A stretch of 64,000 nt of DNA, taken from the IMG/VR virus record IMGVR_UViG_3300047320_000099, positions 6,791-70,790 of that record, one strand, 5' to 3'. Below, in pieces: positions 1 through 64,000 of this stretch. A program made the translations under genes and the position numbers. Position 1 is the stretch's first letter, and every line of letters starts with the position of its first letter. The stretch comes from a virus. The notes below the pieces were generated by a model, which saw nothing but the letters and a program-made list of their open reading frames with translations, made no database searches and was not told the origin of the DNA.

Positions 1-2
1 TA

Positions 3-1605
3 ATGAAGCCCCTCAAGAAACCGATACGATGCTGGAATAGAACTACCCCCTACGACCTCCAGGAAGGGGTCCAGGTGACCGCCGAATGGAACGAGAGGCT
101 CCAATGGTGGGATCTCTCGTTCGACAACGCAGGAAAGACCATCAAAGCAACCACGACTGAATCGCCTGAAGTATGAACACAGAGAATCTAGAAGAACTGA
201 GAAAGGCGCCGGACCAGATAAAGATGCAGGAGGAATTCAGACCCATGCACGCCCCGATAGGGCCGGGATCTGTAATATCTAATCTCATCTTGGAAGCCAA
301 ATGCCAGATTGTCCAAGAGGCCGCTGGATATGGAACGCTGGATGGCTACTGCTTTCTCTACACGGCCCTAGCAGGCTTCCGTTGCAGACAGGGGGAGATA
401 GATGACCTGAAGGGCATGATAGCCCTCCTGGTGGCCTCCCTGAAGCACCTGAACTTCAAATACGGATGCAACGAGGACGGAACGCCCAGCGATTGGAATC
501 CTTGGGTTGAGTCACGGGAATTCATTACCCAGGCAGAGGCTATGCTGAAAGGAGAGAAGGAACTTTGAAGAAAATCAAATCAGTCTATCTGAGCGCACGG
601 GGTCAGGCGGTCTGCTCTGACATGCAGGGCCAGCAGATCGGAGAGCTTCAAAAGAGCTTTCCCGTCCTGTTTGCCGAGGAGGCAGTCAGAAATGACTACG
701 ATCCAGAAGGCGTGGTTATCGAGATGCCGATGGGCAAGGCCCGAATCTTCGGATGCTACGACTACGACGATCCAACGGTTTTTGAGGGATGGAACTGGGA
801 GTTGTTATGAACACCGACAAGCTACCCCGCTACTGCATGAACCTAACTACCGGCCAACTGGAGGAGGTGGATATCTCTGTGCCCGTGGTGCCCAATCCGG
901 CCTGGACCACGGTGGAGGACAGAGAGATCACTGGGATGACCTTCAGGGAGGGCAGGGGATGGTTCTGGCTGTCCATGCAGGACGGGGAGGTGATCGAGGC
1001 CCCGATGGCCCCACAGCCTCCTGAATTAACCATGAAAGACCTACTGGGATTTGAGCCATGAATAAAAACGACGACGCATTTGCCATGCTCGCCAAGATCA
1101 TCGTGGATGATTGGGGCGGCGATACCGTGGCCTTTTACAAGCACGTGGCTGGAATGAAGAAAGCCCAGAGCCTGCGTGCCGCCTTGGACGAATCCGCCAA
1201 GACTCTGGCATTTCAGCAGGAGACCGAGCATCTGGAGCGCTACGAAGCCCTTGCAAAGTCCCATGCCCGCCTCATAGAGGCGCTGGAATCATCTTTGAAG
1301 TTCTACAAACGGATGGGCTACAACAGGGAGATCGAGCGCGTTGAGAAGGCCCTATCCTCTGCCAAGGCACTAGCCTCCCAGCCATGATCCTACGCAACCC
1401 TGAGACCGGTGAGTTGACCAAGCTATACCAACAGCAGAATGCAATGGGCGGGCGCTACTACTATTTGGTCGATGCCAGGGGCCAGATTACCGCCACCAGA
1501 TCCGATGCCATGTTTGCGGCAAGCAAGGGTCCGCTGCTTCCTGACGAGAACTACACGCACGATAGCCTCGCTCAAATGTGGTTTTATGTAGTTACAACTC
1601 ATTGA
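3..1605 (+). CDS. Cluster of small coupled hypothetical phage genes (3-176, 173-568, 565-810, 807-1061, 1058-1387, 1384-1605)
   Basis: Consecutive ORFs joined by ATGA/TTGA stop-start overlaps; no recognisable domains. Confidence 0.7.
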
Positions 1606-1630
1606 CTTCTAACTAATTCCCATCTATATT
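1602..1630 (+). promoter_or_regulatory. sigma70-like promoter
   Basis: TTGACT-17 bp-TATATT upstream of ORF 1641-1886. Confidence 0.6.
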
Positions 1631-1918
1631 GGATGGACCAATGAGAGAGAACGCACGATCAAGGGGCCGATGGTCCAAGCAGCAGGAGAACCGGCGCGGA
1701 AAACTCCAGAACCTCTGCTATGAGGAATCGATCCACGAGGACGATATGGATCGTCTCTGCCAATTGAATGCTCTCCGGGACCGCCACTGCGATCTTTCCC
1801 ATCCGAAGGCCGTCAGGGAGATGAAGCGGTACACGGAATGCGTGACCGGGCTGTTTGTGACGGCCCTGAGGTTGAATCAAGGATAGCTGGTTATTTGAAT
1901 TAACGGAAAACAGACCCA

Positions 1919-2416
1919 ATGAAGACAAAAGAACGCCTAGGACTTGAGCGCCCGATAAATCCGATGGACTGGAGAGATTGCCGGGATTACTGGCATGACC
2001 GTTGCCATAAATGCGGTGGGGGATCTTTCGTCGGCCCTAAGAGGCTCCGCTGGTGCCAGATATGCCAGGACAAGCAAGATCTGGCAGATGCCCCGAGGAA
2101 AGCCGCCTACGAGCTAAGGATGGAGAAAAACAAACGACTGCACGAGTTGCGAGGTGACAGCCCTGAGCCACTTATGGGATCTTGGGGCCAGCCATTCGTC
2201 CCCGACTACTGCTCAAACTTGAACGCCGTGCACGAGGTAGAGATGGGGCTGGATAAATTCAACTACGGCAAGTTTTGTCAGCACTTCCAAGATGTCGCCA
2301 ACTGCTATGGAGGCGAAATGGGATGGTGCCGTGAATTTGTATCAGCCACCGCCGAAGCTCGTGTAGACGCATTAATCCTAACCCTCCAAGAATCGGCAGC
2401 AGAAATAGACCTATGA
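1919..2416 (+). CDS. Zn-ribbon plus phage ABA-sandwich-like protein
   Basis: CxxC pairs at the N-terminus; C-terminal PDYCSNLNAVHEVE...SATAEARVDALILTL resembles 21797-22132. Confidence 0.5.
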   Translation: MKTKERLGLERPINPMDWRDCRDYWHDRCHKCGGGSFVGPKRLRWCQICQDKQDLADAPRKAAYELRMEKNKRLHELRGDSPEPLMGSWGQPFVPDYCSNLNAVHEVEMGLDKFNYGKFCQHFQDVANCYGGEMGWCREFVSATAEARVDALILTLQESAAEIDL

Positions 2417-3402
2417 AACCCGAGATAGATCCAGACAGCTTAACCATAACCCTCCTCCCGTCACCCGGGGGTAGATTTCACCATAAGGCCGGGAAAGATG
2501 GGTTCACGGAGGTGACCCATAACCCGGACGGATCGGTGACCCTCCTGAAGACCGAGTGGATAGCCATGATTGAAAGAGCCGTGGAGAAACTGAAGACAAA
2601 GACCACGAGATGAGCATGAAAATCAAAGTACACCCCAACATGGAGCTGGCGTTCCGCGTTCTGAGGAAAGACCTCGGACTAAAGACCGACCAGGAAGCCC
2701 TTACCATGGCGCTCCTATTGGCCGTAGCAGCCTCGGCCCCCTGCAACGAGGTATTCATAAGGAAGGACGGCTACGAGCAAGGAATCTGGGAGTACATGAA
2801 GGAAGTCTACGACAAGGCAGTAATTGCCGGTTGAGCCATGAATATTACAATAACAAATCCCTGAGAGCATGAAGACCGAACTTACCGACACCCGATTCAC
2901 CGTAAGACCCGTAACTGAGCGCCGGATCGTTCTGGACGAGAACGGAGACTGGGAGGCAGGGCCGGAGACCGAACTGGTAGCTGTGAATCCTGGGGACGAG
3001 GGCTACGAGGCCGCCCCATATGGCCAAATCAGAACCACGATATCCGGCTTTACTTTGAGACCATGAGTCTACCCACCCAGATCCTCCTCGCCCACACGGC
3101 AGGGCGCTACCTGGCCCTCATCATCGATACTCTCCTCTTTGGCTGATATGAACAAAGGCATCCTATTCCCCTGTATTCAAAATGGCCCGTTCCTGCATTT
3201 GAGGTACTACCTGTTTTACCTGACCCAGATCTACGCTCTCCACGGCTACGCCCGCGCCAAGATAGGACTGACCAAGAGCAGCTTCTGGTACTCAGACAAC
3301 GAGAGGATAGACGTATGGTTCACAAAAGGACCAACGAACCACCTACACACCCGACAGGTAGGGGATCTGTACGATACCAAGGGGCAATGGGAGATCCCTT
3401 AA
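2413..3402 (+). CDS. Small hypothetical genes (2413-2613, 2610-2834, 2869-3066, 3139-3402)
   Basis: Coupled ORFs with phage-like spacing. Confidence 0.55.
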
Positions 3403-3659
3403 CAAAAAGGGTTTCAAAAACCAGTACGCAACTTCCAGGGACTATGGGCCGGATTGCTGACTCCGAGCTGGGGCATCGGCGCCCCGATCCTGTGTGACCC
3501 AGGATTAATGGATTCCCTTTAAAGACACCCCCTCCCCCTCCCTATCCCCACACACCCAGGTAACAGGGACAGGGGATAGATACAGGCATAGCCCTAGATG
3601 CTCCTGTGCGCCCCGTGTAGACCTTGGAGAGGGGGAATAGGGAAGAACCTAGCAATGGG

Positions 3660-3962
3660 CTACAGGCTATACTGGCACGCTCTCGCGAACGCCTTGGCCT
3701 TATCCTCCCCACCCATAGCCAGGACAGCACAGTCGCACCTGGCACAGTATGGCTTGGTCCATAGCAGCTTGGTAGCCGGATCGCCGCACAGCCCGCATCC
3801 GCTGGCCAGGATAGCCAAGAGATCTTCCTCTGACAGTCTGCGCGGCCTGTAGTCCTTACGGGTAATGTAGCTGTGGTACTCGGGGGACATTTGCCACTTT
3901 GGCGCGCGCCTAGGCTGTCCTTTGTCGCACCTTGGCTGTCTCTTTCGTTGGTCTTTCAACAT
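3660..3962 (-). CDS. Basic Cys-rich (CxxC...CxxC) protein, putative Zn-finger/nuclease-like
   Basis: CGLCG...YCARC; lone minus-strand ORF in a largely non-coding region. Confidence 0.5.
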   Translation of the reverse strand: MLKDQRKRQPRCDKGQPRRAPKWQMSPEYHSYITRKDYRPRRLSEEDLLAILASGCGLCGDPATKLLWTKPYCARCDCAVLAMGGEDKAKAFARACQYSL

Positions 3963-4103
3963 AATAGTGACTTTATCTCAATTGAGTACTGAGTAAAAGG
4001 CATATTGTTGGGAGGGAGATGGGGGTAAATGGGAGGGACAATACCTAGATTGAGCCAATTCATTGCCTTTCCTATCCCTGTAACTATTACGTTTATCGCT
4101 AAA

Positions 4104-4124
4104 CTATACCCCATAGGGGTATAG
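4104..4124. promoter_or_regulatory. Perfect inverted repeat CTATACCCC-ATA-GGGGTATAG
   Basis: 9-bp arms with 3-nt centre in an AT-rich divergent intergenic region. Confidence 0.6.
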
Positions 4125-4259
4125 GGTATAAGTGAAGATTTCTGTTAAAGTTAACAGGGTTAACGTAACCCTAGTATTGATTTCCAATAACTTATAACTA
4201 TTTTCAGTCAGACATAAAATATATCTTGTCAGACAGGAATGATTTGATAGGTTGAATGC

Positions 4260-7200
4260 ATGACCGAAACACAACTTCTCCAATCAGCTAATGCTAACCT
4301 TGCGGCTGACTCTCGTATGCTCATTGCCAATCTCACGAGTGTTGAGACTGACTTTGACCGTGAGCATGGGATTCGCATGATCTCCCCTAATCACTGGCAA
4401 TCCGCTAAGCATAAACTTTTCGGGTATTCCACCGTTCGCCAAGTCCGGTCAGCCATTAAGCGCAAGCTCGCAAAGAAAGCGGCCTGATCCACCTGTAGTT
4501 AAACCCTGTAGCTCTATCTTACCTAATGAAAACTAACGCATTACGCTATAAAGTATGGGCGCGTTCGCCGCGCATTTTCACCGATCTTGCGGAAGCTCAG
4601 GCTTTCGCGAATCGCTACTATCGCAAAACCGGGAACGTGGTTTCGATCACTTGCGTATGAACCATTACACCCATCAAGGCTATCAGAAGCGCCGAGAGCT
4701 TTCCGCTATCATGCGCCGGGCTCGCTTCTTCTCCTTCTGGTTTCCTGTCTCTCTTTCTCACTCTCTCAAACTCTCATGGGCTATTGCCCGATTCTTTCGC
4801 TAAAATCTTATGACTACTCCAACTTTCTGCCCTGCTTTCATCTTCCGTCCTTCCGGCCCTGGCTTCGGCTTTGAGTCTCACGCTGGCCAGCCTGTCATGA
4901 TTCTGGAATGTCTCACCTTCCCAGGTGATACCCAGCCGCTTTATGACATTATGGCTTCCGATCTTTGGATCGGAACAGCGGAAGCTGGCGAGCTTGAACC
5001 CATGTATCCATAAAACGCTCTAGGAGCCCTTTCCTGCCCTTCCGTTTCTCTTGGGTAGTGTCCAGGCTGTTATGCTCTCTCTAATCCTTTTTAATTCCGT
5101 TAATTCAAATAACCAGACCATGAAAGACTACAACGACATTCTTACCCTTATTGATTCATCCGACTTCTTTTCCTGGACTCGTGGCGAGCGCGTGGGAGAT
5201 CCGGCCATATTGGAGGTTTACAAGGATTCCCCCGGCCTTCGCGTCATCCACTCATTCACTATTCGCACGGATGTTTCCGGCCAGGTTCTCACCTATCACG
5301 AATTTGACGCTAAAGCTAAAGCATGGGGCAAGCCAGCCATGCCGCGCGAGATCCCGACCATAACCAGCGTGAAAGGCCGTCAAAAGCTTTTCAGCTTCAT
5401 TCAGCGGGTAGCGCTCAAGGATTGCGGTTATCCTAATCCCATGTATTTCGTTCACTTTCGCTAAGTCCGTTAATTCAAATAACGCTTAACTCTCTAAATA
5501 ATAACCTATTCATACAATGAAAAGCAAGCCTCGCGTTATCGCTTACAGGGGATTTCTCCAAGAAATCGAACGGGAATTCCCCTCCCGCGCTCGCGCCCTT
5601 CAATGGGCGCAGCAATGCGGGCTTTATATCCCCGGCATCTGCGGATCATCCGGCCCTATCGCATGGCTTGGAAGTAAAATGGAATGGGAAGCCCGCAAAT
5701 CATCCTCCCCATCTCGCGCGGAAGCTTGGAGGAAAGCCACTGCCGCCCTATGACCCTTCCCGACCCACCCAAAACCAAAGGACGCAAACCATCAGGCAAT
5801 CCATGGGGGACGCGCAGAACTTTCAGACAGACAGAGGAAGTCTGGGAAGCCTTCGATAGACTCCCAGGCTCATGCGATGCAGACCGATTCCGCTTGCTCG
5901 TTAGTGGTGCATCAAAGAAATCTCACAAAAAAACTTGTCATTCTGTTAAGGAAACATCTAACTAATCAAAGACCAATGAAAATACAGCTGATCTTCTCTA
6001 AATCCGATAAGCTTCCCAACCGCCAGCGCTTTATCGAAGCGCCTTCCGAGATGGAAGCGATCCGCACAACCCTTGCTCGTCCTGGAGTTATGCGCTTGGC
6101 GCAGAAAAGCCTTGTTGAAGGCGTGGGCGTCCTGAATTGCCACACGGTCAAGGAAAAGGCTCCCAGGCACGCTAACGGCGCTCCAATGGTATGCACAACT
6201 CACCGCTTGGAATTCAATTTCTGACCTATGAAAACACTCACAAAGACAGTTCAAGGCGTCACCTTTCAGGGGCGCGATTACGAGGTTAAAAGCATCAAGG
6301 CTAATGCCAATGCCATTTTCCAAATGGATCACATCGGCCAATGCCCTGAGCTTCGTCCTTATCAAGGGCATATGCCCTATGTCTATAGGGATGCGACAGG
6401 CAACCTGTATGCGATGGCTGTAGGGCCGAAATCAGAATCCCCCAATTGCTTCTGGAGGCTGTTGCCATGAACGAAACTGAAAACCAGATACGCCTGAGAC
6501 GGGCGAAAGAAGCCCTGTCTGCCGCCAAGGAAATCGCGGACAATACGCGCCGCGCCCTGATAGATGCTGATTCCAGCTTTAAGCGGGCAAGGGAGAAATA
6601 CGAGGAGCTTTTCCTCATAGAGGAGCAAGAAGAGTGCAAGCGCCGAAAGGAAAGGGCTTAACCAATCAACCCTTAATTTCCATTAATACCATTAACTGAC
6701 ACAAAGACGATATGAAAACTATCAAAGATCACTTCAAGGAATTGGGCGGCGTGGAGTCCAGCTATCTAGCCAAATACTGGACGGTAGAGGCTGGCTGTGG
6801 GGCTGCTACAGGCCATAAGGGCGGGACTGTCTATTTCTACTCTGACGATGGGTATGAATACCAAGCTCGCTTCAGCCCTTCGGAAAGCGATCCCTCGCTA
6901 TATGGCTGGTCGCTAAGTTGCGGACCTAATTGGGACGCTGGATTTTATCAAGGCTCAATCCAGATGCCTTCCGTGGATGAAAAGAAAGTCGCCCTAATGC
7001 TGTGGACACGCCTTGCAGAGCTTCCCGCCTCCACTGTAGGGAAGCTGAAGGTTCTGAACCTCGACGAAAAGTCTCTTTGGCTGAAAGCCCCAAAACAATG
7101 AAAGACGAAAACAAAACACTTTGGAGCCTGTGGGAATGTGATGGGGGCGCACGCTGGAGTAGCGTTGCGCCGTTCCATAACTCGGAGGGGGAAATCTGCA

Positions 7201-9094
7201 CGTTCTCCGGCTGTAGTTGTGGCGGGAAGATCCGATTCATCAAGTCCACCGATGAGCCTTCAGAGGCGTCAGAATGGTTTCGCCGTCCCTGCCACCCTAA
7301 CCACATCAAGAACACTCTGCGCGATGCCTACGATGCTTTCTGTGACGATAAGAAGGGGCTGTGCGTTGAGTTGCTGAACGGCCTGCGCAACATCATTCCC
7401 CCTAACGAACAATGCGCGAAACTTTTCGAGCAGATCAAAAAAGGAGGCACCACCCACACTTATTTTCTAGCTGCGGCCATCCGCTCACTCCCATGACCTC
7501 TACCCAATACAGCGAAATCATGGAGTTGATCCATCCCATCATGGAAGATGCGGGCAGCATCCACCAACTCATGCATGGGGCCAGACTTTGGATGGATTAC
7601 TACCCTAGTGAATCGGATTCCATGCAAGCCCTGGAATTGGTCCGTATGGTTCATGGTCTTCTGACTGTGAACCTGGCCAGGGCGGAAGAACTCATTCTAG
7701 CTCTTGAAAGGAGCCGCAACCTGTTATGACTGAAACTGAAACTAAGGAAGTAAAAAGCATGACCGATTTCATGGCTGATTTGGCTATGGATTGCCAAAAA
7801 ATGGCCATTGAGATTTTCCATTTTACCCATGATCCCGCCAATGAGGCTACCGATTCTTCCATATGGCCTGTCATTGGGCGATTGAAAGACTACTCGGGAC
7901 TTTTGGAGCACAAAACCAAAGAACTTCAAAACCTCCTCAACCCATGACCCTTATTCTCATCACAATTGCCCTAGGAATGGTTCTGTTGATTCTGTGGGCT
8001 ATCTCTGCCCCGAGACTTCCCGAAGGGCACCACAAGCCCGGTAGGCTTATTGTAACGAGGTATATTCCAAGCTCTGAATACGTGGGGGAGGAAATGGAAT
8101 GACTCGCTACCAGCAAGCACGCCTGGACTTTGAAACGCTCGAAGAAATCACCGAGCTTACTGATCAAATGACCCTCGATGAGGCCCGTTTGGATCTAATG
8201 CAAAACCCAACCAAAGAGGAGGCCGCGCGAATGTACGAGCAGGGAATTCGCCTTTGGTTTCGAGAGCATGGGATTTTAAATGGAACGCAGCGAATCGCCA
8301 AGCGCCACAACATCTGATTAATGCCCTTAACTGAAGAAATAACCATGGATAACGAAATTGCCATCGAGGAAATGAGCATCGAAGCCTTTGTAGATCACGC
8401 GAATGATCTGCACTTCCGCATAGGCCAGCTAGAAGGGGCCATTAAGGGAGTGATCCTGCATCTGGAATCGCTCGACCCCATCCTTTCAGCCCGCTCCACT
8501 TGGAGTATTTCCTATAAGGTGGAGGAAAATAACCAAGTCATTGCCAATCTAAAATCACTGATCGGAGACTAAAATGCATCCTGTAACTGAAATTTATGAT
8601 CGGATCTGTGATCTGGCAGAGAAATTCTGTCCTGAGTATCCTGATATTAAAGAGGTGAGCCACTGGGAAAAGCTCTATGCCATCGAGCAGGGCTTCCAAG
8701 GAACGCTTCTAGCCAATCAAGATGTCCACCGGGAATGGAAAGAAACCAAGGAAGCCCTGGCCTCTGCCTTGGCAGAAGTGGAAGAACTCAAGGATGGGCT
8801 TTCTGATGCCATCCAGCATTTGGATTACTGTGGGTGGGGCAGGGACGCTTGGGAGCGCGAATGCGCAGAAGAGACCCGCAACAAACTCAGTATTCTACAG
8901 GCCAAATATTCCCTATGAGCCACTTCATCAACATAGCCCTGATAGTCTGGACGCTGGGATTCTGCATGGTCTTTTTCTGGATCACGGCCCGGCTAATCTC
9001 AAACGAGGATTGGGTTGAATCCTGCCTAACCGCTGCCCTCTCCCTCCTCTCCCTATTCACCGCCTTGCTTGCTGTGGGGCAGTATATTAACTGA
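4260..9094 (+). CDS. Early-region cluster of about 18 small hypothetical genes (e.g. 4260-4487, 4526-4660, 4657-4803, 4810-5013, 5120-5464, 5517-5753, 5976-6224, 6228-6470, 6712-7101, 7098-7496, 7493-7729, 7726-7947, 8099-8317, 8321-8572, 8574-8918)
   Basis: Tightly packed co-oriented ORFs after an AT-rich promoter region (TTGTCA-16-TAGGTT at 4226-4253). Confidence 0.65.
5750..5965 (+). CDS. Putative ribbon-helix-helix DNA-binding protein
   Basis: GRKPSG..RRTFRQTEEVWEAFDRL..ADRFRLLV pattern. Confidence 0.4.
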   Translation: MTLPDPPKTKGRKPSGNPWGTRRTFRQTEEVWEAFDRLPGSCDADRFRLLVSGASKKSHKKTCHSVKETSN

Positions 9095-9096
9095 TT

Positions 9097-9351
9097 ATGA
9101 ATGAATCACAAAGCTATTTTGACCGATCCGGCCCTAATCCATTTTCGCTGCCTGCTAACGATCCCCGGGTACCTCGCCGGATGGGCTCCAGCCAAGATGC
9201 CGCGAGAATTTTGGGCTGCTCTACTTCTTTGGTCCGGTGGCTCATTGCTACTGGAGAATTGGAGCATGTAGAACGGCCAGGGAAGCGGCTCTACTTGCTG
9301 GATCTGGATGAAGTCCATCGCTACCGTCTAAGCAAAATGGAGGAACGGTAA
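9097..9351 (+). CDS. Excisionase/MerR-like HTH DNA-binding protein
   Basis: SSQDAARILGCSTSLVRWLIATGEL...LLDLDEV. Confidence 0.75.
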   Translation: MNESQSYFDRSGPNPFSLPANDPRVPRRMGSSQDAARILGCSTSLVRWLIATGELEHVERPGKRLYLLDLDEVHRYRLSKMEER

Positions 9352-9408
9352 TCCCATGGGCTTCATCATCTTCCTCATTCTTATCCCTATCTACATCATC
9401 TGGGCATC

Positions 9409-9813
9409 ATGGTCAGAAAACCGATACAGAGAACAGCAGAAGAGAAAAGGCAGCTCGGGGACAGGAACCGGGCGCTCCATCAAGCCGCCTACCGGTTTAT
9501 AGTTGCCACTGTCCAGCAAACCAAAGAAGTCCCCAACCTTACCCAACTGGCTGAATGGCTGAAAGAGCTTGGGAGGCAGCCTAGGGCTGGGAAATTAATA
9601 TCCTCAATGATTGAAACCGGTTGGCTCCTTCCGAATGGGGCTGGCTACAAACTCAGAACCAAACAAAGCGCGGAATCCGTGCTGGAGGAAATCGATTATG
9701 CCCTATCCGAACGAAAATACAAAGTTGCCCGTGCCATCCTCGACGGCTGGAATGAACAAAGAGGAAAGGCTACTTCAAAAACTGGACGAGGCCGAAGGGT
9801 ACGCGGCTCGTGA
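9409..9813 (+). CDS. Putative winged-helix protein
   Basis: YRFIVATVQQTKEVPNLTQLAEWL...LISSMIETGWL. Confidence 0.4.
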   Translation: MVRKPIQRTAEEKRQLGDRNRALHQAAYRFIVATVQQTKEVPNLTQLAEWLKELGRQPRAGKLISSMIETGWLLPNGAGYKLRTKQSAESVLEEIDYALSERKYKVARAILDGWNEQRGKATSKTGRGRRVRGS

Positions 9814-9947
9814 TACTACATCCAATCAATACGAAGCTTTCTCCAGGTTGGCGGATGTCTGCCGGGCTTTGGTGGAGGAGAATGCCAGACTCAAGGCCAA
9901 TAGGTCTACAGGCTGGTGCAACTGATCATTAATTCAAATAACGACCA

Positions 9948-12900
9948 ATGAATACTGAACTTGAGAAATTGCGGGAAGCTCTGGCATTGATGCCATATCA
10001 GCCTGATGACTCCATTGATTTCAAAGACGCTTTAGCCGAAGCTATCGCGTCCGCAAACAGAGACCGAGGGTTCACTTACTTCGTATCCCTTGACGTGGAA
10101 TCTCGTTACGCTCTGATCGGCTACCGCTCACGAGACGCCGAGGTTAAAGCCCTTGAATCCAAAGTCCACGGGGCGGAGGTAGACATCGCTGTAAGCGAGC
10201 GGACTATCGCCGTCCTGCAAGCCGAGAAGGTGAAACTAATTAAATTGCTGGCAAGAACCTACAACTACACGGATGGGGTTGATCCTGACGTAGAAGCCCT
10301 GCTCGCCAAGCACGGAAAGGAGCCATCCCAATGCTGATCAAAATTGAACTGGATCTACCTCAACATGACAGTGAGCAGGTAAACGTCTATGCCCAATGCG
10401 AGCGCCAGGAGGCTCTTGAGGGGCTTTGTGCGAGTTATGGCTATCCATCTGCCCTTGTGACCTCCGAGGGCGTAGAATTGGTTCCTGAGAACATCGTGAG
10501 CAATTACGTCAAAGGCTCCAAGCCATGGAGGAATGACATTCAGATGTCGGTGGGGGGCCTGGTTCTGGAACTGATGGCTTCCGAGAAGGAATGGAACTCC
10601 CCCGATAGGTGGGAGAGGGTAGAGCAGGCAGTAGAATCTAACAACTTTGTGGAGTGAATCTTATGAAGATAGACAATATACACGGTCTACCAACGCCGCC
10701 GCCGGGGTTTCGCCTAGCCGTCCAGGGCGACGAAAAGTGCCACGGCATCCGCGAGTGGAACGATGATGAGTGGATGCGCATTCTTCCTGAGTATGGGAGG
10801 CTTGAACCTAACGCGTTTTACGCCATCCCCCTCGACGATGGCTACGAGTACTTCGAGGCCGGGACGACTACCATTCAGGCCGGGGATGAACTTCAATGGG
10901 CATTAGATTATTGGGAAAGAGCTGCTCCAGGGAGGATCGGGTGCAAGAACCCATGTAACCCCCTGCGCCGCCCGAAGGTCAAGGTCTGCGCGACCCGCGA
11001 CGGAACCGGATTGGTGATGACGCAGGCGGGCGCGGGCACCTATGAATTCGACTGCCCAGATTGCACCGAGGCCAAGCCGCCAGCAAAAGCCCACCAGCGC
11101 GATTCAAGCGACCTAAAGCCTGGGGATCGCGTTATAGTTAAGGATGGGCAGTGGTGCACCAAACCCCCGGGCAGTATAGGGGTCATCGAAAAATTGAGCG
11201 AATCTGGAATTCCTATCGTGGATTTCGGAACGCCTGGAGGACATCACTTCATCGCTTTTGAGCATCTAGAAAAGGCCCCGGTGCCAGGGGAGAATCCGTG
11301 TCCATGGGTAACCCTGCAAGTTTCGTGCGGGCTCCATGAAATCGCCGGTCGCAAGTACAACCTTAACGAGATCCAGGGCAAAGCCATCATCCAACTACTG
11401 GAGGCCATGCAATGACAGAAATCCAAGCAATCCGAAAAGCCCTGCATGAGAACAAACCTCAACCGGGCCGCTTCTGGGAAAAAGGGATCGAGGAAATCCT
11501 GAACGAGATGCTGACTGTTCTCGAAGAGCAACAGAAAATAATAAACGCCTTCAAACTGGTGGAGAAATCCCGCTGGCAGGCGGCCTACAAAAACATGGAG
11601 CAATTCAATCAACACCAAGTCCCACGGGATTCGGATCTGGTTCATCCTACCCATGGCTAAGCAATCCACCTATGGCAGACGAGCGGCCAGAAGGCGCAAG
11701 AAGGACCAGCTACTTACCGGATATGTGGCTTGGCCCATGGCCGAACAGAAGGCTCTCCAGACGTTTTCCACATCGGCGGGACGCTGTCGTGCGATGATTA
11801 AATTGAAGACAGGCCAAGAGCCGGAAGCCTTCGGGTGGCGCATTGTTCATGCCGAAATCGTACTGCGAATATTCGAGAAGCGCTCGCTGCTTAACTCAAA
11901 CAACAAACTCAAGGAAGCTATTAATCCAAATAACGACCAATGAACCGAAACGAACGCATCGAACTGGACCAAGCTGTCCTGGAGGCCGCGCGGCATGTCT
12001 GGGCGGCAGATCATGGGGATAGACTCACTTTCGAGGAGATCCACAAACTCATCAAGGCTCAGATCCCTCTAAGGTTCTCGGCAGACACCGATTGGAAGAG
12101 CGACTGGGATGCCTGGTATGACGCCAAGGAGCGCTTTATCGCCTCCAAGGAGTACAAAGACAGCGGCAGAACCACCAATATCTTCATGGAGGGCTGGAAT
12201 GCAGCCCGAGATCACTATCAAGGCAGAAACCCTGGAGACGGACAGAAATGAGCTACGTATACCTACAACTAACAGCCGAGATCCTGCAAAAGGGTTCCAA
12301 AGCCCCAGAAAATCCGCAACGATATCACCCATTAGTCACGAACGTCTTGGGTGATTGCGTGGCGGCCTATTGCCCAGAATTAGATTTGGCAGCTTTCAAT
12401 CCATCTGAGAACGATGCCTTCCTTGAGGCGGTTCTGGATGGGGAGGACACTCTCACTAAAGATGTATTTGCTATCGTTTGCGCAAATTAGGTGGAGGATT
12501 TTTCTTATCAGGGCTCATGGGCGCTGGAGCATATGAGCAACTCTGGTGGAGAGGACTGGGAGTTGGCGCTCCCGGATATTTGGAATCACGTCAAAGACCG
12601 TCTCCATGAGAACGTGGGCCTCTACGTCGAGTTCCTGACTGGATGGCATGTTAGCGAGAGCCAAGATTGGGAAAGCGGATACAATGAAGTGGATTCTATC
12701 GAATTCGAGGGCCTTTGCTCCATTCATCTTAACGAACCAAATCAATGAATCCAAAAACAACAGCCAAATGGTACGTGGGGGTTATGAATGACGCCCCTTT
12801 CATTATCGACGCACCTCCTCGCCCGTCTACGGACGATTGCGTGCATGATCGCAAGGATGGACCGGACTTCGTGGTCCGGGTCCATGGATTGCGGGATCAG

Positions 12901-13203
12901 GACGTGAAGGACATCGTCGAGGAGCACAATCGAGTGGTTGATGTGCTTTCTGAAATCAAGCGGGATCTGGAGCAGTTAGAACCCGAAATGAAGAAGGAAT
13001 GGGACATTGCGGGCTTTTTCTGCCCGTGGAACGATCTTATCCACGCTATGCCTGAAGATTTGAGAATGCAGGGATATTCCCAATCTCCCATGGAATTCGT
13101 CTATCGGCTCACCGATCAACGGGATGAGGCCAAGGCCGAAGCGGAGCAGCTCAAAACTCAACTCAAGCAGGCCCACGAGAAAATCCGTTCATTAATGCAA
13201 TAA
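9948..13203 (+). CDS. Cluster of hypothetical genes (9948-10337, 10331-10657, 10654-11415, 11412-11660, 11653-11943, 11940-12251, 12248-12490, 12491-12748, 12745-13203)
   Basis: Coupled ORFs; 10654-11415 has an SH3/KOW-like segment (LKPGDRVIV..GSIGVIE). Confidence 0.65.
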
Positions 13204-13206
13204 CAA

Positions 13207-13238
13207 AGCCGCCCCAAGGGATTAACCAAGGGGCGGCT
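13207..13238. terminator. GC-rich stem-loop AGCCGCCCC...GGGGCGGCT
   Basis: 9-bp stem immediately after stop codon 13203; no strong U-tract on the + strand. Confidence 0.45.
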
Positions 13239-13325
13239 CTCAACAGACCAATGATGAGGAAAGTTTTATCGCCCACAATCACCCGGTCTGTCAATCCTCC
13301 CATTTCATGTCAAATCTTAAACCAT

Positions 13326-13354
13326 TTGACTCCTTTTGACAATTTGACTATAAT
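13326..13354 (+). promoter_or_regulatory. Near-consensus sigma70 promoter overlaid by three TTTGAC repeats; likely leaderless transcript
   Basis: TTGACT-17-TATAAT; ATG 6 nt after the -10 element. Confidence 0.75.
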
Positions 13355-13360
13355 ACCACC

Positions 13361-13609
13361 ATGCCACGCAAGAGAACTTGGAAAGTAATCGCTTGGCCCG
13401 ACCTGCCTGATGGGCACCCGGTATCCGAAGTTTATTACGATCTACAATGTAGCTGCGGGAGGGAGGCGTACTGCCCGATAGCTGAAGGAGGCATCATTGA
13501 AGCCAGATCAGGGATGGCCCTGTTCTTTGACCCTAAAAACCCTCCACCGCCATTCTTTCGACCCAAAACAATAAAGTGTCGGAAGTGCGGTAGAACCTAC
13601 GAACGATAA
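13361..13609 (+). CDS. Zn-ribbon protein
   Basis: CSCG...CRKCG. Confidence 0.6.
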   Translation: MPRKRTWKVIAWPDLPDGHPVSEVYYDLQCSCGREAYCPIAEGGIIEARSGMALFFDPKNPPPPFFRPKTIKCRKCGRTYER

Positions 13610-13612
13610 GCC

Positions 13613-14428
13613 GTGTACGGGAAATACTTCGCATCAACCTTCACTGGCTCCATGGTTGGAGCTGGACCCTGTACCTTTGCTGTGTGGGGCTACGTCATCG
13701 CCAACTGCAAGAATGGAACCGTGGAGATAAACCCGACCATTCTGGCGGCCATCCTTGGAACCACGAAGGAGGAGATTGAGAAGGCCATTGAATACTTGAG
13801 CGCTCCCGATCCAGCATCAAGGAGTAAGGTTCTGGACGGGCGGCGGCTTGTCAAAGCCGGGGCCTTTTTCTACGATGTTCCCAATCACGCGACCTACCGG
13901 GGGATCATTAATGACGACGAAAGGCGCGAATACTTCCGCGACAAGAAGCGGGAGCAGCGAGAGCGTGATGCTAAGGCTAAGGATGTTACCAAGCCAAGAG
14001 AGAGGTTGTCTTTGACAGTCAAAGACAAGTCAAAGGTGTCCACACAATCAGAGGCATCCTCATATGCAGATGCAGAAGCAGATCCAAACGAATCTAAGAC
14101 CAGTCGCGATGAGATCGCGACGGTGGATGAGAATCCCCTTTTTTCGGAACCCGGAGAGTCGTTAATGATTTCAATCTATAATGCCTACCCACGTCCTAAA
14201 ACAGGGGAGCATAAGGCGGAAGCCCTGAGAGCCATGGATCGTGCGGTTTTGCGTCTCATTAGGGATTCCGAGCATGATACTGAAGAGAGGGCGTTGGCCT
14301 ACCTTTTGAAGCGAGTCAAAGAGTATGCCGACAATACCGACGTTCAGTGCAAACTGCTTCTTGATGCATCGAAGATTCCGATGGCCAAGAGTTGGTTCGA
14401 TCAAGAACGCTATCTCGACCTTTTCTAA
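13613..14428 (+). CDS. Phage replication initiator/replisome organiser-like protein (paralog 1)
   Basis: N-terminal wHTH-like region, basic coiled linker, C-terminal YPRPK..KAEALRA...IPMAKSWFDQERY. Confidence 0.65.
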   Translation: MYGKYFASTFTGSMVGAGPCTFAVWGYVIANCKNGTVEINPTILAAILGTTKEEIEKAIEYLSAPDPASRSKVLDGRRLVKAGAFFYDVPNHATYRGIINDDERREYFRDKKREQRERDAKAKDVTKPRERLSLTVKDKSKVSTQSEASSYADAEADPNESKTSRDEIATVDENPLFSEPGESLMISIYNAYPRPKTGEHKAEALRAMDRAVLRLIRDSEHDTEERALAYLLKRVKEYADNTDVQCKLLLDASKIPMAKSWFDQERYLDLF

Positions 14429-15015
14429 TGACCCACGGACAAAAACTCATGACCGCCTTTGCGGAAGTCCTGCTCAATAGGCGGGGAATCCGCGACTATC
14501 GGCCAAGCTGGCTCTTCGGAATGGAGATTGACCTGTACTTCCCCGAACTCGGCTTCGGGTTGGAATTTCAAGGGGACCAGCACTACATCCCAGTTTATGG
14601 AAAGGCCAACCTCGATTCCCAGCAGGCTCGCGATAAACGCAAGAAGGCTCTAGCGCGAGAGCGCGGCGAAGTCATCGCATGCATAGATACGGCGGACCTA
14701 TCGGCGGATCGGATCAAGATGAAGCTGAAATGGGCCAGAAAGGAAATGCGGGGTGGCTGGAAGATAGCCAACGCCGAAGCCGCAAAGCATCTGGACGCTG
14801 CGGCTAAATCTTACAGGGCCACCATTAAGGCCAATTACCAATCCCCGAGTTCCTTCAAGAAAAAGTCAGCCGCTCGCGTTATTGAAGAGCTTGAATCTGG
14901 AATCCCACTCACGCCATGGACGCATCGCAAACTCAGCAAAACCCAGACCGGTCAACGGTATCTGAAAAAGATCGGAAAGACTTCGATCCAACTAACACCC
15001 AAGAAGTCTGGATAG
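14428..15015 (+). CDS. Vsr/DUF559-like PD-(D/E)XK endonuclease
   Basis: EIDLYFPELGFGLEFQGDQHY...QQARDKRKKAL. Confidence 0.7.
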   Translation: MTHGQKLMTAFAEVLLNRRGIRDYRPSWLFGMEIDLYFPELGFGLEFQGDQHYIPVYGKANLDSQQARDKRKKALARERGEVIACIDTADLSADRIKMKLKWARKEMRGGWKIANAEAAKHLDAAAKSYRATIKANYQSPSSFKKKSAARVIEELESGIPLTPWTHRKLSKTQTGQRYLKKIGKTSIQLTPKKSG

Positions 15016-15054
15016 ACCCATGGCGTTAATCCAAATAACCAACAGACTACAATT

Positions 15055-16681
15055 ATGGGAGACATGGCCGATTTCTACAACGAGCAGATCGAGGATGAAG
15101 AGGAAGCCCGCGCCGACTTCTGGAGTGGCCGCATGACCATGATAGAGGCTTATGACCGAGGCATTACGGATGAATTCGGATTCGTTACCTCTGCTTCTTC
15201 AAAAACCGTAACCAAAACCTGCAAATGCTGCGGAAAGACAGGACTGACTTGGGCACAATTGGATGGCAAATGGCGGCTCCATGAAGGTCGCGAATTGCAC
15301 AATTGCCCCATAAATCCGCTCCGTGGTTAATGCCAATAACCAACAACAGACCTATGAACAAATACAAACTAGCCGCATTTATCCGGTTTGAGACGGACAA
15401 GCCAATCGAGCATCACGATCAGAACACCATCGAGAATGGCGCTACGGACAAACTAATGATCGAGCTTGAGGGCTTTCTGAAGAAGCGTGGGATCACAACC
15501 AAGATTCTTTCAGACTATGGAGACTTGGAGGAAACAGACTGATGAACATCCAAACATCCACAGCCAAAGTCTACCACGGCGGCAATAGGCGCTGGCTTAC
15601 CAAGAAGGCAGCAGAGAAAGCCGAGGCCCTTATGTATCTCATACTGGACCATATCCAGAAACCCCAAGCAGACCTATGAAAACCGACCCTGAAAACTATC
15701 CCCGATACGTCCGCCTCGGGAAAAATGGCCCAGCCTTAAAGGGCGGAAGATCCAGCTACTACCGGGATGCCGGTGAATGGAGCATTACCCCTACTTTTAA
15801 GAACGGAAGGCTTGAGGTGGGCGAAAAACAAATCTCTGAAATGGCCCATGCTATCGGAATGGAATTAATCCCCTGCTCTGAAGAGGAGTGGAAAGAAAGC
15901 AACCTCGGCTACGTTTAATCCATGAGACTCTCCACCTTCAAAACCATAATCTCCACCATGAACGAGCGCCTCGAACACGGCTGCGGAACCCATGGCTGTC
16001 AGATTAAACAACCAGGAGGCCAAGCCGTAAACATCCAATGCCGCTGCACCATCCGAGACTTCTCCAAAGACCTCTGGTGGGTTCTGGAGCAGATGGACGG
16101 CAAAACCCAATGGGAGAAGGAAGACCAATGAAGCACGGCGATATCGCAGTGGGAAAGACCTACATAGGCAAGTCATGGAAGGGTGGAAGCCGAAAGGTTC
16201 TCAAAATCATTCATGACGAGGAATTCAAGGTTACCATCGTCATTTGCACGGGTGATTGGGGCTATGACAAAAATGAGATCTACTCCCTGAGTGGCTTCGC
16301 TTCTTGGGCCAGAGAAGAATGTGAGGAAGAAGAATGAAAACCATGGGCTCCATCACCAATGAACTGATCCAGCAGCGCTACAAATACCGCGAGGAGATGC
16401 TCAAGATCGCCATCCTCCGCGCTTGGATCATAGAAGACTGGCCCCGCGATAGGCTCTTCTGGACCGCCCTGCACGACATCAAGGACGATTCATGCATCGA
16501 TGTCCGCGAAGAACTGGCAGCTCACGGCTATATCTGCCGCTACAAATCCATGGAGTGCCTACTCTGGCGCGGGAAGCACATCCTGACATGGGATGATTCC
16601 ACCTTCACCGCCTACGATGATCCTCAATTCAAACTGCCTGAGCCAAACCTGATCTACCCCGTGGATAACTGGAGCATATGA
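15055..16681 (+). CDS. Small hypothetical genes (15055-15330, 15354-15542, 15542-15679, 15676-15918, 15922-16131, 16128-16337, 16334-16681)
   Basis: Coupled ORFs, several preceded by GACCWATG. Confidence 0.6.
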
Positions 16682-17052
16682 AAACCAAGAAAACCTATGC
16701 CGAAATGAAGGAGAGCGGCGATCTGGACCGCCTCTGGGAGAAACGGAAGAAGAAAGCCCTGGCTATAGGCTTAAAACGCTCTGTGAGCCTCAAGAGGGCC
16801 TCTCCGATCAAAAAGGTGAGTAAGACCATGGCAAGCAAGCTGAAGCTCTACAGTGCCCAGCGTAAGCTTTTCTTGGAAAACCATCCGATCTGTGCCCTGT
16901 ATGGAACTCCCGCAGTAGATGTGCACCATATTTTCGGGAGGGGGAAATACCTGCTCGATGAATCAATGTGGCTCGCTGTTTCAAGGGAGGCCCATGATTG
17001 GATTCATAGCCACGCCAACGAGGCCCGCGCCAAGGGCTATCTCAAGTTCTGA
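16678..17052 (+). CDS. HNH-family nuclease
   Basis: HPIC...DVHHIFGRG...WLAVSREAHDWIH. Confidence 0.75.
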   Translation: MKTKKTYAEMKESGDLDRLWEKRKKKALAIGLKRSVSLKRASPIKKVSKTMASKLKLYSAQRKLFLENHPICALYGTPAVDVHHIFGRGKYLLDESMWLAVSREAHDWIHSHANEARAKGYLKF

Positions 17053-17128
17053 AAATAATCGAAATGATCCTTGCAATCCCTTAACTAGAGGTCAAGGATA
17101 TGGCCGTTAATCCAATTAACCAAAACCA

Positions 17129-17437
17129 ATGAAATACCGAGCATTTACCCGTTTAATCGTCCAACTTATCCCAGAAGCCCAAGAGGAGGTATCCCCCGGA
17201 GGCATCCATCTCCCCGAGAGCTTCCACCAACCCCGAAACATCGCCTACGGGAAGGTTCTGGATGGCTTCTTCGCCCGAGAGGGAGAAGTCCCCACGGAGA
17301 GGATCGACGGCAATGGCCTATCTTTCATTGAAAGGGGAGACACCATCGCCTTCAGTAAGGCCGGGGCTATGAACGATGGCAAAGGCATATTTTTCCTGAC
17401 CGCAGACCAGGTACTCGCTGTTGTGGAGACTGAGTAA
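17129..17437 (+). CDS. groES: Co-chaperonin GroES-like protein
   Basis: RLIVQ..SPGGIHLPE..GKVL..GDTIAFSK..DQVLAVVE. Confidence 0.8.
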   Translation: MKYRAFTRLIVQLIPEAQEEVSPGGIHLPESFHQPRNIAYGKVLDGFFAREGEVPTERIDGNGLSFIERGDTIAFSKAGAMNDGKGIFFLTADQVLAVVETE

Positions 17438-18267
17438 TGGAAATCATAATCCCCTCCTCTACCGGGCACTGGTACGACATTGCTTCGGGAGAAAGCCGCC
17501 ACATGGTCCCTTACGCCGATAAAAAGCGGAAGGGCGAGTTTCGAGCGGCAACTATCAAAGATGCAAAGGCCAACGGCGGATGGGCTCCATCGGTAACCTC
17601 CATTCTCAAGATCATCGACAAGGAGGCGCTTACCATCTGGCAGGTCCAACAGGCCATCCTGTCCGCCTTAACCCTTCCAAGGGAGCAGGGAGAGATCGAC
17701 GATGCGTTCGCTAAACGCGTAGTAGACGACATGAAGGCCCAGACGCGGAAGGCTGCGGATAAGGGAACGAAAATCCACAACGCCGCCGAACGCTTTCTTC
17801 TAGGGAAGCCCATCTATCTTGAGCCTGAGCTTAATGATCTGTTCTTCCCTCTAATGAACTGGCTGGAGCAAGAGGTGGAAGAGGTTATTATGGCCGAGGA
17901 AGTCCTGATTCATCGAGATGAACAATATGCAGGGACTGTGGACCTCATAGCGGTCCTCAAATCCTACGGACCCACCATTGTAGACATCAAGACCCAAAAC
18001 GTCAAAACCAAGCCCGTCTTTTACCAGGACTGGGGGCTTCAGCTTGAAGCTTACCGCCAAGCCTACCAGCACTCGTTTCCAAAAGCCTCCCCTGTTGGCC
18101 TTATGAGCCTCGTGGTGGGCTCGGAGGAAGTTCGGGAACCAGAGTGTCACCAATGGCCAGAAGAGGACACAGAGGCCCGCATAGAAGCTTTTGCCGCTGC
18201 CCATACCCTCTGGAGATGGGCCAAGCAATTCCCGAAAATACCAATCGCACCGCTAGAGCAGTTTTAA
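17437..18267 (+). CDS. PD-(D/E)XK exonuclease (phage recombination)
   Basis: PSVTSIL, KGTKIH, YAGTVDL, IVDIKT, QLEAY motifs. Confidence 0.85.
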   Translation: MEIIIPSSTGHWYDIASGESRHMVPYADKKRKGEFRAATIKDAKANGGWAPSVTSILKIIDKEALTIWQVQQAILSALTLPREQGEIDDAFAKRVVDDMKAQTRKAADKGTKIHNAAERFLLGKPIYLEPELNDLFFPLMNWLEQEVEEVIMAEEVLIHRDEQYAGTVDLIAVLKSYGPTIVDIKTQNVKTKPVFYQDWGLQLEAYRQAYQHSFPKASPVGLMSLVVGSEEVREPECHQWPEEDTEARIEAFAAAHTLWRWAKQFPKIPIAPLEQF

Positions 18268-18280
18268 CCAAGGAGAAATC

Positions 18281-19081
18281 ATGAGCCGCAGCCAGCCAAC
18301 CCAAACAACCCAGAACCCCGCAACCCGATGGATCACATGGTCCGGTTCCCGAGGGGTCTTGGAATTCTACAACAAAGATAAGAAAGAGAACGTCGAGATC
18401 GGAGATAAATTCTCCTTCCTGCTTCTGGATACCCTCGCCTCCATCCGGGGCTGGCATGAGTTCTCGGAATCCGCCATCTATTCCAACGAGGTACGGGATA
18501 CCCGCGCCGAGCGTCTAGTGGTCCGCGCTTTCAAGGGAGGAATCCTTGCCGAAGGATTCTACTCAGATATCAAAGACCGGATTGTAGCGGCCGGAGGAGG
18601 CTACAACTCCAATCTCTACATCGCCTATCGAGAGGCGGGAGAGATGAAGATCGGGGCTCTGGTGCTGAAAGGATCGGCGCTCTCGGCTTGGATGGAATTC
18701 TCCAAGGCCAACCGCAAAGCCCTAAATGAGGGAGGGGTCCAGATCAACGGCTCCACGGATGGAAAGAAGGGGAGCGTAAAGTTTAAGACCCCCAACTTCC
18801 TGCCTCTGACCGCTACCGAGGAAACCAACGACGCGGCCTGTAAGTTGGACTCGGAAATCCTCCAGCCCTACCTGAAAGCCTATCTGGCCAAGAATAAGAC
18901 CGAACAGGTCAAGGATGAACCCGAGATGGAAGATCCCGAAGTCGAAGCCCGCAGGGCTCAAGCGGCAGAGTGGGAAGCAGCCCAGGAGGAAGACCGCCGC
19001 CAGCGGGCCGGGGGAGATACCAGGCTTCAGGAGCTGGCTCAGCGGGAGCCTCACATCGACGACTCGGATATACCCTTCTGA
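18281..19081 (+). CDS. SSB/ssDNA-annealing-like protein
   Basis: Follows exonuclease; acidic tail DDSDIPF; SD AAGGAG. Confidence 0.65.
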   Translation: MSRSQPTQTTQNPATRWITWSGSRGVLEFYNKDKKENVEIGDKFSFLLLDTLASIRGWHEFSESAIYSNEVRDTRAERLVVRAFKGGILAEGFYSDIKDRIVAAGGGYNSNLYIAYREAGEMKIGALVLKGSALSAWMEFSKANRKALNEGGVQINGSTDGKKGSVKFKTPNFLPLTATEETNDAACKLDSEILQPYLKAYLAKNKTEQVKDEPEMEDPEVEARRAQAAEWEAAQEEDRRQRAGGDTRLQELAQREPHIDDSDIPF

Positions 19082-19166
19082 TACAACGACTTATGACTCT
19101 CGCGGCACCCTAGGGGAATAGGGAGGGTGCACGCGTCCATTATTACCATTAACGAAAGACAGACCA

Positions 19167-19493
19167 ATGAAAGTAATCGGAATTATCGTATCGACCGCCA
19201 TCGTGGGTGTAATCGGAGCCTACTTGCACGCCTATCTCATCACCAAGATGTATGCGTGGTTTATCTGCACGGCCTATGGTGTGCCCCCTATCGGTATGGC
19301 TCATGCTTATGGTATCGGGGCGCTCCTGATTTATCTAACCCATCAAGACATTTCAGAACTAAAAGAGGATAACGATGATGGCTTTGGCCTTTCACTTGCC
19401 AAAGCGGCAGTGAAAATAATCATCCAGTTTCTCATTTTTCTCGGAGTCTCATGGTTCGTATATTCAATGTTCATTAAGGGGGCGGCTCAATGA
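19167..19493 (+). CDS. Small membrane protein
   Basis: Three hydrophobic segments. Confidence 0.6.
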   Translation: MKVIGIIVSTAIVGVIGAYLHAYLITKMYAWFICTAYGVPPIGMAHAYGIGALLIYLTHQDISELKEDNDDGFGLSLAKAAVKIIIQFLIFLGVSWFVYSMFIKGAAQ

Positions 19494-20956
19494 AAGACCT
19501 CTACCTAGAACACAAGGCCAAGCCAAGGCCCGCAAAAACAGAGGAGTTCATCTCCCATTGCATCTCCTGTCTGGCCTCTCAGGGCCTCCAGGTGGACCGT
19601 GAGCGCGTTCTGGCGGCTCTGGCTATACTGGATGCCCGCAGACAGCATCCGAGGACCGCTATGAGCCCCTGGCAGATGGCCAATGGGACCATCATGCAGC
19701 CTACCCTAGAGCAAGAGCAGGTCTGGAATTCCATCTCTGATCTCTTCGCAGAATCAGAAAAACAGAGAAAGATAGCTATGGGAGAGATCAAACCTCAATC
19801 GGAACAGGAGAAGGAACAGGTCCATCAGGCCCTGGAGACCATCAAGGAGTTTGTAGATCTGGAGCCTGACGAGCATCAGACCAAAGCCAATAAGCTTCTG
19901 AGAAAGAACTTCGACGAACTGGCAGGAGGAGGGTTATCCCTCCGAGAAGGGGTAACTCTCACTGTCCAGGATGCCTTGGAAGCAGCGGGCATAGGCGTCC
20001 AGCAGTACAGCGCAGCCGGGAAGTTCTCCTCCTCCACCTTTCTAAGGTTGGGGGATATCCTGAATGCCGTGGAGAGCCAACACGGGGAGATCTATACCCA
20101 GGTGGTGGAAACCTCGGGAAAGTCTTTCGGACGCTGCATGCAGGCTCGAATGACCTCCAAATACTACCCAGCCAGAAAGAGAGCGGAATTAGACCCCCAA
20201 GCGGTCCTCTCCGATACCCATTGGACCAATACCTGTGTCAAGACCCTGTCCGATGAGGATAGAGAGTCTTTGATCAAACTGGCAGTCAAACGAAGCTCAA
20301 CCAAAGAAGCAGTCAATTGCGACTACATCAAGCAGATGGCCTCGGGGTTGCAGAAGATCCCGGCAGACATGCGGGCCGAGGTGCTGGAGGATATGGACTC
20401 CAAGATGGAAACCGCCAAGGAGGGACTGAATCTCCTGCGGCATAACATCCAGATTCTGGGAGGGGAGACCGGGGCGCGGAGGCGGTATCTGTATATCTGC
20501 TATCCACAAGAGGCAGAGGGCACGGCCAGAGAGTTGAAGTCCTATCCCGGATGGCAGAAACTCACCAATGACTACAGCCTGAATCTGGCCATGGAGGCCG
20601 ATCTGGTTATCTACCTACCATCCCTGAAGGTCATGGAAGGCCCGGATACCTTCACGGAGATCCTCTTCCAGTACGTCAGCCCTGAAGTGATCGAGGCAGA
20701 CCCTAAGCATCCTCTGGATATAGAGGTCTATGCGGACTATCGGATTGTGGAGGATGGCCAAAACCATCCCGATCATGCAGGCTGGATGCCTACCTTCCAT
20801 GCCGTAGGCACCAAGAACGGAAAGGCTGATGTCTTCCAGATTGTAGGGGCGCAAACCCCCAAGGATGCATTGGAGATGCTACGGAAGCTATTGAAACTCA
20901 CAGATGGCCGGGACAAGCTGGGACGGCTTTACCAAATTAAATCAGATCCAGAATGA
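19490..20956 (+). CDS. Hypothetical 488-aa protein
   Basis: Long coupled ORF; no motif recognised. Confidence 0.7.
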   Translation: MKDLYLEHKAKPRPAKTEEFISHCISCLASQGLQVDRERVLAALAILDARRQHPRTAMSPWQMANGTIMQPTLEQEQVWNSISDLFAESEKQRKIAMGEIKPQSEQEKEQVHQALETIKEFVDLEPDEHQTKANKLLRKNFDELAGGGLSLREGVTLTVQDALEAAGIGVQQYSAAGKFSSSTFLRLGDILNAVESQHGEIYTQVVETSGKSFGRCMQARMTSKYYPARKRAELDPQAVLSDTHWTNTCVKTLSDEDRESLIKLAVKRSSTKEAVNCDYIKQMASGLQKIPADMRAEVLEDMDSKMETAKEGLNLLRHNIQILGGETGARRRYLYICYPQEAEGTARELKSYPGWQKLTNDYSLNLAMEADLVIYLPSLKVMEGPDTFTEILFQYVSPEVIEADPKHPLDIEVYADYRIVEDGQNHPDHAGWMPTFHAVGTKNGKADVFQIVGAQTPKDALEMLRKLLKLTDGRDKLGRLYQIKSDPE

Positions 20957-21322
20957 AACAAAAACCACTACAGCAATCCGATCTGGAGATGTGGATGAAC
21001 GAGAGTTTCCAGATGTATGCCTGCAATACGGGCGTAGATCGAAAGAGCCTCAAACTCGCCATCAACCACTTCGGCGTAGCCCGTGTCACCTTGGGGGCCG
21101 AGATCCTTTACGAGGGCAAGAATGTCACCGCAGCCATTGCAATCTACAACGAGAACATATGACCGCTAACGAGACTGATTTTCTACGTGAACTACGGAAG
21201 CTCTTCAAATCCTATGGAGTGAAGTTCGTTACATCTGACTATGACGAGGGTGTATGCATTCAGGGAGAAGAAATCTTCCTCTATATTGAAATGGTCCAAG
21301 AAGAACTGAAACATCCTGCCGA

Positions 21323-21781
21323 ATGACTGACTCAATTTCTGATCTAATTCTGAATGAATTTCCACGAAAGGAAGCCCGAGGGCCGGGACGCAAGGCGGTC
21401 CTCAAGGCCCTCAAGCTGACCATGAAGGAAGACGGAACCTGCCTCCTGGAGGCCGTGGAAGCTCTTCTGAGGGCCACTGTAGCCTTCCGCAAGCATCGGG
21501 AGTACATGGAGACCTCCGGCAAGTCCGAGGCTAAATTTACACCAATGCCTGCCACGTGGTTCAATCAAGAACGTTGGAGGGATTTTGAGGCATGGGAGAT
21601 GCCCCCTGTAGAGAAACAGGACAAGCTTACCCAAGAATGGGCAGAAGCCAACTGGGGGCCGATCCAAGAGGCTTACGGGATCAAATTTGGCGATCTACGC
21701 TACTTCTGTACCGACTGGACCAAAACCCTCGACAACCTCCCGGCTGCGGTCCGCAGCGACCTAAAAGCATTAATGCAATAA
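21323..21781 (+). CDS. Stand-alone initiator C-terminal-like domain (possible helicase loader)
   Basis: FPRKEARG...FTPMPATWFNQERW resembles the C-termini of 13613 and 60290; lies upstream of DnaB. Confidence 0.55.
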   Translation: MTDSISDLILNEFPRKEARGPGRKAVLKALKLTMKEDGTCLLEAVEALLRATVAFRKHREYMETSGKSEAKFTPMPATWFNQERWRDFEAWEMPPVEKQDKLTQEWAEANWGPIQEAYGIKFGDLRYFCTDWTKTLDNLPAAVRSDLKALMQ

Positions 21782-21796
21782 CGAAAGGAACAGACC

Positions 21797-22132
21797 GTGA
21801 CCGAAGAACAGCTAATCCTTAATGAAAAGATCGCCAGGCTCAAGGGCTGGCGGCAAGACCTGGATACGTCAAGCTATTGGGTAGACCCCGAGGGTGTGTG
21901 GGATTTTCCGGGAATTCCAGATTGGTGTAATGATAAAAACCTCATGCACAGAGAGAAAGAATCTTTGACGGACAGCCAGTTCCAAATCTTCGAAATAGCC
22001 CTGAAATTCGTGATGCATCGCTCCCTGTTTGTTCAGGGACGGCTTCTTCTTGGTATTAATCTCCATATGGCTACCGCCATGGAAGAGGCGCAAGCATTGG
22101 TTCTTACACTGGAGGGAACCGTAAGGCCATGA
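21797..22132 (+). CDS. Phage ABA-sandwich-like protein
   Basis: NEKIARLKGW...PDWCNDKNLMH...ATAMEEAQALVLTL. Confidence 0.5.
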   Translation: MTEEQLILNEKIARLKGWRQDLDTSSYWVDPEGVWDFPGIPDWCNDKNLMHREKESLTDSQFQIFEIALKFVMHRSLFVQGRLLLGINLHMATAMEEAQALVLTLEGTVRP

Positions 22133-22552
22133 ATCCACTAACCGTCGCTATTGTTTATCTCCCCTGCATAGCCTCTGTAATTGGAGGAGCCTACTGCGCC
22201 GTAAACCATGTGGACGGCTGGGGTTGGTTCCTGTTCGTTGCCGTCCTTTTGGGCGGCGTTTCGTGGAAATCTGAAAGGAAGGAATCAGAGTGACCGAAGC
22301 ATTCATCAATGTATTCGCAGGGGCCATTATAGGGGCAACGCCATTTGCTATTCTTTGGGGATTTGCCAGCCGCCGAGCGGAGGACTGGAAAGATCTGGCC
22401 TATCGGATGGACAAAGAGTGCGAGAGAGCCCAGAGAAGTAGCCAGGAACTCCTCCATGCCTTCGATAGGATGAAGGGACTATATATGGAGCTACGCTTTC
22501 GCCATCTAGAGGAAGAGGCGGACCAAAGGGATGATTGGTGGAAGCACACTTC

Positions 22553-23875
22553 ATGAGCATCCCCGAATCCCTCGATACCGAAAGAAGCTTTCTCTGTGCG
22601 CTCTTCCGTGCTTCAAAACTCGTCGATACCTTCAAGGATCGACTCAAGTCCGAGATATTCTATTTCTCCCCGCACAAAACGATCCTGGAGGCTATTGTAG
22701 GGCTCCATAACTCAGGAAAGGCCACGGACTGGGTAACGGTCTCTGCAGAGCTACAGAAGGCTCGTATGCTCGATTCCATCGGCGGCTTTGCCTACCTCAC
22801 GGGGTTGGTGGAATGCTTCCCCACGGCCTCCTATGCCCCCCAACATCTAGAGATCCTGATAGAACTGGCCCATAAGCGGAAACTGATAGGAGCCGCGAAT
22901 GATTTAGTAGAGGCCGTTAATGGAACTAACGAGGAATTACAGGAAGCCTGCAAACAAACCATCGAAACCATCAAGGATTGGAAGGAAAAGGTTGTCACGG
23001 GACCGGACGATCCCACCGATACCAAGGGATGGCACGATTTACTGGATTTACTGGAAGCCAGATACGACAAAACCCTCAAAGGAGAGTTGGAGGGAGTGCC
23101 TACGGGCCTCCACTGGATCAATCAACTTTCCCAAGGATTTCTCAGAGAGACCTTCTACTATATCTGCGGCCTCCCGTCAGAAGGAAAGAGCGCTTTGCTT
23201 TCCCAGATGGCCATTGCCGCCGCTAGAACCCTGAGAGCAGACGGCAAGTACCATAAGGTTCTGATCTTCTCCTTGGAGATGTCGGAGATCAAACTCAGGG
23301 AGCGGATGCTTTCCCAAGACCGAGCCATATCCTCGGGGGCCCTCAAGGCTGGCCTGTACTCTGAAATGGACTTCCAGCGATTCACCGATACCATCAGCCA
23401 TCTTCGTCAGCAGATATTCATCTACGCCCGAAGAATGACGGTTTCCGATATCCGAGCTGCTATTAAACGAGGTCTGGCCAAGCACCCAGACATCGATTGG
23501 ATCGGGGTGGATTACCTCCAAAGGATAACCCCTGAAGCAAGGCGCAAGAACGCCAGCAGGGAACAGGAGGTAGCCCAAGTTTCCGAGGATTTAAATGCCC
23601 TCAAGATCGAATTTGGCATCCCCATCGTATGCTGTGCGGCTCTGAATTCAGATCAGGAGAAGCGCAAAGGAGGTAGGCCGTCCCTGATGGACTTCCGAGA
23701 TAGCAAGTCTGCCGCCTATGATGCTGATTTCGTTTTAGGGCTCCAAGCGGAGCCAAATGGTCCCGATCTAACCCGTGAGGTGATGTTCCATATCCTCAAG
23801 AACCGGGATGGAGGACTGGATGAGAAGAAGTATCAGTTCAGTAAGCGTTTTCTTCTCTTTCAGGAGCCAGAATAA
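22553..23875 (+). CDS. dnaB: Replicative DNA helicase, DnaB family
   Basis: N-terminal DnaB domain, GVPTG, Walker A GLPSEGKS, FSLEM, VDYLQ, RPSLMDFRDS, KNRDG. Confidence 0.95.
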   Translation: MSIPESLDTERSFLCALFRASKLVDTFKDRLKSEIFYFSPHKTILEAIVGLHNSGKATDWVTVSAELQKARMLDSIGGFAYLTGLVECFPTASYAPQHLEILIELAHKRKLIGAANDLVEAVNGTNEELQEACKQTIETIKDWKEKVVTGPDDPTDTKGWHDLLDLLEARYDKTLKGELEGVPTGLHWINQLSQGFLRETFYYICGLPSEGKSALLSQMAIAAARTLRADGKYHKVLIFSLEMSEIKLRERMLSQDRAISSGALKAGLYSEMDFQRFTDTISHLRQQIFIYARRMTVSDIRAAIKRGLAKHPDIDWIGVDYLQRITPEARRKNASREQEVAQVSEDLNALKIEFGIPIVCCAALNSDQEKRKGGRPSLMDFRDSKSAAYDADFVLGLQAEPNGPDLTREVMFHILKNRDGGLDEKKYQFSKRFLLFQEPE

Positions 23876-23927
23876 CCTTGCAACTGGCACTGACCCCTAG
23901 TTAAGTAATTTCAAATACAGACCAATT

Positions 23928-24954
23928 ATGAGACGACCAATCCAACAGCCGACTACCAGACAGGATGGAGACACTGAGATCCAAGAGCATCCCGCCTATG
24001 CTCAGATCGAGTCCTCCCGAATCACGGGGGGAGCCTACCTATACGGATCGGACTTCCATCATGGAAACTTTACCGCCATCCGCATCAAGCGCAGCCAGCT
24101 CAACCGGAATCTGGCGCGAGACTGGCACTTTGGGCATGAAGAATATATCGAGGTGTTTCTATCCTCTGCCCAGTGGGCTTCTTTTGTAGCGGGAACCGGA
24201 AGCAGCGGCGTTCCTTGCACCCTCAACCATTTGATGGGAGAGGGGATTGCAGAACTTCCTGCGCCCCAAGACCGCACGGCGCAATTCTCCAAAGAGAGCG
24301 CCCATTACATGGAAAATGCACTCAAGGCCCTACAGGAACTTCAGGAAGCGATCAGCGCCACATCCCTGAGCCAGAAAGCAAAAGATTCGCTGCTTTCCAA
24401 GGCATCTGCTGCTACCCGAAACATTTCCGGCAATTCCAAATTCGTGGCCGAGTCCTTCGACCGCCACATGGAGAAGACCGTGGAGCGGGCCAAAGTGGAA
24501 GTGAATGCTTACGCCACCGCTACCATCAGTCGCCTCGGTATGCAGAAGCTGGCCGAACTGAACGATGATGCTCCTCTGACTTTGGAGCTTTCCGATTAAT
24601 TAACCCAAACCAAACAGACCAATGACTATTAACGAAATGCGAGATGAACTGGACAAACTCCAGTCATGGAGGGGAGGAGATGGGAACACGCCAGTCCATA
24701 TTGGAGCCAATGATTCCATCTGGGAAATCACCGATGGCCAGATAGATAACGGCTGTGCAGTCTTCTATATGGATGACGGAGGAAAGCTGGATTCCACCCA
24801 AGAGGCGCTGGACTCCAAGCTTAATGAGGCTGATGACGACATTGATAAAATGAAAAGTCGAGCGGCAGATCAAATCGCTGATCTGAAGGAAGGTGCAATA
24901 ACCGCTCTACGGGAGGCCATCCAAGCTGTAAAAGACATTTCGGAGGACGTATGA
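23928..24954 (+). CDS. Two hypothetical proteins (23928-24599, 24622-24954)
   Basis: ORFs preceded by ACAGACC start motif. Confidence 0.65.
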
Positions 24955-25478
24955 CTTTTGACCAAACTGAAATTCCCGGCACACAGATGCCCCTGCTGGC
25001 TTCCATTGACTGTGGCAAGAAGGGCTACATCGTCCGAAATGACCGGGAAGGGAATCTGGAAGCCTGTAAGATGCCGATCAACGAAACTGGCGTGGATCTA
25101 TACGCGGTGGCAGACTTGGTTCGTGGCTACGATATGGTTCTGATGGAGCATCCTCCTCTCGGAGGCTTTAAGGGCCAGACCCGACTCACGGAGTCATGCT
25201 GCTGGGGCCAGTTTAAAGAGCTGTACGGCCTCCTGGCGGGCATCCAGGTTCCTTTCCATACCATCACCCCCCAAGTATGGCAGAACGAGTATTTCGGCTT
25301 TCCAACCAGCAAGGAAGTGGGAAAGAACGAATGGAAAAGTTTCTTGTGGGAGCAGGCCCAAAATAGGTTCCCGACCGTCAAGAAGATGGCCAAGGATTCA
25401 GCCGATTCATTTTTACTTTACAGGATGCTGACAGCCCTTTGGGCTAAAGATCCCACCGGAGAAAGCTGGCCAGGATGA
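24951..25478 (+). CDS. RuvC-like Holliday junction resolvase
   Basis: SIDCGKKG, VLMEH, ITPQVWQ, ADSFLL. Confidence 0.8.
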   Translation: MTFDQTEIPGTQMPLLASIDCGKKGYIVRNDREGNLEACKMPINETGVDLYAVADLVRGYDMVLMEHPPLGGFKGQTRLTESCCWGQFKELYGLLAGIQVPFHTITPQVWQNEYFGFPTSKEVGKNEWKSFLWEQAQNRFPTVKKMAKDSADSFLLYRMLTALWAKDPTGESWPG

Positions 25479-25832
25479 AATTGGAAGCCCTAATTTCCAT
25501 CAACGGTGGCGAGCCCCTTCATGCAAGAGGGTCTTGCACACGAACTATGATGGAATCCGTGGGCCTCGATCCTGTTTATTTCAGGGAAAATGGAGGACTG
25601 ATAACCAGTTTCGTATGGGTCAAAACCCATGACGGCCACCGATCCACTCCTGAGCCTGAAGAGCCCAAGAAGAAGGCAAGAATCTCAACCAAACGTCTCA
25701 GTAAGCTGGAGCAGCGCTGGGCGAACTACACCAAGGAATAGACCAATGAGCGCAGACCTTATCACACTAAATTGCCACCTCGCCCCGATCAAAGACCGCT
25801 TGACAAAGCGAAGCGCTTCCCTTTACTAATTT

Positions 25833-26024
25833 ATGGATGACAACACCGAAGCCAACAACCGCAAGAGCCCGCCCGAGCCAAATATCGCAACGCGTGCTAA
25901 AAATGAGCATGCTGTCGCCCTTGGAGCAATTGGAGGCTCTAGAAAGAGCCCTAGAAAGAGCGCGGCTAACCGTGAAAATGGGAGGCGGGGAGGACGACCC
26001 AAATCGAAAGGGCCTTCCGATTAA
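25833..26024 (+). CDS. Small basic KGG-type protein
   Basis: AVALGAIGGSRKSPRKSAANRENGRRGGRPK. Confidence 0.6.
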   Translation: MDDNTEANNRKSPPEPNIATRAKNEHAVALGAIGGSRKSPRKSAANRENGRRGGRPKSKGPSD

Positions 26025-26523
26025 ACCCAAGGTAAGCCCTGACGATGAAGACCTCCTTGTTTTCCCGTGGAGATCCTACCAGTCAAGCACATGCTATCCA
26101 GCAACTTGGGTTCACGGCCAAGCCATATATATCCATCAACTGATCTCTTTAAGAATCTTTGGAATTATTCCCCAAAGATCCGACTGGATGTGTATCGACC
26201 ATATCAATGGTGACCGGCTTGATAACAGGCGCGAGAACTTGCGACTGGTGAAAACCAATGGGGGAAATAGCCTTAATATATCTAGCACTAAGTTTATTAC
26301 TGGTGTCAGATTTAACAAATATAAAGGAAAGTATGAATCATGGGCATCCATTTATCGCAACCATCCGGGCGAAACAAAGAACAAGAAGGGCGCGTACTTA
26401 GGGGCTTGGGACACCTTGTCTGAGGCTATCGCTTCCAGAAAAACTTGGGAACGACTGTTTCCTCTCTTAGATCCATCTAGTCGAATAATCAAAACTTATG
26501 AGCCAAGACCTAATACAGCTTAA
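25837..26523 (+). CDS. HNH homing endonuclease with AP2-like C-terminus (start uncertain)
   Basis: IDHINGDRLDNRRENLR; GV..KY.....YLGAWDTLSEA. Confidence 0.8.
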   Translation: MTTPKPTTARARPSQISQRVLKMSMLSPLEQLEALERALERARLTVKMGGGEDDPNRKGLPIKPKVSPDDEDLLVFPWRSYQSSTCYPATWVHGQAIYIHQLISLRIFGIIPQRSDWMCIDHINGDRLDNRRENLRLVKTNGGNSLNISSTKFITGVRFNKYKGKYESWASIYRNHPGETKNKKGAYLGAWDTLSEAIASRKTWERLFPLLDPSSRIIKTYEPRPNTA

Positions 26524-26715
26524 CCCTCAATTATCCCCCATTCGCAAAGACGCCGATGCCGTGCGGGAGGCTATGGACGAGTTCCGTAAGCTCTGGCGTC
26601 TGGAACCGATCTTCCTGGTCGTCAATCCCAAGGACTGGCGATCCGGCATCAAGTTCGGTTATTTAGGGCTGAGCGTTGTTGTTGATCCCGAAGTGGCTAC
26701 CTTTAAGTTGTCAGC

Positions 26716-26934
26716 ATGAAACCTATCACCAAACGCCAGACCGATGTCCTCCAGTTCATCCTCTCCTACCAGGAGAAGGAGGGGTATGTGCCGTCCCTCA
26801 CAGACATTCAGTCGAACTTCTCATGGACCTCCCGTACTGCTGCCCTGTGGCATATGAAAGCCCTGGTAGTTAAGGGCTATATTTCAGAGTCTTGCGGGAG
26901 GGCGCGGGCTTATCGAGTCTTGAAGAGGATTTAG
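26716..26934 (+). CDS. LexA N-terminal DNA-binding-domain-only protein
   Basis: ITKRQTDVLQFI..EGYVPSLTDI..SRTAALWHMKALVVKGYI..GRARAY; no peptidase domain. Confidence 0.85.
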   Translation: MKPITKRQTDVLQFILSYQEKEGYVPSLTDIQSNFSWTSRTAALWHMKALVVKGYISESCGRARAYRVLKRI

Positions 26935-26935
26935 A

Positions 26936-29900
26936 CTATCGCTTCTGCTTCTCAAGCAGAGCATTTGTCTTCAAGCCATCCAGTTTCGGTCCTTCCTGGA
27001 TCTTGCGGATAGCAATCGTCGTGGACCAAAGTTTGACTCTGAAATTATCCGTATAATAGTCCGCCGAGGCTTGCAGGGCTCCGATGCTTCTGGCTTGGGT
27101 CACGATGCTGTTGATGTCGGCCTGCTGGATGTCTCGCTCGGTCTTGTAGCCCGAGCTTCCCTGCCGCCTCTTGAGCTGATTGGTCTCCGAATTCACGAAG
27201 GCATCTATCTCGGCCTTGCGCTCTTTGTTATTGGAGTAGGCCGCGATCCAGGGCCAGTAGTATTGCTGGGCTTTGGCTTCGATTTCCGAGGCATGCTTGA
27301 CGAAGAACATGCCGTTATTCATCTGGGAAAACTCAGCCTCGGCCTGCTCCTTCTGCTTCTCTTTGGTGAAGTAGGAAGAGATGGGTCTTTGGTAGTCCGT
27401 CTTATTGATGAAGTAACGGTTCTCCCTCATCCAAATAAGACCGGGGCTCGGGGCTTTGATGACATCTCCCAGATCCACATCCCCAATCGTTAATCCCCCT
27501 AACCGGGATAGCACATTGGGCTTCTTGAAAGAGCCATCGGGCTTGATGATCCGGTCCAGATGCTTGGCATCCTCGGGGGACAGCCAGCCTTCCAGTAGAG
27601 TATTGGCGTACAGGGTAGGAAAGAACTCCTTATCGGGCATCAGTTCCTCCCCTCCTCTCCCTGGAAGGATAGAATAGGCCATGGTCTCCTTCTGGAAGCG
27701 ATTCAGGGGTACCGCATGGGCTTTGACATATTTGGCCAGAGAGGCGGTAAGGCCCTTCTTCATGTCGAGTTCATCTTTCTCGTTGGGGTTCTGGGCTTCT
27801 TTCAGGAAGTCGGCAATGCTCAGAAGACCGTCGAAAGTTCCGCTCTCGCTGGCCCCGGCCCACATGGCCTTGGAGATACGGTCGAACATCATGAACCATG
27901 GGGCATCGGGATTCTGGAGCCTGCGCTCGTTATAGGAGGCGGCGGTTCCCAGGGTAGCTACAAGCTGGGGATGATCTTTGAAGTTGAGATAGTTAATATC
28001 TCCCTTGCCGGTTCTCCACCAGAAGGAGAAGGCGGGAATGAAGGTCTCCTTACCATTCCTACCGAAGACCGAGCGATCACTAAAACCCGTAAGGCCCCGA
28101 TGCTTCTTATCGTCGTCTTCCTCATCCCCGCCCATGGAGGCGATGATAGAAACGATCACAGCAGTTCCCAGGGAGCCCTTGACCATGGAGGAAGCTATCT
28201 CCGTCTTGGTGTAGGTATCGGGGTTGTTCTCGAAGAACGTCTTGGTCTTTCCGTCATGTACGGCTCGGTAGTTGGTTCCTAACTGGTTGACCGTTCCCAG
28301 ACCGGTCCAGTTGAAGAACTCCTCAGCCATACGGGCTACGTTGCCCGAGAAGGGGCTGATCTCAGGTGCAATGGCACCTCCGGCACTGAGTCGGGTGCGG
28401 ATCTCGATGCCTCCTTGGCGATACTCGGCCCCTTCTACTTTTTGGCCTCCGATCTGGAGGATGTTGGTTTTTGAGATTTGCCCGAGGAACTTGGACAGTC
28501 CAAAGACGGTAGCGAATTTATTGAGAGTATCGGCCAGAACCTTGGAAGCTCCTTTTGGCTCATTAGAATAAGAAGTTCCGAATGCTAGGCGCTTGGACTC
28601 GTCCACCGATTGGGGATTGATAACCTGCTCCCGCGCCTCCCGACGCAGGTTGAAAGCGATGATGTTCTTCAGAACCGCCAACTCTGCCTTAGTGGGAAGG
28701 ATGGTAGTGCTATTCTCGATCAGCAGGGCTCCATTCTTGAGAATCTCCTGATCGGCTTGGGCTTGATAGAAAGCCAGGGGTTTTACATTAAGCTTCTGGT
28801 CGATGTAGCTGGCGATGAACTGATCCTTCTTCCCTTCCGGCTTGGCTTGGTACATATCCCAAGCCTCCCGATAAAGCTCAGCTCCCAGAATAGTATTCTC
28901 GGAGAAGACCTTGTAGAAGGCATCGAAGACCGTGGCTACACGCCTGCCGGAGTCGAAGAGCAGGATCTTCATCAACCGAGCCACGAAGGTTAGCGGGGTC
29001 TTCTGGCGGAACCAAGTACCCGGTCGGGCGAAGAGCATCGTCTGGGTAGAAGCAATGGCCCCCTGAGCGCGCGTAAATGCCTCTACAGAGGCTCCGCGTT
29101 GGCCAGAGAAGGCAATGGCTGCAAACTCAGTCAAAGCCTCTGGCAGGCTTCTGAAGGCTTGGTTGAGTCCTGCTAACATGGCTTTCTCGTTCTTCAGGAA
29201 CTCAGCCTTCCCCTCCAGAAGATCCAGGCCGTTCTTGGCTTGGTCGTAAGCCAGGAAGTCCAAGGGGATACGGACAGCCGTGCCTACCACGTTCACCATG
29301 GCTACCCCTGGAGACATGAGGATGTTGTTATAGAAGAGGGCATTCCAGCCATCTATCATTCCCTGTCCTCGTTCGGCTTCCGCTGCCAGCTTGGCGGTTT
29401 GGGCATAGAGGTCTCTAAGCCAAGTTGAACTGGTGTTATTAGCCGCATTGGAAAGCAGTCTCAGATTGGCTTCGGACTCGGGACGGATGTGGCCGGATAG
29501 ATTAGGCTCTCTTGCCCAAGCAACCGCTGCCTCTTTCTCGAAGTCTCGAAGACTTGCTTTCTCCTCCTTACTGTAGAATCTCAGGGCTGGAGCCATGAAC
29601 TCGGGGAATCCTTCCTGCTTCAGAGCGATGGCGAATTGGCTATCGGTCAATTGGGCCTGACGATATTTGGCACGGAAGCTCTGGGCCTTCTTCACATAGT
29701 TGAGGAAGGCTTTGTTGTTCCTGATAAGATCGGACTGGAGACGGATGATGACCGATTCGGGAGAGTAGGTCAGCAAGTGCTTGTTGATGTTCACCGCTCG
29801 TCCTGCTTCCCGCTGTTCGACCGCTACAGCTCTCGTGACGTCCCGCATCAGCATCAGGGCTGCGTTACGGTCGATGTCCAGGTCCAGTCCATTGTCCTGA

Positions 29901-32900
29901 GCGGTGGCCAGTTGGTCCAATCTGCTTTGGAGAGCCAGAAGATAGTAGATCACCCCGGCATTGCCGATGCCCTCGTATTTGTTCTCAGGGTCGAACTGCC
30001 TTGCTCGCTGGTCTGGACCCATCCTGCGGAGCTTGTAGATGTCTCTCAGGGCATCCAGGATCGTGACCTTGGAGTTCATCCGAGCTTCCACGGCAGCAAT
30101 GATCGCATGGGTAGGGGCATTGCGATAGCTCCCCTCATCCTTGGCAATCCCCTTCAGGGCGTTCGAGGTTGAGAATTCGTCACTATTGATGCGGACGTTC
30201 ATCCGGCCCTTTTTGTATTCGGCATCATCTTCGATGGAGTAGAGACGGAAGCCGTTGTCGGGACCTTTCTTAGGAGGAGTTGGAGGAGCCCATTTCTTCG
30301 TGCTCTTCTTGGCACCCTTCTTCCGGGTCTTGTCCGAGATCACCATGCCCGTATCTGGATCGGTCAGGATCGTGCGGGTGCTGTTGGTTTCAGGGACCGG
30401 GATAACCGTCTTAATGACGGGCTTCTTGGCTGCTGTTGCTGGGGCAGTTTGGGTCAGATTCTCATCGCTCACCTCTTGGGTGCCCGCTGAGTAGTTGGTG
30501 TTCTTGACCTGTGGGTAGACCGTCTGGCCGTCCCAAGGCTTGTCCTCAATGGCTCTGGCGACCTTCTGGGGGCCTTCTGGACCCTCGATGATCTCATAGA
30601 GTTGATCTCCCTCGATCACATAGGAACGCCCTGCCGAAGTGAAGGGAACGCCATCCCGTGGCTGCTGGCCCGGTTTGTAGGTCTCGACCAGCTTATCCCC
30701 GATGATCTGGGCGGGAGCAGGAAGGGTTTGCTCTTCGGGCAGCACGATCTCCCTCGTAGCATCCGCGATGCCTTCCGAGAGTTCCTGTAGACTCAGTTCC
30801 TCGGCAAGGATCTCCTCGTTGATGCGCTCGATGCGATTCTCGGGCTTGAATGCCTCCCTTCGTAGGAGGGGAGGGGTCAGGAAGAAGTTGCTCAGCAGAT
30901 CGTGGGCATCGTCCGTGGTGGTCGCTATCGGGGTTCTGTTGAGGTCCTGGAAGGTCTGGGCATAGAAGTTGGTGATGGTGTCGAGAACGCTCTGATCCTC
31001 CTGCGCCATACCCCTCACAGCTTTGCCGTCGTGGTGCCAACGCGTCATCATCTGGGCGAACGCCTCATGCGCGGCCACGGAGATATTTCCTGCCTTATTG
31101 AAGAAGGTGAAGTCCTCGTCCTTGAAGGCTTCTCCCTCATCGTTCTTGTAGCGCTTCTTCAGGTACTCGCGGAAAGGCTTCTGGGCCAAGCGGGACTCAA
31201 GGAATTGCTGGAGCCTGACGTACTCGGCGTTATCCAGAATGACCGGGGCTATCGTATTGAGGAAGTCGTGGTACAGCTCGTGAAAGACATCCGTAACATT
31301 GGCATTGCCCGTTAATTGAATTAACCGGGCCATCGGGTCGTAGGAGTTCGGGGCCGCGATGATCTCGCCTGCCTTGTTCTTTCTGCCGAACGCTCCTGTG
31401 AGTTCCCAGTCGGATACCTTGCCGTAGCGCAGTTGGGCCACGTCCTCCACCGTAATCAGAGAAGCATTAGGAGTGTAGAGATTGAATCTCTTGGATACCC
31501 ATGCCGCTATGGCGCGGTCTTGAATGAACAGGGCTTGGAGGATAGAAGAGACCTGAGCGGCCTTGAGGATACCGCTCTGTCGCTTGTTCTTGCTCTTGCT
31601 GCTCGCTGTTTTATTGACCCGCTCCTGTAGGACGCGCTCCATGGCCCGATAGTGAGGAACCTCGGTCCAGTTGGTCGGGTCTTTGTGGTTACGGAAGTCC
31701 TGATCCTCTTTCGTTAGTTGATTAACGGTCTCATCGAAAGATTCGGGGGCTTGCGAGCGGAAGAGTTGCTGGATCTTACCGTCTTTGGCGTAGGTGATCT
31801 GGTCCTTGGACTTGTCGAAGACCTTGGTCTTGGTCATCCAATCGTTCATTCTTTCCACTGCCTTGCCAAGAAGTTCTCCCGTGTCCTTGTGGGCACGGAG
31901 CTTGAAGAGCGTGGTTCTACGCTTGGTAATCGGTGGGGCCTGAATGTCCGTAACCGCCTGTTCCTCTGGGGTTGGACCTGTCTTTTTGGTTTGTCCTTCT
32001 TCAGTGACGGGCTCAGCAGGAGGCGGGGGAGTAGGTGCGCTAGCAGGCTCCTGCTTCTGCGGTGTCCTTTTCAGGATGTCGGTGAACTTCGCCCCATCCT
32101 TCAGATCGGGACGACCGTTGTATTCCTGCTGAGCCGCGTCAAAGTCGGGCTTTGAGTAGAGATCCGAGCGGGGGTCGTTGAGAACCGAGTCAGGCAAGGC
32201 GCTGACCTCCGAATCCTCGAACTGGATGGTATTGTCTTGGGTCTTGTGGCCGTGAACAAATCTTCCGTCCCCGATGGACTTATAGAAAGCATTCCCCGTG
32301 AAAACCACATCTCCCAATTCGGCCTGGGTGCTGTTATTCTTGGGCTGTACCACTCCAGAGAAGAACTTGCCGGGTCTCCATGATTCGGCTTTCCCGTTAA
32401 TCAGGAACTGACCCATATCCCCAAACTCAACCGGGCCAGACACTACCGATCCAGCTTCGTTGATATAGCTTACCGTTTGGCCTTCGTGGACTTGCCCCGG
32501 ACTTTCGATGGGCTCCGCTTCCGCTTGGGAAGTGACTTCTGGTCCGTTTTCTTGGACCACTCCTTGCAGTTCCATCCCTTGGCTTGGCCGCGCTTCTTCA
32601 TCGCGTAACACTTCGCCTGTTGGGCTTTGCTCTTGAATGGCATTAGTATTCTCCAGTCCTTGAGTTGTGGTTGCTATGGGAGGAGCCTCGCCCTCCAAGG
32701 CATCCTCCTCGTAGAAGGCATGGAAATCCGCCATACCCATCGCATCGGGAGTTCCCATCTCCACCATCGGGATCTTACCCTGGGCGTAGAGACCCTTGGT
32801 AGGACTTACTGGAGCCTCATCGGTCGTAGCGGCATAGTCGGCATCTACCTGCTCCGACTTGCGGAGCATCTCCTGCGAGAGGGCAAAAGCTGCTTCCGTG

Positions 32901-34822
32901 GTAGAAATCTGGCGAACCGCCTCGTGCAGATGCTCGGGGGCCTGATACATCGCAAAGAAATCGGGACCGGCTAATCCGGCGGCGGCCTCCATTAATACCG
33001 AGCCAATGTCGGGGTCTTTGGATTGGGCCACTTCTCCCAAAAGTTCTCCACCCCCCTCGGAGGTTGCCTGAACACCCATTTCAGCAGCGTTGAACAAAAT
33101 GGACTTCGCGGCCAATCCAAGAGGCTGGTTTCTTCCTGCGGCCACATAGGCTCCCTTGGCAAGGTTGCGGTCCAGAGGGCTCATAATCCCAGGGAGCAGG
33201 AACCCCGTAACACCCTCGACCGTTCCGACTGACACGCCATGAAGGAAAGCGTTATCGTTCACCTCCTTCATAGCCATGGGATCATGGAGAACATCCGCTA
33301 GTGGGCGTTCGGTCCCGTCCTGGTTGAAACGAGCCTTATTGAGTTCCTCGGTGTAAGTATACGAGGAATCGGCAATCGCGGAGACCAGGCCAGTTCCCGT
33401 GCCTCTCAGAAGATTGGTAGCCAAAGCAACAGCGGGCGTCTGGCCTCCAGGGATGGCGAAGAGGGCAGCCGTGGCGGCTGTGCTCAGGGGTTGGGAGACG
33501 AAGCTTTCCAAGGAAGCATTGGCAATCACATCCAAGGGATGCGAGGCGATAGCCCCTGCCGTAATCGCGGCTTTGTACTGCCAGCCAGCATCCGATTGGG
33601 CAAGCTGCGCCTGAACGTCCTGAAGGTCCGCCATGCCCTTTGTTTGCGGGATGAGGGTGAGAGCCTTCCCGCGTAGTACGAAGTTCTCGTTGGCCTTCTG
33701 GTAGCCCTTGATGGCATAGGCGTAACGAGTCACATCGGATGCGTTTGCGTTCTCCAAGGGGGTTCCCTGAAGCATCCCCCTAACCGCGCCAATATTCGCT
33801 GCCGGGATGACTCCCCATTGGCTGCCTTCAGTGATTTGACTTAGGAGATTCTCATCCTTCAGGGCCTCCCGCTGCTCGGGAGTAAAGGTTCCATATAGGC
33901 GGTCGGACTCCTTCAGGGAGTTCTGAGCTGCTTTCAGATCCCATTGGTTCATCCAGCGCTGGGTCCCCCTATCGATAGCGGAGGTGAACCATTCCTGCTT
34001 GTTAGCCTGAAGGGCAAGCATGGATTGACCGGCTACTCCGGTATCGGGGAATTCGTCGGGAGCATTCTCAGGAGCAAAAGCCCCACTTGCTTGTTGGGCG
34101 TTATACTCCCTATCCAAAGAGGAAAGTAATGCATCGGCCTGACCTACTCCTTTCGGGTCCAGAAATGAGTTTCGGTTCAGTCGGAACTGGCGGACCAAGC
34201 TTCTCTGATCTACCAGTGGGAGCCCTTGGAAGGAGGGATCGTTAATGAGTTGGTCAGCCGTCTCAATGCCAGCAACCGCCCCGCCAGAGCTGAAGGTGGG
34301 GGTGAGTTTATCGACCAGGGAATTGAAAACTTCATCCTTCTTGATGGTAGGAAGTTTCTCGGTATCGATTAATGCCTTGATGGAACGAGGATTGGCTGCT
34401 CCTACAAACTTGGAGCCTCCGTCATATTCCACGAGCGCTCCATCCCCGAAAGGATTAGGTCTTGTATAGACGTACTCTCCAGGATTGACCTCAAGAATAT
34501 CGGCGGGGCTCTCCAGTGCTCCTACGCGGTCACTGTAGCCCTTGTTGATCCTATCGTAGGCTTCTGTGCCTATGTAGAGCTTTAGGTCATTCTGGCCTCC
34601 GATAGCATTCATCACCCCACCCATAAGTTGGGCCTGTGGGGTGGATGAGAGGGTATCTACCTCCAGTTGGGCGCGATAATCCTGGGCTTTCCGGGCCTCT
34701 GCCAGATTCCCGGCTTGGAACATGGAGTTGCTGAAGTTATCCAGCCATCCGAGTTTGGTATTTACATCGGAGTTCTGAAAATCTTGGAAGCCCTTGAGGT
34801 AATCGAGGTTGTATTCATCCAT
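26936..34822 (-). CDS. Giant internal virion/ejection protein (polyvalent-protein-like) with zincin motif
   Basis: 2628 aa, last gene of late operon, HELYH..(H)EAFA motif, no Cys seen. Confidence 0.75.
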   Translation of the reverse strand: MDEYNLDYLKGFQDFQNSDVNTKLGWLDNFSNSMFQAGNLAEARKAQDYRAQLEVDTLSSTPQAQLMGGVMNAIGGQNDLKLYIGTEAYDRINKGYSDRVGALESPADILEVNPGEYVYTRPNPFGDGALVEYDGGSKFVGAANPRSIKALIDTEKLPTIKKDEVFNSLVDKLTPTFSSGGAVAGIETADQLINDPSFQGLPLVDQRSLVRQFRLNRNSFLDPKGVGQADALLSSLDREYNAQQASGAFAPENAPDEFPDTGVAGQSMLALQANKQEWFTSAIDRGTQRWMNQWDLKAAQNSLKESDRLYGTFTPEQREALKDENLLSQITEGSQWGVIPAANIGAVRGMLQGTPLENANASDVTRYAYAIKGYQKANENFVLRGKALTLIPQTKGMADLQDVQAQLAQSDAGWQYKAAITAGAIASHPLDVIANASLESFVSQPLSTAATAALFAIPGGQTPAVALATNLLRGTGTGLVSAIADSSYTYTEELNKARFNQDGTERPLADVLHDPMAMKEVNDNAFLHGVSVGTVEGVTGFLLPGIMSPLDRNLAKGAYVAAGRNQPLGLAAKSILFNAAEMGVQATSEGGGELLGEVAQSKDPDIGSVLMEAAAGLAGPDFFAMYQAPEHLHEAVRQISTTEAAFALSQEMLRKSEQVDADYAATTDEAPVSPTKGLYAQGKIPMVEMGTPDAMGMADFHAFYEEDALEGEAPPIATTTQGLENTNAIQEQSPTGEVLRDEEARPSQGMELQGVVQENGPEVTSQAEAEPIESPGQVHEGQTVSYINEAGSVVSGPVEFGDMGQFLINGKAESWRPGKFFSGVVQPKNNSTQAELGDVVFTGNAFYKSIGDGRFVHGHKTQDNTIQFEDSEVSALPDSVLNDPRSDLYSKPDFDAAQQEYNGRPDLKDGAKFTDILKRTPQKQEPASAPTPPPPAEPVTEEGQTKKTGPTPEEQAVTDIQAPPITKRRTTLFKLRAHKDTGELLGKAVERMNDWMTKTKVFDKSKDQITYAKDGKIQQLFRSQAPESFDETVNQLTKEDQDFRNHKDPTNWTEVPHYRAMERVLQERVNKTASSKSKNKRQSGILKAAQVSSILQALFIQDRAIAAWVSKRFNLYTPNASLITVEDVAQLRYGKVSDWELTGAFGRKNKAGEIIAAPNSYDPMARLIQLTGNANVTDVFHELYHDFLNTIAPVILDNAEYVRLQQFLESRLAQKPFREYLKKRYKNDEGEAFKDEDFTFFNKAGNISVAAHEAFAQMMTRWHHDGKAVRGMAQEDQSVLDTITNFYAQTFQDLNRTPIATTTDDAHDLLSNFFLTPPLLRREAFKPENRIERINEEILAEELSLQELSEGIADATREIVLPEEQTLPAPAQIIGDKLVETYKPGQQPRDGVPFTSAGRSYVIEGDQLYEIIEGPEGPQKVARAIEDKPWDGQTVYPQVKNTNYSAGTQEVSDENLTQTAPATAAKKPVIKTVIPVPETNSTRTILTDPDTGMVISDKTRKKGAKKSTKKWAPPTPPKKGPDNGFRLYSIEDDAEYKKGRMNVRINSDEFSTSNALKGIAKDEGSYRNAPTHAIIAAVEARMNSKVTILDALRDIYKLRRMGPDQRARQFDPENKYEGIGNAGVIYYLLALQSRLDQLATAQDNGLDLDIDRNAALMLMRDVTRAVAVEQREAGRAVNINKHLLTYSPESVIIRLQSDLIRNNKAFLNYVKKAQSFRAKYRQAQLTDSQFAIALKQEGFPEFMAPALRFYSKEEKASLRDFEKEAAVAWAREPNLSGHIRPESEANLRLLSNAANNTSSTWLRDLYAQTAKLAAEAERGQGMIDGWNALFYNNILMSPGVAMVNVVGTAVRIPLDFLAYDQAKNGLDLLEGKAEFLKNEKAMLAGLNQAFRSLPEALTEFAAIAFSGQRGASVEAFTRAQGAIASTQTMLFARPGTWFRQKTPLTFVARLMKILLFDSGRRVATVFDAFYKVFSENTILGAELYREAWDMYQAKPEGKKDQFIASYIDQKLNVKPLAFYQAQADQEILKNGALLIENSTTILPTKAELAVLKNIIAFNLRREAREQVINPQSVDESKRLAFGTSYSNEPKGASKVLADTLNKFATVFGLSKFLGQISKTNILQIGGQKVEGAEYRQGGIEIRTRLSAGGAIAPEISPFSGNVARMAEEFFNWTGLGTVNQLGTNYRAVHDGKTKTFFENNPDTYTKTEIASSMVKGSLGTAVIVSIIASMGGDEEDDDKKHRGLTGFSDRSVFGRNGKETFIPAFSFWWRTGKGDINYLNFKDHPQLVATLGTAASYNERRLQNPDAPWFMMFDRISKAMWAGASESGTFDGLLSIADFLKEAQNPNEKDELDMKKGLTASLAKYVKAHAVPLNRFQKETMAYSILPGRGGEELMPDKEFFPTLYANTLLEGWLSPEDAKHLDRIIKPDGSFKKPNVLSRLGGLTIGDVDLGDVIKAPSPGLIWMRENRYFINKTDYQRPISSYFTKEKQKEQAEAEFSQMNNGMFFVKHASEIEAKAQQYYWPWIAAYSNNKERKAEIDAFVNSETNQLKRRQGSSGYKTERDIQQADINSIVTQARSIGALQASADYYTDNFRVKLWSTTIAIRKIQEGPKLDGLKTNALLEKQKR

Positions 34823-36075
34823 TATCTTGGGCGGTCTTGATTGGCGCGATTGGTTTTTTCAGCGGCTTTGACCGGATTTCCGTAAGCCTGCTGCATGAGC
34901 TGGGCGGCTCGCTTGTTCATGTAGTCAGGAACGGGGATATTAGCGGTCGTCATATCCTTGATCTGAGAGGTAAGGCTGGTCAATTCATCCCGTACCGCCT
35001 TCTGTGCTTTGGCGCTATCCTCGATAACTTGGAGGCGGGCATGCTCCGCGTAACCCTCCGCTTCGGCATCGGCCAGAATGGGGTTAAACGACCCCAGACG
35101 GGCTTCGTTGGCCCGGATGATACTTTGGACCATCTGCTCATCTCCACGGGCAGCGGCGGCCTTTACACGATCCCTCTCGGGGGCCACGTCATTCAGGTAG
35201 GCTTTCGCTTTCGGATTATCTCGATACTGCATCGCTCCCCGCATTAAGCCGATCTGCATCTGGGATGCGATCTTGGCTCGGGCTCCCTCATTGATATTGG
35301 GATTGGCGAGAGTGGAAGAGATGCCTCGATTGGCGGCTTGGAAGAACTGCTCAAACTCATCCTTGGGGGTGGTTTGCGCAGCCGTAGCCGCAGCCACCCC
35401 AGCCACCACTTTCTGGTTAGGATCGAGATTCATCGGCGGAAAGGGACGCATGCCCCCCAAGCCACCCGCAGAGGCCCCGGCATTTCCGAAGAGCGCTCCC
35501 ATGGGTTCCTCGCCTCCATCGGTCGGGAGGGATGGATCGGCTACGCTTCCTCCCTGCTCCCGATAGGCTTGGGCGGTCGCCATATCCATGGGATCATTCG
35601 GATCAGGAACATATGCACCATCAACCTCGCGAGAGCCTGATGGATCTACCCAGCTTTGCCGGATGGCGGCTCCCACTCCATTGACCTGATTGTCCCAAGC
35701 GATGATCTCCTGTGGTGTTCCATTGACAGGGTAGGGAATGTTCTCAGCGGCGGTTTGATTCGCCTCCAGCCTAGTTTTCTGGGCATTACGATAATCCGTT
35801 AGTGCATTAATGGATTCCAGCTTAGCGGTCTCCAAGGCATCCCCCTGAAGCTGCCGTCCCTCCAGCATGGTCATCTTCTTCTGCGCCATGACATTGTCGA
35901 AAGCGTTCTGCTTTTCGAGCATGTCGATCTTGCGCAGATCGAGGGACTGATTGAACAATTGCTCCTGCTCGCGCAACTGCATGGTCCGCGTTTGGACAAG
36001 GCTCTGCTGGATCGCGCTGAAATTGGCAGCAGTGCGATTGGCTTCCTGATTGAGGTATTGGAAGGGGTCGGCCAT
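34822..36075 (-). CDS. Internal virion/ejection protein
   Basis: Gln/Ala-rich helical protein; probable start MADPF; synteny. Confidence 0.65.
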   Translation of the reverse strand: MADPFQYLNQEANRTAANFSAIQQSLVQTRTMQLREQEQLFNQSLDLRKIDMLEKQNAFDNVMAQKKMTMLEGRQLQGDALETAKLESINALTDYRNAQKTRLEANQTAAENIPYPVNGTPQEIIAWDNQVNGVGAAIRQSWVDPSGSREVDGAYVPDPNDPMDMATAQAYREQGGSVADPSLPTDGGEEPMGALFGNAGASAGGLGGMRPFPPMNLDPNQKVVAGVAAATAAQTTPKDEFEQFFQAANRGISSTLANPNINEGARAKIASQMQIGLMRGAMQYRDNPKAKAYLNDVAPERDRVKAAAARGDEQMVQSIIRANEARLGSFNPILADAEAEGYAEHARLQVIEDSAKAQKAVRDELTSLTSQIKDMTTANIPVPDYMNKRAAQLMQQAYGNPVKAAEKTNRANQDRPR

Positions 36076-36076
36076 A

Positions 36077-37027
36077 TTAACCTCTGAAGTAAACCGAGCC
36101 TGAGTAGGCGTTGGGGTTGTAGGTAGAACCGGGGAAGGGGTTCTGGTACTGGCTATTATACTGAGGAGCGGCCTGGTAGTTATTAGCCGCGATGGTGGGC
36201 TGCTGTTGGCGTCCCATGGAGCCTCCATAGGCTCCGTAAATACTGCCTGCCGCCATCAGTCCCTGGGAAGCGGCGTTCCACATATTGGCGTTAGCCGCCT
36301 GATTCACCCCGGCTACATTCGGGGCTTGGAACTGGGCCTCCAAGCCGAAGCGCTGCATCTCCAGATTCCCGAGAGAGCCGAGAGCATTCATCTGAATGCC
36401 TGCCTCCGAAACCTGATTCTGCCTCTCAAAATCAGCCAGAGCCATTACCGTTGGAATGGGATTGAGGATATCCGGCTCGAAGCCCTGACGGAAAGCGAGA
36501 GCGCGGAAAGCCGAGGATTCTCCCTGCTGCTGAAGTCTGATTTTATTCTCCACACTGAGGTTCTCAGCAAGCCCGGCAGGGCCTCCGAGAGAGCGGGAGA
36601 GGGCAGAGCCTTCCAGAGTCCTTGTGATCTCTTTGGGGAGAGATTTGAAGTCGTAGTTGGCTCTCTCCAGATTGTCCGTGAGGAAGGAGTCGAAGAGGGG
36701 GCGATTGGAACCCAGTACACGACCGAAAGACTTATCGGCCTGCTTAAACATAAAATCCTGGGCATCTTCAGTCAGGCCAAAACCGGCATCCTGGAAGTCC
36801 AATGGATTAACATTAAGCTGGAATTCGGATAGCCCTTCCAGTCCTGCCATCGTAGAGGCTCCGGGGTTGCGGTCAGAGAAGAGTTTAGCCAGGGCCTCGG
36901 AACGCGCAACTTCTCCAGAAGCCTGTTTTTTGGCAGACTGAGAGGAGGAATAAGCTCCAATTCCGGCGGTCGCAATACTGGCAACCCCTAATCCTACGGC
37001 GATGTAGCTGATATAACTTCCTCCCAA
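36077..37027 (-). CDS. Ejection/pilot protein (start codon uncertain)
   Basis: Gly/Ala hydrophobic N-terminus SYIAVGLGVASIATAGIGAYSSSQSAKKQA. Confidence 0.7.
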   Translation of the reverse strand: MGGSYISYIAVGLGVASIATAGIGAYSSSQSAKKQASGEVARSEALAKLFSDRNPGASTMAGLEGLSEFQLNVNPLDFQDAGFGLTEDAQDFMFKQADKSFGRVLGSNRPLFDSFLTDNLERANYDFKSLPKEITRTLEGSALSRSLGGPAGLAENLSVENKIRLQQQGESSAFRALAFRQGFEPDILNPIPTVMALADFERQNQVSEAGIQMNALGSLGNLEMQRFGLEAQFQAPNVAGVNQAANANMWNAASQGLMAAGSIYGAYGGSMGRQQQPTIAANNYQAAPQYNSQYQNPFPGSTYNPNAYSGSVYFRG

Positions 37028-37488
37028 TAAGGTAGTTGTGGTGAGTGAAACTTAGCCCTATGAGGCTGATCCAGAAGGCGCTCCATGATCTTTTCCACAT
37101 TCCGATGCTCGTTTTCCTCATCCGTGAGCCTATGAAATGTAGTCCAGACCGTATCTTCGAGAGCATACAGCACTCTTCGGGTTCCCGGCAAGGTGATTCC
37201 GTGCTCGGGCGCATCTAGTCTTATCCATGAGTTAGTATCCGGGGTCCAAACGGCGATCACTCCCATTATTACCACGTACTGGTGCTCTGTGAGATGGATC
37301 TCACTAGTTAGGAGTAGATCCTTTGGGAGATAGACTTGGCGGGAATAGAGATGATCGGTGAATCGATGTTTTACCGGAACACTGAAAATGGCTCCGGGCT
37401 GGAGGGCCATCTCTTCCTCCAGGCGATCCATGGATTCCCAGCTTGCGGCCAGATCAAGAGTCTTGATGCTGTCGATCTGGAGTTCCAT
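36994..37488 (-). CDS. Cupin-like protein preceding ejection genes
   Basis: HRFTDHLYSRQV..LLTSEIH..EH..PGTRRVLYALEDTVWTTFH. Confidence 0.65.
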   Translation of the reverse strand: MELQIDSIKTLDLAASWESMDRLEEEMALQPGAIFSVPVKHRFTDHLYSRQVYLPKDLLLTSEIHLTEHQYVVIMGVIAVWTPDTNSWIRLDAPEHGITLPGTRRVLYALEDTVWTTFHRLTDEENEHRNVEKIMERLLDQPHRAKFHSPQLPYWEEVISATSP

Positions 37489-37500
37489 CAGTTAAGGGCA

Positions 37501-38529
37501 TTAATAGGCGACTCGGTTACGGCGCTTGTTGCGGGCATTGGAAGCACCTACCCAAACGCGGGGCAGGTTCATGTTTCCGCCGATATTCTCCTGAAGCTGG
37601 CCGTTAAGATGCAAAAGCCCCGAAGCAAGATAGGAGGCCGACTTCTGGGGATCATAATTGGTATCGATCCCGTAATAAATACTCATACAAAGATCGATGA
37701 GGGCATTAGGAGACTTGATAGTCAGGATCTCGTCCATGTGATAGGGGCGGGGAGGCTCGGCCTTCTTGGCCAAGATCTCCACCCATTGATTGCAATTGCA
37801 GCCTGGAGGGATGTGGTAGGCCCGCAGATCGCTCTCGGTCTGGCCGGGAGCCAAGGTGACCAGCTCACGCATATAGCGCGGGCCTTGGGCATAGATGGTT
37901 ACCGGCCCGATGGTCTGGGTCTTCAAGATGGCCGTGATGCCATCCGAGGCGAAAGCGTTGCTCGTGGTGTAAGCTGAACTGTATTGACCGTTCTCCTGAA
38001 TCTGGGCCACCTTGATCTCTTCCCCTGAATTGGAGGTTTTGATCGCAGCCCCACACTCGTCTATCGTGTTGTAGCGATAGATTTCCTCTCCATCTGAATT
38101 GATGCCCTGAATCACCACGGGCTGACCAATGTCCTCTCCGATCTTGGATTTGGATACTGCCAGCACCTTTTCACCGAGAGCGATCTTGTGGACAGTTGGA
38201 ACCTGCTGCAAATCCCATACCCCCTGATAATCCCAACAGGAACGGGTTCCTGGGCCATTCGGAGAGAAGGTATACCAAACGGGATGGATCATCTCAGGGA
38301 TGCCTTGATAATTGATGGCCAGCATCACCCCATACTTAGCAGGGAGAACAATTCGGCGTTCGAAAACACGCACGATCAGCCGATCCATCGAGCCCCACCA
38401 CTTCCCGCTGTTCCAAGCTAAAAGTACAGCTAAGTGAATGGTATCGATGAGCCTTTCTTCGTCCCATTGCTCCTGAGCATTGATGCGAGGAGCAATAAGT
38501 CTTATGGCCTCTCTTAATGGGATGATCAT
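37501..38529 (-). CDS. Putative head-tail adaptor/gatekeeper protein
   Basis: Size and position in podovirus-like tail module. Confidence 0.45.
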   Translation of the reverse strand: MIIPLREAIRLIAPRINAQEQWDEERLIDTIHLAVLLAWNSGKWWGSMDRLIVRVFERRIVLPAKYGVMLAINYQGIPEMIHPVWYTFSPNGPGTRSCWDYQGVWDLQQVPTVHKIALGEKVLAVSKSKIGEDIGQPVVIQGINSDGEEIYRYNTIDECGAAIKTSNSGEEIKVAQIQENGQYSSAYTTSNAFASDGITAILKTQTIGPVTIYAQGPRYMRELVTLAPGQTESDLRAYHIPPGCNCNQWVEILAKKAEPPRPYHMDEILTIKSPNALIDLCMSIYYGIDTNYDPQKSASYLASGLLHLNGQLQENIGGNMNLPRVWVGASNARNKRRNRVAY

Positions 38530-38533
38530 AGGT

Positions 38534-38956
38534 CTAGTTTTTCGTTATGTAGGACACACCTACAGGAGGAGTGCCGGGGAAAATAGACCATCCCGTAGGG
38601 GCGGTGGCGCTCGGCCAGATGCCTATAAAGCCCGAGGGGATAGCATTATCCGGCTCTGCGTCAGCGGGAATCGGGATGAAAACATACTGACCCTGAACGA
38701 CTAACGCAACTCCGCGGGGTTTGGCGACTCCCCCGGAGCCCGTTCCCCTCACCCATAACTTGCCAAAGTTATCCCCCGTGGGCTCAGTAGGCCCAAAGTA
38801 AATACCATTATTGATAGCCGCGAGTACAGCCTGGCTATCGGCCACCATGTTCTCAGCTACGAGATCAAGAATGTCCTGTGGACTCTTAATATCGCAGAGG
38901 GTTTCACCTACCACGGCTATGGCCTGCCGGAGGGGTATCTGAGGATTGGATGGCAT
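38534..38956 (-). CDS. Tail-associated protein with partial tail-collar-like C-terminus
   Basis: IPSGFIGIWPSATAPTGW. Confidence 0.5.
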   Translation of the reverse strand: MPSNPQIPLRQAIAVVGETLCDIKSPQDILDLVAENMVADSQAVLAAINNGIYFGPTEPTGDNFGKLWVRGTGSGGVAKPRGVALVVQGQYVFIPIPADAEPDNAIPSGFIGIWPSATAPTGWSIFPGTPPVGVSYITKN

Positions 38957-38958
38957 AA

Positions 38959-40839
38959 TCAGGAGCAGCCACAAGATGGGGCCGGAGATGTGGGTGACTG
39001 GCTTCGCGAAACCGTTTCACAGGCTGGAGTTAGAACGGGGATTTCAACCACCAAATATTGAAAGTCCTTCTTGGGGCATTCTGGCTTCTTAGTAATAACC
39101 CTCTTACCCTCTTTTGTCACGGAGGATGTGGGATTGGGCTGCAATACCGCATTGGCCCCGAAGGCAGACATCTCGAATTCCCCCTCCAATTCAAATCGGT
39201 ATTGCTTGAAATAGAAGCGGTCCACTGAGATTCCCAGAGAGCTTTTTTCCACTTCACTAGGAAGAGCCCAGCCGTTTCGGGCTTCGGGAGCCACAATGTT
39301 CCAAGGGTAACAGATCTTATTTCCCCGCTCGTCCTCCAAGGCCTGCTCAGGGCAACAGGCTCCCACCTGATGGGTAATGGAATAAAAGGGCCACCATGAT
39401 CCGCTGAGAGTAGAACGACTATAGCCTCGTACCTTCACATCGGTTAAGATCCGATCCAGGGTGTAATATCGGTAGTCCAGGGACTTGAGTTGGTAGATGG
39501 AATCGAAGGCGTAGGATCGGGTCTCCAAGATGCATTCGATATCCTTGCGTTTGCCATCCGGGCCTATGTCATATCGGTCCTCTACCATCTCATAGATGCG
39601 GTTCTTTCCGTCTCCATCGAAGCTCACGGTAAAGAGTTTCTCAATAGTATTCTGCTGGTGCATGAGAATCCATGGCCTACACCCGGTCCAGAGGCCCTCA
39701 AATCGTCTGGGAAGGCGCTGCATGGACCCATAGTAAGGGGCCGGATTCATACTGATAAGCCCACGAAAGTAGCAGTAGCCGTTCGTCAGGGTGGGGCTGA
39801 CTGTCGTAAGGAGCCTCCCTCGGAAGTTGACCGAATATACCTGGTCTAGCATCCATGGGGTATCGTTCCTGAAGTAATAATCTACCTCAATGGAATTGCT
39901 GATCAACTCGTCGCTATTCTGCCATTGAGCTTGGGTCTGCTTGAAATTAACGAGTCCGGTAGCCTGAGTCCGGTAGAACAGATTGACATTGTAGTTTTCG
40001 AAGGAAAAGGCGCTCGTGGCTCCCGCGTTAGCGATAACCAAGCGCACAAGCCCAGCCCCCTCGGGCCTCCAGAAGTTGGGCGGAATGTTGGCGGGCACCG
40101 AAACGGCATAGACATTCTGTTCCGTGGAGAAAACTAACTCACCGCCATTCTGGTCCAAATTGAAATATCTCTGGGTTCCGACCGCTGTGATCCTCTCCCG
40201 GTCATCGGGAGGGACAAAACCGAAGAGATTCAGGTCCACCATTTCCTGGGTGCTCAAAGGATCTTGGAGATCGCTGAAGAACACAGCCGTAGCCGTTTCA
40301 TTAACCCACCATAAGCGATTCTGGATATACGCCATCATCAACGTGACCCCAAGCTGGTTGGCGTTGGGATCAGTTCTGGTGTAGGCTCCTCCAAGCCCAA
40401 GTATATAAGGGAGGCTCTGGCCATCCGAGACGATTAAGCGATTACCAGGTATTCTACATGTGTAGACTTTTGTACGGGTCGAGTTATTCGGATTGCCTAG
40501 ATTGATGGCTTTCCCGTACCAGTGGCCCTGGGTCTTCTGATTGAAGAAATAGATCAGCCCTGAGACTGAGACTACGAGACAATCTGAATTACCGTCGAAG
40601 TACCACGAGCCTCCCTGGACGTGGCCGGTCTCGAACTTCTCCTGCTCCAGCGGAGAGTTCCATTGGACGGTCTGCCAGTGCCAGCCGGGTCTCGGTTGGA
40701 TGTTGTCGCCTACGGTCGTTATCGACAGGTTAATGCCTTTGGCGAACTGGCGGCTATCGATTTCATACGATACTCGGGATAGGTCCATTCCCCCGTAGAA
40801 GGAGAACGTGCCGTCCGATTTGTTGGTAGACGTAGCCAT
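38959..40839 (-). CDS. Tail nozzle/tube (P22 gp10/T7 gp12-like beta-propeller)
   Basis: DGTFSFYGGMD N-terminus, beta-rich, YIQNRLWW..VFFSD; synteny. Confidence 0.6.
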   Translation of the reverse strand: MATSTNKSDGTFSFYGGMDLSRVSYEIDSRQFAKGINLSITTVGDNIQPRPGWHWQTVQWNSPLEQEKFETGHVQGGSWYFDGNSDCLVVSVSGLIYFFNQKTQGHWYGKAINLGNPNNSTRTKVYTCRIPGNRLIVSDGQSLPYILGLGGAYTRTDPNANQLGVTLMMAYIQNRLWWVNETATAVFFSDLQDPLSTQEMVDLNLFGFVPPDDRERITAVGTQRYFNLDQNGGELVFSTEQNVYAVSVPANIPPNFWRPEGAGLVRLVIANAGATSAFSFENYNVNLFYRTQATGLVNFKQTQAQWQNSDELISNSIEVDYYFRNDTPWMLDQVYSVNFRGRLLTTVSPTLTNGYCYFRGLISMNPAPYYGSMQRLPRRFEGLWTGCRPWILMHQQNTIEKLFTVSFDGDGKNRIYEMVEDRYDIGPDGKRKDIECILETRSYAFDSIYQLKSLDYRYYTLDRILTDVKVRGYSRSTLSGSWWPFYSITHQVGACCPEQALEDERGNKICYPWNIVAPEARNGWALPSEVEKSSLGISVDRFYFKQYRFELEGEFEMSAFGANAVLQPNPTSSVTKEGKRVITKKPECPKKDFQYLVVEIPVLTPACETVSRSQSPTSPAPSCGCS

Positions 40840-40841
40840 GA

Positions 40842-42002
40842 TTAAGCATAGTAGCCGTCCAGGGAAATTACCATGCGGAAAGAGTTTCCGTCTCCAACCG
40901 AACCGAGGTTCTGCCATTCGTGGTAGACCGTCTTATCGCTTGGGGTAAGAGGGACCGTGGCGTACATAGCATCGGGAATAGGGTCGGAACCTCCCAGATT
41001 GATCTGACGTACCGTGTCGTACAGGTAGGCTCCCGAGCTGTGGATGGATTCCGCTGGACCTCTCATGTAGGTGGAGAAGTACAGGCCCTGATCTTCGTCG
41101 GCATCGGGTTGGTAGATGTAGAAGACCCGCATGGATGCGGCGATAGCGCCAGCAGGCACTCCGAAAGCAGCTAGATCGATGTCTTCCGACATGGCGGATG
41201 CGATAGTTCCACCCGACTCGCTGGTTACCGACTTTTCCAGGAGTTTGACCCGGAGGGGAACAAAGGCTCCACCGAGGGATTGGCGTAGGCAGCCGTCTTC
41301 CGTGATTCCTACCGCTCGTACCGTCTCATCCTCACCTGCGGCGGTCAGGCCGTCCACGAAGCAGATGGTGTTCTTGCAGAAGCGCATCCAGGGGAGCTTC
41401 TTCCAGCAGTTCGGGTCTTCGGGTTGCGGGCAGTCTCCCGCATCGCAGGCGCTCGTCAGGCCCATCAGGAAGACGCATTCGGCATCCGTGGTCAGCGGGA
41501 AGTCGGGCGTACAGAGAGGATTGTCATCCGAGATGGATTGCAGGCACTCCTGAAAAGCATCGCACTGAGCTTCGGCATCCAGACAGGGATTAGAGCCGGT
41601 GATCCAGATGTTATTGACGCCGCAGACTTGGGTTCCCGGATCGGGATTCCCGGTGATCGCGGTTACCCCATCGTCGCAGGAATTGCGCAGGGTCAATAGG
41701 TTGGTGACCGAGTTGATGCCTACCACTGGATACCTGCCAAAGGTGGCGAACTGTATCCACTGACCGATGGAAAACTTGGAGGCGTTGCAGAGGAGCGGGA
41801 GATTGAACGTAGCTCCTACTGCTGGAATGGTCACACACGCTCCCGTAGTGGGCGTGGAGGGCTGGAAGTAGACCGGGCAATCGGATGGCTGTCCTGAATT
41901 CCCCAAGCAATTATTATAGGTGATCGGAATGATCGCTTGGCCTATAACATTGTTGTTAGGAATGCAGGAGCATGGAGTTGAATTACATCCGCAATCAGGC
42001 AT
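40842..42002 (-). CDS. Cys-rich structural/fibre protein
   Basis: About 21 Cys in the N-terminal two-thirds; beta-rich C-terminal domain. Confidence 0.55.
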   Translation of the reverse strand: MPDCGCNSTPCSCIPNNNVIGQAIIPITYNNCLGNSGQPSDCPVYFQPSTPTTGACVTIPAVGATFNLPLLCNASKFSIGQWIQFATFGRYPVVGINSVTNLLTLRNSCDDGVTAITGNPDPGTQVCGVNNIWITGSNPCLDAEAQCDAFQECLQSISDDNPLCTPDFPLTTDAECVFLMGLTSACDAGDCPQPEDPNCWKKLPWMRFCKNTICFVDGLTAAGEDETVRAVGITEDGCLRQSLGGAFVPLRVKLLEKSVTSESGGTIASAMSEDIDLAAFGVPAGAIAASMRVFYIYQPDADEDQGLYFSTYMRGPAESIHSSGAYLYDTVRQINLGGSDPIPDAMYATVPLTPSDKTVYHEWQNLGSVGDGNSFRMVISLDGYYA

Positions 42003-42360
42003 TTTCTTGTTGCTCCTTTAACTTGAGCGTCGATCTACGAATAGTAGCGGTTGTGTCTACATCGGGAGGGGTAATAGAAAGGACGTGGCGGCGGAGATCG
42101 TTGATCTGACCTTGGGCGGCATCGAGCCTCTCTTCCAAGGATTCGATCTTGGCGTCCTTCTTGGCCATCTCCTCTTTATACTCCTTCTTAACGTCTGTGC
42201 GCTCTTTCAGGAGAGCGCCCACCACCAAACAGAGAAGTCCTATCACTCCACCGCTCTTAACCAACTGCTCCAAACTTCCCAAATCAGCGGGAGCTGCTTG
42301 GGCTATTTGGGCGGTTAGGGAAGCCGAGGTTACCGCTAGGGCCGTGATGAAGTCTTTCAA
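41995..42360 (-). CDS. Membrane protein with coiled coil (holin/spanin-like)
   Basis: TM segment GGVIGLLCLVVGALL followed by coiled coil. Confidence 0.5.
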   Translation of the reverse strand: MKDFITALAVTSASLTAQIAQAAPADLGSLEQLVKSGGVIGLLCLVVGALLKERTDVKKEYKEEMAKKDAKIESLEERLDAAQGQINDLRRHVLSITPPDVDTTATIRRSTLKLKEQQENA

Positions 42361-42389
42361 GGTGTGGGTCCATTATTTGCATTAACGAC

Positions 42390-43004
42390 TCAGGCGTTCT
42401 GGATAGCGATCCACGTGAAGGTATTGGTGCCTTCGCCATTGACCACGAAATTAGCTCCAGGGGTAATGGTGCCACGGCTTATATTAGCCTCGGCAGCCAC
42501 TGAGGCGGTATTGTAGGAGACCACAATAGCCGTATTGGCCGTTACCCAAGTAGCCGTTACCGTGGCGGTTCCGCCAGACAGAACCCCTACCCCAGAACGA
42601 TAGATGGGCTGCACCACTGAGGCGCGAGTAAACGCACCGCCAAGGACCAGATCGCCCGTCATTGCCGTATCGTCACCAACCGTCAGGTCGTCGGTAACGA
42701 TCACATCTCCCGCCGTTACCGTGGTAAAGGTCGGAGTTGGGCCTACGCCGCCTGAAGGGGTACCGCCCGTGAATGAGCCACAGATAGGCTGGCAACAGGC
42801 ATCGTCCCAAGCCGGGAGAGCGCCGGTCAGCGCATACTGAAGCAGGATGCCGTTAATGATCTCCAGATAGGTCCAGAGCTGGTTGTCGGTCAGATTGCAA
42901 CACCCAACCGTCAAACACGCATAAACATCCTCAGTGTCGAGGATGGCGAGCGTTTCCGCCTGTGCCGCATAGATGGCAGCTAGTGAGTTGTAGTAGGGAA
43001 GCAT
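42390..43004 (-). CDS. Capsid-associated fibre/decoration protein
   Basis: Directly after capsid; Thr/Val/Gly-rich beta repeats; CC pairs. Confidence 0.55.
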   Translation of the reverse strand: MLPYYNSLAAIYAAQAETLAILDTEDVYACLTVGCCNLTDNQLWTYLEIINGILLQYALTGALPAWDDACCQPICGSFTGGTPSGGVGPTPTFTTVTAGDVIVTDDLTVGDDTAMTGDLVLGGAFTRASVVQPIYRSGVGVLSGGTATVTATWVTANTAIVVSYNTASVAAEANISRGTITPGANFVVNGEGTNTFTWIAIQNA

Positions 43005-43100
43005 AAAAGAATTGCGGGCTTCTCACCCACTGGGGACTTCCACTCAGTCCTGAGTTTTTTGGTTGTTTACACCAAGGAGATGTTACGGGGTGTTGCAGGC

Positions 43101-43131
43101 ATTTCAATCCACGCCCCAGTGAAGGGGCGAC
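43101..43131 (-). CRISPR. Solitary type I-C-like CRISPR repeat GTCGCCCCTTCACTGGGGCGTGGATTGAAAT
   Basis: GTCGC start, CGCCCC/GGGGCG hairpin and GTGGATTGAAA(C/T) end match the type I-C repeat pattern; no second copy seen. Confidence 0.85.
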
Positions 43132-43149
43132 TCCTTAATATTAAGGAGT
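43130..43149. repeat. Perfect 20-bp palindrome ACTCCTTAATATTAAGGAGT spanning capsid stop
   Basis: Self-reverse-complementary. Confidence 0.9.
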
Positions 43150-45156
43150 GTTGCAGGCGAAGGTCGCACCTACCAAGCCGCCGCTGTCACCGCAATCCAA
43201 GCCGGAGGCCGAGATGATGTAGCGCAGGCTCTCAGGATCGGAGCTGATGACCGTCACCGTTACGGGAGAACCGGAACCGTCCACCGTGATAGCGGTCTGA
43301 CCGCCCGTGCAGGCGATGGGCTGATCCACGTAGATCATCACCTGGTTGGTCGGGAGCGGATCGCCGTCCAGAGCCGTGGCCGTGCAGAAGGTGATCGTGG
43401 CCTCGTTCAGTGGAGCCTCCACGCACTGGATGCGGACGATGCACTCGCCCTCGGGAACCTCATTGCCCGAACCGAGGTCCAGGAAGTAGTGGTCGTAGGG
43501 CAGGTAGCTCGTCGCCCAGCGGGTGTTGAGGATCGTCGCGGTATCCACGGTGTTGTCCGAGTAGGTAACCTGTACCTGGCCGGGGCATTCGCAGTTCATC
43601 AAACCGCCGGGTTGGTTAGGCTGGAACTGAACGCGAACATCGACATAGCGGCTTCCACCGCACTCGGTGTGGGTGTAGATCACCTGGTTGCCCGCAAGGG
43701 TCTGGGTGATGCTGGCCGGGAGCGGAGTACGACCGGAGCAGGGTCCGTTCAGAACATCGCAATCTTCCGTGACTGCCTCGGTATTCACGATGGGGTACGG
43801 GGTGCAGTTCGGGGTCTCTGGGATGTTCGGCATCGTGCGGCGATACAGGATCGCGATACCCCGGTACGGCTGGTACGGCATGAAGCCCATGCGGAAGTGG
43901 AACTTCCAGTACGGCTTGAGCTTTTCCGGGTTGCACAGCGGATCGAACTCGTTCCAGGGAATCCAGCCAGTGCGCTGGACATCGGGAATGGTGATACCCT
44001 GGTTGGTCGTGATGCCTGGTTGGGTGAGCAACTTGGCTCCCATCGGGTTCTTGAAGTAGGCCACTCCGAACGGAGCGGTTACCCACGCCTTATTGAGAAT
44101 GGTCTGGGAGTTGACCTCCACCGGCGTGGTGACGAACTTCTGGACCTCCACAATCCCACCTAAGCCATCGGGGGCGTAGCGGGGGAGGGTGGCGTCGATC
44201 ACGAAGCGGAAGTTACCCAGGCCCTCGACATTGCCGGGGTAGAGGCGGGAATCGGGAACCTGACCCTGGAAGAGAATGGCCGGGGCTTCCCAGCGCAGGT
44301 TCTCCGTCCACTGTGGGTTGTTGATGACCTCATTGGCGTACCAGTCGCTATCAACCTCGACCTCCCATACCGGGCCACGGGGGCCTGCCTTCGCCAGGAA
44401 GCGGAAGGTGTAGTCCTGCATGATGTATTGCAGGAGGGTGTTCTGGAGGAAGGCGAAGGAGAGGGGCAGGATCGCGGTCGGGTCGATGACCTGTGGAAAG
44501 AGATCCGTCTCGTAGGTCTCGGGGTAGACATTCTGGATCGCCTGGGGCGAGTTGGTCGCCGTAACGGGGCTATTGGGCTCCAGGACGATCTTGTGACCAG
44601 CCGTATAGAGGCGCACGAAATTCTTGAAGTCCTGCATGGTCCGCTGTTCGGCCATCATGCGGGATTCGATCACCTGACCGGCGTAATCCCAGTAGGCGGC
44701 GGAAGAGGCGATGTCACGGGCGCAGACCTGCGGAGTGCGATAGTCGCGGCGGACAATCATGCCCTGCTGATAGGAGACACCGCCGAAGGGGATGTCGATG
44801 TAGCAGAAGATACAGTTGCTATTGCCTTCGCTCGGGCCGGTCTCGGCGACCTGGTCGGGGCGGGGCAGGTTATCCAGTTGGAAGTTCTGGATGCCCATCG
44901 GGATATAGGGCGGGTGGTAGACCTTGTTCCTCGGGATGTCACCTTGACCGTAGTCAAAGTTCATCGTCGGATACATGTTCACCACGCTCGACTCCAGGAA
45001 GAGCGGGTCTTCGTAAAGTCGCGTGATCGCGATCTTATCGAAGTAAAGAGGAGTGTACTGATTGGTAATCAGTGTAACGACCTCCTGCTCATTGCCGAAA
45101 TTACATTCGGAAACTGCATCTTCGAGATCCCAGCGTTGAGAGACGGACGTTGCCAT
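43141..45156 (-). CDS. Major capsid protein with Cys-rich C-terminal extension
   Basis: Position after scaffold, strongly biased codon usage, own promoter; 671 aa from MATSV. Confidence 0.7.
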   Translation of the reverse strand: MATSVSQRWDLEDAVSECNFGNEQEVVTLITNQYTPLYFDKIAITRLYEDPLFLESSVVNMYPTMNFDYGQGDIPRNKVYHPPYIPMGIQNFQLDNLPRPDQVAETGPSEGNSNCIFCYIDIPFGGVSYQQGMIVRRDYRTPQVCARDIASSAAYWDYAGQVIESRMMAEQRTMQDFKNFVRLYTAGHKIVLEPNSPVTATNSPQAIQNVYPETYETDLFPQVIDPTAILPLSFAFLQNTLLQYIMQDYTFRFLAKAGPRGPVWEVEVDSDWYANEVINNPQWTENLRWEAPAILFQGQVPDSRLYPGNVEGLGNFRFVIDATLPRYAPDGLGGIVEVQKFVTTPVEVNSQTILNKAWVTAPFGVAYFKNPMGAKLLTQPGITTNQGITIPDVQRTGWIPWNEFDPLCNPEKLKPYWKFHFRMGFMPYQPYRGIAILYRRTMPNIPETPNCTPYPIVNTEAVTEDCDVLNGPCSGRTPLPASITQTLAGNQVIYTHTECGGSRYVDVRVQFQPNQPGGLMNCECPGQVQVTYSDNTVDTATILNTRWATSYLPYDHYFLDLGSGNEVPEGECIVRIQCVEAPLNEATITFCTATALDGDPLPTNQVMIYVDQPIACTGGQTAITVDGSGSPVTVTVISSDPESLRYIISASGLDCGDSGGLVGATFACNTP

Positions 45157-45240
45157 ATGCAACCATATGGCTCACGTCATCTATCGCGTGCAATGTGAAA
45201 TGTGCATATGCAACTTATATCTGCATATGCAAGAAAGCAA
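45151..45240 (-). promoter_or_regulatory. Capsid promoter region with four CATATG palindromes
   Basis: TGCATATGCA twice plus CCATATGC and CCATATGG; candidate TTGCTT-17-TAAGTT. Confidence 0.55.
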
Positions 45241-45250
45241 CATTCTTAGA

Positions 45251-46366
45251 CTACCGATCTCCGAATATCTTCTTGGAGACACTCTCGATGTCCTTGGGCA
45301 TTCCGTTGCTGGGAGTCTTGGTCTCACTCTTGGTGGCCTCTCCGGGCTTGCTGCGGGAGGCTGCTTCCAGATCGGCCAGCTTCTTCAGTTTGGCTTGGAT
45401 CTCTGGCAGGTTCTTCAGTAACAAACGACCGAAGAGGTTATTCTTCACTTCCTGCTCCTGATCGTAGCCCGCGCCTGAGAGGGCCTTCTCCAGTCCTAGG
45501 AGATGTTCGTTGCGCACATCCTCTACTCCAACTAGGAAGTCAGCTCCCAGTGTCTTCAGTTCAGCCTCGGCCTTGAAGGCAGCGGTACGGTGGACCTGAC
45601 GGATGTTGTTCTGGTTCTGCTGCGCCTGCATCTCCATGGACTTCACCCGTTCCTGGTCTTTCTGAGAACGGATCTGTTGGTAGTTCTTCTCGTAATCCTG
45701 CGCGGCGTCATACGTGGTCTTGAGGGCGCGAAAGCCCCGGTCCCAGTCGTACTTGGAGATACTGTTCTCGGTGAAGAAGGTGTTCAACTTGGCGGCACGC
45801 TCCTTGGGCTCCAGATTCTTATCCATCTGGAGAGTGAAGGCTTCCTTGTAGAGTTCGGGGTCTTCGAGACAAACCCCCAAGAGAAGCTGCTTGGCCTCCT
45901 CTACGGGGTTGATGACATGGGTACGGTAGTCCGGGTCGTTCTTGGCGTCGTAGGCAATCAGGCGCTCCTGAAGCTCCTTGGCCGCGATCTCCCGCTCCTC
46001 CTTCTGGATACGGAATTCCTCACGCTCACGCTTGAGGGTCTCGTACTCATTCAGAACCTCGGTGGGGAGGCGGTCCTTGAAGGCGACCTTGAGAGGCTCC
46101 CACGGGTCTGCCTCGGGCTCCTTGGTGGGTTCTGGGGTAGTGGGAAGTTCTTGGAGTTGGGCGACTTCCTCCTGCTTGATTTCTGCCACAGGCTCCTGCT
46201 TATTAAGTTCTTCCCTGCGGGCGGCGGCTTCCATCTCGGGAGTTACTCCTTTGACGGTGGTGGCCACGGTTTCGCGCATGGTGCTGGGAGCGCCCTGGCT
46301 TTGCAGGGCGGCGGGAACTTTGAGTTCCTGTTTGGTGGGGGCTGGTAGATCTCTGAGTGCGGCCAT
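45251..46366 (-). CDS. Scaffolding protein
   Basis: Charged coiled-coil protein immediately upstream of capsid. Confidence 0.7.
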   Translation of the reverse strand: MAALRDLPAPTKQELKVPAALQSQGAPSTMRETVATTVKGVTPEMEAAARREELNKQEPVAEIKQEEVAQLQELPTTPEPTKEPEADPWEPLKVAFKDRLPTEVLNEYETLKREREEFRIQKEEREIAAKELQERLIAYDAKNDPDYRTHVINPVEEAKQLLLGVCLEDPELYKEAFTLQMDKNLEPKERAAKLNTFFTENSISKYDWDRGFRALKTTYDAAQDYEKNYQQIRSQKDQERVKSMEMQAQQNQNNIRQVHRTAAFKAEAELKTLGADFLVGVEDVRNEHLLGLEKALSGAGYDQEQEVKNNLFGRLLLKNLPEIQAKLKKLADLEAASRSKPGEATKSETKTPSNGMPKDIESVSKKIFGDR

Positions 46367-46371
46367 GATAT

Positions 46372-48243
46372 TTACTCCTTGGATATGATTCGACGAGCTT
46401 CCTCGACGCTGTTGACTTTAAGGCTTGTAGGATTATAGCCGAAACGAACCAAAATCCGTGAGATGGTCAGGTCACTTGGCTTCTGACCTTCAGATATACA
46501 CTTCAAAAGCCTAGTGGCCTCTCGGTAGTCGAAAAGGTTGCTTTCTCGGGCCTCTTTGATCAACTCCTCCAACCGTGCAACCACCATATAGGTACGCGTC
46601 TCCAGCGCTTCCAGCCGAGCGTTTTCCGCCAGCTTATCCAAACGACGAGCGTTTTGGAATCGGGCCACAATAGCCTGAAGCTTGATAAGCGTGGAGGTCC
46701 GATACCGATGGGAAGAAGACGAAGTCTCCTCCTCGATCAGTGCTTTAATCTCCCGCAGGAGCAGAGATTCTTTCTGCGTTATGGGTAATCCGCCTTTCGG
46801 AGATACCTTCTTTTTGAACCAACCCATATTTCTCCTTGGTGGGTGTTAGTTAGTGGCATTAATTATTGCTGGCGCTCCAACTGGCCTCGGCGGTATTCCC
46901 CGGCCTTGTAGTTGGTGCGCTTCTGTTCTTCGACTTTCTCAGGAAAGGAGGGTCTCCATGATTCCAGAAGTCGGAGTTCCCTGCGGACGGCCTCGTTGGC
47001 TACCAGTCCATGGGCGTTGGTGTAGTCCACGGGCTTCTCGTCGATCTCTCGGAGACGCAGGTGGATGAAGGTGTGGCGATGCTCGGAGTTGAGCCACTCG
47101 TCGAAAGTTTGGTCCATATCAGTTCCGGGTCAGGTCGATCTGGGGTGGCATCTCCATGGGCTGAGGGGGAGAAAAGAGAACTTTGCCCAACACATCGTAG
47201 ATGAGCGGAACAAGCTGTCCTTGGTCTCCGTAGAAGAAGGAGGTGTCGGAGGACTTCCCTTCCTCATCGAAGGCGATGAAGACGACCGGGGTTTTGCCGT
47301 CCAGTTTGGCCTTGTCGATGGCCGAATGCATTTTGGCTTTAGTTGGGTTCTCCATGCTATTTGTAAAGGGTATCGATCATTTCTTGGCCTTCGGTGTCTT
47401 CCGGGCGGATGGCTGCCAGGGACATGCGGTAGAGCATCTCCCCCAGCGGATAGGGATCGGGGCGGTAGAGGGCGATCACCAAGGACTTCCAGAATCCTTC
47501 GATGATGCACGCCTTCGGGAAGCCCTTCTTCTTCTGCGGGGCTATGGCTCTCAGATGTTGGTCCAAGAGGTCGTAGTCCCGTTCCCTTACCCGGATGGTG
47601 ACGGCCCTTTCCATTATCCCAGCAAAGCGTAGGTTTTGTTGATGTTGGCCAAACTCTTGGCGTATTCCACTTCTTTGACTCCAGCGAAGAAAGAGCGGGC
47701 CTGACGGTCGTTGCGCCAGCGGTCTTCCAGCACCCGGAGGATGACCTCGGGGTTGATGAAGGGGACCACGTACTTCTCGGTGCCGTATTCCACGATTCCG
47801 TTGCTCACCCGGACCCGGCGCTTGCGCTGGTTGTTGGCGAACATATTGATCATGGACTGGGGCTGGAAGAAGGCTTCCTTGATGTCCTCTCCCTTCTGTC
47901 CTTCCCCTGCACGGGCAATGAAGGCATGGGCCAACACATCTACCGGAATGTCGTTGCGGAAGTGGATGTTCTGGAAGTCGTAGCCATGCTCGGTTACGTC
48001 GATGGCCTTACCGACCATACTACGCACGGGAATGCGGCGGCTGATGACCTTCGGAACCACGGGCCCCTGGGTAGGAGGAGGGCCTGTTTCCTCGGGGACC
48101 AGCTGGGCCAGTTTGGCTTTGGCTTCTTCCGGTTCTTTGCGAAGCTTCTCCAGTTCTTGGGTATCGGGCTTCGCCTCTGGAGCGTCAGTCTTGGTCTTGG
48201 GGCGACCCGGAGGACGCTTTTCTGGGATTCCTGCTTCTGTCAT
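46372..48243 (-). CDS. Hypothetical genes (46372-46827, 46863-47117, 47119-47355, 47357-47614, 47614-48243)
   Basis: Adjacent ORFs between portal and scaffold, some with AAGGAG. Confidence 0.65.
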
Positions 48244-48267
48244 GTTGTCTCCTTGGGGTTAATTGGA

Positions 48268-48744
48268 TTAATGGCCGCAGGCCGGGATCTCGAAATTCTC
48301 ATGCTTCTCCCCGCCATACTTAAATTCGGTATCGGCAGGCCAGTTTATCGTCTTGAGATATGATCGGGCCTTTTCCTCTCCATCGGCTTGGGAGCGGCAT
48401 GGGAATGCCAGTTCAAAATCCTCGATGTTAAAGAACATAGCCCCTATATCATCAATATAGGTTAGGGTGTAGGTAAGCTTTTCGGCCATCAGTTGGCTCC
48501 TTGGGTTGTTAATTAGTTAATGGCATTCGGTCAGGTCACAAACTGGATGATGGAATATTCCCTCTCCAATGCATTTGAATTCCAAATCCTCCGGCCAATT
48601 TAAGGTCTTTAGGTAATCTCGGATTTTCTGCTGCCCATCGGCCTCAGAGGTACATGGAAAGCATAGCTCTGCTTCTGCACAATTCAGAAGCAAGTCGTCC
48701 TCCGCACCTTCAATCTTAACCAATTTGTAGTGAATCGTTTTCAT
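48268..48744 (-). CDS. Tandem paralogous small proteins (48268-48489, 48517-48744)
   Basis: Shared FPC.S.ADG..K.R.YLKT.NWP.D.EFK. Confidence 0.8.
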
Positions 48745-51185
48745 TAATTGGTGGATGCGTTCTGCTTGGCGATCTCCAGTTGCAGTGCGGCCTGTTGGGC
48801 TTGAGACTTCATAGTCTGGTCATGCTGTTCCTGCTTGAACTGCATCTGCTGCTGGAATTTCTCCTGAGCCTGCTGGGTCTTCTGAGCGTAAACTTGGGAG
48901 GACCGCTGCTTCTTCTCCTCGGTCTGGACTCGCAGAATCTCGATCTTAGCCTGAGTCTCGGGAGGGATTCCCTGGCCCTGCTGCTGTTGGCCTTCCGCCT
49001 GTTGAGCGGCGATCTGCTTGGCCTGTTGCTGGGCAAACTTGCCCACCTCATCCGCGATCTGGATGATCTGTTTGTAGGTGGCCTGCATCTGCTCGAAAAG
49101 AGGTTGGTTGTAGGGATCTTGGCTGAGTTGCTCCAAGTGTTTCCCTGCGTGCGGGATCATATTGGAGAGCCAATTGAAGACCGCCATGGGATCTCTTCCT
49201 TCCTTCAACCCCGCCAGAGCTTGACTGACCTTGGTGAAGTGGATCTCCAGATGGGTTCCGGGGTTCTGCAAAGCGTTGTAGGCCACCTCGTTGGTCTCCC
49301 AGAACATGAAGTTCTCGATCAACGCCAAAGCTGAATCGTTCACGTTCAGGTCCGTGCTATCGGAGTAGGGCCAGAAGCGCTCTATTTCGCTGTAGGAGGC
49401 TCCCTGCGCCATCGCCAGCTTGCGGATGAAGTGGAGTTTACCTTCGGGGGTTTGGGCTAACTGGATGAGCTGCTGGAGGGTTGTGATGTCGTTGGTGGTA
49501 TAGTCCAAGCCGACATAGTCCACCGCTTCGATCAGGGCATTGAAGAACTGCTTAAAGGTGAATTGGCGATCCTTCTCCTCTAACTGTTCCTGTCCGGTGT
49601 GGGGCCAGAGGTCGTTCTTAATCCGGTCCTCGAAGTAGGTTTGCGGGTCGAATCCTGCATCGTCCTCTTTGTACTGTTTCTTGAGGCGGTGGAGGATGGC
49701 GAGCAGTTCCCCCCGGAGAGAGTCGAGGGGCACGGAGGCGAAGTCGGATCTTTGTCGCTGTACTTCGCCTGAAATGGCCTGTACCTGATCGCTGGTGGCA
49801 CGGTCGGTGAGTTTTCCTGCTACTTTAGGGTCGTACTGGCTCGTGTCCCGGCTGTACTCCATCTGGTCGAACTGCTGGCTCTCGATGGCGGCGCGGATGA
49901 TTCCATCGCTTCCGATGTCCCGCTGGGGGGCGAAGCCGGGAGGGGTTAAGGCTAACCCCGCGATGATGTTGAACTGGTTGAACTGGTCCGTCTGCTGGCC
50001 GAATTGGGCTTGGAACCAGATCGGGAGGCGGGTCACCATCGCGTCGTTGATGGCGTTGCGCTTGATGTTGTTGGAGATGTCCAATTCGTAGGCGAAGCCC
50101 GCCAGTCCCCGCAGGTCTTGGGCGACGTTGGTATTGGTCATCCCGGTGTTGGGGTAGATTCTCCAAACATCTTCCAACTTCAGGTTCTTATCGTGGAACT
50201 GGTAACTCAGGTATTGGCCATTGGGCATGACGGAGTCGCCCCAGATGTTCCTTACCCGGTCCAGCCCATCGATCTCGGCGGTATTGGTCATTCCCCTATT
50301 CCAGCGGAAGAGGGTTTTAGTTACCCCTCCTTTGATCTCCTCGTTCCAGATCCAGGCCCAGGTGACCTGATCCTGGCATTGGCCGTAGTACTGGCTGAGT
50401 TGCTGGACGTCGTAGGTTCGGACGATGAACTCCCAAGATTGGTAGGTTTGGCTGGTAACGCGCCAGAGGGCCCATTGGAGGGCTTCCTCCAGTCCTTCCT
50501 TGATGTAGTAGCTATTCTCCCAGCCTCGGGCTTCCTCGCGGCGGTAGAGTTCGTACAGGTCGTCGGCCCGCTGCCAGAAGACCCGGATGTAGAACTTGAT
50601 GTTCTCCTTCTTGTTGGCTCGCTCGAAGTAGACGTTGAGCATCTCCGGGACTCCGGGGAATACCGAGTAGTCGTCCACTTCGGAAACTCCCAGTCCCCAT
50701 GCCACCTGATTGTAGCTGATCTTCAGCAGGAAGTCCGCGAAGAAACAGGGATCGCGGTCCAGCATGTCGATGAAGATTTTCGTTAGTCTCGACTCGAAGT
50801 TCTGCCGGATGACGGGATTGGCCAGAAAGAAGTATTCGGGCTTGTCCTCGTCTCCCTTGCGGAAGGGGCGGAAGCAGAGTTGGGCAAAATAAATCGCCGC
50901 CTTCAGCATGTTGAGTCTGCTAGTGCTGGCGGTTTCGATCTGGGACCAGCCCTTGCGGTAGGGGACGTTACTGATCCAGGAGAGGCCGGATTCTTCCAGA
51001 TAGGCCGGGTCATGAGGGAGCAGGCCGTCGAACTGCTCCATCATGTTGAAGATGGAATAGTGGTGTTTGGCGTAGGCGATGTAGGCAGAGGCGCACACCA
51101 TCAAGGCCCGTGGAGCATCGGAGATGCGTCTATCGGGTACCTCGATTTCTACGATGTCAGTCGTTTTGTAGTCTGGCTGTGCCAT
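48744..51185 (-). CDS. Portal protein
   Basis: 813 aa, downstream of TerL, Gln-rich C-terminal barrel-like helix as in P22-like portals. Confidence 0.75.
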   Translation of the reverse strand: MAQPDYKTTDIVEIEVPDRRISDAPRALMVCASAYIAYAKHHYSIFNMMEQFDGLLPHDPAYLEESGLSWISNVPYRKGWSQIETASTSRLNMLKAAIYFAQLCFRPFRKGDEDKPEYFFLANPVIRQNFESRLTKIFIDMLDRDPCFFADFLLKISYNQVAWGLGVSEVDDYSVFPGVPEMLNVYFERANKKENIKFYIRVFWQRADDLYELYRREEARGWENSYYIKEGLEEALQWALWRVTSQTYQSWEFIVRTYDVQQLSQYYGQCQDQVTWAWIWNEEIKGGVTKTLFRWNRGMTNTAEIDGLDRVRNIWGDSVMPNGQYLSYQFHDKNLKLEDVWRIYPNTGMTNTNVAQDLRGLAGFAYELDISNNIKRNAINDAMVTRLPIWFQAQFGQQTDQFNQFNIIAGLALTPPGFAPQRDIGSDGIIRAAIESQQFDQMEYSRDTSQYDPKVAGKLTDRATSDQVQAISGEVQRQRSDFASVPLDSLRGELLAILHRLKKQYKEDDAGFDPQTYFEDRIKNDLWPHTGQEQLEEKDRQFTFKQFFNALIEAVDYVGLDYTTNDITTLQQLIQLAQTPEGKLHFIRKLAMAQGASYSEIERFWPYSDSTDLNVNDSALALIENFMFWETNEVAYNALQNPGTHLEIHFTKVSQALAGLKEGRDPMAVFNWLSNMIPHAGKHLEQLSQDPYNQPLFEQMQATYKQIIQIADEVGKFAQQQAKQIAAQQAEGQQQQGQGIPPETQAKIEILRVQTEEKKQRSSQVYAQKTQQAQEKFQQQMQFKQEQHDQTMKSQAQQAALQLEIAKQNASTN

Positions 51186-51396
51186 TATTTGAATTAATCG
51201 TCTTGGTATTGATCAATAAACTCTCCAAGCGCGTCCCTAATCAGAATGCAGTGCTCCATGTCGGGTCTAGGATTTTCAAAATCAATAGATATCTCGGTAT
51301 TCCCATCCTCTCGCACCTTCGTCTTGAGAGGAAAAATTACTTTAGTGAGAGCCCCGTGGGCCAAGAACACAAGTTGGGTAGCTTTATCCATAAGAA

Positions 51397-52011
51397 TTAG
51401 GTGCGGTTTTTGATCCAACAGGCGTTGGGGCAGGCTTCGGATTGGTGGGGGCCGTTCTCCTTAAAGGTCTCCAGGCGGGCGGGGAGCATGTTGGAGAGGT
51501 AGCACTTGCAAACCCCGCAGTTGGCTTTCTTGAGGGCTACGGGAATCTCGTAACGCTGGCCTTTGAAGAAGGCCCTGGAGCGCTCGTAGAGGGCCGCTAC
51601 AACCTTTCCGGCTCCACAGGTCATACATCCCTTCATGTTTTCCAGCTTCGGGCATGGGGAGGAAACCTGCTTCCCGGTTGCATCGAGTCCGCTGCAAATC
51701 TGGGAGCGGCGCAAGATTTCCTCTTGGGATACAATTTCTCCCAGGACCGTGGTTTTGAAGATGGCCTTAATTCCGTTGGCGATGTCTTCAGGACGCATCT
51801 CGTGGACGCTCTTGCCGGTTCCTTGAGGGGCTCCCATCTTCCGAACTGGCTTGGGGTCTTTCAGTTTCTTCAACTCGTTGTAGACCCGATTGTAGTTCGT
51901 GGGCTTGCCGAGTTTCCGGCGTCCATCGACCACGGCTTTCACCAAGGCATCGTAGGTAGGTGCCTGGTAAACCTGGATTGCTCCCTTGATGGTTTCCTTG
52001 TGTTCAGGCAT
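51397..52011 (-). CDS. Cys-cluster (metal-binding) protein
   Basis: RRSQIC..CP..CMTCG..CGVCKC..CPNACW. Confidence 0.65.
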   Translation of the reverse strand: MPEHKETIKGAIQVYQAPTYDALVKAVVDGRRKLGKPTNYNRVYNELKKLKDPKPVRKMGAPQGTGKSVHEMRPEDIANGIKAIFKTTVLGEIVSQEEILRRSQICSGLDATGKQVSSPCPKLENMKGCMTCGAGKVVAALYERSRAFFKGQRYEIPVALKKANCGVCKCYLSNMLPARLETFKENGPHQSEACPNACWIKNRT

Positions 52012-52254
52012 AAGGAATCATCGTCTCCAGTTGGCCGTTAAGCTCGTACAGTTTCTTCAAGATTTGCCCCAATGCCCAACTAGGCAATCCATATTCGCCA
52101 TCTTCCTCATCGGCTGGTTCCGGCACAAAAACGTATTCCCCGTCACACTCTTCTCCTTCAAACTGCCGAAGGGAGCCGATTAGCTGCCCGTGTCCTGATA
52201 GGATTTCATAAACTCCATTCGAAGCTTCCTTAAACTGTAGATTGTAGTCTTCCA

Positions 52255-54168
52255 TCAGTATCTGCGGTTCCAGCCACCACGCATTGTGGTAGATGATTTA
52301 TTTTGTTTTATTTGAGGGACTTTGTCAACCTCTCCCGGCCAGAAGTTGAGGTAGTCCCTAGCAAAGAGGGCGGCTTGGCAGAGAATGTCGAAGATGTCAG
52401 GGCTGAATCCCATGCGATCTCGGAAGCCCCCAACCTTATTGGAGTTGCGTTTCTGCTCCAGTCTGGTCTTGCCGCTCTGCTTGTCCTCCTGGGTTCTACG
52501 GGAGCAGATTTCCTTCTCCACTCCCTCTCCTCCGATGACATTGTCGTTCAAGCCTCGGATCTGTCCGTATCGGATGAATGCTTCCAGCAGAAAGGCCGCT
52601 TCCGTGGCTACGTTGGCATAAACCTTCTTGGCGGGCACGGAGCCTCCCTGCGGGTCCACAGGCTTATCCGAGGCCATTGCGTGATACTGGATGCCGTGGC
52701 AGTTGAATCCTCTTTCTCTTAGGAGGGAGAGGGGGCCTGAGTAGTTGGTGTAGTCCAGGATCAGATTCCCACTCGGAACCTGCCACTCCACGGCTTTGTC
52801 CATGATGATCCCCGTGGCGTCCCGGTCGTAGGTGTCCGGGTTCAGTTTGGGGAAGAGGAAGATCTGGGCAATGTTCAGGACTCGTCGATTGCCTTCGTAG
52901 AGGAGCTGCATGTGGCCCAGTGGGGCTCGGTCGGCACTGGTGGGAGCCGAGTCGAAGGTCATGAAATTGATAACCTCGGCCTTCCTGTTGATCTGCGGGA
53001 AGGCGTGGCAGTTCATCTGCTCGATCAGGGCGTAGCGGATGACCGCTGTATCTATGTCGCTCGGAGTGAACCAGCCCTTCCAGAAACGGAAGAAGCCCAT
53101 GGTCTGTCTGGAGATGGCGGTGGCATACTCTCGTAAGAGCAGAGCCTCCGTGGGACGATAGTGATATCGGATCGGATCTCGCATGCCGGGCGAGTTGTCA
53201 TTATCCAGTCGGATGCACCATGCTTTCCTTCCATTGAACTTGGACTCCCATTCAGTGGCGGCTTCCGTATCCTTGGTGGGGTCTACAGAAGCCCAGCCAT
53301 CTATCGGTTCGGCGGCTTTTCCTAGATAGTCCCCAGGATCGGCCAGGTTTCCCGACCTGAACTCCCAAAACCAGTGGGCGTGGGTGCGTAAGTTGGCTCC
53401 CGCTTGGAAGAGAGCATCGGGGGAGCTTTGGGATTCGTCCGTGAAGAGGATCTGACAGAAGGGGTCGTGAGTTCCCGTGAGAGCGTCGATGCGGCTGGCG
53501 GCGTTGCTGTCATTGGAGATCGTCACTCCTTTGACGATCCCTTGGACTCCCAGATGAGCGCCCTTCTTGCGGCGAATCATCATCTCGCCAGGGACCAATT
53601 CTCCCGAGCCGATGAAGCTGGAGCAGTCAGGGTTACTCCTGCGGTAGAGTTTTTCTACCGTGGCCCAGCAGGCTTTCTTTAGCTTCTCCTCGGTGATGGA
53701 GGAGAATTGGAACCGACAACCCTTGTAGGTATGGGCGAAGTAATCCCAGACCGTCAGGCCGAAAGCGATAAAGATGGTAGTCTTGCCGCCACCGGCAGCT
53801 CCTACAAGGTTGACGGTGTCCCAGTGGGCGATGGCTTTGATGATGCTCTCGCCCCACTCGTCTCTCTCGAAGTCTCCGATCAGCCTTCCGTCTCGGTCCT
53901 TCTTGGAGGGCCATCTGCGTTCCGCTGCTCTCCACCAGTGCTCTTCTCGGGAGATATCGGTCGGGAAACCCTTATGCCCCATCTTCTCGACGGGGTAGTA
54001 ATTCATGAAGAAGAACATCTCCAGATCGTACTGGCGGACCTCTCCTCCTATCTGCTTCTCCAGTTGATAGAGGAACTCAGGGTCCGAGGCGTAGCCGTAG
54101 GTCCATTGGACTCCGTTGGCTAAGGCTTCTTCCCTGGTTTTGAAGCTGTATCGATGGATGGCTCCCAT
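52255..54168 (-). CDS. terL: Terminase large subunit
   Basis: Walker A GAAGGGKTT, Walker B ILFTDE, RNase-H-like acidic residues (FDSA..D, SPDIFD). Confidence 0.9.
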   Translation of the reverse strand: MGAIHRYSFKTREEALANGVQWTYGYASDPEFLYQLEKQIGGEVRQYDLEMFFFMNYYPVEKMGHKGFPTDISREEHWWRAAERRWPSKKDRDGRLIGDFERDEWGESIIKAIAHWDTVNLVGAAGGGKTTIFIAFGLTVWDYFAHTYKGCRFQFSSITEEKLKKACWATVEKLYRRSNPDCSSFIGSGELVPGEMMIRRKKGAHLGVQGIVKGVTISNDSNAASRIDALTGTHDPFCQILFTDESQSSPDALFQAGANLRTHAHWFWEFRSGNLADPGDYLGKAAEPIDGWASVDPTKDTEAATEWESKFNGRKAWCIRLDNDNSPGMRDPIRYHYRPTEALLLREYATAISRQTMGFFRFWKGWFTPSDIDTAVIRYALIEQMNCHAFPQINRKAEVINFMTFDSAPTSADRAPLGHMQLLYEGNRRVLNIAQIFLFPKLNPDTYDRDATGIIMDKAVEWQVPSGNLILDYTNYSGPLSLLRERGFNCHGIQYHAMASDKPVDPQGGSVPAKKVYANVATEAAFLLEAFIRYGQIRGLNDNVIGGEGVEKEICSRRTQEDKQSGKTRLEQKRNSNKVGGFRDRMGFSPDIFDILCQAALFARDYLNFWPGEVDKVPQIKQNKSSTTMRGGWNRRY

Positions 54169-55718
54169 TATGGCTCAACAACCGCAATCCAGTTTATCCC
54201 CAGCCCGGAATCCGTTGCGCCCGAGCTTGATTCAATCTCAAACGATACCCCTGGAATAACATTCCCTGGAATAAAGTTCAGGGGACCGACAAGCGACGGA
54301 ACCTGGCTTATGGCCACAACCGTGGTAGCATTGGTTACCCATGGCGCAGCCACTAAGGCAACGCCAGATCCGTTAAGGGTGGCGGTTCCCTGGGCAACCC
54401 CAGAAAGTGCATTGGTAGTTCCAATTGTAAGAGTAACGGGAATGGCCACTCCGCCATCCGCCTGAAAAACCGTAACGCCTACGTTGGTTCCAGCGGCCAG
54501 TGTTAGATCGGCACCTACCGCATCCAGTCCATTATTAGATCCGGCTCCATCGAGAAATACTGAAGCGCCTCCAGAGTCCGTAACGAGCTGGACGGTATTG
54601 GCCACGATCTGGGAGCGGGAGAAGGTATCCCCATCGGCGGTGATAATGGCTCCGTTATAAGCCATCTCTCCGAGCAGGGAGATGTCGTATAGGCTGGCGG
54701 TTCCAAAAGTCGCCGTATCGTCGTTTATGGTATTATGGGCACCGGAGATATCGTAGAAGGTTGCCACATTGCCAATCGTGGTAGCGGGGAGTTCCACCGT
54801 TCCATCCGACATGGTAACGGCGGTTACGATAGCGGAATCGATGGTGGAATTATTCATTCTCACCACTCCGCTCCTTTGGATCAGGGCTCCATTTCCTGCT
54901 CCGGTGATGGCCGATCCCGGGGCTATGACTGTCCCGTTATCCGCCACCAAGGCGTAGGTGTTCCCTGCGGTGACCAGGTCGACTCCGGTAGCGTTGATTA
55001 CTCCACCATTCAGAGCGACCATGTCTCCATAAAATCCATTGACGATCATGTTGGTCCCCACATTGATCAAGGCTCCATCGGAGGCCAGGATTCCACAGTG
55101 TCCAAAGACCGGAGCGCCCCCGCTCTTCAAGACCGAGAATCCATTGATCGTCACTCCGCTTGGGCCTGAGGAGTAGATGGAGCCTGAGTTGGGATTGAGA
55201 TAGGGAGAAGTCGGAGGGCTTGGGAGGGCCGCGAAGGAAAGGGAGCAGGATGCCGGGGTTCCCGTATTTCCCGTGATCGAGATGAATCGTCCGTAGGGAT
55301 GGGCGAGATTGATCTGGGTCGTGGTGTAGTTGTACGCCCCATTGGCTACTTGGATCGTTACCGTGGCGGTAAGGACCGCCTCATTCAGGGCCGTTAATGC
55401 ACTAATGATGGTTGAGTGGACACTCGGGACCGTTAGGGTTGTGGGGACGGTGACCAAGATCAACTTCCAGTAAAGCGGGCTGGTTTCGGGGGTCTGGCCT
55501 ACGGCACTCTGTAAGGCCCGGTATACATTCCCATCGGCGGCTTCGACCTGATAGCCCGTGGCGTAGGTCAGAACCGCATCGTAGGGTGTGGCGCTAATAG
55601 CGATGGCTCCAGTACGGGTCTTCTGGGTAACCAGACTGGCGTTTTGGAGGGGTACGACTTCTAGCCCCGTAAGGGAGGCAGAGGCGCTCGGAAGATCGTT
55701 GATGGTTACACAGGCCAT
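54168..55718 (-). CDS. Tail fibre/spike with CBM-like module and beta-helix
   Basis: INDLP N-terminus, Y..G..V..DGNVYRAL..P.TSP.YW, TIQVANGAY and beta-helix repeats. Confidence 0.75.
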   Translation of the reverse strand: MACVTINDLPSASASLTGLEVVPLQNASLVTQKTRTGAIAISATPYDAVLTYATGYQVEAADGNVYRALQSAVGQTPETSPLYWKLILVTVPTTLTVPSVHSTIISALTALNEAVLTATVTIQVANGAYNYTTTQINLAHPYGRFISITGNTGTPASCSLSFAALPSPPTSPYLNPNSGSIYSSGPSGVTINGFSVLKSGGAPVFGHCGILASDGALINVGTNMIVNGFYGDMVALNGGVINATGVDLVTAGNTYALVADNGTVIAPGSAITGAGNGALIQRSGVVRMNNSTIDSAIVTAVTMSDGTVELPATTIGNVATFYDISGAHNTINDDTATFGTASLYDISLLGEMAYNGAIITADGDTFSRSQIVANTVQLVTDSGGASVFLDGAGSNNGLDAVGADLTLAAGTNVGVTVFQADGGVAIPVTLTIGTTNALSGVAQGTATLNGSGVALVAAPWVTNATTVVAISQVPSLVGPLNFIPGNVIPGVSFEIESSSGATDSGLGINWIAVVEP

Positions 55719-55719
55719 T

Positions 55720-56103
55720 TTAAGTAGTTACCTCAAGGTTAAGTCCGTCCTCGGTACAAATAGTAAATCCAGCTGGAGTGCAGAGGACCAGAGCGCAGGC
55801 GGGGGAGAAATTGGGTCTTTCCTCGGCACATCCACATCCCGCCACATCGTCAGGAGTTATGGTATTACAGGAGAGGATTTGCTGCAATGCCAATCTCCGG
55901 GCCAGCCGATAGGCCATTTCGTTCGCGGCAATCTGGGCGGCGGCTTCGCTGGAGTAGTCCGCGATCAGGACCGCAAAATAAGCGGCAGGCACGATTCCCG
56001 AGACAGATCCCGAGCCGTCATTGCACTGGCGGACGAAGATCTGCTCGCAGTTCAGCGCATAGGGGTAGGGAGGGATGGAGGGGATGCGGCAGTTCGTCCT
56101 CAT
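55720..56103 (-). CDS. Cys-rich structural protein
   Basis: Many Cys; position in fibre cluster. Confidence 0.55.
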   Translation of the reverse strand: MRTNCRIPSIPPYPYALNCEQIFVRQCNDGSGSVSGIVPAAYFAVLIADYSSEAAAQIAANEMAYRLARRLALQQILSCNTITPDDVAGCGCAEERPNFSPACALVLCTPAGFTICTEDGLNLEVTT

Positions 56104-56552
56104 GGCAACACCTCGATAGTTACCGTTGCTGGAGTACTCGTATTGCTTCCATTGCTTACCGTGAACTCGAAAGAGTCAGTTCCCGTGAAAAGCGGAGCTG
56201 GAGTGTAGGTGTAGGAATCGCCGCTCCCGAACAGTGTCCCGTGGGAGGGGTCGGTCGTAATCTCGTAGAACAGGAAGTTCCCGGCTTCGCTGCTTCCAGT
56301 TAAAGTAATGTCGAGAGGGGTTTCGGAAGCCGTTTCCAGTTCCTGTGGGTCCGCTACCGGGATCGTGTTCTCGCATATCAGGTCGAGGACTTCATCTTTG
56401 GCCAATTGGAGGGCTATGCAGTTGGAGGAAGATTGGTTGGGAGTGAAGACCGTGTCCGCTGGAGTCGTGGCCTCGTAGTCCCCTTCGGTAAATGTCTGAG
56501 CGACATTTCCGAATTGGCATCGAAAACGATAGATAGGGAAACATCGATTCAC
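56100..56552 (-). CDS. Ig-like (Big_9/cadherin-like) domain virion protein
   Basis: PVAD..ITLTGS..PSHGTL..YTYTP..FTGTDSFEFTVSNG..ATVTIEV. Confidence 0.8.
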   Translation of the reverse strand: MNRCFPIYRFRCQFGNVAQTFTEGDYEATTPADTVFTPNQSSSNCIALQLAKDEVLDLICENTIPVADPQELETASETPLDITLTGSSEAGNFLFYEITTDPSHGTLFGSGDSYTYTPAPLFTGTDSFEFTVSNGSNTSTPATVTIEVLP

Positions 56553-57005
56553 GATTAAGTTGTAGCCTTTTCGATGTCAACGCGCAAGTGTTCTAAGATG
56601 GTCTTGGCCGGGACGAGGAAGGGCTTCTTCTTGATGGAGACATCTACCGCCGTGGGCCACCAGGTAGTTTTGAAGGTGATCTCAAAGGGCTTCTGGATGG
56701 TGAAGAAGGTAAAGCTGGGGTCGAAGTAGCCACGGGTCTTCAGGCCCTCGCGGACTTGGTAGATGTCCTCGATTCCCTCGATGCGGATGCCGCCCTCATT
56801 TTCCTTGATGGTCATCGGAATGCAATTGCTCCCTCTGGATACACGTCTGAATTCTCAGCCCAATACCCCCTATTCTCATATGCCGTATTTTCACAACATG
56901 GGGCTTTGGATATTGAATACCCCTCATTCAAAAGCTCCATGATTCGATCTTTGGCGTCTGGGGCTTCTTCGTGGATAAATAAAATAGGATCTTTCATTGG
57001 TGGAA

Positions 57006-57635
57006 TCATGCTTTAAGGGCGGTCTCGAATTCCTTGACGGCTTCGCGGGATACCCATGCGTCGATCTCTTGGCGCTTGATGGGGCCGTGATGGTTTGTGC
57101 TCCAGCGCAAAACCCGAGCTGTATATTCGAAAGCGAACGTATGATTGGATTTGGATCGCTCGATGAACTGGACGGCATTATGGACGTTGTACTTCTCCAT
57201 GCAGACCTTGAGGGATGGATCGAAGCCTATCGAGTCATAGGAGGTCTGGAAGATTCCCGCTTCCTCGTTGGCTGCGCTATCCTCGTTCGGGTTGGTGGAG
57301 TCCCGACCTTCTGTCCAGTCCCAGGATGACTCGAAGCCTCCTAAGACTCTCAGGGCTTCGCACATGACCGCTCTGCGCTCCAGTTCGGTCTCGTAGGGGC
57401 CAAGCTCCGCATTCAGGGAAGCGTAGATGTCCTGTTGGTCGTTATAGGCGAAGATGGCGGGATGAGCTGTCTTGGCCCATGAGGTCAGTTCGGCCAAGAA
57501 GGCATCGGGAGCGCTACCGCGATTGGGAATCTCTTCCTTGGCCGCTACGAAGATCGGGGGCGATACAGGGGCTTCCGATTGCTTAATCTCAGCGATCAGA
57601 ACTTCCAACTTAGCGATGATTTGTTCTTGGGTCAT
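57006..57635 (-). CDS. Putative endolysin (lysozyme/transglycosylase fold)
   Basis: GFESSWD catalytic-Glu-like motif and AGIFQ. Confidence 0.6.
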   Translation of the reverse strand: MTQEQIIAKLEVLIAEIKQSEAPVSPPIFVAAKEEIPNRGSAPDAFLAELTSWAKTAHPAIFAYNDQQDIYASLNAELGPYETELERRAVMCEALRVLGGFESSWDWTEGRDSTNPNEDSAANEEAGIFQTSYDSIGFDPSLKVCMEKYNVHNAVQFIERSKSNHTFAFEYTARVLRWSTNHHGPIKRQEIDAWVSREAVKEFETALKA

Positions 57636-57913
57636 TGGATTACGGTATCTACCACGGAGCCTGCTTCGGTGACGGCGCTCTTGCTGAGATCAACCATGGC
57701 CTCCGTCTGTTTGACGACACGGACCACGTCTGCGGCCTTCCCGAAGGAGTCGGATTGATTCAGGTCTTCGGCATAGAAAATGTACTCTCCGGTCTTGGCG
57801 TTGCCCTTGATGACCATTTTGGAGGCGTTCGTTCCCAGCATGGCCGATCCGTAAGGACTGGTCCCGGCGCATCCGGTTAAGGCAATTAATGGGAGGAGTA
57901 GAAGTACTTTCAT
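57632..57913 (-). CDS. Lipoprotein (possible o-spanin)
   Basis: MKVLLLLPLIALTGC lipobox. Confidence 0.7.
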   Translation of the reverse strand: MKVLLLLPLIALTGCAGTSPYGSAMLGTNASKMVIKGNAKTGEYIFYAEDLNQSDSFGKAADVVRVVKQTEAMVDLSKSAVTEAGSVVDTVIQ

Positions 57914-58578
57914 TTGCCTTGATAGAGGAGAACGACACCATTGTAGACCGAGCAATTGATGATCTTGGGCTTCTGGACTCCGGGGTCGAGGACGATGGCT
58001 CGGGTTCCATGGAGAAAGGCGCAGTCTTTGATGGTCACATTCTTAACGCCACTTTTGATTCTGATGGCGCTTTTAAAATAATCGAAGTAACAGTTTTCGA
58101 TCAAGACATCACCCGTTCCTTCGTTCAATTGGAGACATTTATCCTCGGCCTTGGCGAATCGACAGTTACGGATTACCACGCCCTGAGTACTATGGTTTTT
58201 ATAGGTTGAGATCGCATCTTCTCCGACATCGGGAATCGATACATTCTCCAGCGTGGCCTTTCCTTCCCGAACTGAAACGCTCTCGGGCCAGCTCTTGGCA
58301 ACTACGTTTTTAAGCGTGGAGCTGCGGAGCATGTAGAAGGGGGCCTCTTGGTCCTCGTCCTGATTACCGTTTCCGCGTAGCCCTCCCCCATCGACGGTGG
58401 CCATCTTGTAGTCCTTCGTCCCGGAGAAGGTAATGGTATCGGAGATCTTAATGACCTTGCCTGAAGGCTTGGGCCAGTCGATCTGGATGTCCTTCTCGGC
58501 CATTCCCCCTGTGGTGGAGCAGGAAGAGAACAGGAAGGCCGTGGCGAGGCTCAGGAGCGCGAGAAAGAGGGTTCTCAT
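57910..58578 (-). CDS. Lipoprotein with polysaccharide lyase family 3 (pectate lyase)-like beta-helix
   Basis: FSSC lipobox; GNQDEDQ, TLKNVV, DVGEDAI, AEDKCLQLN motifs. Confidence 0.75.
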   Translation of the reverse strand: MRTLFLALLSLATAFLFSSCSTTGGMAEKDIQIDWPKPSGKVIKISDTITFSGTKDYKMATVDGGGLRGNGNQDEDQEAPFYMLRSSTLKNVVAKSWPESVSVREGKATLENVSIPDVGEDAISTYKNHSTQGVVIRNCRFAKAEDKCLQLNEGTGDVLIENCYFDYFKSAIRIKSGVKNVTIKDCAFLHGTRAIVLDPGVQKPKIINCSVYNGVVLLYQGK

Positions 58579-58775
58579 TATTGGGCCTCGGACAGTAGCT
58601 TCACCTCTTCCAGGGTTGCCAGAGGACCGTAAACCTCGGTGTAGCATTGCAGGAGGGCCGGGGATGAACATTGGCCGAAAGCTACGGCTTTGGGGCCTTG
58701 GTCCTTGACGGTATCCGAGAACTGACAAGAGGTGAAGGATAGGGTGAGAATAGCGATAGCAATTGCGTATTTCAT
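58578..58775 (-). CDS. Small lipoprotein
   Basis: MKYAIAIAILTLSFTSC lipobox. Confidence 0.65.
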   Translation of the reverse strand: MKYAIAIAILTLSFTSCQFSDTVKDQGPKAVAFGQCSSPALLQCYTEVYGPLATLEEVKLLSEAQ

Positions 58776-58778
58776 AGG

Positions 58779-59690
58779 TCAGACAGTAACTCGATTCCAG
58801 CTTACGGGACCGGCATCTGCTGGATTGGTGGAAAGGATCGTGAAAGAGGTATTATCTACGATCTGGTAATAGAGTATACCGAGGGGTAGGAAGCCGGGAG
58901 TTACGAGGATCACGCCATTAGCATTCGTTACTGCCGCATCGGCAATAGCGCCCGTAGTACCAAGCGCCATTGTATTCTTTCCTGTAAAAATACTGGAAAT
59001 AGGGGTAGAGACAGAGGCCCCGCCGCCACCAATAGTAACAAAGTTGGTAGAGATATTTAGAACAGCATTGCCATTTCCTATCCCCAATCTAAGGTTCATG
59101 GTGGCCGGTCCGCCAGTGGATACGCCCTTTAGGGTGGCGTCATTAGCCAGCGTGTTGGTAAACAGATCGCCATTGGATCCTGCCGTTCCCACAGCAAAGA
59201 AACCAGCTCCCGAATTAGAAAGAAGAGATAGAAATACTTGTCCCGCCGAACTTACGGTAAGCGGATTGGTTGATCCGGTTTGAGTAAGTGTTCCAGTACG
59301 AACAATATTGACATTGTTTAACGGAAGCGTTGCTCCGGTACTCCCTACATTGTACTGGGCCGAGGTACCATCCGAGAGGATCGGGCCATTTCCAGAGTCC
59401 TGTATACGGACATTGACTACCCGAGGGGCAGTATCGTTAAGAGAAAAAGAACCATTGATGATCTCGTTTATCGAAAAGCTATTGGAAGCCACGATAAAAA
59501 GCTCCACCTCTGCCCCTGGGGGAACAAGGCTTAGATCAAATGCCCTATCGGCGGTTTGAGTTCCTACGTTCCATAGGACAAGGGCCGCGTCCTTTGGGAC
59601 CACGTAATCGGCATCTGCCGTATTGGTGTAGACCCCGAGATGCTGGAAGTCGGCGGGGTTGAGCTGCTGATATGAAAATCCTTGAGCCAT
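58779..59690 (-). CDS. Fibre-like virion protein
   Basis: Gly/Thr/Asn-rich beta repeats. Confidence 0.6.
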   Translation of the reverse strand: MAQGFSYQQLNPADFQHLGVYTNTADADYVVPKDAALVLWNVGTQTADRAFDLSLVPPGAEVELFIVASNSFSINEIINGSFSLNDTAPRVVNVRIQDSGNGPILSDGTSAQYNVGSTGATLPLNNVNIVRTGTLTQTGSTNPLTVSSAGQVFLSLLSNSGAGFFAVGTAGSNGDLFTNTLANDATLKGVSTGGPATMNLRLGIGNGNAVLNISTNFVTIGGGGASVSTPISSIFTGKNTMALGTTGAIADAAVTNANGVILVTPGFLPLGILYYQIVDNTSFTILSTNPADAGPVSWNRVTV

Positions 59691-59694
59691 GAGA

Positions 59695-60081
59695 TTAAGG
59701 AGTCGGGACGGCGATGGTCCAGGAAACGATGGCGGTGGTATCGGGGTCGGGGCTGGTTACCGTGATCGGGTCGCCGAAGAAGCGATCCCAGGAGCCATGA
59801 CCGATGGAGACGCCGGGAGGCAGGGAGAGGGAGCCTACCGTGACGTTGGAGGTGGAGGTTACCAGATTGGTCACGGCAAAGGTGGACCAGTCTTGGGGAA
59901 TGACCACGGCTCCATCGTTGGCGGTATCCCCCGCGAACTCGGTTGTGCCGTAGTTGACGATAGGAGGCGGGCCTCCTACGAGGGCACAGTAGATGAGGAA
60001 GATGCGCTCGATTTCCGAGGCAGTCTGCCAAGCGGAGAAATCGATGCCGTTACACTCGGAATTGCACGAGACGATTGCCAT
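59695..60081 (-). CDS. Small virion-like protein, first gene of late operon
   Basis: Follows promoter; beta-rich, lacks Lys. Confidence 0.55.
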   Translation of the reverse strand: MAIVSCNSECNGIDFSAWQTASEIERIFLIYCALVGGPPPIVNYGTTEFAGDTANDGAVVIPQDWSTFAVTNLVTSTSNVTVGSLSLPPGVSIGHGSWDRFFGDPITVTSPDPDTTAIVSWTIAVPTP

Positions 60082-60111
60082 TTTGGGAAATTGGGACAGG
60101 GATTAGATAGG

Positions 60112-60140
60112 AGCCTAGCGGAAAGGGATGGCGGGGTCAA
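60112..60140 (-). promoter_or_regulatory. Late operon sigma70-like promoter
   Basis: TTGACC-17-TAGGCT on minus strand. Confidence 0.65.
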
Positions 60141-60289
60141 TGGAGATGTTTCGGAGGCTGAACTACCAAATCCGTTTCAATCGTTATCAAATCGTTAATT
60201 GGAATAATGGGGGGCCGTTAAGAAACACGCGTGTCGATTGTTGTGAATTTAGGGTTGACTCAAATCGTCACGCATGACACAAGTGACGA

Positions 60290-61123
60290 ATGGCATTTGT
60301 TAAACTAGACTGCGGAATGTTGGACTCAAGCATCTGGCCCGACCGGATTGCTCGGGAGGTTTTTATCACGGCCCTTCTTATGGCTCAACCCCATGAGCTT
60401 CTGAAGGATACGGTACAGATAAAGGTGGATAGCCTTGATCCCGATGGAGAGGTTATCCCTGCGGGCTGGTATGGGATCGTGGAGGCCGCTGGAATAGGAA
60501 TCATCACCAGAGCCATGCTGAGCCGTCAGGAAGGCATGGAGGCCCTTAAAAGGCTATGTTCATGCGACCCAGAGAGCCGCAGCGAAGAGCATTGCGGGAA
60601 GCGGATGGCCCGCATCAATGGCGGCTATCTGGTTTTGAACTACGACAAGTACCGAATGAAGGACCACACGACTGCCGAGCGGTCCAAGCGCTACCGGGAG
60701 AAGAAGAAAAGGCTTACCGTCACGCGTGACATCACGCAAGCAGAAGTAGAAGGAGAAGTAGAAGCAAAAGGATACCCGGAAACGGAACCAGAGGGTACTG
60801 CGTACCCGTCGCCCTGCGATGGCGACGGTGGTGGAATTACTGATTCCCAGACCCGGAGTGTTTTGAATGAAGAAATCTATTCCCTCTATCCGAGGCCCAA
60901 GCGTGGGGAACACAAGGAAGAAGCGTTGCGTGCCATCGAGCATTCCATGCTTCGTGTCGCTCGTGAAAAGGGGATAACTGAGGTCCAGTCCTATCAGTTC
61001 CTGAAATCCTCAACCATTGCTTACGCAAACAGCAGAGAAGTCGGCCGGAAGATAGCACTTGCCCAGACCGATAAAATCCCAATGGCCAAGAACTGGTACA
61101 GCGATGGTCGCTACAACGATTGA
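60290..61123 (+). CDS. Phage replication initiator/replisome organiser-like protein (paralog 2)
   Basis: FVKLD..SSIW N-terminus, AERSKRYREKK linker, YPRPKRGEHKEEALRA..IPMAKNWY C-terminus. Confidence 0.7.
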   Translation: MAFVKLDCGMLDSSIWPDRIAREVFITALLMAQPHELLKDTVQIKVDSLDPDGEVIPAGWYGIVEAAGIGIITRAMLSRQEGMEALKRLCSCDPESRSEEHCGKRMARINGGYLVLNYDKYRMKDHTTAERSKRYREKKKRLTVTRDITQAEVEGEVEAKGYPETEPEGTAYPSPCDGDGGGITDSQTRSVLNEEIYSLYPRPKRGEHKEEALRAIEHSMLRVAREKGITEVQSYQFLKSSTIAYANSREVGRKIALAQTDKIPMAKNWYSDGRYND

Positions 61124-61755
61124 TAGGAAACGGTATGACCAGAAACGAAATCTACAGTAACTACATCCGAAGCGAAGAGTGGGAGTTATTCCGCAGAACT
61201 GCACTTCGTCATTACGGCACCAAGTGCAAGGCCTGCGGGAAATTCAAACTCCCACAGGCCCATCACATCAACTACCGGAACCTGCACGATTGCACCTTGG
61301 ACGATCTAGTTATTCTCTGTAAGCGCTGCCATGAAGACCTTCATCGAAAGCTGAATGCTCTTGGATTGAAGTCGTCTGACTTGACCCGAGAATTAACGGT
61401 GGTATTCGCCCGCAGGAAGCCAAGGGGGATTACGGAGCCTAAGTACATGGCACTGCTAAAGAAGGTGCTTATGGGAGAGATGGACCCTTCAAAACTTCCT
61501 ATTTATTCCCCTCCCGAAAAGAAGCCGAAAAAGATGGAGTTTGCTCACACTTTATATATCGGCATCAATTTCAAAACCAACTTCCCTATTAATGACAGTG
61601 CCAGCAGAGCCATTGAGCTTGGATGCGCTAATACCCCAATAGTCGAACTTCAGGATTACCTTAAAACCAAATACCTAACGGATAGTGAGGTCGGGAATAA
61701 TCTTGGAAAAATAGAGAGGCTGTATGATTGGCCGCCAAAGAAAAACCAGAAATGA
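61120..61755 (+). CDS. HNH endonuclease
   Basis: YIRSEEW..CKACG..AHH..LVILCKRCH. Confidence 0.85.
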   Translation: MIGNGMTRNEIYSNYIRSEEWELFRRTALRHYGTKCKACGKFKLPQAHHINYRNLHDCTLDDLVILCKRCHEDLHRKLNALGLKSSDLTRELTVVFARRKPRGITEPKYMALLKKVLMGEMDPSKLPIYSPPEKKPKKMEFAHTLYIGINFKTNFPINDSASRAIELGCANTPIVELQDYLKTKYLTDSEVGNNLGKIERLYDWPPKKNQK

Positions 61756-63658
61756 ATCTAACACCCGAAGACATCGCCCTGCTTCTGGACAAGAACGTCC
61801 ACGGCTTCACTAATGCCCAGTTTTCCAGATGGGGATTTACCGAGAAACCCAAGAAAGGCTGGAGAACCAGCCTGCTGATCGAGAACGGAATCAATCCACA
61901 TCCTCCGATCATTGAGAACTGCGAGATTCTGGAAATTCCCGACTACATTCAGCCCATTGTCCAAGGCGTAGGTGGCGAGCATTGGAACGAGCTTTCCAAG
62001 GGAACCCAGCATGTGATCGCGCAATGGATCGCCAAAGTCGTCAAGGAGTACAACGAGAAACCCCGTTAATGCAAATAACCAAGGAGAAAGAAATGACCAA
62101 AGAGAAGCTAAGCCAAACATTGGAAAAACTGGAGGAGTCCGAAAGGAAATCCTCCATCGTCGAAGACCTGATCGAGCAGTACGAGAAGGATTCCAAATTC
62201 ACCCACACCACCATCCGCGTCTACAATCACAAGGGAACCTATCGCTCTCAGAATTACTGGAGAGATGTTCAGATCCCCATTCCAACCCTTCTGGAAGTTC
62301 TGAGAGGTCAAAAGAAGACTGCCGATTCAAAAGCCAGAACCATTAGGAAGGCACTGAAGATTACTGAATAACCAAGGAGAACCAATGAAGGCACTAATAG
62401 AAATTACCTGTGGGGCTCCACATTTGATGGCTAAGGCTCTAGAAGATCGGGCATGGCTGTGTGATGTGACGATAAGCATTCGCAACCGGAGATGCCTATC
62501 CCGACGATTGACTGCCTATGCCGAAGGGGAAGAAACGAAACTCAAGGAGTTCCTTGAAAGCTCCAAGCTATTCCACGATTCAAATCTAACAGGGGACCGT
62601 GAATTCAGCGCCCTAACCCCCGATTCATGAAACATCAGATCCAATCCAAACTCTTCACCCGAGCTGTCCATCTCCGCATCCAAGGGAACCCAGGAATAAC
62701 CCAAGAAGAGATCAAAGCTCAGATACCCGATCTGGAAGGCTCCGTCCTCTCCGCCACCATAACTCTCCTACGCCATAAGCTGATCCGCCAGGAAGGCGGG
62801 AAACCCGCAAGATTCTATCCTGTATGAGCGAACCAATCTCAATCCACGGAATATCGACAACCCTCGAAAATGGGGAAATGGTACATAGATGGCTATTTCG
62901 CCCAGCACCGCGAGAAAACGAACAAACCATATCCCCCGATCCTATCGACCCGGAGGATCTCAGGAACTATATTGTGGAATTGGATACCACCCTTGGAATA
63001 GCCAAGGCAATCGAAAGAAAGCTCATTAATTCAAATAACGACCAATGAAAGACCATTCACACCTTATCGAATCCCTGAAGCGAGACGAAGAGCAACAGGA
63101 TGCCCTTCAGAACGCTCCACAAGCCCCGTGTAGCCCTTCCGGTCCCTTTGGTGTCCCAATGTCCTTCCGGGACTTCCTGCGTCTCAAAAAAGAGGTGTTA
63201 GAAGCGTATCAACTCTATCTGGACGAGCTGGAGGACTTCAGGTGGCATCAATACTTCTCAATGGAGGAGGGATCTAGCCATGAAGACGCCTCCGGTCAAA
63301 TCCAGCTCTTGGGCTATCGCCGCTTAAAAGGGGGGAAGACCCTTATTCCTTCATCGGAATGGCCCGAAGCCCTCAAGGGCCTGACACAGGAGGATATCGA
63401 GATTCTGAAGCTATGAATGAGATCGAACAACTTTGGGAGAAGAAAGACCCCTTGTATAACCATAACCCCGAATGGTTTAAGGGAAACGGATTCCAGAGCT
63501 GGTTTACTGGCCATTGGGTTTCCTTCCATCGCGGTCCCAAACCTCCCGAAGCCCTCGATGACCATACCTACTGGATCTGCGGGGAGATCGTCAGGAAATG
63601 GAGCGGGAAGCGCTGGGAGATCACCGGGAGACTGAAGGAAAAGCAACATTCTCCTTGA
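61752..63658 (+). CDS. Small hypothetical genes (61752-62069, 62093-62371, 62385-62630, 62627-62827 wHTH-like, 62824-63048, 63045-63416, 63413-63658)
   Basis: Coupled ORFs; 62627 has NPGITQEEI..ITLLRHKLI wHTH pattern. Confidence 0.65.
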
Positions 63659-63659
63659 T

Positions 63660-64000
63660 CTCTCCCGTGGGAGTAGCTAGCTTAAAGAAGGATCGAAACA
63701 GGGGTTACGATTTGATGTTCCCGAGATTGAGAGTACCGGAATTGATCTGCGGAAGCCCCTGCGCATTGTGAACTCAATCCAGCAATGCCGATCCACCAAT
63801 TTATGCGGGGGATGTGCGCCTATCGGGAAACCGAGTCCTTCGCTCCACTTGCCAAGAAGCAGCCAAGTTGCCGGTTCGCTACCGGATGATCTGTGTGAGC
63901 CCTCGGGATAACCATAGAGAGAATGACAAAAAGCCCGTCCAATTTTAACACTCCCTGGCCCGCAAGGGCCTAGCGAATAGCGAGGTGTCCCGAAATGGAC
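63660..64000 (+). ncRNA. Candidate structured non-coding RNA (runs off window edge)
   Basis: ORF-free; hairpins with GAAA and GCAA tetraloops. Confidence 0.4.

What the first reader, a model, noticed from the sequence alone, without database searches (positions are those of the whole stretch)
43060..43161. Solitary type I-C CRISPR repeat whose guide is a synonymous allele of the phage's own capsid 3' end, next to a TTC PAM
Seen on the minus strand: capsid ...TTC GCCTGCAACAC TCCTTAA (F-A-C-N-T-P-stop), then TATTAAGGA, then the repeat GTCGCCCCTTCACTGGGGCGTGGATTGAAAT, then GCCTGCAACAC CCCGTAA CATCTCCTTGG... The sequence after the repeat again encodes ACNTP-stop, so 47 bp of unique sequence sits between 11-bp direct repeats offset by 58 bp. 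Established: type I-C Cascade uses a 5'-TTC PAM, Cas5c cuts the repeat hairpin, and every sixth guide position is unpaired. The expressed capsid copy has TTC immediately 5' and matches guide positions 1-11, 13-14 and 16-18 (position 12 is a tolerated one) before diverging. The repeat-adjacent copy has no PAM (AAT). Inference A: the insertion turns the ancestral locus (TTC-GCCTGCAACACCCCGTAACATCTCC...) into a full-length guide against insertion-less relatives while the carrier is protected by recoding and splitting. That would be a protein-free homing or kin-competition element run by host Cascade-Cas3. Inference B: CreR/CreA-like partial-match binding that roadblocks or autoregulates transcription at the capsid end. 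Inference C: a Racr-type RNA anti-CRISPR made abundantly from the capsid transcript. No cas genes are in the window.
Basis: partly seen in the sequence, partly recalled or inferred. Interest (0 to 1): 0.93.

Follow-up and report, generated by a model that had tools for sequence, protein, structure and literature searches.

The report
Captured CRISPR repeat behind phage capsid
A soil phage carries, right behind its capsid gene, one host-type CRISPR repeat followed by the phage's own sequence; it looks like a piece of a host CRISPR array that recombined into the phage at the very site the host had targeted, which would hide that site and could turn host CRISPR against relatives that lack the insert.

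Summary
On the minus strand a 58-nt insert (43158..43101) sits directly after a TTC at the 3' end of a 671-aa gene. I confirmed this gene as an HK97-fold, N4-like major capsid protein. The insert holds a second copy of the gene end, a 9-nt leader-like stub and one 31-nt type I-C CRISPR repeat. The repeat differs by 2 nt from repeats in large bacterial arrays. The nearest relative (94% aa) has the uninterrupted, TTC-flanked allele. The repeat/own-sequence junction also occurs in a second study's run. The 70.8-kb phage has no cas genes, no integrase and no second repeat.

Best reading (about 0.5): the phage captured the leader-proximal end of a host I-C array by recombining through a spacer that matched it. 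The full protospacer now lies behind a repeat instead of a PAM, so the phage escapes that spacer.

Transcription with the capsid mRNA could also yield a Racr-like decoy or a guide against insert-less kin. Neither is shown. The host was not found.

This is a new variant of known solitary-repeat and mini-array elements. The scan's earlier notes concern this same window only.

The parts
43141..45156 (-). Major capsid protein gene, 671 aa from the ATG. It has an HK97-fold core and a beta-rich, Cys-rich C-terminal extension, and ends ...F-A-C-N-T-P-stop.
   Evidence: ORF. The nine homologues start at the ATG and all but one end C-x-x-P at the same place. The fold matches phage capsids, with N4 on top.
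43159..43161 (-). TTC, the Phe codon of the capsid gene and the canonical type I-C PAM. It lies directly 5' of the PAM-side copy and, in the relative, directly 5' of the uninterrupted allele.
   Evidence: TTC makes up 2.3% of minus-strand positions and 26 of 672 capsid codons.
43101..43158 (-). The 58-nt insertion relative to the nearest relative. It consists of the duplicated gene end, the stub and the repeat.
   Evidence: Pairwise alignment A2.
43141..43158 (-). PAM-side (expressed) 18-nt copy of the gene end. It differs from the repeat-side copy at positions 12 (T for C) and 15 (T for G), and both changes are synonymous.
43130..43149 (-). Perfect 20-nt palindrome (10+10). It spans the last capsid codons, the stop, the stub and the first 2 nt of the repeat. 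As RNA it folds into an 8-bp hairpin stacked on the repeat hairpin.
   Evidence: Read. Fold (201 nt, z -2.25, 5 of 200 shuffles fold as well).
43132..43140 (-). 9-nt stub TATTAAGGA directly before the repeat. It resembles the end of a type I-C leader: an AT-rich -10-like box followed by GGA.
   Evidence: Leader ends of real arrays. A position-weight matrix (PWM) from 38 leaders scores the 16 nt before the phage repeat at 4.54 bits, against a median of 3.03 for true leaders left out one at a time. That is the top 0.53% of window 16-mers. Leader L045 shares TATTAAGGAG, 3 nt further from its repeat.
43101..43131 (-). Solitary type I-C CRISPR repeat: a 6-bp GC stem, a 6-nt loop and the 11-nt 3' part TGGATTGAAAT, which would become the crRNA 5' handle.
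43066..43100 (-). Repeat-side copy, i.e. the spacer-like or guide-like stretch of 35 nt. It is the phage's own capsid 3' end and 3' UTR, flanked by AAT instead of a PAM. The first 18 nt duplicate the gene end.
   Evidence: It is co-linear with L002. Real arrays of this family have 33-36-nt spacers: 1662 of 1758.
43014..43030 (-). Terminator-like hairpin with a T run, about 70 nt after the repeat and just before the next gene (42390..43004). It is the likely 3' end of the capsid transcript.
   Evidence: It is conserved in L002.

Best explanation
The insert is a fragment of a host type I-C CRISPR array that recombined into the phage at the protospacer the host had targeted.

Origin (inferred, about 0.7). 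A host had acquired a spacer from this phage lineage, starting right after the TTC at the end of the capsid gene. A phage genome then recombined, or switched template during replication, with that array. The right-hand crossover lay inside the spacer/protospacer homology. The left-hand join lay at a short AT-rich microhomology just after the stop codon; the relative has TAATAT there. The phage thereby gained a few leader-end bases, the repeat and the 5' part of the spacer. This duplicated the last 18-21 nt of the gene, so the capsid protein is unchanged.

Immediate effect (inferred). The full-length protospacer now sits behind a repeat end (AAT), as in the host's own array, and is not recognised. 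The PAM-flanked copy matches only 18 of the first 21 nt and almost nothing after that, so an R-loop cannot be completed. The phage therefore escapes that spacer without touching an essential gene.

RNA-level effects (possible, not shown). The repeat is co-transcribed with the capsid mRNA. Host Cas5c should cut after the stem. That would leave the capsid mRNA ending in two stacked hairpins, and release an RNA with a type I-C 5' handle followed by phage sequence. This RNA could occupy Cascade as a decoy (Racr-like). It could also guide Cascade-Cas3 to relatives that still have TTC next to the uninterrupted sequence.
For: Shown:
- A 58-nt insertion against the contiguous allele of the nearest relative.
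- The duplication starts exactly at the base after TTC on the left and exactly at the base after the repeat's last nucleotide on the right, with no further homology. This is the geometry of PAM|protospacer and repeat|spacer. TTC by chance is 2-4%.
- The repeat is 2 nt from repeats of real arrays.
- The 16 nt before it score as a leader end and share a 10-mer with one real leader.
- The three differences between the copies in the first 21 nt fit a spacer taken from a slightly different variant. At position 19 the PAM-side copy agrees with the relative; at 12 and 15 the repeat-side copy does.
- The junction is seen in a second study's run.
- There is no cas gene, integrase or resolvase and no second repeat. 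The element therefore cannot be a working array or an integration module of the phage.

From papers:
- Acquisition of phage mini-array spacers by recombination with host arrays has been proposed (discussion passages of PMC6858448, and PMC7099407).
- Mini-array spacers hit regions close to the arrays in relatives, and the origin of that proximity is 'unclear' (PMC6858448).
Against: - No host array with this repeat or this spacer was found. The exact 30-mer gave 0 hits in 185,579 species genomes. At up to 1 mismatch, 0 of 130 genomes of one alphaproteobacterial order matched. None of 1758 spacers from the fetched arrays matches the window convincingly; the best is 21 of 24 nt.
- The leader likeness is modest. 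The PWM is weak, only 1 of 38 leaders shares the 10-mer, and it does so at a 3-nt offset. The phage has its own TTAAT-type dyads (17 copies), which could be another source of the stub.
- Polarity rests on one relative. L002 could have lost the insert by recombination between the 11-nt direct repeats.
- Point mutations in the PAM or seed are a far easier escape route.
- The perfect 20-nt palindrome is not predicted by the model and needs a second step (quasi-palindrome correction or selection).
- One other phage family has the same kind of solitary repeat and an SRU-less relative (L133). There the empty site shows no TTC and no duplication, so the mechanism is not shown to be general.
Confidence: 0.5

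Rival explanations
1. Kin-targeting guide is the selected function. The capsid transcript is cut by host Cas5c. The RNA downstream carries the 5' handle and loads into host Cascade. It directs Cas3 to co-infecting or superinfecting relatives that have TTC next to the uninterrupted allele. Survivors would be recombinants that copied the insert, giving a homing-like spread.
For: - The insert-less, TTC-flanked allele exists in the nearest relative.
- The carrier's own full match has AAT in place of a PAM.
- Type I-C Cascade assembles from a Cas5c-Cas7 clamp on the 5' handle and has no Cas6 and no 3' stem-loop in the complex (PMC7684278 passages). One upstream repeat may therefore suffice.
- Late co-expression with the capsid gene suits competition at the packaging stage.
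- Virus-borne mini-arrays that target close relatives near the array site are documented (PMC6858448).
Against: - There is a single repeat and no defined 3' end.
- The only relative in hand has mismatches at 10, 19 and 31-33.
- The carrier keeps an intact PAM plus 11 perfect seed-side bases. This invites self-binding and primed adaptation, a cost noted in PMC7099407. Synonymous fixes were available but were not used (26 TTC against 2 TTT codons).
- The two 'recoding' changes are not where protection would be gained.
- No RNA data exist.
- The PAM and the duplication are explained by origin alone.
Confidence: 0.2
2. Racr-type RNA anti-CRISPR. The solitary repeat, made in large amounts from the capsid transcript, binds Cas5c and Cas7 and diverts them from host crRNAs. 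The sequence after it is irrelevant.
For: - It meets the descriptive definition of a viral solitary repeat unit: single, intergenic, no cas genes.
- A type I-C Racr (RacrIC1) lies 11 nt downstream of a gene on a bicistronic RNA and inhibits type I-C (PMC10651486 passages). Inhibition is dose-dependent for RacrIF1.
- 6 of 7 other IMG/VR contigs with this repeat family carry one solitary copy. By my reading of the printed flanks, 4 (L123, L125, L126, L129) lie at gene junctions in gene orientation; L127 and L128 were not resolved.
- In one family the repeat diverged but kept its hairpin through one compensatory pair (L130 against L131, read).
Against: - Late capsid-operon expression is poorly timed for protecting incoming DNA.
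- No promoter-like site was found upstream.
- No acr-like neighbour was recognised; the neighbours have no family hits.
- It does not explain the exact PAM|protospacer and repeat|spacer geometry or the duplication.
Confidence: 0.2
3. CreR/CreA- or Cracr-like regulation. The RNA loads into Cascade and binds the PAM-flanked partial match at the end of the capsid gene without cleavage, damping read-through into the downstream genes. Alternatively it targets a host cas or toxin promoter.
For: - There is a PAM plus 11 contiguous matches, 18 of 21 in all. This exceeds the 9 PAM-proximal bp used to define viral crlRNAs (bioRxiv 10.1101/2024.10.29.618823, section 7).
- Viral type I-C examples exist there.
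Against: - The partial match is at a gene's 3' end, not at a promoter.
- It is a by-product of the duplication.
- The host is unknown, so no cas-promoter match can be claimed.
- Known Cracr guides derive from host CreA/CreR, not from the phage's own sequence.
Confidence: 0.04
4. Generic insertion of a pre-existing solitary-repeat cassette from another mobile element, with a target-site duplication. The TTC is coincidence.
For: - Solitary type I-C repeats with promoter-like stubs occur in other phages.
- TTC is a common codon here, 3.9% of capsid codons.
- The L126 family shows gain or loss of such a repeat without a PAM signature.
Against: - It needs three coincidences. The insert must end exactly at the last base of the repeat, the duplication must begin exactly after a canonical PAM, and three differences must arise in a 21-nt duplication that would be identical when made.
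- The exact repeat is found in no other viral contig.
Confidence: 0.08
5. Assembly chimera between phage reads and a host CRISPR array.
For: A host spacer identical to the phage could link the two in an assembly graph.
Against: - Both flanks are phage.
- Coverage is uniform at depth 13 in one 62.8-kb contig.
- A read-length contig from another study covers 139 nt of phage plus 12 nt of repeat with 0 differences.
- The IMG/VR record is complete, with terminal repeats.
Confidence: 0.02

Closest known systems
Viral solitary repeat units / RNA anti-CRISPRs (Racr; RacrIC1, RacrIF1; Camara-Wilpert et al. 2023, PMC10651486, passages read)
   Same: A single host-type CRISPR repeat in an intergenic spot of a phage without cas genes. 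It lies close behind a gene and is co-transcribed with it. The type I-C subtype has a validated example.
   Different: Here the sequence after the repeat is the phage's own gene end, which in the relative lies behind a canonical PAM, and the gene end is duplicated. No such flank structure appears in the passages I read; 'recombination' and 'leader' occur 0 times in the main text. Expression would be late, from the capsid operon. No activity has been tested. Their SRU lists are in supplements I could not open.
Virus-borne mini-CRISPR arrays in interviral conflict (SPV1/SPV2; Medvedeva et al. 2019, PMC6858448; model of Iranzo et al. 2020, PMC7099407; passages read)
   Same: Host-type repeats on a virus, no cas genes, and a spacer directed at a close relative at a locus next to the array. 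The carrier is spared because its own locus differs.
   Different: Mini-arrays have a spacer between two repeats. Here there is one repeat, and the 'spacer' runs on into native sequence. The target is the insertion site itself, so the insert both creates the guide and destroys its own target.
Recombination between phages and CRISPR loci through spacer/protospacer homology (Varble et al. 2019, Nat Microbiol; seen only as a reference in PMC7099407, content recalled)
   Same: It uses the spacer's identity to the phage as the crossover point and moves array DNA onto phage genomes.
   Different: As I recall it, that work describes transduction of CRISPR loci in staphylococci. It does not describe a stable 58-nt array fragment in a viable phage that shields the protospacer.
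crRNA-like regulatory RNAs (CreA/CreR) and viral Cracr RNAs (Liu et al., bioRxiv 10.1101/2024.10.29.618823; abstract and section 7 read)
   Same: A repeat-like element followed by a guide with a PAM-proximal partial match. This leads to binding without cleavage.
   Different: Those guides match host cas or toxin promoters and derive from host CreA/CreR. Here the partial match is the phage's own capsid 3' end.
Homing endonuclease genes / gene-drive logic (general knowledge, recalled)
   Same: The insert interrupts the very site that the element-directed nuclease would cut in empty alleles.
   Different: No nuclease is encoded; the host's Cascade-Cas3 would act. Cas3 degrades processively rather than making a clean break. 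Conversion is untested.

Membership tests
Type I-C CRISPR repeat | Sequence: GTCGC..., a GC stem, and a 3' end GTGGATTGAAA(C/T) | tested here: met
   It is 2 nt from repeats in arrays of 43-171 copies. Final T variants occur in real arrays.
Type I-C CRISPR repeat | Stem-loop placed so that Cas5c leaves an 11-nt 5' handle | tested here: met
   A 6-bp stem is predicted, ending 11 nt before the repeat end. Cleavage itself is not testable here.
Type I-C CRISPR repeat | A cognate type I-C cas operon in the host | not testable with these tools
   The host was not identified.
Solitary repeat unit / Racr | Single repeat with no (partial) repeat within 100 bp, intergenic, on a virus or plasmid | tested here: met
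   There is one copy at up to 3 mismatches in the window and the genome. The downstream 110 nt are native sequence shared with L002. It starts 10 nt after the capsid stop.
Solitary repeat unit / Racr | Own promoter close upstream (criterion used to pick candidates in PMC10651486) | tested here: inconclusive
   No sigma-70-like site lies upstream. There is only a leader-like -10 box. Read-through from the capsid gene is likely.
Solitary repeat unit / Racr | Inhibits the matching CRISPR-Cas system by sequestering Cas proteins | not testable with these tools
   This needs an assay.
Virus-borne mini-CRISPR array | At least one spacer flanked by two repeats | tested here: not met
   There is no second repeat.
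Virus-borne mini-CRISPR array | The spacer matches a close relative but not a PAM-flanked site in the carrier | tested here: inconclusive
   The relative L002 has TTC plus 30 of 36 identical. The carrier's full match has AAT, and its PAM-flanked copy has 20 of 36 identical. Only one relative's DNA was available.
crlRNA (CreA/CreR/Cracr) | [quoted passage not shown] | tested here: inconclusive
   There are 11 contiguous pairs with a PAM, but to the carrier's own capsid 3' end. Host promoters are unknown.
Homing element | Presence/absence polymorphism at one site, with the empty site being the target | tested here: met
   Window against L002.
Homing element | Cleavage of the empty site and copying of the element into it | not testable with these tools
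   This needs interference and co-infection assays.
HK97-fold major capsid protein | HK97 fold | tested here: met
   Model with pLDDT 77. Foldseek against the PDB puts the N4 capsid on top at E 7e-9, with 178 hits at E<=0.001. BFVD lists major capsid proteins. A first model from 10 sequences was unusable (pLDDT 44.8).

The most novel reading that the evidence does not exclude
A protein-free, CRISPR-borrowed 'drive'. A 58-nt array fragment, captured at the protospacer it came from, makes the phage invisible to the host's spacer. It also turns the abundant capsid transcript into a crRNA that makes host Cascade-Cas3 destroy insert-less relatives. In mixed infections only genomes that copy the insert survive. 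If general, spacer-mediated capture would also explain how phage solitary repeats (Racrs) and mini-arrays arise, and why their targets lie next to them.
Probability: 0.15. Interest if true: 0.9.

Novelty: new variant of a known kind. Interest (0 to 1): 0.62.

Why it matters
Solitary CRISPR repeats and mini-arrays on phages are known, but their origin is not. It is also unexplained why mini-array spacers hit relatives right next to the array; Medvedeva et al. call this proximity unexplained. This locus preserves both junctions of the event: PAM|protospacer on one side and repeat|spacer on the other, with the empty allele in a relative. It therefore gives a concrete and testable origin, namely recombination of a phage with the host array through the spacer that targets it.

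The locus also suggests an escape route that, in my four full-text searches, no listed paper describes: disguising the protospacer as part of an array. Because type I-C Cascade is nucleated on the 5' handle alone, the same 58 nt could act as a decoy or as a guide against kin. The element is small enough to test all three roles with plasmids in an established type I-C host.

Tried and rejected
Host search.
- The exact repeat gave 0 hits in viral contigs and 0 in genome contigs.
- The loop-degenerate scan was cut at 120 loci, so closer arrays may exist.
- 0 of 130 genomes of the order of G002 have the repeat at up to 1 mismatch.
- None of the 1758 spacers extracted from the fetched arrays matches the window convincingly. 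A first extraction used a wrong regular expression, gave only 21 spacers and was discarded.

Relatives.
- No relative of the capsid protein was found in viral contigs or in the phage records.
- The single metagenome scan gave only L002.

Reads.
- No RNA holder is listed.
- The X3 contig stops 6 nt before the repeat and says nothing about the insert.
- No contig joins across the insert. This shows nothing, since only contigs were laid.

Capsid annotation.
- Pfam and PHROGs gave nothing.
- The first AlphaFold model was poor.
- The ESM Atlas gave no usable hit.

Generalising the capture model.
- Of the 6 other phage contigs with a solitary repeat, I sought relatives for 4 (L126, L129, L123, L127). 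Only the L126 family had any.
- Its repeat-less member shows no TTC and no duplication.
- L125 and L128 were not tried.

Other checks.
- Rfam at gathering gave nothing and there are no tRNAs.
- The phage's RTTAWT-N3-AWTAAY dyad is real, with 17 copies against 0.02 expected. The palindrome at the repeat has no spacer and C/G flanks, so I do not count it as a copy.
- The 8-nt 'anti-repeat' at 43035..43028 is weak: 67 of 2000 shuffles do as well.

Rejected readings.
- Integration module: no integrase or resolvase.
- Phage-encoded CRISPR system: no cas genes.

Papers.
- Faure et al. 2019 is not held. What I say of it comes from passages in other papers.
- Supplements were not opened, so the published SRU lists from IMG/VR may already contain this repeat.


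Full report
WHAT IS THERE. The window is 64 kb of a complete 70,790-bp virus record with direct terminal repeats. Read on the minus strand, the end of a long ORF runs ...ACC TTC GCC TGC AAC ACT CCT TAA. Then come TATTAAGGA, a 31-nt repeat (43131..43101), and GCCTGCAACAC CCCGTAA CATCTCCTTGG... The repeat is unique in the window (0 of 100 shuffles match at up to 3 mismatches) and in the genome.

THE REPEAT IS A REAL TYPE I-C REPEAT. Rfam gives only a sub-threshold CRISPR-DR9 hit. The exact 30-mer is absent from 2.9 million viral contigs and from one genome of each of 185,579 species. Many are long arrays. The nearest repeats differ from the phage copy by two bases, the last loop base and the final C/T. 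They occur in arrays of 43 to 171 copies in Niveispirillum, a Paracoccaceae MAG, a Sedimentisphaerales MAG and others. Spacers in these arrays are 33-36 nt in 1662 of 1758 cases. As RNA, the repeat folds into a 6-bp GC stem that ends 11 nt before the repeat end.

THE GENE IS THE MAJOR CAPSID GENE. Pfam and PHROGs are silent, and a model from 10 sequences was useless (pLDDT 44.8). A profile search of 1.84 billion representatives gave 66 relatives. A model built on 41 of them reached pLDDT 77 and pTM 0.77. Foldseek places it among phage capsids: N4 capsid on top at E 7e-9, with 178 PDB hits at E<=0.001, and major capsid proteins in BFVD, including the N4-gp56 family. The HK97 core takes about 400 residues. 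A beta-rich, Cys-rich extension follows. All nine close homologues start at the ATG two codons into the ORF, and eight end C-x-x-P at the same position. The expressed copy therefore encodes the natural C-terminus.

THE INSERT IS AN INSERT. The nearest relative (94% aa) lies on a 6.2-kb metagenome contig, L002. It reads ...ACC TTC GCC TGC AAC GCC CCG TAA TATCTCCTTGG..., uninterrupted. The pairwise alignment shows one clean 58-nt gap placed right after TTC, with conserved sequence on both sides down to the next gene. The guide-like 36 nt match L002 at 30 positions, with mismatches at 10, 19, 31-33 and 36. They match the carrier's own PAM-side copy at 20, with mismatches at 12, 15, 19 and nearly all positions from 22 on. 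The carrier's full match is flanked by AAT.

IS IT AN ARTEFACT? Logan contigs of three runs were laid on 42400-43900. Run X1, which may be the source, has one 62,847-nt contig at depth 13 with no differences. Run X2, from another study, has a 151-nt contig on 42962..43112 with no differences. That covers 139 nt of phage sequence plus the last 12 nt of the repeat, far more phage sequence than a spacer would hold. The junction therefore exists in phage DNA in a second data set. Run X3 stops short of the repeat.

WHAT THE GEOMETRY SAYS. The duplicated stretch begins at the first base after TTC on the left and at the first base after the last repeat base on the right, and no homology extends beyond either point. 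TTC is the type I-C PAM (abstract of bioRxiv 10.1101/2022.06.15.496202 in the listing). It makes up 2.3% of positions on this strand and 3.9% of capsid codons. The right-hand junction thus looks like repeat|spacer, and the left-hand one, with the relative's allele, like PAM|protospacer. The simplest way for a phage to hold a repeat joined to a spacer that is its own sequence is recombination with a host array through that spacer. This route has been proposed in general terms for phage mini-arrays (passages in PMC6858448 and PMC7099407).

THE STUB LOOKS LIKE A LEADER END. I took the 60-70 nt before the first repeat of the fetched arrays. They share a GGTTCGCG box, a T run, an AT-rich -10-like box at about -14..-8 and often GGA or GGAGGA before the repeat. 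A weight matrix from 38 non-redundant leaders gives the 16 nt before the phage repeat 4.54 bits. True leaders left out one at a time have a median of 3.03. Only 673 of about 128,000 window 16-mers (0.53%) score as high. One Azospirillaceae leader (L045) contains TATTAAGGAG, three bases further from its repeat. This suggests that the captured unit was the leader-proximal, newest one. The evidence is modest. The palindrome here has different spacing and flanks.

THE TWO 'RECODED' CODONS. The PAM-side copy differs from the repeat-side copy and from L002 at positions 12 and 15; at position 19 it agrees with L002. These changes do not touch the PAM or the first 11 bases. They are exactly the two changes that make ACTCCTTAAT/ATTAAGGAGT a perfect 20-nt palindrome (43149..43130). 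The native letters would pair at 8 of 10 (read; also noted in e1-6174115). I see three possibilities:
- The recipient phage already had these letters, and the spacer came from another variant.
- A quasi-palindrome template switch corrected both at once; this is a known mutational mechanism, recalled from memory.
- Selection favoured the RNA hairpin, which stacks on the repeat hairpin and would cap the capsid mRNA after a Cas5c cut.
None of the three supports 'recoding for protection'. Splitting the target does the protecting.

WHAT IT DOES. Three effects follow from the anatomy, and none is shown.
1. Escape. A host crRNA with this spacer finds the full match only behind AAT, as in its own array. 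Behind TTC it finds only 18 of the first 21 bases, followed by unrelated sequence.
2. Decoy. Solitary repeats on phages act as RNA anti-CRISPRs, including a type I-C one that lies 11 nt behind a gene on a bicistronic RNA (PMC10651486). Six of seven other IMG/VR contigs with this repeat family carry one solitary copy, at least four of them at gene junctions by my reading of the flanks.
3. Guide. Type I-C Cascade is nucleated by Cas5c and Cas7 on the 5' handle and has neither Cas6 nor a 3' stem-loop in the complex (PMC7684278). The RNA 3' of the cut could therefore be loaded, and it would be a full guide only against insert-less, TTC-flanked relatives.
Late expression from the capsid operon suits effect 3 better than effect 2. 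The untouched PAM and seed in the carrier argue against long selection for effect 3, because they invite self-binding and priming (PMC7099407). I therefore rank origin plus escape first at 0.5, and the guide and the decoy as selected functions at 0.2 each.

LIMITS.
- The host is unknown.
L002 might have lost the insert through the 11-nt direct repeats.
- There are no RNA data.
- The one other phage family in which I could compare alleles with and without a solitary repeat shows no PAM or duplication. Capture through a spacer is thus not shown to be the general origin of such repeats.
- The phage has no Cas5d, Cas7, Cas1, tyrosine integrase or resolvase.

NOVELTY. Solitary repeats (Racr), kin-targeting mini-arrays and viral crRNA-like regulators are all in print. 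In four full-text searches and in the passages read, I found no description of two things. One is a solitary repeat whose downstream flank is the carrier's own gene end, with the PAM-flanked empty allele in a relative. The other is escape by disguising a protospacer as an array unit. I class it as a new variant of a known kind, with interest 0.62.

Noticed in passing
window 1890-63025 (17 sites, e.g. 5099, 15025, 42372, 48258, 51184): The dyad RTTAWT-N3-AWTAAY occurs 17 times against 0.02 expected in Markov shuffles. Two more copies have N2 spacing. It is probably a phage-specific promoter or operator at gene junctions.
   Followed up: partly
window 26936-34822 (-) and the whole record: The genome has an N4-like layout: 70.8 kb with direct terminal repeats, a 2628-aa ORF, and a capsid protein whose best structural match is the N4 capsid. 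Almost no structural gene has a Pfam or PHROGs hit.
   Followed up: partly
window 43141-43900 (-), capsid residues about 440-671: The capsid protein carries a long beta-rich, cysteine-rich C-terminal extension beyond the HK97 core. The cysteines are conserved across homologues (C453, C468, C475, C501, C526, C574, C593, C657).
   Followed up: no
L130:3904-3934, L131, L133, L135 (IMG/VR contigs): Another phage family has a solitary type I-C repeat 3 nt after an 800-aa gene, followed by a small ORF of about 60 aa. One relative lacks only the repeat. Another lacks both the repeat and the small ORF. L131's repeat has diverged but keeps the hairpin through one compensatory pair. The small ORF could be an anti-CRISPR candidate.
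   Followed up: partly
window 43028-43035 (-): An 8-nt complement of the repeat's 3' stem arm lies 66 nt downstream of the repeat. It is absent in L002. The signal is weak: 67 of 2000 shuffles do as well.
   Followed up: yes
window 43080-43107 (-): There is a sigma-70-like match, made of TTGAAA inside the repeat's 3' end, a 16-nt spacer and TAACAT in the repeat-side copy. It is the only promoter-like site in 42700-43500.
   Followed up: no
window 43066-43102 (-): The last bases of the repeat plus the first base of the guide form an ATG that opens an 11-codon ORF. AAGGAG lies 28 nt upstream, or 10 nt if the repeat hairpin is formed. This is probably chance.
   Followed up: no
window 57910-58728 (-) and 42390-43004 / 58779-59690 (-): A pectate-lyase / beta-helix protein (Pfam E 7e-19). 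Two proteins have weak sub-threshold hits to the K1-lyase C-terminal domain, one of them encoded right after the capsid gene.
   Followed up: no
loci L003-L122, 60 nt before first repeats: Type I-C leaders of this repeat family share a GGTTCGCG box, a T run and a GTTA-type -10-like box at about -14..-8 across several phyla.
   Followed up: partly
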